Source: Nemertoderma westbladi
Lineage: Eukaryota; Animalia; Xenacoelomorpha
Assembly: GCA_032718475.1 (NCBI GenBank)
Contig: JAUCBJ010003746.1
Location: 1-59,130 of the forward strand
Length of the DNA stretch: 59,130 bases
Direction of reading: 5' to 3'
Below the pieces are notes generated by a model. It saw only the letters and a program-made list of their open reading frames with translations, was not told the origin of the DNA and searched no databases. Below, one piece after another: positions 1 through 59,130 of the stretch. The first letter of the stretch is position 1. Each line of letters starts with the position of its first letter. The translations under genes and the position numbers were made by a program.

Positions 1-3000
1 CCCGGTGCAATCGCTGCTATCCTGCACCGCCCCGCCCTCGTCTCCAGGACCTCATCTTTACTCGAGACGGTAGTCACCGCCATTCTATTCGGCCTTGTCT
101 TTAGCCCTATCTCTTCGGCCACCCAGTTCTCCACCAGCGTGAAGGCTGCTCCGCTGTCGACCAGCATTAATGTCGTTACTGATCGGCCGCCCTCTCCTGA
201 TATCTTTACTGGTACTACCCCGAGTAGTACTTTTCTCTTCTTCTCCTCTTCTGTCGTGCTTGTGGCCATTGCCTGGCCTCCAGTCTCGGACTCTCTGACT
301 GCTGTTTCTCTACACTCTCCGGACCTGTGTCCTTCTACCAAACATCGATGACATAGTCCGTTTGCGTCTGTGTAGGCTATACGATCTTGTTTGGGCAACG
401 CTTGCCAGTGCTTACAACTCCTGGTCTTATGTGTTCCGTCCCGGTGTAATTGACATTCGAATCCTGGATTATAGCGTTCCCTGTATAGTCCTTCACGTAT
501 CGCGCGTAGGTTTATATGTACCGATTTAGTGTTTTGGTTGTCTGTATTCGGCCTACTGGGTACATTGGGATTATGTTTATTTATGGTGTTATTTTCTTTC
601 TGTCCCTGCCACGGTGTGGCCCTGCTACCAGCTAACTGTGGACTAGCAGTCCCCTGTGTGGCCGCATGTGGTAGTGATTGTCCTACTCTCGAGAATGGAT
701 CTGCAGGATCGTGTTCGGGTTTATGGCTTGTCCCCAAACTATCCTCGCTATAGACTGGGTCTGTTATTAATTCGGCTTCATAGTTCAAGAAGCTCGACAT
801 CTCTTCTAGGCCCGGTTCCACACCCTTCTCTTCCCGTGTGGAGAAAGCGATTTTCCTCCACTTCCTTCGTAACCAGATCGGCAGTGCCTGCGCTATCGTG
901 GTGATGTTGTTAGACGCGTTGAGTTCGTATGGTGCGTCCAACGTCTTTAACACGATCAGCGCCTTTTCAACTTTGTTAGCAAACGTCTTAATGCTAACGG
1001 GATTATCCTGTAGGCCACCCGTTGTTATGCCTCTCAGGGTTTGCCTGATGATCTTGGCTGGGTGCCCGTATTCCCTGTCCAGTGCCCGCCATGCTGTCGT
1101 GAAGCCCCCTTCTATACCCTGGTATTGCCTCACGATGTCGTATGCTGGGCCTCCCGTGTATACTTGCAGATACTTTAGGCACTCCGCCTGCGTCAAATTT
1201 TTTGTTAGTATCTCGTTGCTATACATGCGCCGAAACTGAAGATATTCTTCCGGCCTACTCCCATCGAATTTGAATGGTTCCACGGGTGGTAACTCGATCC
1301 TTGTTTTTAACGCATCGATTAACGTGGCCATCCCCACTGCTTGCGCCTCTAATGGGTTCGATGGGTGTTGCATGGTTTCCCTTGCTTGGTGCGGTCCACC
1401 CGTTCTATTCTCTGCTCTCCTCTGACTTGGGTATATCATTGGGGGTAGCGGCCCCCTCCATATTTCTGTGTCACACGATTTGTTTTCGTCCAAGGGATTC
1501 GTTCTCGCTTCTATCGGGGTATATTGTTGATATTGCGATGGGGGAATGTCACCCTGTCCCCCCCCCACCAATATGTTTGGTACTGGGGTTGATGTTAATA
1601 TATTGGGGCCCATGCATTTATCCGCAATAATTCCCCCCTCCCCTGGGTATATGTTATAACCTTTGGTGCTGTAGTCATACTGCTGCACTGGTACCGGTAT
1701 AGGCCTATCAGCTTCTGGCCTACCTACCGGAATGTATTCCGCGACTTCCGGGTCTAATCCCGTTGTCCGCGCTATCCTATCGCCTACGGTGCTCCTGTCA
1801 GCATGGCCTACGGTATGTGCAGTAAGGCCTGCAGTATGTCCTACAGTCTGTATGTGCTCGGAATCGAAGTTTATTCTTCTCGAATAGTCCTCCCCGCGGC
1901 TACCGTATTCTCGATCGGTAGGTACATCCCGACGGAAAGTTTCCCTTCGACCCCCTCTGCTGCTCTCTTCTTCGCGTCGGTACGTCACGTACCTCTCTCT
2001 CGGCGCGTAGTGCGCCTCGTCGGGTCGCGTCTCTCCGGGACGACGGCAATCTCCCGTAGTTCGACCCCACCGACTCTCTTCTTCCATCTCAATCACCGAC
2101 GGCTCACTATCCGTCCTCACTCTTCTATCGTTCGCGGCGATGCTTCTCCTATCATCTTCTCCTCTTCTTCCCTCAGTGCAGTATTCCCGCTCGTGAGATC
2201 TCTCGTTGACCTCCCGGTTAAACTCCACTGTTCTTCTTCTCTCTTCTGATCGGGCTTGACACTCCGTCCGCCCTCTCGCGGCGTCAACCTGCATCTCTCT
2301 GCTCGATCGCCCGCCGCTGGGGACACTCGCGGTCCCCCTATTACTTTCCGTCGCCGTGTGTTGCGGTTTACCTACTTCGGCCCGCGCATTATCCGCCGAC
2401 GCCTGTGGGACACTCTCTGCCCCCCCCCTCTCGTCACTAACTTCTCGCGGTGGGGTGCTCGTAGCCCCCCCCCACCCGCCACTTCTAACTTCGGTACCTC
2501 TTACTACACTCCTGTACCCTTCTTGTGGGGCGCTCTCCGCCCCCCCCTTCTCGCCGCTAATCTCACGTGGTGGGGCGCTCGGAGCCCCCCCCCACTCGCC
2601 ACATCTAACTTCACTATTTCCTACCTCGTCTCTACACTTTTCTCCCGTCGACACAACATTTACATTGGGGCTGGGTCCGCTTACCCCCGCCCCTCTCTCC
2701 ACTACTACCTGGCCTACCAGGCCTACTTCGGGTTGTCTCAACCCTGCCGATTCCGGCCTACTAACTACGAGGCCCACCAGGCCTACCTCGGGTTGGCCCA
2801 ACCCCGCTACTTCCGCCCTACTGACTACGTGGCCTACCAGGCCCACCTCGGGTTGGCTCAACCCCGCTGTCTCCGGCCTACCCACTGCGTGGCTTACCAG
2901 GCTCACCCCGGGTTGACTCAACCCCGCCGTCTCCGGCCTACTTACTACGTGGCCTACCAGGCCCTCACCCGCCGGGCTATGTGCGTTGGACACGTCTACA

Positions 3001-4973
3001 TTAATAATACCACTGTGACTATCCTGCGCACCAAAGCTAGAAACAATATGTTGCGTTATAACAGTATTCGGATTATTTTGTAAAATCGAATTCGGGTTAT
3101 TATTTAAATTATTTGGATCATTTTGTGAAATCGAATTCGGATTATTACTTAAATTATTTGGACTATTCTGTATAACTACATCACTAGAATTACTCTGTAC
3201 GTCAATATTAGAATCGTTCTGATTTAAAATAATATTATTACTATTAGGTAACGTATTTCCTGCAATAAAAATTTGGTTAGAGTCGTCCAATACAGTATTA
3301 TTAATATTAGCGTTATCTACTGTATTAGTGTTATTACCCCCCCCGCTCGTACGATCACACCAGTTTCGTGTCCGTAGTGTGGTCCCTGTCAGTGGAGTAT
3401 TAATAAACGTATCCACGGCCCCCGGCTCCTCTGAAATGTTCGAGCCTGCCCCTCTCTCAGACACTCCTGCCCGCGCCCGTTCCACCTCGCGCGCGTGTAC
3501 AGCCGTATACTCTACGAATTTGTCTCGCTGTTTCTCTAACTCTATTCGGCCACTCTCCACTCTTATTACTTTCTCCTTTGACTCTCGTTTTTCCTGCTCG
3601 ATCAATTCCAGCTCTCTCCTAATCCCCTCTCTTCTTCTCGCCTTACGCTCTTTGCGTTCACTTTCCTCTCTCGCCTCACGTTTCTCGCGTTCGCTTTCCT
3701 CTCTCGCCCCTCGTTTCTCGCGTTCCGCATCGCGTCTCTCCTCGCGTTCCCTTCGTTCCCCTCTCTCTCTCGCCTCGCGTTCCTCGCGTTCTCTCTCGCG
3801 CTCCGCCTCGCGTTTCTCGCGTTCTGCTTCGCGTTTCTCGCGTTCTGCCTCGCGTTCTCTCTCGCGTTCCCTCTCTTCCCTCAACTCTATCTCCTCACAC
3901 TCCCTAAGGTTCCTCGCGGCCCTTTCGCCCCTCTCCCTCAACTCTTTAATCGACACCGTTTCCCTCTCTAGCATCACTCTCCCCTCCTCTAGCCGTCTAC
4001 CTAGTTCTCTATTCGCCTCTACCACTACATTGAAACGGTGTCTAGCCTCTATCTCTCTCACCCGTCTTTCTTTTTCGGAGGATGTAACAGACTTATCGGT
4101 TGCGACGGATTCCCTCCGCCTTCCCGACCCGCTGGCTCTCCCCCCCTTTCCGGAACTCCCTCCGACCGACGAGACCGAACCCGCGGGGTCAACCTCGGGT
4201 TCGCCCTCCTCTGGTCTGTTCCAACCTACTGTCTTTATACCCCGGGCATCGATTAAGTATGGCCCTAAGTACACTACCCTAGGTTCTATACTCCCATACC
4301 GCCATGAGTCATACAGTTCCTCGGCGACCCAAGTCGCTCTCTCCTCGGCCAATCCTCTCTGCCCGAAGCGCACTAGATAATATAAATGTCTATTCGACTC
4401 ACCTAGTCCTAGGTTCAGTTTTACCTCGTCTATCCTCTTCCCTTCTCTGGCCTCCTTTATCAGTCTCCGGGTCGCGTTGTAGGCCCGTCGAAGTCGCTCG
4501 GAAACCCCGACGTCCTCGTCGCCGACCCCTCGTCCGTCTCTCCGGGTTCGACGTCGTACCGGCGGCCCCACCGTCGCCGTTCCGGTGGGCCGTGCGTCGC
4601 CCTCGGCCTGCGGTTGGCTGGCGACATCGGTGTCGACATCCCCGTCGTCTCTCCGGGTCCGGCGTCGTACCGTCGGCCCCACCGTCGCCGTCTCGGTGGG
4701 CCGTTCGTCGCCCTCGGCCTGTGGCTGGCCCGCGACGTCGGTATCGACATCCCCGCTGTGTGTCGACTCGTCTCTCTCTTCCTCGAGCCCGATCTCTCTA
4801 TCCTCCGGCTCGATCTCTGGTTCCAGGCGGTCCCCCTCTACTCGAATCCCCGGTTCGCCCGGTACGGATGGCTCCGGTGTCGTGGGCGTATATCGCCTGG
4901 TCGCGGCCTCGCGGATCGTTAGATCGTCGTCGTCCGGGGTCCGCGTGGGTGTCACTTCACCCGACTCGCTCAT
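1..4973 (-). CDS. BEL/Pao retrotransposon 1 gag-protease polyprotein, 3'-partial (runs off the left edge), >1,650 aa
   Basis: First ATG at 4973, in-frame stop upstream at 5007-5009. Hand translation gives a DUF1759-like Gag core (LPPVEPFKFDGSRPEEYLQF, ~1240-1293), knuckles CQLHRDGTHKTRSC and LCHRCLVEGHRSGEC (~310-460) and an aspartic protease (VLLGVVPVKISG...MLVDSGAAFTLV, ~130-230). Segments I translated have no stop, and the frame is absent from the ORF track, as expected if it is open to the edge. Confidence 0.88.
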   Translation of the reverse strand, partial: MSESGEVTPTRTPDDDDLTIREAATRRYTPTTPEPSVPGEPGIRVEGDRLEPEIEPEDREIGLEEERDESTHSGDVDTDVAGQPQAEGDERPTETATVGPTVRRRTRRDDGDVDTDVASQPQAEGDARPTGTATVGPPVRRRTRRDGRGVGDEDVGVSERLRRAYNATRRLIKEAREGKRIDEVKLNLGLGESNRHLYYLVRFGQRGLAEERATWVAEELYDSWRYGSIEPRVVYLGPYLIDARGIKTVGWNRPEEGEPEVDPAGSVSSVGGSSGKGGRASGSGRRRESVATDKSVTSSEKERRVREIEARHRFNVVVEANRELGRRLEEGRVMLERETVSIKELRERGERAARNLRECEEIELREEREREREREAEREKREAEREKREAEREREREEREARERGERREREERRDAEREKRGAREESEREKREAREESERKERKARRREGIRRELELIEQEKRESKEKVIRVESGRIELEKQRDKFVEYTAVHAREVERARAGVSERGAGSNISEEPGAVDTFINTPLTGTTLRTRNWCDRTSGGGNNTNTVDNANINNTVLDDSNQIFIAGNTLPNSNNIILNQNDSNIDVQSNSSDVVIQNSPNNLSNNPNSISQNDPNNLNNNPNSILQNNPNTVITQHIVSSFGAQDSHSGIINVDVSNAHSPAGEGLVGHVVSRPETAGLSQPGVSLVSHAVGRPETAGLSQPEVGLVGHVVSRAEVAGLGQPEVGLVGLVVSRPESAGLRQPEVGLVGQVVVERGAGVSGPSPNVNVVSTGEKCRDEVGNSEVRCGEWGGAPSAPPREISGEKGGAESAPQEGYRSVVRGTEVRSGGWGGATSTPPREVSDERGGAESVPQASADNARAEVGKPQHTATESNRGTASVPSGGRSSREMQVDAARGRTECQARSEERRRTVEFNREVNERSHEREYCTEGRRGEDDRRSIAANDRRVRTDSEPSVIEMEEESRWGRTTGDCRRPGETRPDEAHYAPRERYVTYRREEESSRGGRRETFRRDVPTDREYGSRGEDYSRRINFDSEHIQTVGHTAGLTAHTVGHADRSTVGDRIARTTGLDPEVAEYIPVGRPEADRPIPVPVQQYDYSTKGYNIYPGEGGIIADKCMGPNILTSTPVPNILVGGGQGDIPPSQYQQYTPIEARTNPLDENKSCDTEIWRGPLPPMIYPSQRRAENRTGGPHQARETMQHPSNPLEAQAVGMATLIDALKTRIELPPVEPFKFDGSRPEEYLQFRRMYSNEILTKNLTQAECLKYLQVYTGGPAYDIVRQYQGIEGGFTTAWRALDREYGHPAKIIRQTLRGITTGGLQDNPVSIKTFANKVEKALIVLKTLDAPYELNASNNITTIAQALPIWLRRKWRKIAFSTREEKGVEPGLEEMSSFLNYEAELITDPVYSEDSLGTSHKPEHDPADPFSRVGQSLPHAATQGTASPQLAGSRATPWQGQKENNTINKHNPNVPSRPNTDNQNTKSVHINLRAIREGLYRERYNPGFECQLHRDGTHKTRSCKHWQALPKQDRIAYTDANGLCHRCLVEGHRSGECRETAVRESETGGQAMATSTTEEEKKRKVLLGVVPVKISGEGGRSVTTLMLVDSGAAFTLVENWVAEEIGLKTRPNRMAVTTVSSKDEVLETRAGRCRIAAIAP
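2404..3170. repeat. In-frame coding repeats in the element 1 Gag: 120-bp x2 (2404-2620), 60-bp x~5 (2700-2965), 60-bp x2 Asn-rich (3065-3170)
   Basis: Visible units such as ggcctaccaggcccacctcgggttgg recurring every 60 bp, encoding PEVGLVGHVVSRAEVAGLGQ-like 20-mers on the minus strand. Confidence 0.85.
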
Positions 4974-6696
4974 CTTTTGTCTGTTGGTGGCTGGTGGTAT
5001 CTGAGTCTATTAGGCTAGGGCAGCAGTTGTTGTTTAGTTACTGTGACGGGATCATCCGGAGATGAACCCGATTTATCCTGTTTTAGCTCACGCGTCCCCG
5101 CCGTGTGAAAGAGTGTAAGTTGAGGTTACTGTTGTTCGTTATATTGTGATCTTGAGACGCGATATAGATATAGATATAGATTGATGTTATACACTGACGT
5201 TCACAGGTTGACGGGATGACGGTAACTAAAATCCCGGTACTTCCCTAATTGTAACTTACTGTACCACCAGTAACACTGAGATAACTGAGGTAATATGATT
5301 ACTGCTTACTGGTTATATCGCACGGTGGCCTTATTGCTACTCAATCGGTGCCAGCCCCCCTCTGATTGGTTGCTACCCTTGTTGGCGCCCTTTGAGGTGT
5401 TCCCGTTCACCCCAGCTATTCTCTTCCTTGTCAGGATACTAACCCCTGACCCTTATTGTGTGCTTCTCCTTCCCATTCTGTTGGGGAGACACGAGTTGGT
5501 TTGGGACCTAATCTCGTGTCCCCCAATATTGCTTATTGGCTTAACTTTGTGGAGTATTGGCGGGATTGATTCGCTAACAAGGCTAGCGGACGTCGCTGCC
5601 TACCCCTCTCGGCCCCCGGACAGCGCAAGATCCTCAGCGCTGGTGTACTTTCGCCGATGTGCCTATCGCCAACGTAGTAGCTGCACAACGACCACAACAA
5701 CCAGCGCGAGTCACTCCACCGTCCGTCCCAAAGGCTTAGATTTACTTCAGGTTCTTACTGGAGAGTTAGGGCTACTTTCACAATTGCGACTCGCTACTGT
5801 AAACACACTTTAGTAGTAACATTCACCTATAAACACACAAATTCCACACAACTGTCACAAACCGCACACATTCGGGCCATTTGTCCGTTAGTCAAGTGCC
5901 TTCCAGAATGCCACGCTATTATTGGGTATCCTGTGATACTAGCAGTATGCTATTTATTCCTTATGCTATTCAATGGGGCAAGCCTTTATTGTTATTTTAA
6001 CTCACTTCTAATTCTAGCGTGGTTGTTGCCATGGTGACATTATGGAAAGCTAGCAGTAGAATTAGGGTAATTCTCATGCATACAGATCTGGGATGCTATT
6101 TAATAGTAATTCTTTAATTGTCAATACTCCTCTTTATACATGATTTTATGAATTTTATCGGCTATTGACTATATATTGGAGATTCTCGCACACTAATACA
6201 CTTATAATAGGGTGAATCTCCGCTCCCATGATCTATTAATTTATGGAATTTTGGGAATGTTATAAATTGTATAAAAATGACAATTAATCAAATTCATTAA
6301 AAAATGAATTTAAATTTATTCCCGTAAATTTTATTATTTAATATTAAATAGACACAATTTTATTCCAGAACATGTCTGGGGACTAGGATCCTTGATTCTA
6401 GGAAATTGGTCTTTTTAAGAATATCGGTAAGTGCTACGATATCTTAATAGACTAGAATTTTAAAGGATCTAAAATTTGACAGATTTTATAAATATTAATA
6501 GTTAATATTTAGGATGGGCACCAGTTTATTCCAGAACTATTCTGGGGACGTTAACCACTGATTCTAGAATTTTGTCTTTCAAGTATATCGGTGGGTGCCG
6601 CGATATCTTAATCGACTAGAATTACAGATGGTCAAAAGGTTTAACAGATTTATTTTGCGTTTTACGCTACTGTTAAAGGGACATCACGCTACTATA

Positions 6697-7160
6697 TGTA
6701 TTATTTAATATACGGTATGAGAGCAATATCACAAGAAGCAATGTCAGTGAGAAGAGGCAAGTCGTTTCCAAGGTCTACCCAGAGCTTGGTTTAGCCGAGA
6801 CACGAGGATCTGAATTTTGCATTCCTAATACTCTACTTACCAATAATACTTGAATATAGTAGGAGCTTTATTGTACTTTAATAAGTATGGATATTTCATC
6901 TTACTGTAGTCACGTATTTATAATATGATACGGACAGTAAGGAAAGAGAAAAAGAATTATTTCTCGCCGTCGCACTAAATATATAATATATAAGTAATTA
7001 AGTAATAAACACTAATATATATTGCACTAATCTACTAAATAATCGCTAAAATAACATTCTACTAAATAAAATTAAAGAAAACGATTATAATAAAATTACA
7101 TAATAATACATACATAAATATAAAAATAATGAAACAAACATAAAATAATATAGTCACACA
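6697..7160 (-). mobile_element. LTR (~460 bp) at the 3' end of BEL/Pao element 2
   Basis: On the minus strand a purine-rich tract (GGAGTGGG, ~7161-7168) follows the pol stop, then TGTG... The segment ends ...ATACA at 6697. TATAAA at ~6917-6922 lies upstream of AATAAA at ~6867-6872. No second copy was found in the window, so the left boundary is inferred. Confidence 0.65.
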
Positions 7161-7176
7161 CCCACTCCAGACGCTG

Positions 7177-10100
7177 TTACGTTGGGGAGTCCCTAGATGT
7201 TTGTTGGATTAGGGAGGTGGTCGTGGGAAGAGTATCTTGCCTTCCATAGTTTCCAGAGAGTTCTCTGTCTCTTTCCAGTAAACATAAACGACCAACTGGG
7301 CGATTGAGCTGCTGCGTCTCGAAGACAATTCCCGGTTTCTTAAAGTTACGTCGCATGACGACGAGTTCTACCGATCGCACCAAACCATCATCCGAGATGT
7401 GAGTCTCGATGATACGACCTGTCTGCCACCGCTTACGTGGAAGATCTGAATCCACAATAAGGACCATGTCTCCAGCGCTGACGTTTTCTTGCTGCGCAAA
7501 CCACTTAGTTCGAAGTTGTAGCGTGGGCAGATAATGTTTTTCGAAATGGTCAGCGAAACGACGGGATAACAACTGCATAAGTTGCCAAGTTTGCCGGCAG
7601 TATTCGTCTCCGTCTGTGATTTCCGATCGTGGGAGCATGGCTACAGGTTTCTTCAGTAGGAAGTGCGTGGGTGTTAGCGCTTCCAGGGAATCGGGACTCG
7701 ATGAGACTGGCATAAGCAGTCTCTCGTTGATATAGGCGGCGATTTCCTCCATTAACATCCGCAAAAGTTTGCGGCACGGCACTATAAAGTGAAATGCGGT
7801 CTTCACGCTCCTGATTAATCTCTCCCAACTTCCTCCCCACCAAGGGGCGTCGGCGGCGTTGAAGGTCAAGCTAGACGCTGTTACCCTTAGCTGATCATCC
7901 ACCTGTCTTTGGTTCCAGTCTTTGACGTAAGCCTTGATTTCATTGTTGGCACCAATGAAGTTTGTTCCCTTATCAGATCTCATCGTGTTACTAGTTCCAA
8001 AGCGAGCGATCTGTCGTCGTAAGCTCAATAGGAAGCTGTTGGTAGATAAATCGTTCACTATATCGAGATGGATAGCTCTACAAGTCATACAGACAAAGAT
8101 GACACACCATCTCTTGACTATAGTCCTAGCACGATATACCTCAATAGGGCCAAATAAATCCACACCGGTATTAGTAAAGGGTGGTTCATAGAAGCTTACT
8201 CGTTCCCTAGGTAATTCTGCCTCTCGCTGTGTTAAAGGCCTACTGAATGCTTTCCTACAGGGTATGCAGTTCCTAAGAACTTGGTTCAGAGCTCTACGGG
8301 GTTTATAAAAATAATAGCGAGTTCGAATTTCGCTAAGAACTCGTTCTCTACCAGCATGATAAAGTTTGGTGTGAACATCTACAATCATCTTGATTTGTAT
8401 TTCAAGATTTCTAATGAGTATGGGAAACTTAGCGTCAAAGGATAATGGAGCATTAGTTAATCTTCCTCCAACACGTATCAACCCATCTATCATAGTGCTA
8501 GAGAAACGATCCCTTAAGCGCATCTGTGGATTTCTCAACAACAGGAAATACTTATCGGAATCCTCATAGCATTGCAGGAGTCTCAGCATCTGCTTATTGG
8601 TTTCTTCATGCTCCTGATAACTGATCTTCTCCTTCAGAAACCTGTCGGATATCTTATATTTGGGAAGATCTTTAACAACATGGACCTGCACAGATGTCAG
8701 TGGAGCGGTATCACTATTGGTCTTCGTCCTGGAGTAGTGATGATGAAAACATCGCTTTAAATATGTAACGGCCTTACAGAGCCGATTCCAGGAACTGTAG
8801 TGATATATCGCTCTCTGCAGGAGAGGTGAGAGTCCTTGCGAGACATCTGGTATTCCAGATTTCCAATCCCTCTCTCTGATTTCCACAACAGACTTATTTG
8901 TGGCTGTGGGTTTCGGATCCAAAGCGTCGTCTCCGGAAGTGTGTAGTACAGACAGATCTACCACGGGTTTAAATAACTTCGATTTACTCGCCCGAGTTTT
9001 AGGTTTGACTTTCTCCGCTCCCTTGGCCTGTCTAATCTCCGCCGTAGTAAGATGAGGAGGCCATTCATCCTCTTCTTTGCTTAGGAAGTCGGGTCCACCT
9101 AACCAGTCTGGAGTATCTATCAGTTCTTGTGGAGTTGCTCCCCTGGAGGCGATGTCTGCTGGATTAATCGTTCCGGGGCAATGTCTCCATTGATCCATCT
9201 TCGTGCGACTAAGTATAATGGCTACTCTGTTGGTAACGAAGACGCTGAACTGACAGACTTCATTGGTTATATACTCCAACACGAGTAAAGCATCGGTCCA
9301 ATAGACAGTTTTCTCCAGTGGATATTCGATCTGTTCTGTTACATTCCGGCCGATGGCTGTAGCGTATAGAGCCGCTTTTAACTCCGCTCGAGGAACTTTC
9401 AACTTGTTGTTTATCAATGCCTTAGAGGTAACCAAGGCGACTTTGATTCCATCCGGAGTTTCCACTCTCAGGTAGGCTACTATACCTATTCCCATATCGC
9501 TGGCGTCTCCAAACACATGGAGTTGATAGGAATATGTAGGGAGAACATGACCAAAATATGAACGGGAAATTATAAAGTTCTCGATGGCTGGTAGAGAATC
9601 TTCCCATTTCATCCACCTCTTTAATAGTTCTCCCTTAAGTGGATCGTCCCATGAGTGGTTTTCAAGCCACATTTGTTGTACTAAACTCCGAGCAATCAAT
9701 ATAACTGGGCTAATAAATCCCAATGGATCGAAATAAGTGCTCAGGATACTTAAACAAATCCGTTTAGTCCGAACTGGATTATCTCGCTGTTTTAGCTGGA
9801 AAAACAGGATATCTCTCTCTGTGTCCCATTTCAAACCAAGTGTCTTGGTTTCTGGAAGATCGTCTTTGATTAGGTCTAGATCTTTCGCTCCTCGATCTTC
9901 TACCGGGATCGATTCCAGAAACTCACGGGAGTTGCTGGTGAATTTAGTTAATCGAAATCCACCTCTTTTTAAGCACTCTACCGTTCCTTTGGCGACATCA
10001 ATGGCTTCTTCAACTGATGGAAGGGACTTTAAATTGTCGTCCATGTATATATCCCGTTTGATGTTGTCGATCACCTCTTTAGAGAAGGCGTCCCGGTTGT

Positions 10101-13100
10101 CATCAGCAGTGGTGCGCACCACTGAACAGGCGTTTGAAGGGCTTGAGATGATCCCAAAAGCCTGGATGGTCATCCAATACTCCACCGGTTTCTGGTTGAG
10201 GTCTCCTTCCGGCCACCACAGAAATCGTAGGCTGTCTCGATCCCTATCCAGCGCCTTGACTTGTAAGAACATGCCTTCTATATCGGAGGCGAAAGCGATT
10301 GAATATTGTCTTAATCTTAAGAGTATTCCTAACAAGGATTGGAGTAAGTTGGGTCCTGGTAACAACTCGGAATTAAGGGATTGGCCCATGTAGAGGGCGG
10401 AGCCGTCAAATACTACCCGTACTTCATGGGGTTTACCGGGTTTGGGAACGTAATGATGTGTTAAATAGTACGTTCTCTCAGTTATGGGTGTTTCTTCCGG
10501 TACTCGCTCCGCATATCCCTTGTTAATAAATTTCTTCAACTGAGTCTGATACATTTCTTTAGCTGAAGCATTTGCCGTAAGGCGTCGATGTAGTTGAGCA
10601 ATACTTTTCTCCGCCAAGGGTCGGTTGTTTAGGAATTTTGGTTCTCGCTTTCGGAATGGTAGACCGATTTCATATCTACCTTGATCTTTAAGAAAACGTG
10701 TAGTTGTCTCCTGGATCTGCTTGGCTCTTTCTTCTTCTACCGATAGGGCCTTATCGTAGAAATTGGGCTCTACAGCCTCTTGAGTAAAGAATCGTATGGC
10801 GTGTTCATCCCGAGTCTTCGCGTTATAGCGCTCGATTACGTCATTCAGTTCGTCGTTATAGTCGACTTGTCCTGATGGACGAATGAGTTGACATAGGTTC
10901 ACTTGGTTTTGCCAAGTCTCGTTTTCCGTAAGGAGATCGATGGTATCGATACCTGGAGATCGATACCTGTTCTTTTGGTAACCTTTCCATGAGAGTTCTA
11001 CGGGAAGGGCCAGTAAAGTACCAACCCACTCTAGTTCTTCCCGCATAGGCTTGTAGTGGTTGCGGTTGAGCAGGCCGTTTCTCCAATGTCTCAAGCGCCT
11101 CATGCGCATTTTGGCCGATGAGTATTTGCACTCCAGGGTAATCTGTGTTGAATCTAGGTATATTAAGCTGCTGGGTGAAATCATCCTCATCCCAGTTATA
11201 CGGTTCTACTTGGCTGGTAGCGAAGTTCTTTATCGCCACCATTTTTACTGACCTTATGCTGTGTTCTCCTAGTTCATCCTGGGGAGTGGACAACGCACCT
11301 ACATAATAATCCGCTATTACTGTAGATTTCAAAACCTGCATAATTCCTGACATGTTTAACTTAGTTCGGAACTTGGGTTGTCCAGCAAAGATGTCTTCGG
11401 CTAGTTCTTTGTCGATGAATGTTCCTGTGCTACCGGAGTCAAGGAGGGCGTTCACTATATAACTCCTTTTAGGTCCGTGGACCCTCAACTGCACTACGGG
11501 AAATTCTCGGATTCCTACATTGGAAGTTGGTGCTTTCCAAGATGGTTGTCGGTCAGAAGTAGTTAGGGGGAGCTCGCTGTCGGTGTCCTTTTCATACGTA
11601 AGTGCTCGATACACTGCGGTATTTATCAGGTAACAGGATTCGTTTTCGTCGGAGAATTCATCCGTATAGAATCCTTCCATCTCAGAACTTTGGTCAGTGT
11701 CGTTCACATCACTGAATTGGACATGTAGTTCGGACTCACTTACCTGACTCGGGCTGTTTCGTTCGAATTCAGTGTGCAACAAGATATGATGTTTTGCGCC
11801 GCACTTTGCACACCTTGCGTCGGAGTAACAGGTTCGCCGTTGGTGTCCTTGTCTGAGGCAATTATATCACAACCGCTTATCCCACATGACTTCCCGTCTA
11901 TCCTTTAATGATTTCTTTAGAAATTCATCACACACATTCAAACGGTGGGGCCCGTCACACAGTGCACATTTCGGTTTGATGTTACTTACCTTATTATGAG
12001 TAACGTTGTGCACACTCATTCTTTCTTCGGGCTTTCTTACCTGAATTCTCTTAGGAGACGTAGGAGGAGTTTTTCTTACCTGTTCTCTCCTGTCATTGGT
12101 TCGAGACTTGAATTTACTTACGTCTTTAGGCGTTTTGTTGACATAATAAGATCTTTCAGTGTCTTTCCCGCTGTCTTCTTCTTGAGAAGCCTGGCTTTCG
12201 CCGTCGTCGGTATAACACACTGGTGTTACCTTTCTCCTAGAAATGGGTTTCTCACTTACCTTGTTTTCCGGTGTCTTCTCTCTGGACTGCTTTAGGAGCT
12301 GTAATTTCACTTCTCCATCTAAGAATGACATGAGATCAGCCATGGTAGGGTCTCGTCGTTGTTGTTCCATCATATATAACACTTTCTTATCCCAGCGTGT
12401 ACCTACTCCACCCTTAGGTAAAGTAGAGGCCATGGCTCCAATAACCATAGAACTCTGATATTCATGAGACTTACCTAGCCAATCTAATTGTCTACAGATC
12501 TCCTGAATCTCATCGGAAAACTCTATAATCCCGCTGCTAATGAACTTTCGGGGGGGCTACCAATTTGGCATACAAATACCTAGCTATGTTATTCCTATTA
12601 CCATACCTGATGTTTAGTGTATCCCAAACTTGTCTTAATCCATCTGGATGTCCAATAAACTTTAACGCCATTAACTTGGAGATCCTTCCAAGCACTCGAT
12701 GAGGAATCTAAGTTTCTCTCCGTTAGATAGCACAGAGTTCTGTATGTTATCTTTGTAATATTCATTAAAAGGTAACCATTTCATCTCATCTCCATTGAAC
12801 TTGACGATCTCTCCCACCTTTACCGCTTGACGGGCTTCGGTTCTAGCCATTTGACGCGTAAAACTTTCTTGGGCCATCGTGTTATTTAATATCGAGTTAT
12901 CGGTATATATATTTCTCGGATTATTATCAAGTCTATATGGAATATCATTGTCAACAGGTTTATAATTACCCTTAATAGGTTTACTATAGGAGTTTCCACA
13001 TCACTAGCAGTATAGATGCGTGTAGGCTCCACACCTTGCGCATGAAATACTTCAGACCTAACAGGTTGACACATTGTTACAGGGGGTGGTGGTATACCCT

Positions 13101-15161
13101 TTTGTGTATTTACTAATTTATCGCGTTCTAACGCGATACTCTGCTGCACTTCTTGCAACTCTAACCTACTTTCCCTTACTGTTCCTTTAAACTGCTGAAC
13201 AGTCTCCTGCATCTGCCCGAGCAGGAGATTCATCCCCCGCCGCCCCTCATCCACCCACTCGACCGCCGAAGCGGGAGCCGCCAACATAGTAGCGGGTAGA
13301 TGAGGGACAACGGGCGACAAATCATTGATATTTCGCTCGGAGTCCAGGACAGGAGCTGTCTCAGGGGCGGTTCTGCTGGGCACAGGTAGTTTAGTACTGT
13401 GCAAAGGGAATTTAAGGTAGGTTCTGGGAGTACAGGTGTCTCTATCACCGAAGGGGTGGCTTCGAGAACAGGCCTAATTATTTCAGGCTCATCTACTATA
13501 GTAGGGAGTCTTTCTATTTTAATTATTTGGTCTGTGGGTTCTGTACTACCTAAGTCTGTGTTAGTTAGTTGCTTTCTAACAGCTGGGGGCAAATCAGGCA
13601 ATTTCTGACGGTGGGACATTCTTCTACGTCTGCTTAGACGAGATCTATTTCCTCCGCCTTCAGGATCGGTGGTATCGCCTTCATCAGATGATGTATATCC
13701 CTGTCTTTTGGGAGTAGATCGACTCATCATCTGCATTTGACTAGCTGTTAACTGTTTATTTATGCAGTATTGATTCTCTTGGATATTTTCCAACTCTAGT
13801 TGGGTGGTCTCTTCAGACGCTCTTCGTTCTGCTTCTGCCACTGCTATTTTTCTTTCCACTTCTGCCGCTGCCTTTGCCGCTTTTCTTTCCGCTTCTACCA
13901 CTTTTTTTTCCGCTTCTACCGCCTTTCTTTCCGCTTCTACCGCCTTTCTTTCCGCTTCTGCCTCTGCTGCTGCCGCTGCTGCTATCTTTCTGTCTTCTAT
14001 ACGTTTTTTCTTTACTTGTTCTTCTTGGACTCTAGCGATGCGGAGGCGTTCATCAAATTTAGCTTGGTTCGCAGCTAACATTTCCACATCTATTGCGTCC
14101 AACACCAGCTTGGTTCCTTCACTATTAGGGCGAAGTCCAGACAACCGTCTCCTCAACTCTTCGTCACCTAGAAATCGTTGATAGTCTGACAGATAGATGT
14201 CAATAGCATCCCTCTAATGCGGTTTCTCAGCTGTCGCTTCACTTTCCACTTGGGAAAATGTAGCATCTGTTGATTCTCCATGGGTTGAGCGCTCAGCCAG
14301 CCGAGCTGTCCACTGGGCCGTTCCTTGAACCTGGAGACTCACCCGCTGAAACCAAGTCTTTACAGCAACTTGCAACGACGTGTCTTGTCTTCTTTTCGAA
14401 GCTTCCTCAAAGGCCGATAGGATTAGTGTGATTCTTAGAATTCTTTCTCGAACTTGATAAAGCAGCTCTCCCTGCTCTTGAGGTCCTTGGGGTTGTCGAA
14501 ACAGTTGTTCCTCTAATCTCTCCAAAGAGCTGAAGAATCCCTGTACGTATCCTGCTGCCGACCTCTTCCATACAGCTGGATCGCTGGTATCTTTTGTCAC
14601 TCCCATCCTGTGTATGTCTTCCCAGGCAGCTTCCGATAAGTCAAACGGGAGTCCGGGTCTGGGGAAGTTCCATTGCGACTCGACAATAGACTTCAGTTCC
14701 TCCCTTGTGTATCCCGCATAACTATCCTTAATCGATCGCTTACTTCTCGCCCAATCAATTTGGTGTTCCTCCACCGCAATCAATACTCTAGTGAGTACGG
14801 CTGCAGGAAGGATGAGAAGGGGATCCGAATAAACCGCATCTGCCATCTTTGCTCCGCGCTCGGGTGTCAGCTCTACAGTATCCGCACTACTGGAGCTGTC
14901 GGGCCGCTGGGAAATAAGTTCTCGGCTCGAGTGTTGCTGCTGTTCTGCTGCTTCTCGGTCCCGCTTGACCTGAGCTCGAGTGTCTATGATAGACCTACGG
15001 TGTTGGACTAGCCTAGGGTCTGATACTACTACTGGAGGGATGATCTTTCTTACAGTAGGAGGTGAGTTGAACTTCGGTCTCACACGTTCCACACTCCTGT
15101 CTGGGTCACAGATGGTTGTATCTAGGAGACTGTCTGACAGGTTTTGCTTTGTGTCAGACAT
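7177..15161 (-). pseudogene. BEL/Pao retrotransposon 2 gag-pol, disabled
   Basis: Gag core VKFNGDEMKWLPF; three knuckles (CALCDGPHRLNVC; L*YNCLRQGHQRRTC with TGA replacing Cys at 11867-11869; CAKCGAKHHILLH); protease ALLDSGSTGTFI; RT IYMDD; RNase H LHVFGDAS...YWTDA; integrase HTKLYHAG..CIPC, GVDLFGP, SDKGTNF, WGGSWERLIRSVK. In-frame TAG at 14214-14216 and frameshifts near ~13400, ~12900, ~12600 and ~11000. Confidence 0.95.
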
Positions 15162-15299
15162 GTTTGTTGGTACAGTTGAATGCCTACTGCTGTATTACAG
15201 TTAAAGCAAGTCTAGTAATTCAGTATCAACTGTTAGCCTAGTAATTAATGAATTACCGATACTGTTACTCAGTGTAACGTGATATATATATAATATATT

Positions 15300-15790
15300 A
15301 GAATACCGGTATACACTTATAGTATATATATAAGTATTTTTACAAACTAGGTTTATCACAGAATACCGGTATATAATTTCAGCGCAAATATATAAATATA
15401 TAATAAGCCTATCGTAAATACCGGTATACAGCTTACTCTTATAGTATATATAAGTATAATTACAGACTAGAATTAATTACAGAATACCGGTATATAATTT
15501 CAGCGCAAATATATAAATATATAATAAGCCTATCGTAAATACCGGTATACAGCTTACACTTATAGTATATATAAGTATAATTACAGACTAGAATTAATTA
15601 CAAAATACCGGTATATAATTTCAGCGCAAATATATAAATATATAATAAGCCTATCGTAAATACCGGTATACAGCTTACACTTATAGTATATATAAGTATA
15701 ATTACAGACTAGAATTAATTACAGAATACCGGTATATAATTTCTGCGCAAATATATAAATATATAATAAGCCTATCGTAAATACCGGTAT
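15300..15790. repeat. 121-bp tandem repeat, ~4 copies, in the element 2 leader
   Basis: aataccggtatataatttcagcgcaaat recurs at ~15362, 15483, 15604 and 15725. Confidence 0.92.
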
Positions 15791-18700
15791 GTCAATTATT
15801 TTAGAATAATTGAATTTCTGAATTTTAGGGGTCACTTGGTTACTTTACTTTACCTTATTACCGTTATTTAAGCAGTAGGTAATCCAACTGATATTAAGAC
15901 CTAATTGTTGTATGACAGGCCTACTATTTTATAAATCGGTTTGAGTTGATTTATAATATATTTATACCCGTTTAATGGGTTTTTGTCAATATTTGAAATA
16001 AATGTTATTATTTCTGGGAAGGAGTCACTACACAGAAGCTGTGCGCTCTCAGTGAAGTGCTACTTGTTAGACACTAAAACAAATAATTCTAATTTATCTA
16101 AGTTACTTAATACTACAAATTACGTACAATTCGGGGTGAGATTACAATCTCTAAATAAACACAAAAATTACACGTACGAATTTTTAGGGTAAATTTACAA
16201 GAATTCTACAAACCAGCCTAACAAAGGGTTAGAATATCTGGTTATTACAAACAGACAGGATTCTACGGTATTTGAAAATAACAAAGCAGTAGTAAATATA
16301 CTGCGTTGTCCAGATAGAAAAAATACCACCGTCTGACGACTTATAGCCGTATCGCTATAAGTACTACGTTATGTATCATAGAGTGTTCCTACCTAGAAGT
16401 TAATTACCGCAGCCTACCAGAGCCAACGTGCCTATTAACCACTTTACAACACAAATATACTGCCTACACACTAATTACCTTCGGAAAGCACTGTACACTA
16501 AACCCTAAATTAGGTACAAGTACTTATACAACAAATAATCAGCAGTTAGAAATACTTGTACAGCTAAAAGAACCATGGTATCTGCTGGAGTGACCGGGGC
16601 ACAAAATCACCAGTCTTTACCTACACCAAGCAGCCCTGATGTAGTACCGGGGTTAATTTAACTATAACGGTATGAATAACAAGCACAATTACTGTAGGAA
16701 TAAACTTGGGGTTGTGAATGTTGCGAATAATCGCATAAACTCTGAATAATAAATATTACGCTACGCGTACAGAATATACAAAACAAAATACAGACCAAAC
16801 GCTGGCAGACCACTATCAAGCCTAAATAAACCACAGTATATGCAGACTCCGAAATGGTTAGTTAGTATGCGTTCTAACCGAGTAGTACGACTTATTCTTT
16901 CAGGGGGATTTACCTTACAGCACTGGATGCCACCCACTTTCCTAACTAGTACTTTATCGGACATACACTCTACACACACTGTAATCTCCTCAGACTTAAC
17001 AACAGTCAGACAACAGTCCAGCCTACAAATTACCTGTACAATCTGAGCAGGCTTACACGTCTTCTGCTCAACATCAACTTACAGATAAATAAAACTGACA
17101 GAAATAAGTAAAATCTCAATAAAAAACCAGGGCGGCCGTCCCTGATTAAATATTAAGGCCTACCGGTATATAATTATCAAAATCGAATAATACTGCTGTA
17201 CCTGTACTGCTGTAAGTACCGGTCCGGGTGGTTAGGAAGTCAGGCCTACTAGTTACCGATCGACCGGTACTTTAGACTGTATTTATTGCCTACACTGCAA
17301 TCAAAACTTAATAACTGTTATTGTTCTTACCAGAACAATAGTAAACTGTATTTATTGCCTACACTGCAATAAGAAACAATAACTGTTATTGTTCGCGCTT
17401 TCAGACCTTTAGCAGTTTAACCTGCCAAATTTAGGTGTCTTCTAGGTTATAAATCGACTTTAGCCTATGACGAGTATTTGATACACTACAATAGCCGAAG
17501 CCAGTCTATGCGCAACCATTCACCCGCTGGATATACCCGGGAGACTGGATTCGGAAGCTCTGACCTTATTGCGGTGTAGGCCTACTGTATTATTCGACTG
17601 ATCGTTAATATATAATCTCTGACAAATATTATTCACTTTCGGGAAATATTAACAGTTCCTTTAGGACGTGGCGCTCTAAGTATGTAAACAGAGTTATATG
17701 ACTTACACTAAACACAACGGGATGGCCAATGATTCACGTATAAAGCGCATTCTTTAGGAGATGCTTTGTTATCTGTCACAATCATGCACACTACCGCATA
17801 ATGCTGCACACCGATCTGCCGACCTTCACTAATTTTAGACACATATAAAGAGAACAGCAACCGACACATGTAGTGCCTATGAAATAGCATTAGATTCACT
17901 CCAAAACCACTATAATGTAAGTCGCAATTGCTATATGTAACCTGTCTCTTACCTTCAGTATATCAAGAAGATTGGGGTTTTATAATTTTTTATCGATATT
18001 ATCCAAATATAATAATATTCCATCAACTGATATAATTAATAACCGACAGTAAATAGCAGTAAAAATGCGGTGTTTGTAGGTGACAATATGATTTGTAACA
18101 ATGTTTTGGTTTGAGATAACAGTTATACGTTTCTCTGACCAAAGCCTACTAATGTTTGGCTAAAGCCTGAAACACAGAAATTCCAAAGCCAGTGTTCTGG
18201 CATCAGGAAAAATACACACACTGACTGAATTGCGTGAGTTTCTGTATACAATGTCCAACACAGAGTGAAAATCGCTCGGATTGGTCGACCGAACAAAGAA
18301 CAAGGGAAAAGTTACACGTGTACATATCAGCTGATAGATGTCGTCATCGTAACTACACTGTATCAAGAGTATTTCGGCGTATTGCGACATAAAATCGCTA
18401 GTTATGTCCGCTAAAGTACACATACAGAAGAAATGGCTTTTTATGTCCACTAAAACACCTGTACAGTAAGGAAACGGTTTTTTATGTCCGCTAGAACACC
18501 TACAGAGTACTTTGCGGGGAAAATAACTAGCTAGATCCGCAAAAGCCTTTACACTACACATACATCACTATTCATGTAATGACATTAGATGTGCGTCCCA
18601 ATTAAAACGCTTATAACTCATGAAGAATATTAGATATAATGACGGTATGTAGCTCAAACGATTCGTATTGAATGCGCGAATCTAATAATACCAAATAGAA

Positions 18701-19724
18701 GTTGATATGACAAAATAGATTAATAAGATAAAAAAATGTAAATTAAAAATGTGGTTTTTAAAGTGGTCTAAAATTTGTTTCGTTGCGTGAAAATGGTTTC
18801 GAAATTTGGAATCAGTGCATGAATATTGACCAGAAAAAATGTTTTCGGGCAAAAATTTTTTTTCATGAAAATCGACAAATCGCGTAAGGGAGGTGCACCA
18901 TGATTTTTGGCCAAAAATAAAAAACGCTGAAATGTAGTGAAAAGTTGCGCTAGAACAAATGGTTTAATAAGTTATTGGACCATTTACGATAAAAACTAAT
19001 TTTGGCCAATTTATGGCTAATTTAGTAAAAAAAATTGGCCCTTTTTTAAAAAGGTTTGTCCCCCCCCCCCCCCCTATGGCCCCTGAAGATCAATTTTTTT
19101 ATTATTTTTTTTTGAAAAAAAAACTGAATTTTTGTAGAAGTTAGCTCCACCTTCCTTCTTTTGATTAAAAGTGGAACGGTATCGATCCCATATATAGTAA
19201 CAGAGCTAGAGCCGAAATTGTCTCAAATCGTCAGAAAATGGCCCCGCAATGTCTACGACTTGCCCATAGCCGTCCACTGAATGCCTTTTGGCTGAAATTT
19301 TCTGAGAACATGCCGACAATATAGGCGCTTTTGTGGTATAAGTTTCAAGCTCATAGGTCAAATGGTCTATGAGCTACATGCCGCGGAACATCGAAAAATA
19401 GCGAATTTTGACGATTTTTCTGGGGAAAATAAAATCAGGCCAAAATGGCCAATTTTGAAATCTGAAAATTTGCTTGAAAGTGCATCATTTATTTAGCTAG
19501 AAAAAATCCACACGACATTGCATGGTTTGTATTTAATTTTTTTGAGATAATTTTAGTGCGAATGAAAAAAACGTGATTTTTACAAAATTTCTGAACTTTG
19601 ACCCTTAAAGGTCGATTTTTTAAATTTCCCTTTTACGGGTGGCAGGACTGTCCGCACGCAAAATTTCAGCTCGTGAGGTTTATCCCTTATGGGTGCTATA
19701 GCGAACTCTGAGACGAATCCTATA

Positions 19725-20345
19725 TGGACGGTGTTATGCAAAAGGGTGTTATCCCACATTTTGTCGAAATTGAGTTTTTGGTATCATTCGATAGAGGAAA
19801 GTGTAATCTACCTAATTTATGAGATCCTATTGCCCAATAATACGGAGAAATGCCTTAAAAATACAAGAAAGTTGAGCCACAGTCCGGATTTGTGATTTAG
19901 TCAAAGAGTGTTAAACCACAAATAATATTGCAAAAAATATTTAATCCACATAATAATTGTGTGGCTTGACATCTTTGTGCAAGTAGGCCTGTCATACTGT
20001 AGGCCTACTTGCACAAAGATGTCAAGCCACACAATTATTATGTGGATTAAATATGACAATTTAACAATTTAGCTTCAATCAAGCTTTTGACAATTTAACG
20101 TTTTGCTAAATATGAAGTTTTCCAAAAGTTTTAAGCCACATTTTGATCAATATTTCGGAAAAAATGCTATATTCCAGCACACTAACTTGAAAAATACCTT
20201 AATTTCCATAAATGTTTTCTTATAAAAACACAACAGTATCTGGATAATAACGATCACACAGGATGTTAAAAACTTTGACATCGATTATCTCAAATTGAAC
20301 TTTTGTGACTTAAAAAAATAACACACTTTTGCATAACACCGTCCC
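19725..20345. mobile_element. Non-autonomous TIR element (MITE), TA-flanked, Tc1/mariner-like
   Basis: TIRs (t/g)ggacggtgttatgcaaaag at 19725 and cttttgcataacaccgtccc ending at 20345, both flanked by TA. Confidence 0.8.
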
Positions 20346-21106
20346 TATATAGGGATGTGTGCACGCACATGCTGGTCGGCCGACTGAGGCTCGGCCTCCA
20401 TGGTTATCTGTTTTTCTATTTTCCGAGGGGCGCGAATCCAACTAGAGCATTGTCAATATTAACAATTTCCCTCACTTCATCGCTACTGGTTTTCGGTGGG
20501 TCATCTGAAGGTGTAATTATTAGAACCTGTAGTAATGGTTGCGTTTGGCTTAAATATTGAATCTATTAGTGTCGTTTTCGTAATTACATATTTGATCTCA
20601 ACTTTCTTATCTTTATTTTCATGGATCCAGTTTGCAATTTATTCTTCGGTGGCATTATAATTAATTTAAAATGTAAAATATAGATCAAAGTCACAAGAAA
20701 AATAATAAATTTACAGAATAGGGACACTTTTGAGAAATTTTCACTGAAATACGATAATAAAAACTATTTACTATATGGAGATGTTTACATAAATAATGCA
20801 GTAATGGATAATATTATAAATAATTAAGTACAGTAATGGATAAATCGGTTTGGAGGTTTGTTATTCCACCTTGTTACTCCATTACTTGGAGGTGAATTGT
20901 TATATGATGTTCCAAATTTTGTTTCCAAATTCCAAATTGCTTTATACGACGAATAATTCCTAATATTTCCTAAATAACAACACTATATTTCAAGACATGG
21001 TGTATGTAGTATGGTGTGATGAGACTTAGTTAGTTTACATAATATTTCAATTTAATTAAATAAATACTATATACTAATACACTAAAAATATACTATTAAT
21101 TTGCAG

Positions 21107-21335
21107 AGATTACGAGTTCAACAAGGAGACATTGCTGCGTGAGTTGCACACTGTTGCAAGTAAGGACACGCTTCGCTTGCAATAGATCACCAGTGCAAAG
21201 TCGTCAAGCAAACTCTTGGCAGCGATGTTATAGGACAAAGAGGACAAACCTTGACTGTCGCGTGTCATCACAACCTCTTGCTAGGTGTGTACATTGTTCC
21301 AGCTGACACATCACTTCAGTGGGCGGTGGAAGCCA
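21107..21335 (+). pseudogene. Fragment of a DDE-transposase-like coding exon
   Basis: After an acceptor (ttgcag), and removing a 5-bp duplication (cgctt), it reads DYEFNKETLLRELHTVASKDTLAIDHQCKVVKQTLG...QTLTVACHHNLLLGVYIVPADTSL. This resembles the first catalytic-Asp strand of RNase H-fold transposases; the family is not assigned. Confidence 0.4.
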
Positions 21336-21636
21336 TGGAGCCCATTTTGGCACTTAGAAGGATAAATTGAAGAGTTATCAAAAAAGAAAGTCAGGCATCT
21401 GGCTGTTATCTTTGTTGACTTCTTCATTATTTCTTCATTATACATACAGTAGTAATAGTGATTTCAATAGGATTCCATAAATGGATTTTGAAATAACTTG
21501 AAAACTAAAAGCTATTAAAGAGCGGATTTCAGATTTGGAAACACCATTTAATGGTACATTATAATAGACCATAAAAAAATATTTTGACATATTTTCGACC
21601 AAAATGGTGTACCCCCCCCCCCCCCCCCCCCCTTAT

Positions 21637-23547
21637 TGGCCTACAACATTAGCCAGGAAAAGTACATACAGGATAAAATTGAAGCAATTACAACTGCTCA
21701 CATACAGCAGCAATCAAGACTTATCTGGCAAACTGTTGCCGATAGTCCTGAAGAACGTGTTGGGAAATGGAAAAATCACTTCAGCAACTTGCTTGGGCTG
21801 CCACCAAACATCGAGGTCAGCCCTACAAGGAAAATATGACAAGACACTACCTATAGAAACAGGGGATTTCTCACCTGCCGAACTCCAAAGAAGCATTAAA
21901 AGCATGTCCAATAATAAAGCGAGTGGATTAGATGAAATCCCAGCGGAAGTATGTAAAACCGGAGTGCTAAACAGACCATTATTGAATGTTTGCAACCGGA
22001 TGTTAAAAGGGGAAAAGCCGCCATTAATTTGGACTAAGGTCAACTAAAGCCTCTCCCCAAGAAAGGAGACCTCGGCTTACCAACAAACTATCGTGGGATC
22101 TGTCTGCTTGTGGTAGCTGCCAAAATATACAATAAAATGATTCTATATAGGATTAGGCCTCACATAGAGAAACTACTGCGTAAGAGCCAAAACGGATTTC
22201 AACCAAGTAGATCAACGCTCTGGGATTTGGTAACGGGGCGGGTCTGCGCGGTGTTGGGCTGGCAGACGAATTTTAACACTTTGTTGTTTCCCATTGTCAG
22301 TGCTGTTTTTGTATTGCTTTGTTCGTTAATTGTATTATGTCATGTATTTTATTATTATTTAAATGTGCATTAATTATTCTGTTCTGACATTATAGTTTGA
22401 ATTCTAGAGTTAATAAAAAAAAAGGAAATATAAAAAAAAAAAAAAAGTAGATCAACATAATAGCTCAGATACTTGCACTACGGAGACTGATTGTGAAGGA
22501 ATTAAGTCAAAGAATCTACCCGCAGTCATGACTTTTGTGGACTTCAAGAAGGCATTCGACTCCATCCATAGAGGTAAAAATGCTTGAAATCCTAAGAGCT
22601 TATGGAATACCAGAAGTAATTGTTGCAGGCATTGGATTGTTATATTGTGACACAGAAGCGCAGGTACTCTCACCAGATAGTGAAACTGAGTTTTTCTCAA
22701 TCCTGGCTGGCGTACTGCAAGGTGACACATTAGCACCACTATTGAAACTATTTGTAATTGTGATGGACTACGCTATGAGGACGGCCACAAAGGGTGAAAA
22801 TCTGGGATTCACACTTCAAGAACGCAGAAGTAGTAGATATCCGGCAACTACAGTCACAGACACCGACTTTGCGGATGACATCGCCCTGCTCTCTAATACG
22901 CTAGCAGATGCACAGCTTCTACTAAATAAAGTGGAGAGGGCTGCTAAGGAGGTTAGATTGCATATAAATGCTACCGAGACCGAATTCATGACCTTTAATG
23001 TTGATGGAAACTTGACAACCATTGATAATAATCAACTAAGGAAGGTCGATGACTTCCAATACCTTGGATCATGGATAGAGAGTAGCAAAAAGGACATAGA
23101 AGTTAGGAAAGCAAAGGCTTGGGTAGCTCTATCAAAAATGGATACCATCTGGAAATCAGATCTCTCCAGGCACCTGAAGACTTTAAGTTCTTACGAGCCA
23201 CAGTGGAAAGTGTATTTTTATACGGTGATGAGACCTGGCCACTGACTAAATCACTTGAACAACGAATTGATGGTTGCTACACAAGACTACTGAGGGCATC
23301 CCTAAATTATATTATTATTTTATATATACTAAACATCAGCTGGAGACAGCACATGACAAACGCCAAGCTTTATGGCACAATACCGCCTGTATCAACCACC
23401 CTCGGTGAACTCAGATTAAAATTCAGTGGGCACTGCTGGCGAAGTAAAGACGAGGTCATACCAGATCTACTTTTCTGACAACTAACTTATGGAAAGCGTA
23501 GTCGTGGACGACCGGCCATAACATATATAGATCAACTTGAAAGGGAT
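21637..23547 (+). mobile_element. RTE-like non-LTR retrotransposon (family A), RT region, frameshifted
   Basis: Motifs KASGLDEIPAE, PKKGDL..NYRGI, QNGF...RST, FVDFKKAFDSIHR, GVLQGDTLAP, DTDFADDIALL, FQYLGSWI, GKRSRGRP; several frameshifts. Confidence 0.92.
22217..22444 (+). mobile_element. 228-bp polyA-tailed retroposed insertion inside the LINE
   Basis: 12-bp TSD AAGTAGATCAAC at 22205-22216 and 22445-22456; AATAAA followed by an A tail. Confidence 0.9.
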
Positions 23548-23787
23548 ATTATTACACACACCCAAAAGTTATTGCAACTTTAGTGTCTCAAGGGCGTACA
23601 ACAATACGGAACTCAATATCCAATTTTGGTTTATGTAGTTAGGCGGCTCCCCTAGTTTCGTAACCATTGAGGGCCATTTCTCCATACCACCGAATTCAAT
23701 AACTGATAGTATGTGAGGGAATCACATACTATCACTTATGGAATTCGGTGTAACGAATAAATTGGCTGGATTATCTCTCGTAGGGAT

Positions 23788-24768
23788 CGTGGCAGGACAA
23801 TCGCCCTTCCGGACAATTATTGCCCCCACAATTAGGTCTACTCCCTGGACATTTAATCCCCATTGACACTTACCCACCAACAATACCTGGAGATTGCCTC
23901 CAATCAAAATTACGAAATAAATAAGGTCGCTCCGAACTAGCAAGATAGTCAAGTTCCTAACTAACTTGTTACAACTTTAAAAAATTTCATCCAGTCCATT
24001 TTATATTTAAAAAAATTAATGTTTGCTTATTTATGTACTCATTAATTCCGACATTTTCCAACTTAAATATTGCATTATGTTATAAAAAAAGCTATAGCTA
24101 GCATAAGGTCAAAAAAATTGTTCTGCAGAAAAATCGTGGATAATTTGAGAAACACATTAAAATTTTAAGTTTAGAAGTGGTGATCAAATCAAATTGTTCT
24201 AGGAAATCTTGGATATTTTGAAAAAATCATAAAAATTTGATGATCAAGGTTAATTAATAGGCGTATTATAACTTGAATTTCATAAAACCACAGGAAATCA
24301 TTCAAAGGATTTCAAGATTTAATAAATATATTCTGTAAATGAGATATCGGGGGGGCAATTGTCCTGGGTTTAATTGTCCGGTGGGCAATTGTCCGGGTGG
24401 CAATTGTCCGAGGGGCAATTGTCCTGGGGACAATTGTCCGGGGGACAATTGTGCGAGGGGCAATTGTCCTGGGGACAATTTTCCGGTGGGCAATTGTCCG
24501 GGGGGACAATTGTCCGAGGGGTCAATTGTGCGAGGGGCAATTGTCCTGGGGACAATTTTCCGGTGGGCAATTGTCCGGGGGGACAATTGTCCGAGGGGTC
24601 AATTGTCCGGGGGGCAATTGTCCGGGGGGCAATTGTCCGGGGGGCAATTGTCCTGGGGACAATTGTCCTGGGGACAATTGTCCGGTGGGCAATTGTCCGG
24701 GGGGACAATTGTCCGGGGGAAAATTGTCCGTGGGGCAATTGTCCGGGGGGCAATTGTCCTACTTCCCG
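23788..24768. mobile_element. TIR element with subterminal 15-16-bp tandem arrays (ggggcaattgtccgg)
   Basis: Well-kept array at 24350-24760 with palindromic core GGACAATTGTCC; decayed inverted array at ~23795-23900; termini cgtggcaggacaatcgccc and gggcaattgtcctacttcccg. Confidence 0.7.
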
Positions 24769-24932
24769 TAGTGATATATCGGAATGCCTCTAAAAAACAA
24801 CAACAAAAAACATCCACTCTCGCTGACCACAAGTACAATTGTCCGATAGGCCTTTTTAGAATTAGAAGTATCACTGAAACAATGTATATCTCCAACTGAC
24901 TCTCTGATACATAAAGTCCTAAACGAACTTAC

Positions 24933-25058
24933 AGTGGCTGCGTCTCTTTCAACCAATTCGTCCGAGTCCCGATTGTTTTCTCCAAGGCACTCAACAACTA
25001 AAAGAGCTGCCAGGAGTAGAGACGTTAACAGGAGTAGAGACGACATTGCCTTTAACAT
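24933..25058 (-). CDS. Probable first coding exon of a secreted prepropeptide (42 aa)
   Basis: MLKAMSSLLLLTSLLLAALLVVECLG is signal-peptide-like, followed by acidic ENNRDSDELVER-DAAT; a consensus donor GTAAGT follows in phase 0. Confidence 0.6.
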
Positions 25059-25579
25059 TGTAGAGTTACAGTAATCGATTTACTCTTCACGAAGGAAAAT
25101 ACAAACTTCTCTGTGATTGAATTTAACTACGTAAATAAACACTACCTACGTATGTAATGTACCTATGTAATGGATGTATGTATGTATGTATGTAGATGTA
25201 ATGGATGCAAAGTAACGCATGATTACTAAAGTTTATATGAATAAATAATTGGTGTTTATGAAAAAAAGAAACGAGACTGATAGGACAGTACGTACTTTCC
25301 TAGTAAAAAATGTGCCAGCCGTCACATATTCCACGGACAGTGGTTTCGGCGTACCGTTACAAGAAAGTGGAATCAATATGAATAAATAGTTGAAATACTG
25401 TAGCTACTTCATGTAGTAATGCTGTAGACAGCACAATATATGGATAGACAATTCGGTGATCGGTGACGAAACAACGGAGGCAACCCAAAGGATTCTCTCT
25501 CTTGGCTGTTACCTATAAGTATGAATAGGCACTAATGTATAAATGCTTGGAACACAACAATTAGAAGCGAAATTTATAC

Positions 25580-25662
25580 AGCCTTTAGTCGGATCCTAAC
25601 CTGCGCCGTCAAAGACTATTGTAAAAGCAGTTCAGGCGCTGTATCCACTCGGACATTGCGAC
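25580..25662 (-). pseudogene. Degenerate tRNA (Leu/Ser-like) or tRNA-derived SINE head
   Basis: GTCGCAA-TGTCCGAGTGG (A box) ... GGTTAGGATCC (degenerate B box), with long-variable-arm spacing. Confidence 0.5.
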
Positions 25663-27440
25663 ATTATACAATAAATACATCTTGAATAATACTTTGGGAT
25701 GGATAGTGGGGTTTATATAAATCCGTCTAGACATATACGGATAATGAAACCAAATAGATTTAAATAATAAAATACAAATTTAATATTTATTTTGAAAGAT
25801 ATTTAAATTTAGAAGCCTCATGCAACAACACATTCAAAGAAAGTTACATAGGTGAAACGTACTAAGTAATCGTAACAGGTACTATGACAAATACAGTAGG
25901 AACGCTGTACGCTGTCTTAGGGAGAATAAGTCGGCTCCCCTGTTCGTCAAAAAAAGGCCCTCGATGCGTTCCTCTTAAGCGGAATCCTCTACAATTGTGA
26001 ATCTTGCGGCTGCAAAAATTTCTCCGCTATATAACAAAAATATCGAAAAGCTCTGAAAACCATGCTTTGAGTTAGCTTCTACTCCAAATGAGTTCGCTTG
26101 CACTGAACTTGGAGGGTGGACGCCCCTCGATTTCGGCAATTATAAAGGCTCGCACAGTCACTCTGACCAAACGACTCGGTTCAGAGAACCACGATGATGA
26201 AGAAAGCCCCAATATTACTGAGCGACGAGAGCAGTATTGAAAACTCTCTCCTACGGTCACATATACGGGACTGCAGCAATAACTCAAACGCCAAGGACGT
26301 TGAGAACGAATCACTGAACACCTGGAGGAAAGCTGATGATCTATTATGTAATTAGACCCTTTTACTATGTTTGTTTTTATTTAATTAATGGCGATTGTTT
26401 TCCTCTATATGTATTTAGTCCCTTTTACTATGTTTGTTTTTACTTAATAATATTTATTATATTTTACTAAATTATTTTATGAACCAAATATTTATGAACC
26501 ATAAAAGAGAATCAACCTACAATTAATTAATTATGATTATTTATATTTTGATCTATATCTTATCCCGTTTTAACATATGAACTGCATACCGTTTATTGAA
26601 AGTGCTTATAATTAATTATTTATTTTTACGGTTTAATTTCAGATTTAAATTGAATGCTTAATTGTAGTACCGGTACAGAATGTTGTAGGCTTATCATGTA
26701 TGGTTTATTGTTTATAGTATGTATATTCCTTTTTACATGTTTTGTACAGGAATTAAAACGAATCAATCAATCAATCAATCATGAGGGAAAATCAAAATAT
26801 ATCACCTATCTCGTGGTAAATCCTTCGATATCGAGACCATCCATTCACAATCACATGTACTCCTCTTCAGATATTACACTGTACCGATGTCACCTGTACT
26901 GATGTACCTACCTAGGCCGACATACTGCCGTTATTTATGGAATAATTTTGAATTTGATGTACCAATATGGAATAAAATTAAAATTTCAATTTCGAAAACT
27001 AACTAATACTAGAATATAACTATGTTTTATTTCAAAATAAATGTTTTATTTATTTTATTCTCTCAATAATTATCTTACTAATTAGTTATCCAAAAAACTT
27101 TATTTAAACTGTAATTAGATTATATTTCAGTGGTCTTTTTGTCTTTATTCTACATAGTTAATGACAATGTGATTATCGATCCTCCTGTTTTACACATTTT
27201 GTTATTGATAGTAATAATGTGGCAAGCTGTATTTTTTGAGGTGTTTGTTATTATATATTTATTATAGGAAGGGATCTAGGGGGTCTTAACCTCGAATGAT
27301 AAGTTTATTTTACCGAAAATAACTTATCTTTTATAGGCGCAATTGTAGGACTAATCCCATCACATGCGTACTTTTTAACCGGGTAATGTTAAAATTTAGG
27401 AATCGCGTAATTTTTCTTGAAATTAATATATCATATCTCT

Positions 27441-27492
27441 CCAAACCACGTACGCGTTTCGACCTTACTGGGTCTCATCAGCGTCGTGTCGG
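27441..27492 (-). ncRNA. Minimal type I hammerhead ribozyme
   Basis: Minus strand: ccgacacgacg-CTGATGA-GACC-cagtaa-GGTC-GAAA-CGC-GTA/cgtggtttgg. Intact core, 4-bp stem II, palindromic ACGCGT stem III, imperfect stem I. Confidence 0.8.
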
Positions 27493-27550
27493 ATTTGAAC
27501 CTGGGACCTCGAGGTAGAAGCCGAGACAACAACCACTAGGCCACAGGTTC
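27491..27550 (-). promoter_or_regulatory. tRNA-derived Pol III internal promoter (A and B boxes)
   Basis: GAACCTG-TGGCCTAGTGG (A box starting at position 8; 27533-27543) and GGTTCAAATCC (B box; 27491-27501). Confidence 0.8.
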
Positions 27551-27819
27551 TTGAGATATGGAGTATTAATTTCAAATCCAGCAGCCATTATATTAGCCCC
27601 TGAATTTTATTATTGATAGTAACAATGTGTTGGCAAGCTGTATTTTTCGAGTTGTTTGTTATTATATATTTCTTATAGGAAGGGATCTAGGGGGTCTTAA
27701 CCTCGAATGATAAGTTTTACCGAAAATAATCGTTAATATCATGGGGGATAAAGAGTTATGGCGGCGCAAATATGTCGATAGCCGGTATAGCATTCTTGAC
27801 ACAGCTATACGTAAGTGCA

Positions 27820-29068
27820 TATGGTCATCTTTGACTGTATGTGATTGTATGTGAGTGTATGTGATCGTTTGTGTTTGTATGTACGTGTATATGGCAATCT
27901 TTAACTGTATGGTATGTGATTGAAGGTGAGTGTATGTGATCGTTTATGTTTGTATGTAAGTGTATATGGCAATCTTTGACTGTATGTGATTGTATGTGAG
28001 TGTATGTGAACGTTTGTGTTTGTATGTAAGTGAATATGGCCATCTTTAACTGTATGTGATTGTATGTGATCGATTGTGTTTGTATGTAAGTGTATATGGC
28101 CATCTTTAACTGTATGTGATTGTATGTGAGTGTATGTGATCGTTTGTATTTGTATGTAAGTGTATATGGCCATCTTTAACTGTATGTGATCGTTTGTGGT
28201 TGTATGTAAGTGTATATGGCCATCTTTGACTGTATGTGATTGTAGGTGAGTGTATGTGATCGTTTGTGTTTGTATGTAAGTGTATATGGCCATCTTTAAC
28301 TGTATGTGATCGTTTGTGGTTGTATGTGATCGTTTGTGGTTGTATGTGATCGTTTGTGGTTGTATGTAAGTGTATATGGCCATCTTTGACTGTATGTGAT
28401 TGTAGGTGAGTGTATGTGATCGTTTGTGGTTGTATGTAATTGTATATGGTCATCTTTGACTGTATGTGATTGTAGGTGAGTGTATGTGATCGTTTGTGTT
28501 TGTATGTAGGTGTATATGGCCATCTTAACTGTATGTGATCGTTTGTGGTTGTATGTAAGTGAATATGGCCATCTTTAACTGTATGTGATTGTATGTGAGT
28601 GTATGTGATCGTTTGTGTTTGTATGTAAGTGCAGTGTATATGGCCATCTTTGACTGTATGTGATTGTAGGTGAGTGTATGTGATCGTTTGTGGTTGTATG
28701 TAAGTGTATATGGCCATCTTTGACTGATGTGATTGTAGGTGAGTGTATGTGATCGTTTGTGTTTGTATGTAAGTGTATATGGCCATCTTTGACTGTATGT
28801 GATTGTAGGTGAGTGCATGTGATCGTTTGTGGTTGTATGTAAGTGTATATGGCCATCTTTGACTGATGTGATTGTAGGTGAGTGTATGTGATCGTTTGTG
28901 GTTGTATGTAGGTGTATATGGCCATCTTTAACTGTATGTGATCGTTTGTTGTTGTATGTAAGTGTATATGGCCATCTTTGACTGTATGTGATTGTAGGTG
29001 TGTGTATGTGATCGTTTGTGTTTGTATGTAAGTGTATATGGCCATCTTTAACTGTTTGTGGTTGTATG
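27820..29068. repeat. Minisatellite of 10-bp subunits in 50-70-bp higher-order units
   Basis: ggccatctttgactgtatgtgattgtaggtgagtgtatgtgatcgtttgtgtttgtatgtaagtgtatat repeated with subunit gain and loss. Confidence 0.95.
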
Positions 29069-29392
29069 GTAGAGAGGGGGGTAGATACTGGTTTCTAGGC
29101 CCGAATGATGGCTGTTAACCTTAACTCTGTAATACAGTAGGCCTAACTGGGTAAAGTCTCCTGAACGGACCCTTTGCTCAATTGACAGGACGCGTTGACC
29201 GGACCCATTGCCATTTAAAGGCAGAAAGGAGCAGGCAGCAGATTAGTAAAGGACCAGGTTACGATACTGGCGTGTTCAGGTGTTGGCGTTGATGGGAACC
29301 AAAACAATAAACGAAAGTTAAGACATGTTACAAGATTATGGGTCCGCTCACAAAAAGCTGAGGTAATAAGGGTCCGGTCAATAATACACAAG

Positions 29393-29511
29393 TTGTTGCT
29401 CATTGTTACTCGTTGTTGTACTTTATTATTCCTCATTGTTGCTCGTTGTTGGTCATTGTTGCTCATTGTTACTCGTTGTTGTATTTATTATTGCTCGTTG
29501 TTGCTCGTTGT
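29393..29511. repeat. Degenerate 10-bp tandem repeat (ttgttgctc[a/g])
   Basis: Visible repeats. Confidence 0.7.
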
Positions 29512-30049
29512 GCATTTTAGCACCTAACTCTCAGAGGGCACCTGGAGATTGCTGTTGAGGTCCGTCCATGTTGCAGTATAGAAAATGCTGCCTAACAGCG
29601 TAATTGTGTTTGAAGATGCTTTTAGATAGTACTGTGGTTTGAATTGACACTAAAACCAGTAAATAAGGATTAGCTTTATATCCGCGGAATGTGGCAGTCT
29701 TTCCTTTTGATTAAAAGAGGGCTAATATTGATAATTTGCATCTACGCATTTAATGAAATTGTGATTAAATAATTTTACCATATATTTTCCATACATATAT
29801 ATATATATATTGACGATATTTTTTAAAATTTGCAGCACTACAAAAAATTAAATAATACCTTTTACTGATTAGTTTTACAGATTTACTGACTGTTAGCTTA
29901 TTAGACTAAATACGGTACTTAATTTAAGGAAGTGAGGGGGGGGGGGGGGGGGGGGGTCCAACGAAAATGTTCAATGCTGCTCTAAATAATCGGACCTTAA
30001 GTTTCCGATGAATTCTGTTTGACTTCCAAATCTTGGAAAGACCATTTAA

Positions 30050-30365
30050 GAAGCCTCTCAAAAGACCATGAATAAAGTCATGGTCTGTCCACCACGCGTA
30101 TTATCTCCACAAGTCATCCCAGCCAAAGCACAGCTCGGGCTGATCCTCACGACGAAAGCAATGTCCTGCAAAGCGGTGGCGTCCGTTCCATTGTCAAACT
30201 TGGGGAAACATGTAACACCACCCATGCTTTATAGGGTCTGGCTGGAGAAGCGTCCATTGTACTTGACGCAGTGAACCCGGCGTAGCATTCTTATATATAT
30301 GTGCCATCCAGAGATTTGGTTCCTCAACAGTTAGAGCCCAGCTGGACACCCATACCAAGGAGTAT
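30050..30365 (-). mobile_element. RTE-like LINE family B, 3' fragment
   Basis: Reverse complement aligns by eye with 42350-42620 (ctgggctctaactg..gagga.accaaatctctggatggcaca). Confidence 0.8.
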
Positions 30366-31808
30366 TTGTTATACTACTGCTCTAAATAATTAAACCTCAA
30401 AGTTTCCGATGTATATATGTGACGTACAAAATATAGGTAAGCAATGTAGTTGCGATGAAGGGAGAATGCCATCAAATAGCTTTAACAAAATTAATTAATA
30501 CCTTGGGCCTTTGCGATCTGACATAAACACCATGGAAATAAAAAAATGTTATATAACCTCTTTCCAGGATCAGCCCGTGGCATGATACCCTGCCTATAAT
30601 ATACAGGGATGGAGTTACCTTTTATACTGGATTTATACATGATGCACATAATTAATTATATTCCAGGTCACTAATAAATTACATGAAAATGTTGTATCCT
30701 TATCCAATGTAGCACAAATTGGTTCACAATAAAAGCATATTAATTCAGCCGAAATACATCAAATAGTGAATCGTTGGTTATCTTTACGATAAGGTTTCGT
30801 AGGTTTTAATAATATGGCATCTAAATTTTTCAATTAATTAATACAATACCGTTAATAGATTGTTAGTCTACCATGTCAAATATTGATCCCAGGTGTTGAA
30901 ATAAATATATATAACCCACTAAGCCGGAAGTGAAACTACATTTACCAGTCGGTTAGATATAACAATTCGATCTCCACTGCCAAATATTTAACACGAAATA
31001 TTTTAACCTACAATAATATATTGTTAATATAAAGCAACAAGTAATAAAAAATATAACTTTCCACAAAATAAATCAAAAATTTATCGATTCTTATGTTATT
31101 GTATGTATATTAACTGAGGTAAATGTAGTGTACTTTAAAATAGAAGCAAACAGCAATATAATAATATGAATTTCGAGTATAATAGTATAAATACAATTAA
31201 TTTACCTGTTATATTTGTGCACTGATTAATAGTAAAATAAAATAAACTTACACTGTGCGAAATTGGGAAGTTGACAACTGATACATGTAATAAAAAACTA
31301 CATATAAATACAGACTGTAATATTAGAATCCCCAAATCGCTATGATTTTAAGGAATCTTTCGTTTAGAGAATAACTTAAAGACAATGTTTGTAAACTAAT
31401 CATGAATTTAAAGTATCGCACACAATAAAATTTCTAGCTGCTTTTTAGTGGAGCAAAACCAGCCATTTGTTGCAATATTTTAAATGAAAAATATTATAAA
31501 AGTAATAAATAAGTGAGTATATATATATTTTTGATTGTGGTGTATCAGTTGTCTTACACCCATGAAACCTTCAGATTTATAAATATGAAAATATTTGTAA
31601 GATATGTATCTATAATAATGAAATTACTCGGGCGCAGTGCCACTTACTCGATAATGTGTCGTACCATCACAAACAACACATACCGAACCGGTATATATAC
31701 CGATACCCTATGCATATATAGTACCCTATACAAAAGTAAATACCCTCAAAGTATAGTCAGTTAATAACTAGTGATTGGCTACATTACGTTGTAGCCGAAG
31801 CTAACTTT

Positions 31809-32238
31809 GGGTATATCACACTAGAGGCGTCACTTTTTCACGGTTCTCGGGGGCCTCGCAGGTTACAAGAATGGCGGTCCAATCCAAACCCTAATTAAAG
31901 CAGTAATTTAACCCTAACCAGGAGTCATGAGGCTCTAATCTAAGACATTTTGAGGAATTTCGGACCCAAATTTATAGCAAACAGTCCAAAATTCTACAAA
32001 ATGCCTTAGACAGTTAGATTAGAGCCCCATGACTCAGAGTTAGGGTTAAATTACTGCTTTACTTTAATTATGGTTTGTGCATGACCAACAAACCCTAACC
32101 TAAAATACAAACCAATACCGCAGTCTGTACCTACAAAACATCCCAAAAACCAAGTCATTAAGTAACCCAAGACAGCCAAGTCAAATAACGCTGTATGCTT
32201 TCTATATAAAAAGTGGCACCTGTAGTGTGAAAGAGCCC
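31809..32238. mobile_element. MITE (PIF/Harbinger-like termini) with internal fold-back
   Basis: TIRs gggtatatcacactagaggcgtcactttt and aaaagtggcacctgtagtgtgaaagagccc; internal inverted arms at ~31886-31966 and ~31985-32077. Confidence 0.7.
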
Positions 32239-33625
32239 TAACTTTATATATTTATGTGTAGGGATAGGTATGACTTTATTCCGTATACATTTATTATTAC
32301 AATGTATTTATCACGTTTATAATTTTATGTACTATGATATAGCCTATAAAGCAGTTAATATAAAAAAAATATCAGAAACTATAATATTAAGTATTGAAAT
32401 CACAGTTTAAATGATACCTGTTTCAAAAAGAAAGTAAATTAAGTACCGGTATACTATTCAATATTTATTTCAAGGAAAACTAATAATATTTTGCAATAAA
32501 GTTTACATATTTTACATGAAAAATAAAAAAATATCCCTTATGACCGCTTGATGGGGTCGTCGGGATAAAGTTTTCAATGTGATAAACACTCAATTTTATT
32601 TAACAAATTTGCCTTTTACACGTTCCCTTGGTCGCTGTAAACCAGAGTAAAACTACAACACTGTAGAAATACAACGAATAACCGTTGCTGATTGAGATAC
32701 AGAAGGATAGCAGGAAGATCTGGTGCGCCTTATTTGGGAACAAATTCATAATATTTGGTGGTAAAAATCAGCCATTTTTACGAATAAAAGTTACTTTCCC
32801 TTGTATCCTTGTAACTCAATTCGTCGGAAAAGATTGAAACATCTGTTATAAATTGACGAATTAAAGGCAATTTTGAGGAATAAAATATATTCAATAACTA
32901 TCAACTATATAAACTAATAATTGTTGGTATAATATAAAAACTTGCAAAGTAAATAAGTGCAGTTACATCAACTAACTTACCGGTATATTCTATGTAACTT
33001 CTTCTACAGTACCATTATATATATTGTATAGTATAAGTATAAGTATAAACACCGGTAAATAAGTTAAGTTTAAGTATAAAATATCAACCTGTATTATTTT
33101 AGCCATTGCTAATTATTGGTAAAGGATAGTTACTATATTAATAGAGAAAATGAAAAGTAAGATAAATAATGAAATAAAATAGATTATCACACTTGTGTAC
33201 TAATATCTAGTAAATTCATGATGTCAGGATGTGGCCCTGCGATTATTTGTTTAACAATAAATACAAAATACCAATAAGATACGAACCATAGAAAAATCGA
33301 AAATTCGTAAACCGGCCCACTTAGACACGGTATGGATTGGATATACACACAAAGGGTGTACAACTGCCTAGATAAGGCATAGACAAATCGATATACCTAC
33401 AACAGTACAATGTTACGGTAAAGAATGGCCTCTACAAATCTACAATCTTGATATGTCAGTATATAAGCCTATATAATAATAAAATAATTCAATAAAAGTA
33501 TATCATATGTATGTTATTCTAGAACTATATAAATGGACCATCGATTACTCAAGGGAAAACACAGGTGGATGGTTGAAGCAAAGTAGAAATCCTATTAATA
33601 GGTAACAAATCAGAAAGCTTCTCGA

Positions 33626-34324
33626 TTATTTGCGAGCGCCGTGGTGTCGCCACCAGTATATAACTTCCTCCTCGCTGTAGCTGGTGAACTGAAAGGCCTC
33701 TGAAGCCTCGCCCGCACGGATGTATTCCCAGAGGGGCTCCAACTCGGATGGAATCTCGTACGATTTAAAGTATTTAGCGGCTACGCGGATATGATACAAC
33801 TTGGGGAGTAGTGCGCAATCTGGGAGTGTCATCTCGTCGCCGTCTAGATAAGGACCCGCGTGTTCCTTACGTCCCTCCAATAGGAACACCGATATGTGGG
33901 ATAATTCCTCCGTCAAAGTTTTACTGAACAAATCCTCCTTTTGCGGATCCATATTTTTGATCAATCGAGTGAACTTTTGGAAGACGTTATCTCCGATCGT
34001 GTTGGCTTTTGAGTTGGCCGCTTTTAGAGGGAATTCCATGAACTTATTCTCGAGGTAGTCCTCTGCTTCTCTGATGTCGGTAATAAATACGGATGTCCCG
34101 TGTTGCAGGGCCGGTAGCGGGCGACCCTGCAGGGTGTTCTTCACCTCAGGAGTCAGGCGTTTCGTGTCCACGACCGTTACGTCGAAGGAAAGCTGCTTCA
34201 AACGCATAACCAAGAATATTCTGTGGCAGAACACGCAGCCACCCAATTCTCTGGTGTGCTCCGGGCTCGATTTAACAAAAAGTGTTAACTTGTCGTCACT
34301 GTTAGAAATATCGTTTTCAGCCAT
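33626..34324 (-). CDS. CLIC: Chloride intracellular channel protein (GST-omega fold), 232 aa, intron-free CDS
   Basis: LTLFVKS...LGGCVFCHRIFLVMRLKQLSFDVTVVD and YLDGDEMTLPDCALLPKLYHIRVAAKYFKSYEIP match the CLIC N- and C-domain signatures; full length. Confidence 0.95.
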   Translation of the reverse strand: MAENDISNSDDKLTLFVKSSPEHTRELGGCVFCHRIFLVMRLKQLSFDVTVVDTKRLTPEVKNTLQGRPLPALQHGTSVFITDIREAEDYLENKFMEFPLKAANSKANTIGDNVFQKFTRLIKNMDPQKEDLFSKTLTEELSHISVFLLEGRKEHAGPYLDGDEMTLPDCALLPKLYHIRVAAKYFKSYEIPSELEPLWEYIRAGEASEAFQFTSYSEEEVIYWWRHHGARK

Positions 34325-34694
34325 TGTGGTTGTTTGGTTTGACAGTTTGATGCAGTGATGTTAAATACAATTTGATTAGGCCCTAACAACAGAACAATGT
34401 AGGCCTATGGTCTAACAGTCTGATAATGTTAATGTACTGATGTAGGCCTATCAATCAACTGATCAATGTACTGTTGTCCTTGTCAGGCTTTACACGCTTT
34501 CAGGCTTTAGTGTAGCTATTGCTGTATTGACTAATTGATGTACCGTACTGTCTGACAGTCTGACTGAAGATACAGAGATAGGTCAGTAGGTGTTGATCTT
34601 ACCTACCTGCCTGCCTACTGACATCAGGACATAGGCAGCGCAGCTAGGCCTACTTCCAGATTTCTGTCTGTCTGTAGTACCGGTAGGCCTAGTA

Positions 34695-36763
34695 CAGTAG
34701 GGAACACATGCCCAAACAGGCAGTGCAGACTTTGCAAAATGCACTGCCATATTAGGCAGTTTTAGCCTAAATTTCTGATAAAATGTCAATTTGTATTAAC
34801 TTCCTGCTCGAAGGGCCCCTTTTTTATTTCATGGGATGAAAATATAATATGTATTGCAAGGTAAATAGAAAATTTGGTAGACTTTCACAGTTGGGTTTTA
34901 GAGACATCAGACTTTGAAAATTGCTAGTCAAAAGCATGCACTGCCCAAAATAGCAGTGTTCGGCTTAATATAGCAGCATACTGTTTGAACTAGCAGTGCA
35001 ATGCTTAAAATGGCAGTGCAAAATCAGAAAATGCATTCAGCATTACATACAATTCAGCAATTCTGATGGAAACAATATATATATAAATAACCAATATTCA
35101 ACAGATTTTATAAATCAATTTTTCACAGTTTGAAACACCAGTAGACTGGGAAAGTTGGAAAAAGAAAGACCCGATCATTTTTGCTCCTGAATTTATAAAT
35201 ATTATATCTGTATATTGTATGTTGGTTTGTATTGCATTCTCTATATCTGTTACTATTGTCGAATGTATGACTTTGTATGTGTTTAAATCTACGTACCGGT
35301 ACTCAACTCCTATTGCTTATTGTAAACATAAACGCTCATCTCAGTTTTAGCTTAATTTATACTATCGCAATATTAGCTTGTTAATTTTAATTTTTAATAT
35401 TTTTATATTGTAGATATTCAGCATTATGTTTGTTTTACTTGTTTGTTTTACTCTACATGTTTTACTATTAACATTTTAACCTATCCAGCCACTCACAGCC
35501 AGCCTATTGTACTTGTACACAAAAACATTAGTATTAAATTTTGCTTTGAAAAAATATACTGTTGCAACGTGTTTGTTAGAATATATTATCTTTATCATTA
35601 TTATTATTTTATATTTATGTTGGTTTTACTCATTGCTCACTCTATCTATATTTTACGTTTTCCATCTACTGTAAAACCAACATAATACTGTATCAATTTA
35701 CAATTAATTGATTTATATCAATTTTAGATTACTGGTCAGCCAGTAAGTCATACTGTATCAAAATACTAGTTTATTATATAAATTTTGTGTGTGAACGTGT
35801 AAATCTAAATATAGACTATTTTTTAGTATCTAAATTGGATTTAATTATTTCTTACTAATGATCTGATGATGACTTCTTCTACAGTAATTTGTATTTTGTT
35901 AACAAATAATGCCTTATCAGTTAATCCTTAAACAGTGCCTTATAAGAAATTTATTTCTACATCCATAAATTATTAAACAATAAATTTATCAAGGGGAGGT
36001 AAATTTCTGTACAGACCCCTTAAAGATATAACATTTTTAAATATGATATATATTAGGCCTAATGATTTTATTACTAAATATTTACTATCAATAATTATCA
36101 GTTACCATATCAATCAGTCAATAAACATAAATTTTATCATTAGCGAACCATAACTTTTAATATTAACAAACTATAGGCCTATAATACATATTGTTATAAT
36201 GGCCACATATATATTAATATTTTACAGTTTTATACAGTATAATAAATAAATATATTAATAAATTACCTGTCAGTGACTGTGTAAATTGTTAACCAGTTAA
36301 CTGAATAACTAACAAAAATAAAATATATAAATTGCTTTCAAAAGGATAGTCTTATACTGTTATATACTGTAGATAGATAGGCTGTTTAGCAGATACAGTA
36401 CAGGAGATAGAGATAGATAAACTCTGAAGGGGCTCTCCAGCTCTCCTACAGCAGTACAGTCAGACAGAAGGAATTAATTCAATACCATAACTGCCATTTT
36501 AGGCAGTGCATGTTTTTGACTTGCAATTTTCAATGTCAAATATCTCCAAAACCCAACCATGAAACTCTTACTACATTTTGTATTTACCTCCAATATATAT
36601 CATATTTTCATCCAATGAAATAAAAATGGGGCCCTTCCAGCAGGAAGTTGATAAAAATTCACATTTTATCCGAAATTTAGGGTAAAACTGCCTAATATGG
36701 CAGTGTATTTTTCAAAAATGGCAGTGCGCCTGTGCTGCCAATTCGGGCATGTGTTCCCTACTG
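34695..36763. mobile_element. 2.07-kb non-autonomous Tc1/mariner-type element with ~270-bp TIRs
   Basis: TA-CAGTAGGGAACACATGCCC ... GGGCATGTGTTCCCTACTG-TA; inverted similarity extends over ~34695-34960 vs ~36490-36763; no transposase ORF. Confidence 0.9.
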
Positions 36764-36774
36764 TAGTAGGCAGA

Positions 36775-38664
36775 CAGTCGGTGAGAAGTCAAAAATTGGA
36801 CTTGAGTCCAAAATTGGACTTCGACTCCAGTTCAAGTCCAAAATTTGACTTCTGTGAGTCCAATATTGGACTTCAAATCAGCCAATTGTTCCAGGGCCTT
36901 GGGTAATTGGATCGGGCGGGATTTTTTTTCTTTAATCGAAAATATATCAAAAAATAAGAGTTTTGAACAGGGGGACCTGAAATTCACCAGGGGGAACTTT
37001 TTTTATAAGGCTTAGAATTTTTACAAAAGTCCAATATTGGACTTTAAGTCCAATTTTGGACGTGACATTGCGAATCGAACTTAAAGGTACATGAAGCATG
37101 ACAGATGAGAGACAGCCAGACAGCTGTTAAGTTATGGAAAGTTACCTTTGCAGCTCTGTATGTATCTTCAGTGTAATGACTGTACTGTACTTAGAATATA
37201 ATGGTACATTCTAGCATTCTAGGTACTTTGTACTTTACTTTTAGCATATTGTTTAGTTTACAATTTACATTCATGTTATGTCTAACCTTACAGCCTTATG
37301 TACCCAGGACTTTATAGTGTCTTTAGGACTAGATTAGATTATGCTCCAACAAATATTTAATTACAAATTATATTTGGTGGATACTGGCTGACTGGTAAGT
37401 GGTAACAATGCCAGGTTAGCCAACTGCAGCTGCTGCTAAGGCTAACTACAGTACAAGCTACGATTTCGTCTAAGGCTATGGGAGCCCTATCAGAAAGAAA
37501 TACTACAAGTTGATGCTACCACCATCTCTTCTCATTTTTCCATACAACAGGAAGGGTATTATAAAACAGCTGGATAACAGGATAATAAGTACGTCTCCAC
37601 ATAATAAGTACAGAAGTAACAAGTAACACACGTCATAATCATAAACCAATTGAGGGAAAGGAACAGGTTACAGATGCAGGCTTTTCTAACTAAAACAATA
37701 AACGGTCACTTTTGACTTTACCAATTGAAGGAGCCCTATAACCTCACCACATACTACTACTATAATCGGCATGATTCATTGCAACTGCATTATATATATA
37801 GGCCCTATTATGTATTAAGAATGCTGTGCCGGCTTGTTGACAAAAGTGCGCCTCCACAACTCCCTTACACTCTTACAGCCTTATCACCCATGACATTTGC
37901 TAGATCATCCGCATCTTTAAGGCCAGTGTCCTTTAAGACAGTAAGAAAGATGCGTCTCAAGAAAGTTATGGGCTGTCCACCATGCTTATTCACTCCATGA
38001 GGTGCACTGGCTGGTCCTCGCGGCTTAAAGCGATGTCCTGCAAAGCGGAGGCGGCTTTGTTCTAGTGTCAAGCTTGGGGGAACCAATGACTGAATGAGAC
38101 ACCTCCAACTCCAATGTTATATAGTGTTTGGTTGGAGATGCAGAGATGTGTGCATTGTACTTGACACAGTGAACCTAATCTAAACAATTAGTCAATAAAC
38201 ATTAACTCAATAACATAATAGGTTACAGTTTACAGTAGTCTTATTTTTGCCATACGAAAATACCACAGGTATGGCACTATGGCAGTATGGGTATGAATGA
38301 ACTATACAGCTATAACTCCACTACGCTACCGCGGCATACACCGCTAAGGCAGTAAGGCTACCGCAAAGCTATACCACTACCGCAAAAAGTAACTACTGAT
38401 GTCTGACTGTACGTGTGCGATCCCTGTTTATAATACATATAATAATTAATTTGATCATTAAAATAATGTTGCATTGTAATTATGTAATATATATGTACTG
38501 ATACGGGATGCAGTTTTGATTTAAATACCGATATACAGTATGGCAGCATGGGTACCGGTACACTTGGAGTTGTACTAAAGTCCAATATTGGACTTTGGAG
38601 TCCAAAATTGGACTTGAAGTCTAAAATTGGACTTGAAGTCCAATTTTTGACTTCTCACCGACTG
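36775..38664. mobile_element. 1.89-kb non-autonomous TIR element, 29-bp perfect TIR, 5-bp TSD GCAGA
   Basis: CAGTCGGTGAGAAGTCAAAAATTGGACTT at both ends; GCAGA at 36770-36774 and 38665-38669; subterminal palindromic repeats aagtccaa(a/t)attggactt. Confidence 0.9.
37770..38178 (-). mobile_element. RTE-like LINE family B, 3' end, nested in the TIR element
   Basis: SRLRFAGH...KHGGQP...LKDTGL..ADDLANVMGD; similar to 42430-42740 and 47220-47560. Confidence 0.8.
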
Positions 38665-39331
38665 GCAGAAAGCCTCCTATTGCTGATTGCTGTATTGCGT
38701 ATCGCCATTGCCATACCAACCTCAGAACCTAACACAATACAATAGGCCTACTTGCTACTCAACCAAACCAAGAACCAACAGGCAAATACAGAAATATTCC
38801 CAATACAGAAATAGGGTAGGATACCCCAATTCCGGACAGAATTTCGAATTTCTCTCTATTGTAGCTCAACCATAGTTTCATCCAATCAAAAGATGATTCT
38901 AACAGTACACAGGACATTATCCTACATCAAAATAAAATCTTAACATTGAGTGCGCAGCGCCATCTAATGGGCGCAAATGGGCACTTTTTTTTACAAGATT
39001 GGGTTGTCCGGTATTTGGGCAGGTGTCCAATTTCCGGACAGAGTATAAATTTGTTTGCTCTAAAAATCTATAGTTTACATTATAGAAGGGTGCCTAAGAC
39101 CCGAATACATGTATCACCATGCTGCCATGTTGTCAGGGGGTGGGGTGGGGGTCTGTTCAGTAGTCTACCTGTCTGTTTGTCTGTCTTTCCACAACTTAAA
39201 AACACTAGTACTGTTCCACTACTGTAGTGAAGTTTGAAGTTTTTTATTACACCAAAACACTATAGAAACAATAATAGAGACGCAAATGGAAACAAATTAT
39301 ATCTTCTTAAACTAAACAGACATGACTCGAC

Positions 39332-39927
39332 TATGTAGGATGTCACAACTATATTATATTCACTAAGTATACAATTATTACAATTCACAGTAATATAATG
39401 GAATAATGAATGGGAGGATATGATGCTTACTAATACGAGACAACACAACGTACAATACGAACACAAATGCATTAAAAGCAAAGGTAAAACATACTGTATA
39501 AGATTACATTCTAATAAAAACTTTGATATGTTCAATAAAACATGGCAGTGGTTGATTACATTAAGTGCTGGATCAACTAATAATAATGATAATTAACTAA
39601 AATTGAAATTAAAATTCGCCTCCCGCATGTATGTAGGATGTCACAACTATATTATATTCACTAAGTATACAATTATTACAATTCACAGTAATATAATGGA
39701 ATAATGAATGGGAGGATATGATGCTTACTAATACGAGACAACACAACGTACAATACGAACACAAATGCATTAAAAGCAAAGGTAAAACATACTGTATAAG
39801 ATTACATTCTAATAAAAACTTTGATATGTTCAATAAAACATGGCAGTGGTTGATTACATTAAGTGCTGGATCAAGTAATAATAATGATAATTAACTAAAA
39901 TTGAAATTAAAATTCGCCTCCCGCATG
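39332..39927. repeat. Near-perfect 298-bp tandem duplication
   Basis: tatgtaggatgtcacaac...aaattcgcctcccgcatg at 39332 and 39630; I saw one substitution (gatcaactaa vs gatcaagtaa). Confidence 0.95.
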
Positions 39928-41192
39928 CTTTAAAATAAAATTGTTATTATTTTAAAAAGTGTAGTAAGAACAAATTACTGTACATATACAACGGAGAAGC
40001 AGGACATATATTAAAAAGAAATAGAAAATATAGTTTGTCTGATACAGTTTGCAACGTAAGTTTGAGTGAGGTGGCGCTTGAGTACAGTACATGAAAGTCT
40101 GAATTCATACAATTTTCCGATTTGCACAACTTTTTTTGTTTTAAATTTCTAAGCAAACACAATTAGTTAATGTCAATAATTTGTAAACCAACCTGCCTGG
40201 CCATCTGTCTGTCTGTTCGTTTGTCGGTCTGTCTGTTCGTTTTTCTGTCTATCCATTTCCATGCAGTAAATCTTTCAATTACAGTAAAACGCCAGATCAC
40301 CAATTACACTGTCACAGAAGTCCAGGACTCATTCTGGGTGGAATATTATTCAGCGCACAAACTCATTAGAGCTGAGTGTCCCCCTCCCTTCCCTGCCTTT
40401 TGGTAAGAGCCAAGAGAGAAAAGACTTCGGTTTCCCTTCTTGTCTCACATTTACCAATAAAATTGTACTTAAGGGACAAATTTAGAGCAGGCAGGTGACT
40501 GATGAATTGCGTATGATGAGTTGGTAATAATTCAATATATATAATCAAATCTCAGATTCACTCTATTCACTATTTCTCAACTAAACTCAAATAAATGTAA
40601 TAATGTAAACAAATATAAACAAATTAAAAATAAACAAGATACAGCCAAATTTACTGATTTATCAATGTTTATACATATAATTATCTGATTATGTATGTAT
40701 TAGGCCTATGTAAGTAGGCCTATTGTTATTGTAAGTATTTTTGTACATGTATCGATACTGCCATAATCGCTATGTTTCCAGTTTCAGGTTCAGCTTCAGC
40801 CTTCAGGGCCCTCCCCCACTCCTGTCTCCACTGCTGCACTGCTCCAAGCTCTACCAACAGACCAACAGACCTACCTCCAGCTGTCCAGTGAGGGGCTTTT
40901 TTTATAGGATTCATGCTGTCATGGAGAATACGCAAAGCAATGGCGCAACGAGAATTAATAATATTGTACATACAGACGAGACATACAGACATACCTACCT
41001 TTCAGAACTTGTATTGAATGTCAGTATGTACCTCGTATTGTACTTAATTCTGATATCAGGATAGTGGATAGTAGGCATACAGTGTAAGTTTGTAAGTACA
41101 CCCACACCATGCCTTTGTAATATAGTGTTGTTCAGTCGTTATTCTGATACATGGCCACGCAGCCACGCCCCAAATTGTTCTACAAATCTTAA

Positions 41193-41599
41193 TGCTGACC
41201 ATACAAGGATTCCAGAAATGTAAAAACATTTGAATTTGGTTGGGAAATAGCTGAGATATGGGCATTCGAATGTTGCATGTATTTGCTTCCTATGCAGGCC
41301 ATCATATTAATTCTATTAAATAAATACATCATATTCTGGGACATTTTGTTTATCCCCTGTAGCTGGGCAACAATGCAATGGTTCTTTATTCACACTACTG
41401 TATTATGTAGCTATTCATACATAAACAAAAGTTCTAGAATATGGTGTTTTTATTACATAGAATAAATGGCCTGCATATGACTGTAGGAAGTAAATACATG
41501 CAACACTCGAATTGCCCATATCTCATCTACTCATCTATTTCCCAACCAGATTCAAATATTTTTACATTTCTGGAATCCTTGCACGGCCTGACGGTCAGC
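41193..41599. mobile_element. Fold-back MITE
   Basis: caaggattccagaaatgtaaaaa...gggcattcgaatgttgcatgtattt is inverted as aaatacatgcaacactcgaattgccc...tttttacatttctggaatccttg; arms ~170 bp. Confidence 0.8.
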
Positions 41600-42039
41600 T
41601 TTATTTTGGGTCTGACGGTCAGCTTTCTTTTGGTACCAACAAACATTTTTCAAACACTTGTATATATTTTAGATAAGTACCTTTCTTTAGACTTCCAATA
41701 ATAATTGAGAGGTAATTACTTAAAAGCACTTATACAGTAGCTGTCAACGAAACAGGCTGGCACGGTTAAGCAATTTGATTACTTTGTTTGCAACATGCTT
41801 CCGCTACTATAATTACTAAAACACCGGAACCCGACATGCCGACAATGACGTTACGTTACCAATTGAGCCCTTTTATGAGACTACACACTCATTGAATGTA
41901 TTGCATTCAACAGTACTGCCTTTTTCCTAGTGATGTAAAAGAAATACACAGTATACTGTATATATAAAATAATATGTGCATGTTTCGGTCCCCTGCTTTT
42001 CCTTCTGCTGTCTTCGTCAGATCAAGAATGGCTCCAGAA

Positions 42040-42740
42040 GTCGAGGATCAGAATCACTAGAGGGAGCCCAACGGCTCCTCTTAACTCCAAAAACAGGTTT
42101 TACAGTTAATTTTGAATGTCCTCAGCAAATCTCTGATCGGATGAGCTTAAGCTCAAAGGTTGCTATGTTTGAGTATGTGGACGACTTCTGTTACCTGGGA
42201 TCATGGATCCGGAAGTCAGATGAGGACCTTCGAATACGTAAGGGAAAGGCATGGGCAGCATTGAATGGGTTTTCCAGGATTTGGAAGTCAACGAGAATTA
42301 ATCGGAAACTTAAGGTCCGATTATTTAGAGCAGCAGTAGTTTCAGTACTCCTCTATGGGAGTCCATACTGGGCTCTAACTGCTGAGGACACCAAATCTCT
42401 GGATGGCACATTCACAAAAATGCTACTCCGGGTTCATTATGCCAAGTACAGTACAATGCACACATCTCCAACCAGACACTATAACATTGGAGGTGTCTCA
42501 TTGGTTCTCCCAAACTTGAAACTAGAACAAAGCCTGTGCACATTATTGTGCTTTGGCAGCCCCATGGAGAAGATAAGCATGGTGGACAGCCTATGACTTT
42601 CGTGGGACACCTCCTAAAGGATACTGGCTTTGAAGATGTGGATAATCTCGCGAAAGTCATGGGGGTTAGTGAGTTGTGGCGTTGCAACTTTGTTAATAAG
42701 CCGGCGGCATAGCATTCTTAATGCACGCTGCATTGGACTT
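42040..42740 (+). mobile_element. RTE-like LINE family B, 5'-truncated
   Basis: VDDFCYLGSWI...IRKGKAWAALN...KLKVRLFRAAVVSVLLYGS..WALT...LDGTFTKMLLR. Confidence 0.88.
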
Positions 42741-42857
42741 GCCAATTGTGGATTGTATGGTGGTGACAAAATGTTTTTGTTGAGCTGGCATAGCATCTCA
42801 ATGTGCAGTTTCAATGCAGCATGCTGATTATAGCAGTAGTATTAGTATTAGTCATCG

Positions 42858-43150
42858 GGCGCATGTGAAGTATATCGGACTTTCCGCTATTAAACTGTAT
42901 TTCACTTTGCATTTTACCCCCACTGTGAAGTGAAGAATACAAGGTTTTCAATAAAAATCCAGGTTACAGAAAGGCTGAATCTAACCAAAACATAAAACAA
43001 ATTGTGTCTGCTGTGGGTTGTCTGCTGTCGCTGGTCTGCTGTGGCCTGTCAGTTCCCTGCTGTCGGTTATTTGTTGTCGGTTTTCTGCTGTCGGTTGTCT
43101 GCTGTCGGTTGACTGCTGTCGATTGTTTGCTGTCGGTTGTCGGTCAACAA
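42858..43150. mobile_element. Partial copy of the 50805 MITE family plus degenerate tgctgtcggtt repeats
   Basis: caggttacagaa.ggctgaatctaaccaaaaca is shared with ~50955-50990; left end gcgcatgtgaagtata resembles the TIR. Confidence 0.6.
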
Positions 43151-43470
43151 AGTGTGAATGGAACGTTTCTTGCTTGATAGAATCTATCTCAAGGAACTCC
43201 ACCAACTCATCGCGTTACGCTGAAATGAGGTACAATGAGGCGTTACGAGGATATTACCAAAGAGCTGATAAGTTGACATGATATTAAGAAAAATTTACTA
43301 TTTTAAGTCCAATCCATAACTTATGGGAAATTGTTATATAGCTTGGCACAAATTTGGTTAATGAATAACCCTTACTTAATCTAAGAACTAAATCAAGCAA
43401 TATTTTACCATAAAATTGTTTTTCTGAAATAATGTTTACGTACAGTATAAGATCTTAATAATAAATTAGG

Positions 43471-44811
43471 TTAATCAACAGTTTCTCTAGATGAATATAG
43501 TGACGCCTCCAGGACGACATGTCCATCGCCGTAAGCCGCCATTAAATCGTTCACAATCTGTTCACTATTCTTTTCACTGGAATATTTCTGGGAAACGTGA
43601 AGGTTGGCGACGGTTGCAACAATAGCCATAATAATGAACATAACGAAATCTGAAATATTAAGAACCTTTTGCCAAATGTTTCGGCGCTTGTACCATCTTA
43701 TAGAGATAATGTTTTGAGGGGGGCACTCATATTTACAACCATTTGATTCATGTATCACATTTTCAATTTCAACAGGAGATGAACTGTCGCCTTTTGATTC
43801 CTCTTTGCCAACATAAGAACGTGCTTTTGATAGAATCACACACATAATGACACAGATTAGAGTAAACAAAACATTAAAGTAATACAATTGGCAAAGAATA
43901 GGTAGGGTCTTTCCTGAAGGCGGGAGGTAATCCTGCACTACAACCATATTGAGAAGTTGGGCAAAGAAAACTGCCGAAACGAGACTGATGCGATCACCTT
44001 GTTCATGTGGTATGAGATATATAAAGGGGATGATGCAACTTATAATGATGGAAGGAAATATTATTGTCTTGAAGTGGAATTGCGGGGCTCTGTGTAAAGT
44101 TATAGCATAAACAAGGGTTGTGAACAGATCTGGTCCTTTTCCAGGCTTTGTCAGGCGTTCAGTTTGCTCAGAAGTTATTATACTGTGATCCCAAAGCCAT
44201 TCATTTGATGATAAGTCAACAGACATCATTATTGGAAGCATAAGAGTTTCACTCCAAGTCAGATTGACAAAACTATCATTGTAGGTCCATGAAGAAATGT
44301 TGAACATGAGAAGTTGAACATCATATGGGAAATAAGTTGCCCCCAAGTTTTGAATTGAATGCATTTTCCATCTCTGATACAATCTCATCTCACCAGTAGA
44401 CTCGACAGCAACATAGTTCACCTCATCACCTATCCCAACCTCTAACATACCCACCAAAACAATATTAGGAGTCCATACCTTGTTCGGATCAACAATAATC
44501 TCAGTAATACCAAGGTACTCATCTGGGTCCCATTGAAGCATTTCATCCTTCCAGAAAATAGTGACACAGGCAGAAAATGTCAGTGCGGAATGGATGATAT
44601 TAATGTCAATAAGGTGGGTCAGCTGAAATAAAACTCCGACATTTATAACATTACTCTGGTTGTTAATTGGTCGTGTATGAGGAAAATAATCATCAAACAG
44701 TTTATTATTTAGTTCAGTACTTGCTTTCATTATAGTTCTATTAACTTGATGGCTGTTGCTATGCACTGTCACCACTAAACCCATTGAAATTATAATTGAT
44801 ATTGCTCTCAT
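43471..44811 (-). CDS. Pentameric ligand-gated ion channel subunit, nAChR/5-HT3-like non-alpha, 446 aa, intronless, lacking the Cys-loop cysteines
   Basis: Signal peptide; LFDDYFPHTRP, WKDEMLQWDP, VWTPNIVL, YFPYDVQ, SSWTY; four TM segments; GDRISL before M2; YLPPSG M2-M3 loop. Confidence 0.93.
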   Translation of the reverse strand: MRAISIIISMGLVVTVHSNSHQVNRTIMKASTELNNKLFDDYFPHTRPINNQSNVINVGVLFQLTHLIDINIIHSALTFSACVTIFWKDEMLQWDPDEYLGITEIIVDPNKVWTPNIVLVGMLEVGIGDEVNYVAVESTGEMRLYQRWKMHSIQNLGATYFPYDVQLLMFNISSWTYNDSFVNLTWSETLMLPIMMSVDLSSNEWLWDHSIITSEQTERLTKPGKGPDLFTTLVYAITLHRAPQFHFKTIIFPSIIISCIIPFIYLIPHEQGDRISLVSAVFFAQLLNMVVVQDYLPPSGKTLPILCQLYYFNVLFTLICVIMCVILSKARSYVGKEESKGDSSSPVEIENVIHESNGCKYECPPQNIISIRWYKRRNIWQKVLNISDFVMFIIMAIVATVANLHVSQKYSSEKNSEQIVNDLMAAYGDGHVVLEASLYSSRETVD

Positions 44812-44867
44812 TGTGTAGTAGTATAGCTTCTCAGTCTACTGATTAGTGATTAAATTGTGTGAAGAGT

Positions 44868-44980
44868 AATATCATATAGGGTTATCATATAGGGAGGGAT
44901 ATCATATTGGAATATCATATAGGGATATCATATAGGGATATCATATTGGGATATCATATTGGGATATCATATAGGGATAT
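44868..44980. repeat. 13-bp tandem repeat (atatcatataggg), ~8 copies, ~60 bp upstream of the channel ATG
   Basis: Visible repeats. Confidence 0.9.
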
Positions 44981-45849
44981 AACCAACCATTAACCAATAA
45001 GTTTGCCTGTTCCACTTCTGATAATAAAAAAACGACTTCGTGATATTATATAATTTATTGTCCGGATTAAATTACACACGTAGGGTAGGTTAAAATTATA
45101 ATAGTGATATAAAGTAGACCTATTTGTAAGTCATACAACCAATTAATTGCATTTAAGTAATTTAATGCTTCAAAGCATTATAAAATATTTCCTATTTGTA
45201 ATTATTATTATTTATCAATATTGAGTTATAAAAATTTATAAGACAGAAGGAGAGAAATATCGCCGTTATAAAGTTATTCTTTTTGGCAACAAATAATCAT
45301 AATCCCCCCCTCCCCGGAGGGGGGGGGGATGCTAAATTTAACCAAAAATTGCTTCGCCAAATCTAGCAGTTTTTGTTCTGTGTTGACACCTTCAATCTAC
45401 CAGAGCTTCCCTTATCATAGATTCCAAATTAGTTTATCGTACTAGTTTATTATCGTACACTTATCGCATTAGTTTCATTACTTCGTGGTCAGATGTTTGG
45501 GTGCGATTATACTACGTATTGATAGATAGGCCTTGGTTCAAATTTGTCCAGTAATTGCAGTGTCAGAGAATAGCGCGTTACGGACTTGACCACTGAAATG
45601 CCATCTTATTTTTAAACAAATGACCCATTTTTGTCCTTAATTGCACCGATTTTTCGGAGACTAAAAGCGAGGTGAGCGACGAAATAAGCGAGCTTAGCAT
45701 ACGCACGCGTACCACTGTTTCAGCAGTTGGCAGTAGGGTCTGTCAGTATGTCTGTGAATCTGTCTGTTGGAAAATCATTCAATGCGAATAAATCAGTCAA
45801 TCTTTGATGATATATAACCAAACTTTGTATAAATGAAGTCTCTGAAAAA

Positions 45850-47585
45850 TCTAAAACATTATATGCTTGAGAGCACTCAAAAGTGTCCCAGTCTCTCGTT
45901 AGAAGGAGAACTGGACAGTGATGTTCTGATTAAGGACATGGGGGGCGGTTGGCGACATGTTCTCGACAAGCAGTTAATGATGCAGGATTGAGTGGATCAG
46001 CATACATTATTAACTTTCCTGGGAGACTTTAATGCAAGTCTATATCAATCATTTAGCTCGCCCTGATTCTATAGCTATACTGTTAACCGAAATTCCCTCA
46101 ATCTTCAGAATTTCATCTCTGGAAATGGATTGTTTTCGGCTGGAACCCAGTTCAAGAAGAGAACTGGAAAGTCCCAGATAGTCCTGAAGAAATGATCACA
46201 AAGAAGTTGGTCCTTACCCCAAAGAAGGGCAACCTAACAACTTATGGATCTTTTCGTGGAATCTCGTTAATCTCGATTACTGAAAGCTATACAATAGAAT
46301 TATATTAAATCGCATCAGGGATCCTGTTGAGAGACTGTTACGTGGGAACCAAAACGGGTTCCGTAAAGGTCGTGGCACCATGGAATCTATTTTGGCACTT
46401 AATCGAAGTGTTATCAACAAAAAAAGACAGACGTCTGGCTATTATCTTTGTTGTCTTCATTAAGATCTTTGACTTAGTTTCCCGACCACGTATGTTCAGC
46501 ATATTTGCAGCATATGGGATCCCTGAGGAAATTATCGCAGCATCAGATCACTGTACGCTGGTTCCACCACATTTGTGTCTACTACTGATAGTGAGACAGA
46601 TCCATTCAAAGTCTAATGGGGAGTCCTTCACCATTGCACCATTCTTATTCATAATTGTTGTTGATTACGTTCTAAGCATGTCCTTAGATCATCTTAATAA
46701 AGATTGGGTGATGGTAGCAACCCCTGCTGGCACAAGAAGTAGGGGAAATACAGCAATGTACCTTACTGATGTAGACTTTGCTAATGACTTAGGGTTACTG
46801 TCAGAATCACAAGAGGGATCCCAAAGCGGGTTGTTTCTAGTGTTGGTCTTTTTGTAAACTCCAAGAAGGCCAAAATTATGACAGTGAACCTTGACAGCCC
46901 TCAAGAAATGTCTGATCGTACGTAAGGGCATAAGCTCCAGTGATGGCTTGCTTGAGCATATGAATGACTTCTGCTACTTGGGATCATCGATCTGGAAATC
47001 TGAAGACCTTCGGATGTAAGGGAAAGGCATGTGGAGCATTGAATATTCTGTCTAGGATTGGGAAGTCCCATAGAATAAAGCGGAATTCAAGATTATATTA
47101 TTTATGGCAACAGTTTTACCAGTACTGTTGTATGGTAGTGCATGCGGGGCTCTGACTGCTGAGGATACCAAATCTTGGATGTCAATTACAAGATTGTATA
47201 CAAGAATGCTGCGCCGGATACAATGAACACATCTCCAATCAACTTTATTCAACCTTGGAGGTGTTTCTTTAGATTTACCTTGCTTGAGACTAACACGGAA
47301 CCGCCTCCGCTTTTGCAGGACATTGCTTTTGCCGTAAGGACCAGCCTGTGCATAATCTTGTGGTGACGTCATGGAGTGAATAAGCATGGATGACAGCCCA
47401 TGACTATCGTGAGAAGCCTCTTAAAAGACACTGCCCTCGAAGATGATAAATTGAAGATGATTGAAGATGATCTAGCAACTGTCATGGGTGATAGGGAGTT
47501 GTGGCGACGCAATTTTGTCGACAAGCCGGTACAGCATTCTTAAAAATGCAGCTGCAATGCAGCATATATAATGCAGCTGCAATGC
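45850..47585 (+). mobile_element. RTE-like LINE family B, decayed endonuclease and RT regions
   Basis: GDFNAS (APE endonuclease), PKKGNL..FRGISL, NQNGFRKGRGT, APFLFIIVVDYVL, LTDVDFANDLGLLSES, DFCYLGS; many frameshifts. Confidence 0.88.
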
Positions 47586-48154
47586 ATGAGCGATGGTGCA
47601 GCTTCTAACGCTAACAATTAAAACTTTTTGGTTAGCTTTGGGGTTGGAATTGGGAGACACATCTTGGAGAGTGGTGTTATACATTTTGTTTTTCGTTTTG
47701 GTAGTCTTCCTTCCCCCAGTAGACAACCCCCAATGTTAATTCTTTGTTTTAATTTATTGAAATAAAACCCCTTATGTCTATTTGGCGGTGTTCTTTAGAG
47801 AATTGACCATTGTCATTCTTGATATTATGAAGTTGAAGAAAGTCTCCACCCTCTCTCGATGTCAATCTGTCAAGAAGTTCTGTTATGCAACACAGACACC
47901 GATGCCAAGGAACAAATACTAAATAAGTTTAGTTTCAATGCATATGCAATCTATATGTACTTGCTTCTGCTTTGCTCGTGCTAAAAACATGCCAATTCGT
48001 ATAAAACTCAACCCCTCGAACAAAATGGTTTGTCCACTTGCGGTCAATTTGGGCCACTATTTGTTAAAAGGATGAGAACTAAACAAATAGAAACGACGAT
48101 AAACTTAAATTGATATAATAATACAAAGTAATCAATCGCTTTTACACTTAACAC

Positions 48155-48940
48155 TTTGCTTGAGCGCCGGTCATGTAATCTATTGGTTGTAGGTTCAGCC
48201 CCGCCAGGCTCCACTCAGCCTTTCATCCACTGGGGTCGATAAAATGAGTACCAGTTAAATTACTGGGAGCAAATACAAGGGATATGAGTAGCGCCCACCC
48301 CTACCTTCGGGTGGCAGATAGGAGTAGCTCCCACCCCTACCTTCGGGTAGCAGATAGGAGTAGCGCCCACCCCTACCTTCGGGTAGCAGATAGGAGTAGC
48401 GCCCACCCCTACCCTCGGGTAGCAGATAGGAGTAGCGCCCACCCCTACCTTCGGGTAGCCGATAGGAGTAGCGCCCACCCCTACCTTCGGGTAGCAGATA
48501 GGAGTAGCGCCCACCCCTACCTTCGGGTAGCAGATAGGAGTAGAGCCCTCCCCTACCTTCGGGTAGCAGATAGGAGTAGCGCCCATCCCTACCTTCGGGT
48601 AGCAGATAGGAGTAGCGCCCATCCCTACCGTCGGGGAGCAGATAGGAGTAGAGCCCTCCCCTACCTTCGGGTAGCAGATAGGAGTAGCGCCCATCCCTAC
48701 CTTCGGGGAGCAGATAGGAGTAGAGCCCTCCCCTACCTTCGGGTAGCAGATAGGAGTAGCGCCCATCCCTGCCTTCGGGTAGCAGATAGGAGTAGAGCCC
48801 TCCCTACCTTCGGGTAGCAGATAGGAGTAACGCCCATCCCTACCTTCGGGTAGCAGATAGGAGTAGCGCCCATCCCTACCTTCGGGGAGCAGCTATCGAA
48901 AGAAGAGCCTTTGGGTCGCCTCCGGCCTCTGCCGACTGTT
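48155..48940 (+). mobile_element. tRNA-derived SINE with conserved central domain and an internal minisatellite
   Basis: B-box-like ggttcagcccc (~48192); actcagcctttcatccactggggtcgataaaatgagtaccag, which from memory resembles the MetaSINE central domain; tail agctatcgaaagaagagcctttgggtcgcc. Confidence 0.65.
48286..48892. repeat. 36-bp minisatellite, ~17 copies
   Basis: Unit ggagtagcgcccacccctaccttcgggtagcagata. Confidence 0.95.
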
Positions 48941-49369
48941 TGCTTTGAACATTTAACCCTATAATTAAGATTGTACCCATTTAACCATATAACTCTTTTA
49001 TAACTATATTCTTTAGTTTAGAATGGTATTGTACATGCATACAGTATTGAAACTATTTAATGTTTATCTAATGAGAATGACTTTAGTTTAGTTTTATATG
49101 TCTATCTATCCGAACGACGGTATTAAAAAACCCTTTGAACTCTTATCGAGACACTTTAATTGACTTATATTTGAACTATTTATTGAACTATTACAAATAC
49201 TCTTACACACTAACTCGTATTATCTGTATTGTCGAACTGTCGCGCTCGTTAATTATAGGGTACTATGTATCATAATTAAATAGTTCGTTGATTATTCGTA
49301 TATTGAACGTGTAATTTAATTAACTAGTCCAGGATGGGTTACTGACTGTGGTCTGTCACCCGCCACCCA

Positions 49370-49640
49370 ACTATACACACCCACACCCACCCACACTCAC
49401 ACCTACTTGCACATCTACTTACCAAACCCACCCACCCCTACAGCAACCTACTTACCCGCACCCACCCACACTAACCCCTACTTGCACCTCTACTTTACCC
49501 ACCCCCACCTAAACACACCCCACCCTACTTACCCACACCCACCCACACTCACCCCTACTTGCACATCTACTTTACCCACCCCCACCCACACACACCTAAT
49601 CCTACTTACCCGCACCCATCCACCCACACCTATACTTGCA
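49370..49640. repeat. AC-rich degenerate tandem/low-complexity repeat
   Basis: cccacccacactcacccctacttgcac-type units. Confidence 0.75.
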
Positions 49641-49803
49641 CGTTTTTTTTCCCATGAAATACGTAAATTGTGCAATTCTTTAATAAAAGATAGAGCGATA
49701 TAGACTTATAAAATAAATTGAACTGTATTATTAACTTTTAGTCATAGCGTACTCTATTAAGTAGTACGCTATGCTATAGAGTACGCTATGCTGATAATAT
49801 TTT

Positions 49804-49849
49804 AGCGCTACTGATGAGGCCTGATAGGCTGAAACGTACGTATAGCGCT
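49804..49849 (+). ncRNA. Minimal type I hammerhead ribozyme
   Basis: AGCGCTA-CTGATGA-GGCC-tgata-GGCT-GAAA-CGTAC-GTA/TAGCGCT. Perfect 7-bp stem I, stem II with one G-U pair, palindromic ACGTACGT stem III. Confidence 0.85.
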
Positions 49850-50804
49850 GGTTCAACCCCCGGTGACGCGCTTTCTCATTTTTTCCATTTCTGAACAAAA
49901 CCATAATATTACATCTATAGTATTTTATTCCAAAATTGTAACATTACTCAACGCCGTTAGTATTACCAGCGAGTTGTTATTTAGCACTTTACAACTTTTG
50001 AGGACATTACAGCAATGTATTGGCCTGTACATTTAGTATTGTATTTGGTGTTATTGTTTACGTGGTAACCATGACGGCGTTAAGTAATGTCCACTAAGGG
50101 GACATTACTTAACGCCGTCATTGGTTACGACGTAAACAATAGAAGGAAATTTGCCTGACAGCCAGATAGGCCTACTGCATTACCTACCGGTAGGCGGGGT
50201 ATAGCTATTAATAACCAGTAGCTAAATTATTAACATGGCTCCAAACGCCACCATAAATATAAGCTAACTTATTTATAACATAATGTATGCCATTTTTACA
50301 TTTATTTATACAGCAACTAATATAATTTGTGCAGTTTCTATCACTTATAATGTATATGTACAATCGTTTCGTAGTGTTAGAATTTTCTGAATAAAACTAC
50401 ATACATACTTGTTGCAAAGTACTTTACAGTGTTCTGATCCTCGGTGGCTTTATTTTCACTCACTCACTAACGTTCGTTCGTGTAACAACGCCACTCGGAT
50501 CATCACACTGTAAAGTGCTACTTTACAAACAAGTATGTAAATAGTTATTACAATATTGCTTGCGTAGTTACTGCAAATCAAATTACTGTACTCTTCAACT
50601 CCTGATGCTGCCTTACTCAATCTTAAATAATTAATTTAGTGTTCTCGAATATTTATTACGTAACTACGTTTCTAAGTCGATGCTCTTTCAATACATGTAA
50701 TAAAAATTAAGAAATTCCACCAAATTTATTTTTTTTCACCGGGAAAAAAAGTAAAATTTATGCAATGGTTACTATTATCTAGGGAAAAGAAGACAGATTT
50801 TGGG

Positions 50805-51141
50805 GCCCATGTGAAGAATACCAGACTTCCTGCCGTTATATTTGACTTATTACGTAGTAATCGTTATTACGTAAACGTTATTAGTAAACGTTATTACGTA
50901 GTTATAATACGTAGTTACCGTAATGTGAGGAATACCAGGTTTTCACCAAAAACACAGGTTACAGAAGGGCTGAATCTAACCAAAACAATAAACGAATTAG
51001 TATATGTACATGTTATAAAACAGAAATAAGCGCTATAAAACACTTAATAAAGATAGATTAAAAAAAATAAAAAATCTCCATATATAAAATTCCAATAAAA
51101 AGTCGACCGAAAAGTGAAATCCTGGTATTCTTCGCATGGGC
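50805..51141. mobile_element. MITE with 9-10-bp TSD (Mutator-like)
   Basis: TIRs gcccatgtgaagaataccag and ctggtattcttcgcatgggc; flanks agattttggg and ggattttggg. Confidence 0.75.
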
Positions 51142-52539
51142 GGATTTTGGGCGGATTATTCGAGCGAAAATGTAACAATTTAAGAATAAATTAATTATTT
51201 TATCCGAATATTGAATAGGAGTAGTAAAAGCATATAATGCATATGATGCTTTTATTATTTAGAGGAATTGCGGATTACAAAGTGTATAAAAAAATACTGT
51301 ATTTTTGTAACAGAAGTTGTTTTCTTAAAAAATATTCCCTTTTGAATTAGAAATTTATCGTTATAAAGTTATCGCAAATTTGAGGTAAATTTTGTCTGCA
51401 CTATTGTCTAATTAAATAATACTAGTTACCGGTACTATATACTAGCTATTCTTTGTGAGTGAAGATGATATTCTAGAACGATAATTAAATAATCAAATCA
51501 ATATTAAACTAGCTAATGGGAGCAGAAGATCCTATAACTATAAACATTTCAATGCTAAATTAATTAATACCAAAGTAATTACTGATCTAAAATAAATAAT
51601 GGAAATCAACAGAATAAACTTCTAGATCGTTGATTGGATAAATATTTTATTATCCGCATTTTTCGAAGCTTGATTGGATAATTACTTTATTGTCCGGAAA
51701 TGCGGACGTTAACGTCTTTATTGTCCGCAGTTTTGCGGACAATAATTGGAATATTTTAAAGAAAATACTTTAATAATATTAACAATTAATCATTCAAGTA
51801 GAAATTCACTCTTATCTCCCTATAATTCTGAAAAACAGAATCATATGGACATTCTTTTAAACAACAGTAACATTGTATATATCTGTTTACTGCAGTCTAC
51901 TGTGCTGCAGTCTAATGAGTTTACATACTCAATAAATTACTTTGTCTAACTCTAACTAATGTACAGTGCGGTAGCTATAAGACGCTGTAAATTGTGTAAC
52001 TAAATGGGTGGACTATATAGATGTACGCGAGCCTTCCATACAGCTGCTAATAAACTAATTTCCTCCAAATTGTGACAGCGGGAAAAAATAGCCTCGCCAG
52101 TAGCCAGGAGGACGCCAGTCGCAGCTACCCAGATCAACTTAAATAATCTATGTAATGTACCGGTTTCGGTGGCTGTTCGCGGCAAATTTCCCGTTTTTAT
52201 TACATAAAAAAATATATAATTCTAATTTAACCAGCTAAAAGAACAATTTTTAAATCAGAAATGAATTTACTATTATAAATTTACCTTTTTTTACATGCCA
52301 AAAAAGTGAAATACTAATTCATAAATGAACAGGGTAAAGTGTTAACGCAGTCTACCGGTAATACTGGTTTCTGAGGGATGGGTGTAAACGGAACCTTTTT
52401 TTCAATGTAAAAAACTTGAAATAGTCTTACAACTATTGTAAACAAGCGCGAAATCGCGCAAAGGTCCGCGTCTACTACTAACGCATGAACTATATCCTTG
52501 AATGGCTTACTACCAATCTTACAACAAAAGACATTCACC

Positions 52540-52607
52540 GGAATGGGGGATTGAACACGTTACCTAGAGATTCCAAGTCCCAAGCTCTGCCACTGAGCCA
52601 TTGGGGC
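52540..52607 (-). pseudogene. tRNA-derived SINE head or tRNA pseudogene
   Basis: GCCCCAA-TGGCTCAGTGG (A box) ... GTGTTCAATCCC (B box); acceptor stem not intact. Confidence 0.6.
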
Positions 52608-53289
52608 CGTACCAACCCCTAATACCAAAACCTATCTGGAAATTATTATTAACAACGGAGTGAATACTAGAGGTCTGGCTACGCGGACCTAAAAATTACT
52701 TTGAGGTAGGCGACTTACTACGCCTTACTCGCTACGACTTACTACGGCCTACTTAGCGACATTTTGATTTCAAAGAAAATAAACTTTAAATAAGGTATTC
52801 CTCATTTAACCTAAGCTGTTCCCATTAATTAATAAGATTGGGGTTCCTGAGGTCATTACGGGATGGGTTTTCGCAAGTACAGGTTTAATTTTTGGCGCAT
52901 TCTAACCCCCCTTCCCCTCTATTTGGAAAAAGATTTTTATAAAAATTAAAAATAACACTTTTTTAAACTAAAAATACTTTCTTGAAAATCACGTAATAGG
53001 CCACTTACTTTTTCACATATTCCGAAAGTGATACCGATGGTTGTTGAAAATAATGGCAAACCCACTCTGGGCTAAACTAAAACTCATTATCGAAACCCGT
53101 AATTCCATTTGAGTATGTTCTTTTGTGTATACTGATTTAACATACTGTACTGTTTTAGCTTAATAATTTGATAATACTGCTTTCTTAGGCCTATGATTAA
53201 ATACCACACACTATCATACACAATAATTATAAATAGTAGGCCTAAAGTCCTGAAGATATCTTTCACCACTTACTTGCATTTACAGGATG

Positions 53290-53865
53290 ACGGTTACCAA
53301 TGCAACAGGGCGAGCTGGCTGTCCTGGCAGATAAGCATTGCCTTAGCGCTGTTGGTATTCAAGACTGGATAGACTGACAAGGTTCTGATTAAGGGCATGA
53401 GGCCGTTGATGACATGCCCTCGCATCAGACGATGGTAGTGGCAATGGTGGAATTGTTCTATTAATGAATCCAACTTTACAGTGTACATGCAGCATTGGAC
53501 AAAGTAGACCAAATCTCTAACCGCATCATCCGTTGCCACTTCTCATGTTCTGAAAGACTCGCTAAGAAGTTTCCTAAGGTGGTTCTGAATGTGTGCTATT
53601 CTCCAACTAGTGTTGCCCCAGTAGATTAGGTGGAAAGTTTCTACCAGATTCTACAAGCAGCTATTGATGGTGGATCAGCATGTATTCTTATCTTTCCTGA
53701 GTGACTTTAATGCCAGTCTCCATCACTCGTCAACATCGCAATGTACATCGTTAATGTCAATCTAACAATCAGTTCATATTCAGGATTTAATCTCTGGAAG
53801 TGGGTTGTTCTCGTCTGGGACGCAGTTCAAGAAGCGATTTGGAAAGCTGTGGACACATTTGCGTC
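53290..53865 (+). mobile_element. RTE-like LINE family B, endonuclease fragment
   Basis: tggatcagcat.tatt...gactttaatgc.agtct and tctggaa.tgg.ttgtt.tcg.ctgg.ac.cagttcaagaag match 45990-46170. Confidence 0.7.
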
Positions 53866-54620
53866 ATGATGCATAAATCCATCTTGACACAATTGGTCAC
53901 ACATAAACCTTCAACTTTCAGCTCATAAAAACTCATTGGCTATATTGCAATAGACCAGCTATAAAAGGTTGCACAATGCATAATATTCAGTTTGGAAATT
54001 GTTTTTTTACTTCTGATTGGTTGAAAATCAATGCTAGAGATACCAGCTTTCAACTTTCAAGTGAGATAGAAGATAGGAAAAGTGCGTTTTGAAATTTGAA
54101 AACTCATGTATGACCCCGGCCTTAACAGATCCCTCTTTGATGCGCCTCTGCGTCAAAGACCACGGAAGTGTGGGTCTCTCTTTTAGCCTATCTATGGTAT
54201 TAGAGTTTAGCAAAACACTATAAAGCGCCCCATGGCTACCGACCCATGGCCACAGTTAACCTATTAGGAAAGTAAATTACTTGAAGCTATAGTATTAAAT
54301 ATATATGTTATTCCTAATATACAAGCACACCCTTCAAAGTAAGGATATAAGAAATTTATACATTATAATATTCAGTAATACATCATCATTAATTGTAATG
54401 TATTAATATTAATACCATTCACATTGCAGCTGTGACTAATGAATGCGTAGTTTAAGGTCATTGAATATAAATTACTGATTTTGTAGAAGAGATATGTAAA
54501 ATATATAGTGTTATTGCTCAATTTATTCCTGGTTCCTTTCTCAATTTTCCCATTAGTATCTGAATCCTCTTGGTTTCTACTTTTTATCATGGCTCTATCT
54601 GAACTATGTGTTTTTCAACT

Positions 54621-57335
54621 TCAACTAGTCACGGTATTTGTTTGTTAATCCTTAATGCGTTTGTACATCGGTTATATTTTTTGGTTGTTATCTAACCATA
54701 ACTCATCGAGTGTCTCCTCATTCTGAGGTTCCATATTATTACTACATACTTCCTATTTTTTGTTTATTAACGCTTGGTTCATTTTGCTGTCCTATATTCA
54801 ATTTTCCCCCTCGCAGGGACCCCACTTGCAGTTTACTCTATGCCTACCACTTGGAGGGGTCCCATCCTACATGGTTACGGTGCCGTGGGGCGTGGGCCCT
54901 CCTGGAACTAGCTTCTTTGCTGTAGCAGTGAACAGATCTGCCCGTAGTATACTACTGCATGTTGTTTTAATACTGTGCGACCTGGACGTGATGCTGGTTC
55001 TGTTGGGTAAAACGAACTTAGATCCTGCAAGGCATGACTTCGATGAACTTAGATCCTAACTAGGTGAACTAAGATCCTAACTAGGTGAACTTAGATCCTA
55101 ACTAGGTGAACTTAGATCCTAACTAGGTGAACTTAGAACCTTACTAGGTGAACTTAGATCATAACCCGGTGAACTTAGATCCTAACTAGGTCAACTTAGA
55201 TCCTAAGTAAGTGAACTTAGATCCTAAGTTGGTAAACTTAGATCCTAACTCGGTGAACTTAGATCCTAACTAGGTCAACTTAGATCCTAAGTAGGTGAAC
55301 TTAGATCCTAAGTTGGTGAACTTAGATCCCAAATAGGTGAACTTAGATCCTAACTAGGTCAACATAGAACCTAACTAGGTGAACTTAGATCCTAAGTAGG
55401 TGAACTTAGAACCTAACTAGGTGAACTTAGATCCTAACTAGGTCAACTTAGATCCTAACTAGGTGAACTTAGAACCTAACTAGGTGAACTTAGATCCTAA
55501 CTAGGTGAACTTAGATCCTAACTAGGTGAACTTAGATCCTAACTCAGTGAACTTAGATCCTAACTAGGTCAACTTAGATTCTAACTAGGTGAACTTAGAT
55601 CCTAACTAGGTCAACTAGTCACGGTATTTGTTTGCTAATCCTTAATGCCTTTGTACATCGGTTATATTTTTTGGTTGTTATCTAACCATAACTCATCGAG
55701 TGTCTCCTCATTCTGAGGTTCCATATTATTACTACAGTACTTCCTATTTTTTGTTTATTAACGCTTGGTTCATTTTGCTGTCCTATATTCAATTTTCCCC
55801 CTCGCAGGGACCCCACTTGCAGTTTACTCTATGCCTACCACTTGGAGGGATCCCATCCTACATGGTTACGGTGCCGTGGGGCGTGGGCCCTCCTGGAACT
55901 AGCTTCTTTGCTGTAGCAGTGGCAGATCTGCCCGTAGTATACTACTGCATGTTGTTTTAATACTGTGCGACCTGGACGTGATGCTGGTTCTGTTGGGTAA
56001 AACGAACTTAGATCCTGCAAGGCATGACTTCGATGAACTTAGATCCTAACTAGGTGAACTAAGATCCTAACTAGGTGAACTTAGATCCTAACTAGGTGAA
56101 CTTAGATCCTAACTAGGTGAACTTAGAACCTTACTAGGTGAACTTAGATCATAACCCGGTGAACTTAGATCCTAACTAGGTCAACTTAGATCCTAAGTAA
56201 GTGAACTTAGATCCTAAGTTGGTAAACTTAGATCCTAACTCGGTGAACTTAGATCCTAACTAGGTCAACTTAGATCCTAAGTAGGTGAACTTAGATCCTA
56301 AGTTGGTGAACTTAGATCCCAAATAGGTGAACTTAGATCCTAACTAGGTCAACATAGAACCTAACTAGGTGAACTTAGATCCTAAGTAGGTGAACTTAGA
56401 ACCTAACTAGGTGAACTTAGATCCTAACTAGGTCAACTTAGATCCTAACTAGGTGAACTTAGAACCTAACTAGGTGAACTTAGATCCTAACTAGGTGAAC
56501 TTAGATCCTAACTAGGTGAACTTAGATCCTAACTCAGTGAACTTAGATCCTAACTAGGTCAACTTAGATTCTAACTAGGTGAACTTAGATCCTAACTAGG
56601 TCAACTAGTCACGGTATTTGTTTGCTAATCCTTAATGCCTTTGTACATCGGTTATATTTTTTGGTTGTTATCTAACCATAACTCATCGAGTGTCTCCTCA
56701 TTCTGAGGTTCCATATTATTACTACAGTACTTCCTATTTTTTGTTTATTAACGCTTGGTTCATTTTGCTGTCCTATATTCAATTTTCCCCCTCGCAGGGA
56801 CCCCACTTGCAGTTTACTCTATGCCTACCACTTGGAGGGGTCCCATCCTACATGGTTACGGTGCCGTGGGGCGTGGGCCCTCCTGGCACTAGCTTCTTTG
56901 CTGTAGCAGTGGCAGATCTGCCCGTAGTATACTACTGCATGTTGTTTTAATACTGTGCGACCTGCACGTGATGCTGGTTCTGTTGGGTAAAACGAACTTA
57001 GATCCTGCAAGGCATGACTTCGATGAACTTAGATCCTAACTAGGTGAACTAAGATCCTAACTAGGTGAACTTTAGATCCTAACTAGGTGAACTTAGATCC
57101 TAACTAGGTGAACTTAGAACCTAACTAGGTGAACTTAGATCCTAACTAGGTGAACTTAGAACCTAACTAGGTAAACTTAGATCCTAACTCGGTGAACTTA
57201 GATCCTAACTAGGTCAACTTAGGTACTAAGTAGGTGAACTTAGATCCTAAGAGGTGAACTTAGATCCTAACTAAGGTGAACTTAGATCCTAACTAGGTGA
57301 ACTTAGATCCTTTAACTAGGTGAACTTAAATCCCA
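54621..57335. repeat. 990-bp composite tandem repeat (2.7 copies); each unit is ~400 bp unique sequence plus an array of 21-bp gaacttagatcctaactaggt
   Basis: tcaactagtcacggtatttg at 54621, 55611 and 56601; arrays at ~55015-55617, 56005-56607 and 56995-57335. Confidence 0.97.
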
Positions 57336-58352
57336 CTTTATGCTATTTAAAGCCTTTGGTAATTATCATGCTAGTCGCGAAGTTTTTTGCCATAGATCTC
57401 AACATCGTGCCTCAGCCTGGATTTTTTAGCGTAGCTTTTAGCTCTCGATTTTGAATCATACAAACTTGTTACAAAATTTTATACTACCGGTACTGTATGT
57501 GTGCATGCATTTATTGGAATAATAAGGTAATATGACCTTGTCTGTGACCTAATTTTTAACTATTGTATTACAGTAAAAATATAGTTACGTATTTCTTCCG
57601 TTAAAAATCAATCGATAATACTTACTTAAACTAGGCCCTAATTAATGTACAGTAGGATATTTGTTTTTGTATTGAGCTTATGTACTGCATGTTGCATGAC
57701 TGTAGGCCCTACTGTTTTATCTAGGCTCTCTTTGTATTAGCCTATAGTAACTATTGGTCTATTGCTGAATGCTAGCGGTGGTTGGTGTCATGCGCTCACC
57801 CGTTCAACCACCGTCTACATTCTACATTGTTTGTAGAAGTGTAGAAAATTGTTATTAAATAAATAAAATAAAAAAAGCGAACTTAGATCTTAGGTGAACT
57901 TAGATCCAATTTATACAAATTCCTTAGCAATACAGCAATACATACAGACATATAGGCCTAGGCCTAGATGTTGTTTGTTGTTACCGTACCGTACCTCATG
58001 TTACGGCTGTACCTGGTACCGTACAGCTGTACAGCGGTAGGCAGGTAGGGTAGGGCAGTAGGGTAGACTTCTGGACTTATCTGAGCGTTAGGCCTACCCT
58101 ACACCTACATCCAGACATCAGTACAGCAGTACATGGTCAGATGGTTGTAGTCTGGTTCTGGTAGTCAGGTAGTGTAGGTGGGTATCGGTACTGCGGTACC
58201 GTTTCGTTTATTGAAATCTGAACTGCTGGAAGCTAACTGTAAAGCTCTGTAGGCCTACTGTAAACCGAAGCTGCACCAGTAAAATATCCATGTTAAATAG
58301 GCCTACTGAAATAGATACAGTCTCAGAGGATAACATCAGAACATGCTGACAT

Positions 58353-58768
58353 CAGTCAGGAACACTGGTCACAATATGTCCAATTTACAGCCAGAATGTG
58401 TCCGCGGAAAACGCTCTCAGAGTGAAATTTCTCCATAGAAAACAATGCTAAATTTCATTTGAAAACCGGCAGTGAAATTTTAACATTGGCATTCTAAAAA
58501 TTATGCCATTAGAATCGTCATAAAATTCTGTATAAATCAATTTGAGAATTAGAATCTCATCGTTGGGATAACTTATCATAATATTAAAAATAAAAATATG
58601 CCCAGCTTCTGCTTTGAGTACTATTGGAGTTACAGCCAAAATATGTCCGGAAATATAATCGCAGCCTGTGAAGGACAAATAGTGGCTGCACGGACACTTT
58701 CTGGCTGTAAATATGTGGACAATTTTTGGCTGAGCTTCAGCCAGAAAGTGACCAGTGTTCCTAACTGG
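58353..58768. mobile_element. MITE with CAGT(C/T)AGGAACACTGGTCAC TIRs
   Basis: Inverted termini; subterminal tacagccagaa.gtgtccg repeats; GACAT on both flanks. Confidence 0.75.
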
Positions 58769-59130
58769 GACATGGTCGAACGTCGAAGTAATAGGCCTAT
58801 TTATTTCCCGCTCAGGATCAGGAAATTCTGGTAACGGTAAGTAATAATGTCGAGGTAGAATAAAACGTCTGTCCTTATCTGATCTGATCTGACTGTCTGA
58901 TCTGACAGCATCTGATCTCTATAACCAATCAGGCCAATCAGGAGAAAGAGATATAATATTTACCTAACTGTCTGTTAGGTAAATAGCCAATAGCTGAATA
59001 GGGGATCACGTTTCAGGTTGCCTGTTACAGTGTTACGTATTATCATCATATGAAGTACCCGGTACCAGAGCAGTACAGGCATACCGGTATGCATCTAATG
59101 CACAAAGGCATGTTATTACTGTATTATATA

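What the first reader, a model, noticed from the sequence alone, without database searches (positions are those of the whole stretch)
27202..27729. Pol III promoter fused to a hammerhead ribozyme inside a 408-bp repeat unit: candidate retrozyme or ribozyme-SINE
Seen (minus strand): a tRNA-like start at 27550, A box and B box, with the end of the B box running straight into stem I of a hammerhead. The predicted cut is after GUA at 27451, ~100 nt from the start, and the first TTTT is at 27391-27394. The cassette sits between two ~120-bp direct repeats. Established: minimal type I hammerheads with palindromic stem III occur in Penelope pLTRs and animal non-LTR retrozymes and cleave best as dimers; Schistosoma Sm-alpha combines Pol III boxes with a hammerhead. 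Inference: a possibly undescribed self-transcribing, self-cleaving mobile RNA family, with the repeats being either a 1.3-mer of the unit or a long insertion duplication.
Basis: partly seen in the sequence, partly recalled or inferred. Interest (0 to 1): 0.8.

Follow-up and report, generated by a model that had tools for sequence, protein, structure and literature searches.

The report
tRNA-headed hammerhead retrozyme, aged copy
This is one slightly decayed, one-and-a-third-unit copy of a very abundant 411-base non-coding repeat in an animal genome that joins a tRNA-type promoter motif directly to a hammerhead ribozyme motif, a design already known from blood flukes; the family likely makes its own RNA, is predicted to cut it, and was likely pasted back by a Penelope-type transposon enzyme.

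Summary
In detail: A box, B box and a type I hammerhead are fused on the minus strand (0 of 200 shuffles gave this). In public DNA runs, depth is roughly four orders of magnitude above the flank over the whole stretch 27212-27729, repeats included, and one contig closes a 411-base unit head to tail. The repeats are therefore a 1.3-mer of the unit, not an insertion duplication. This copy is aged. A diverged relative keeps the ribozyme and B box unchanged. Best reading: a non-autonomous retrozyme built like Schistosoma Sm-alpha, probably copied from multimeric or circular RNA by a Penelope-type reverse transcriptase. Cleavage, Pol III transcription, circular RNA and the partner enzyme are all untested, and the host was not identified. 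This scan has already noted what is probably this family (411-412-base units) at four other places in this genome. Verdict: new member of a known kind.

The parts
27196..27729 (-). Whole insertion: about 1.3 units of the 411-bp family, arranged A1-U-A2; no target-site duplication found
   Evidence: Depth 1e5-9e5 across it in X1-X3, against 1-16 at 27164-27187 and 22-1100 at 27730-27805 (X2). The TSD search found at most 3 nt.
27604..27729 (-). A1: 5'-truncated second pass through the unit's 3' segment; starts inside the hairpin that holds the T4
   Evidence: It shares with A2 a letter carried by about 1% or less of family depth (27667/27256).
27553..27575 (-). 5' arm of a 23-bp inverted repeat; lies upstream of the presumed Pol III start
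   Evidence: 87% complementary; fold of 27410-27580 has z -6.4, 0 of 200 shuffles as good; pairs listed.
27491..27550 (-). tRNA-derived head. D stem partly kept; T stem and acceptor stem lost; parent tRNA not identifiable
   Evidence: no ARAGORN or Rfam tRNA call.
27533..27543 (-). A box of a type 2 Pol III promoter (predicted)
   Evidence: pattern match. In relative X7 the changes fall at 27535, 27540 and 27542, which are degenerate places of the consensus (consensus from general knowledge).
27491..27501 (-). B box (predicted); its 3' end doubles as the outer 5' strand of hammerhead stem I
   Evidence: The majority letter at 27496 (about 100% in X1-X3, X5, X7) gives the canonical box.
27441..27492 (-). 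Type I hammerhead motif: stem I 6 bp + bulge + 4 bp, core 27481-27475, stem II 4 bp, GAAA 27460-27457, palindromic stem III 27457-27452, predicted cut between 27451 and 27450
   Evidence: This copy has a G-G mismatch at 27485/27447 that is a C-G pair in over 99.7% of depth.
27417..27439 (-). 3' arm of the 23-bp inverted repeat
27391..27394 (-). TTTT peculiar to this copy; not a family feature
   Evidence: rows 27390 and 27391.
27316..27319 (-). First T4 kept by the family, 235 nt from the presumed start, inside a weak hairpin; would have to be read through to make a template for new copies
   Evidence: no variant row there; seen in the joint letters.
27196..27321 (-). A2: AC-rich 3' segment of the unit, holding two recurrent family 3' ends at about 27201 and about 27262
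   Evidence: Loose ends with unrelated flanks at the equivalent places 27608-27612 and 27673, and at matching places in the 27220 and 27280 rows.

Best explanation
This locus is an aged, 5'-truncated, one-and-a-third-unit copy of an abundant 411-bp non-coding repeat that fuses a tRNA-derived A/B-box head to a type I hammerhead motif, and the family is likely a non-autonomous retroelement (a retrozyme of Sm-alpha design). Shown: the unit, its abundance, the head-to-tail junction, the fusion, and the intact motifs in the majority letters. Inferred steps: (1) Pol III starts at about 27550 and sometimes reads through the single T4 into the next unit. (2) Two hammerheads of a multimer pair through the palindromic stem III and cut, releasing a 411-nt cut-to-cut monomer with the promoter at its 3' end. 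(3) The monomer would be ligated into a circle, in which the 23-bp inverted repeat closes a long helix around head and ribozyme. That helix cannot form in a single primary transcript, because one arm lies upstream of the start. (4) A Penelope-type reverse transcriptase/endonuclease likely nicks AT-rich DNA, starts at one of two internal sites 189 or 250 nt downstream of the cut, and copies the circle or an uncut multimer more than once round, giving the A-U-A layout. A lone copy like this one, with one hammerhead and a broken stem I pair, is predicted to cleave poorly.
For: Abundance over the whole unit: median summed depth 3.9e5-6.0e5 in X1-X3, against 2-140 for the longer single contigs in table 8. 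One 441-nt contig in X4 closes the unit head to tail (411 + 30 overlap; joint 27717 to 27322). Majority letters improve the motifs at 3 of the 6 positions looked up: stem I pair 27485 and D-stem pair 27528, and B box 27496 (read). 27577 stays unpaired, and 27430 and 27516 fall outside the helices listed. No row at 5% share or more falls in the catalytic core in X1-X3. The relative in X7 has 0 of 76 differences from the majority over ribozyme and B box, against about 13 of 66 in the adjoining head (Fisher p 2e-5, inflated by how the run was found). Recurrent 3' ends with unrelated flanks: 17+8 contigs at 27608-27609 and 8 at 27673 in X2 (agreement 0.43-0.51), and 2+1 and 2 in X5. A1 and A2 share a letter held by about 1% or less of depth, so they came from one template or subfamily. 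Circular fold of the unit: z -4.1 against 60 shuffles. Penelope RT starts at two internal AC-rich sites and nicks AT-rich DNA (PMC11167929, parts 1-2 of 4 read). Partial tandems and an optional 30-40 bp tail are Penelope hallmarks (PMC8557442 passages). Sm-alpha has the same promoter-then-hammerhead order (PMC6765202 passages) and is related to tRNA-Gln (PMC2770079 passages).
Against: No activity was measured. The Rfam score is below threshold (24.3 against 52 bits). No Penelope ORF appears among the window's ORFs (5 of 45 scanned against Pfam), and no genome was held to look for one. The two recurrent ends are about 64 nt apart, longer than the 30-40 bp tail described for Penelope elements. 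They rest on 8-30 contigs per row in truncated tables (649 and 198 rows not shown), and the 27673 end sits beside a private mismatch of this copy, which can clip alignments. Depth dips about tenfold at the U/A1 junction in X2 (2.5e4-4.2e4 at 27590-27604), so many copies may stop short of it; five clustered differences there confound the dip, and X5 shows no clear dip. A T4 lies between the promoter and the recurrent 3' ends, so templates need read-through or another polymerase. In the one Penelope element tested, hammerhead cleavage was not needed for insertion. One diverged contig in X5 (depth 401) has a broken core, so dead copies exist.
Confidence: 0.62

Rival explanations
1. Same element and ribozyme, but copied by a LINE (for example RTE-type) reverse transcriptase instead of a Penelope-type one.
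For: RTE-like LINE remnants are common in the window, and a 60-bp 3' fragment of one abuts the 5' end of this copy (27739-27797; the clade label is my reading of the translations).
Against: The LINE fragment is on the opposite strand, back to back with the element. The unit's 3' segment has no BLAST match to the window's LINE copies. This copy has no poly(A) or repeat tail and no TSD.
Confidence: 0.14
2. The unit is the terminal repeat (pLTR), or a direct deletion derivative, of an autonomous protein-coding Penelope element whose promoter is tRNA-derived.
For: The layout is a partial tandem. Animal retrozymes cluster with pLTRs (bioRxiv 10.64898/2026.07.22.740005, part 1 of 5 and passages). 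Unreviewed notes on other genomes report tRNA-headed pLTRs.
Against: The frame from the core ATG stops after 15 codons. The unit closes on itself (X4). The best-supported loose 3' ends show unrelated flanks, not one shared coding region. The hammerhead has the canonical retrozyme helix lengths.
Confidence: 0.1
3. A transcribed satellite DNA spread mainly by DNA-level amplification; the tRNA head and hammerhead are relics of a founding element and no longer matter.
For: High copy number, a homogeneous majority sequence and head-to-tail junctions fit a satellite. Homogenisation alone can keep motifs intact within one species.
Against: This copy is dispersed among unrelated repeats; 3' ends recur with unrelated flanks; the diverged relative conserves the ribozyme and B box while the spacer changes.
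Confidence: 0.1
4. A MITE bounded by the 23-bp inverted repeats (27417-27575) that captured a tRNA piece and a hammerhead.
For: A 23-bp inverted repeat brackets the cassette, and depth falls just outside its 5' arm in X2.
Against: High depth runs about 200 bp beyond the 3' arm without a step, and the majority path continues through both arms.
Confidence: 0.04

Closest known systems
Sm-alpha / Sj-alpha SINE-like hammerhead retroposons of Schistosoma (seen through PMC6765202, PMC2770079 and PMC8490949 passages; Ferbeyre 1998 not held, Laha 2000 not read)
   Same: tRNA-related Pol III promoter followed by a type I hammerhead; unit of a few hundred bases (335 bp for W36.2); thousands of copies or more; repeated arrangement; promoter ends up at the 3' end of a cut monomer.
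   Different: Sequence relationship not tested; host not identified. Stem III here is 1-2 bp with a palindrome, so dimer-dependent cleavage is predicted. The long inverted repeat around the cassette and the two internal 3' ends are not mentioned in the passages read.
Metazoan non-LTR retrozymes (PMC7229834, parts 2-3 of 6 and passages; bioRxiv 10.64898/2026.07.22.740005, part 1 of 5 and passages)
   Same: Non-coding, low-GC 150-450 bp unit with a type I hammerhead, head-to-tail junctions, a self-paired predicted circle, and a proposed Penelope partner. Stem III is like axolotl HHR_Amex1.
   Different: Neither paper's main text mentions a Pol III promoter or tRNA head (term counts; supplements not read). 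This locus has one hammerhead, so it is a non-'active' derivative by the 2026 criterion.
Penelope/Poseidon PLEs, e.g. PAc of Anolis (PMC11167929; PMC4209133 and PMC8557442 passages)
   Same: Partial tandem with 5' truncation, hammerhead in the repeat, two internal AC-rich 3' ends downstream of the cut, AT-rich flanks.
   Different: No ORF; canonical instead of minimal hammerhead; ends about 64 nt apart instead of 30-40 nt.
Classical tRNA-derived SINEs (general knowledge)
   Same: tRNA-derived head with A and B boxes, no coding capacity, high copy number.
   Different: Copies include sequence upstream of the head and join head to tail; no A-rich or LINE-derived tail and no TSD here.

Membership tests
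Canonical metazoan type I hammerhead | Core CUGANGA, GAAA, UH | tested here: met
   no core variant at 5% share in X1-X3.
Canonical metazoan type I hammerhead | Helix I 6 bp, helix II 4 bp, helix III 1-2 bp with a palindromic loop | tested here: met
   (5 of 6 inner helix I pairs in this copy, 6 of 6 with the majority letter); definition from PMC4209133.
Canonical metazoan type I hammerhead | Rfam gathering score | tested here: not met
   24.3 against 52 bits for HH9; no family at gathering score. Only this aged copy was scored.
Canonical metazoan type I hammerhead | Loop 1 - loop 2 tertiary contacts | not tested
   No descriptor was applied.
Canonical metazoan type I hammerhead | Self-cleavage | not testable with these tools
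   Needs a bench assay.
Non-LTR retrozyme | Non-coding 150-450 bp unit with a type I hammerhead, joined head to tail | tested here: met
   411-bp closure in X4; junction in the window and in X2 and X5; no ORF of 120 aa or more over 27196-27729.
Non-LTR retrozyme | Two or more consecutive units with complete hammerheads | tested here: inconclusive
   Not met at this locus (one hammerhead). Contigs are too short to show arrays; arrays are reported only in unreviewed notes.
Non-LTR retrozyme | Expressed as unit-length linear and circular RNA | not testable with these tools
   No run on record as RNA was available; contigs cannot separate a circle from tandem DNA.
Sm-alpha-type hammerhead SINE | tRNA-derived A/B boxes directly followed by a hammerhead, linked across copies | tested here: met
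   the X4 contig and diverged contigs spanning 27387-27533; X7.
Sm-alpha-type hammerhead SINE | Sequence homology to Sm-alpha, schistosome host | not tested
   No Sm-alpha sequence was fetched; the host was not placed (one search gave no hit).
Sm-alpha-type hammerhead SINE | Pol III transcription | not testable with these tools
   Only box conservation was seen.
Classical tRNA SINE | Copies start at the tRNA head | tested here: not met
   High depth continues upstream of 27550.
Classical tRNA SINE | A-rich or LINE-like tail and TSD | tested here: not met
   This locus only.
pLTR of an autonomous Penelope element | Adjacent RT plus GIY-YIG ORF | tested here: not met
   Not at this locus; the rest of the genome could not be searched.
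Penelope-mobilised element | Fixed internal 3' ends, partial tandem, AT-rich targets | tested here: inconclusive
   Two recurrent ends in truncated loose-end tables; partial tandem shown; targets not counted.
MITE | Element bounded by its inverted repeats | tested here: not met
   Depth covers the whole 411-bp unit.

The most novel reading that the evidence does not exclude
This family is a self-promoting circular-RNA retroelement. A tRNA B box is welded into hammerhead stem I; Pol III read-through gives multimers that cut in pairs and close into rod-like circles; a Penelope reverse transcriptase then rolls round the circle from two internal start sites. That would make it a demonstrable Penelope-mobilised SINE, probably outside schistosomes, and would supply the promoter that the retrozyme papers read here do not describe.
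Probability: 0.3. Interest if true: 0.65.

Novelty: new member of a known kind. Interest (0 to 1): 0.4.

Why it matters
How animal retrozymes are transcribed, and which enzyme copies them, is inferred and not shown in the papers read. An abundant, homogeneous family with an intact internal Pol III promoter, a dimer-type hammerhead and mappable 3' ends would let both be tested directly: promoter, cleavage, circle, and RT start site. It would also show whether the Sm-alpha design arose more than once. This particular copy is aged and is not the one to assay.

Tried and rejected
No whole genome was held, so copy number, array length, TSDs and a Penelope partner could not be surveyed.

Run search: no RNA holder listed. 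X4 is only guessed to be RNA, is labelled organism B, and gave one contig; it is used only for closure of the unit, not for expression. X1 and X2 are one sample.

Generic B-box-then-hammerhead pattern in metagenome contigs: 3 loci, none related. Two are chance matches in a tRNA array, and one is an unrelated hammerhead-like motif with no tRNA call; none has a BLAST hit to the window. The viral and prokaryote collections were not scanned.

Host placement: the CLIC-like protein had no hit at E 1e-30 among 122 candidates. In PDB it is closer to vertebrate CLICs (1e-33) than to the fly or worm proteins, which does not place the host.

Look-up of earlier findings by sequence found nothing. Co-folding two copies of the hammerhead gave -42.0 against 2 x -20.0 kcal/mol and not the double-hammerhead fold, so it is uninformative; the palindrome alone self-pairs at -9.5. 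The parent tRNA could not be named: the anticodon-position triplet differs between this copy, the majority and X7.

Rejected: insertion duplication, MITE, and an LTR element (no TG...CA ends, by eye). PMC5785218 and PMC108972 were not held. No supplements were read; retrozyme sequence lists there could include relatives of this family. Summed contig depth is not a copy number: the ratios of 1.3e4-2.4e4 use single-copy depths that I estimated by eye and are upper bounds.

Full report
OBSERVATION. On the minus strand the window shows an A box (27543-27533), a B box (27501-27491) and, directly after it, a type I hammerhead motif with an intact core, a 4-bp stem II, a palindromic stem III and a cut site after GUA at 27451. 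The strict hammerhead pattern occurs twice in the window and in 0 of 200 shuffles; the fused arrangement occurs once and in 0 of 200, whereas an A+B pair alone appears in 62 of 200. Rfam recognises a hammerhead below threshold (HH9, 24.3 bits against 52, E 0.00044). No tRNA is called, because the T stem and acceptor stem are gone. The direct repeats are 91% identical.

CONTEXT. The window looks like an animal genome. It holds a CLIC-like gene, a ligand-gated ion channel subunit, a Pao-type LTR element and LINE remnants. The host was not placed and no genome was held. The copy sits between a 60-bp LINE 3' fragment on the opposite strand, followed by a minisatellite, and a moderately repeated sequence at 27092-27163. 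No target-site duplication was found.

FAMILY. Of 8 runs listed, 6 were laid. In three DNA runs of organism A (two studies), summed contig depth is 1.3e5-8e5 over 27212-27595 and 1-16 at 27164-27187. In X2 it stays at 1e5-9e5 up to 27729 and falls to about 1e3 or less beyond. This is not a copy number, but it implies thousands of copies or more. The repeat has the same depth as the rest, so it is part of the unit. A 441-nt contig in X4 runs once round the unit and back into itself (411 + 30); that fits tandem DNA or a circle equally. A1 and A2 share a letter held by about 1% or less of the family's depth (27256/27667), so both came from one template or subfamily. The locus is a 5'-truncated 1.3-mer.

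THIS COPY IS AGED; THE FAMILY IS INTACT. At 27485 over 99.7% of depth has the letter that turns a G-G mismatch into the sixth pair of stem I. At 27496 about 100% has the canonical B-box letter. At 27528 about 94% has a letter that adds a D-stem pair. The first T4 of the family is at 27319-27316, 235 nt from the presumed start. With helices of 6, 4 and 1-2 bp and a palindromic loop 3, the motif fits the canonical metazoan form, which is reported to cleave poorly as a monomer and well as a dimer (PMC4209133 passages; axolotl data in PMC7229834 part 3). Dead copies exist: one X5 contig has core changes.

A RELATIVE. Three contigs in a sediment metagenome (X7) match the majority at all 76 positions over 27432-27507. 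They differ at about 13 of 66 positions in the adjoining head; the A-box changes fall at degenerate places, and the anticodon-arm pairing is lost (p 2e-5). The run was found because it shares exact words, so the p value is inflated; the informative point is that the conserved block falls on the ribozyme and B box. Read by eye from single loose ends, the outer part of the inverted repeat appears changed on both arms and still complementary. This is a weak hint only. Conserved boxes with a lost cloverleaf suggest a DNA-level promoter role (inference).

ENDS. Loose ends with unrelated flanks pile up at 27608-27612 (25 contigs in X2, 3 in X5) and 27673 (8 and 2), equivalent to 27201 and 27262. The 27220 and 27280 rows point to the same two places in X1-X3. 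These ends lie 250 and 189 nt downstream of the cut, in an AC-rich stretch with no poly(A) tail. The tables are truncated, and alignment clipping may contribute to the second end. Depth dips tenfold at the U/A1 junction in X2 but not clearly in X5; clustered differences confound this. A purified Penelope protein starts reverse transcription at two internal AC-rich sites and nicks AT-rich DNA (PMC11167929 parts 1-2 of 4), and partial tandems are typical of these elements (PMC8557442 passages). This is why I favour a Penelope-type partner, although none was found here.

MECHANISM. Shown: anatomy, abundance, linkage, junction, intact majority motifs. Inferred: Pol III start near 27550 with read-through; dimer-type cleavage of multimers; ligation to a circle (RtcB-type in other retrozymes, PMC7229834 passages); internal priming and more than one pass round the template. 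One arm of the inverted repeat lies upstream of the presumed start, so the long helix can form only in read-through or circular RNA, which fits this model. The unit folds as a circle with z -4.1 (60 shuffles). Confidence 0.62. Rivals: LINE-mobilised 0.14, pLTR of an autonomous Penelope element 0.10, passive satellite 0.10, MITE 0.04.

COMPARISON AND NOVELTY. By anatomy it works like Sm-alpha/Sj-alpha: promoter then hammerhead, repeated, apparently Pol III (PMC6765202 passages), tRNA-Gln-related and over 10,000 copies (PMC2770079 passages; PMC8490949 passages). It also fits non-LTR retrozymes. Homology to Sm-alpha was not tested. It fails the classical SINE and MITE tests. Eight full-text searches (mostly listings seen) turned up no tRNA-headed hammerhead family outside schistosomes. 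The nearest other hit was a paper on tRNA-bearing LTR elements that mentions hammerheads only in a reference (PMC10886601 passages). The library lacks most subscription papers, and no supplement was read. Unreviewed notes from this scan describe 411-412-bp units of this design at four other places in this genome, some as arrays or polymorphic insertions, and tRNA-headed Penelope repeats in other genomes. I treat them as leads only; my reading was set down before I saw them.

VERDICT. A real feature; a new member of a known kind; interest 0.4. Most novel reading not excluded: a Pol III-driven, circle-forming, Penelope-copied SINE (probability 0.3, interest 0.65).

Noticed in passing
window 49802-49861 (+): A second, unrelated type I hammerhead motif (7-8 bp stem I, palindromic stem III) followed at once by a B-box-like 11-mer, with a 17-bp hairpin just upstream. 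No A box was matched upstream. It may belong to a second family in this genome that earlier notes describe as a hammerhead inside a tRNA promoter; not checked.
   Followed up: partly
window 52560-52600 (-): Another degenerate tRNA-like stretch with A- and B-box-like motifs and no hammerhead; possibly an old SINE head.
   Followed up: no
window 27739-29068 (+): A 60-bp 3' fragment of a LINE (three other copies in the window) followed by a 1.26-kb higher-order minisatellite of 10-bp subunits, possibly an expanded LINE tail.
   Followed up: partly
window 7177-15194 (-): A Pao-type LTR retrotransposon with a 1342-aa open pol frame (Peptidase_A17, DUF5641, integrase zinc domain).
   Followed up: partly
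window 33626-34324 (-) and 43471-44811 (-): Single uninterrupted ORFs for a CLIC-like protein and a ligand-gated ion channel subunit; the CLIC-like protein has no close database relative at E 1e-30.
   Followed up: partly
window 54621-57333 (+): A tandem duplication with a period of about 990 bp that contains 21-bp arrays.
   Followed up: no
window 26924-27163: Moderately repeated sequence (depth up to 5000) flanking the element's 3' end; family not identified.
   Followed up: no
L002 2001-2047 (-): An unrelated hammerhead-like motif next to a perfect 88-bp inverted repeat in a metagenome contig.
   Followed up: no
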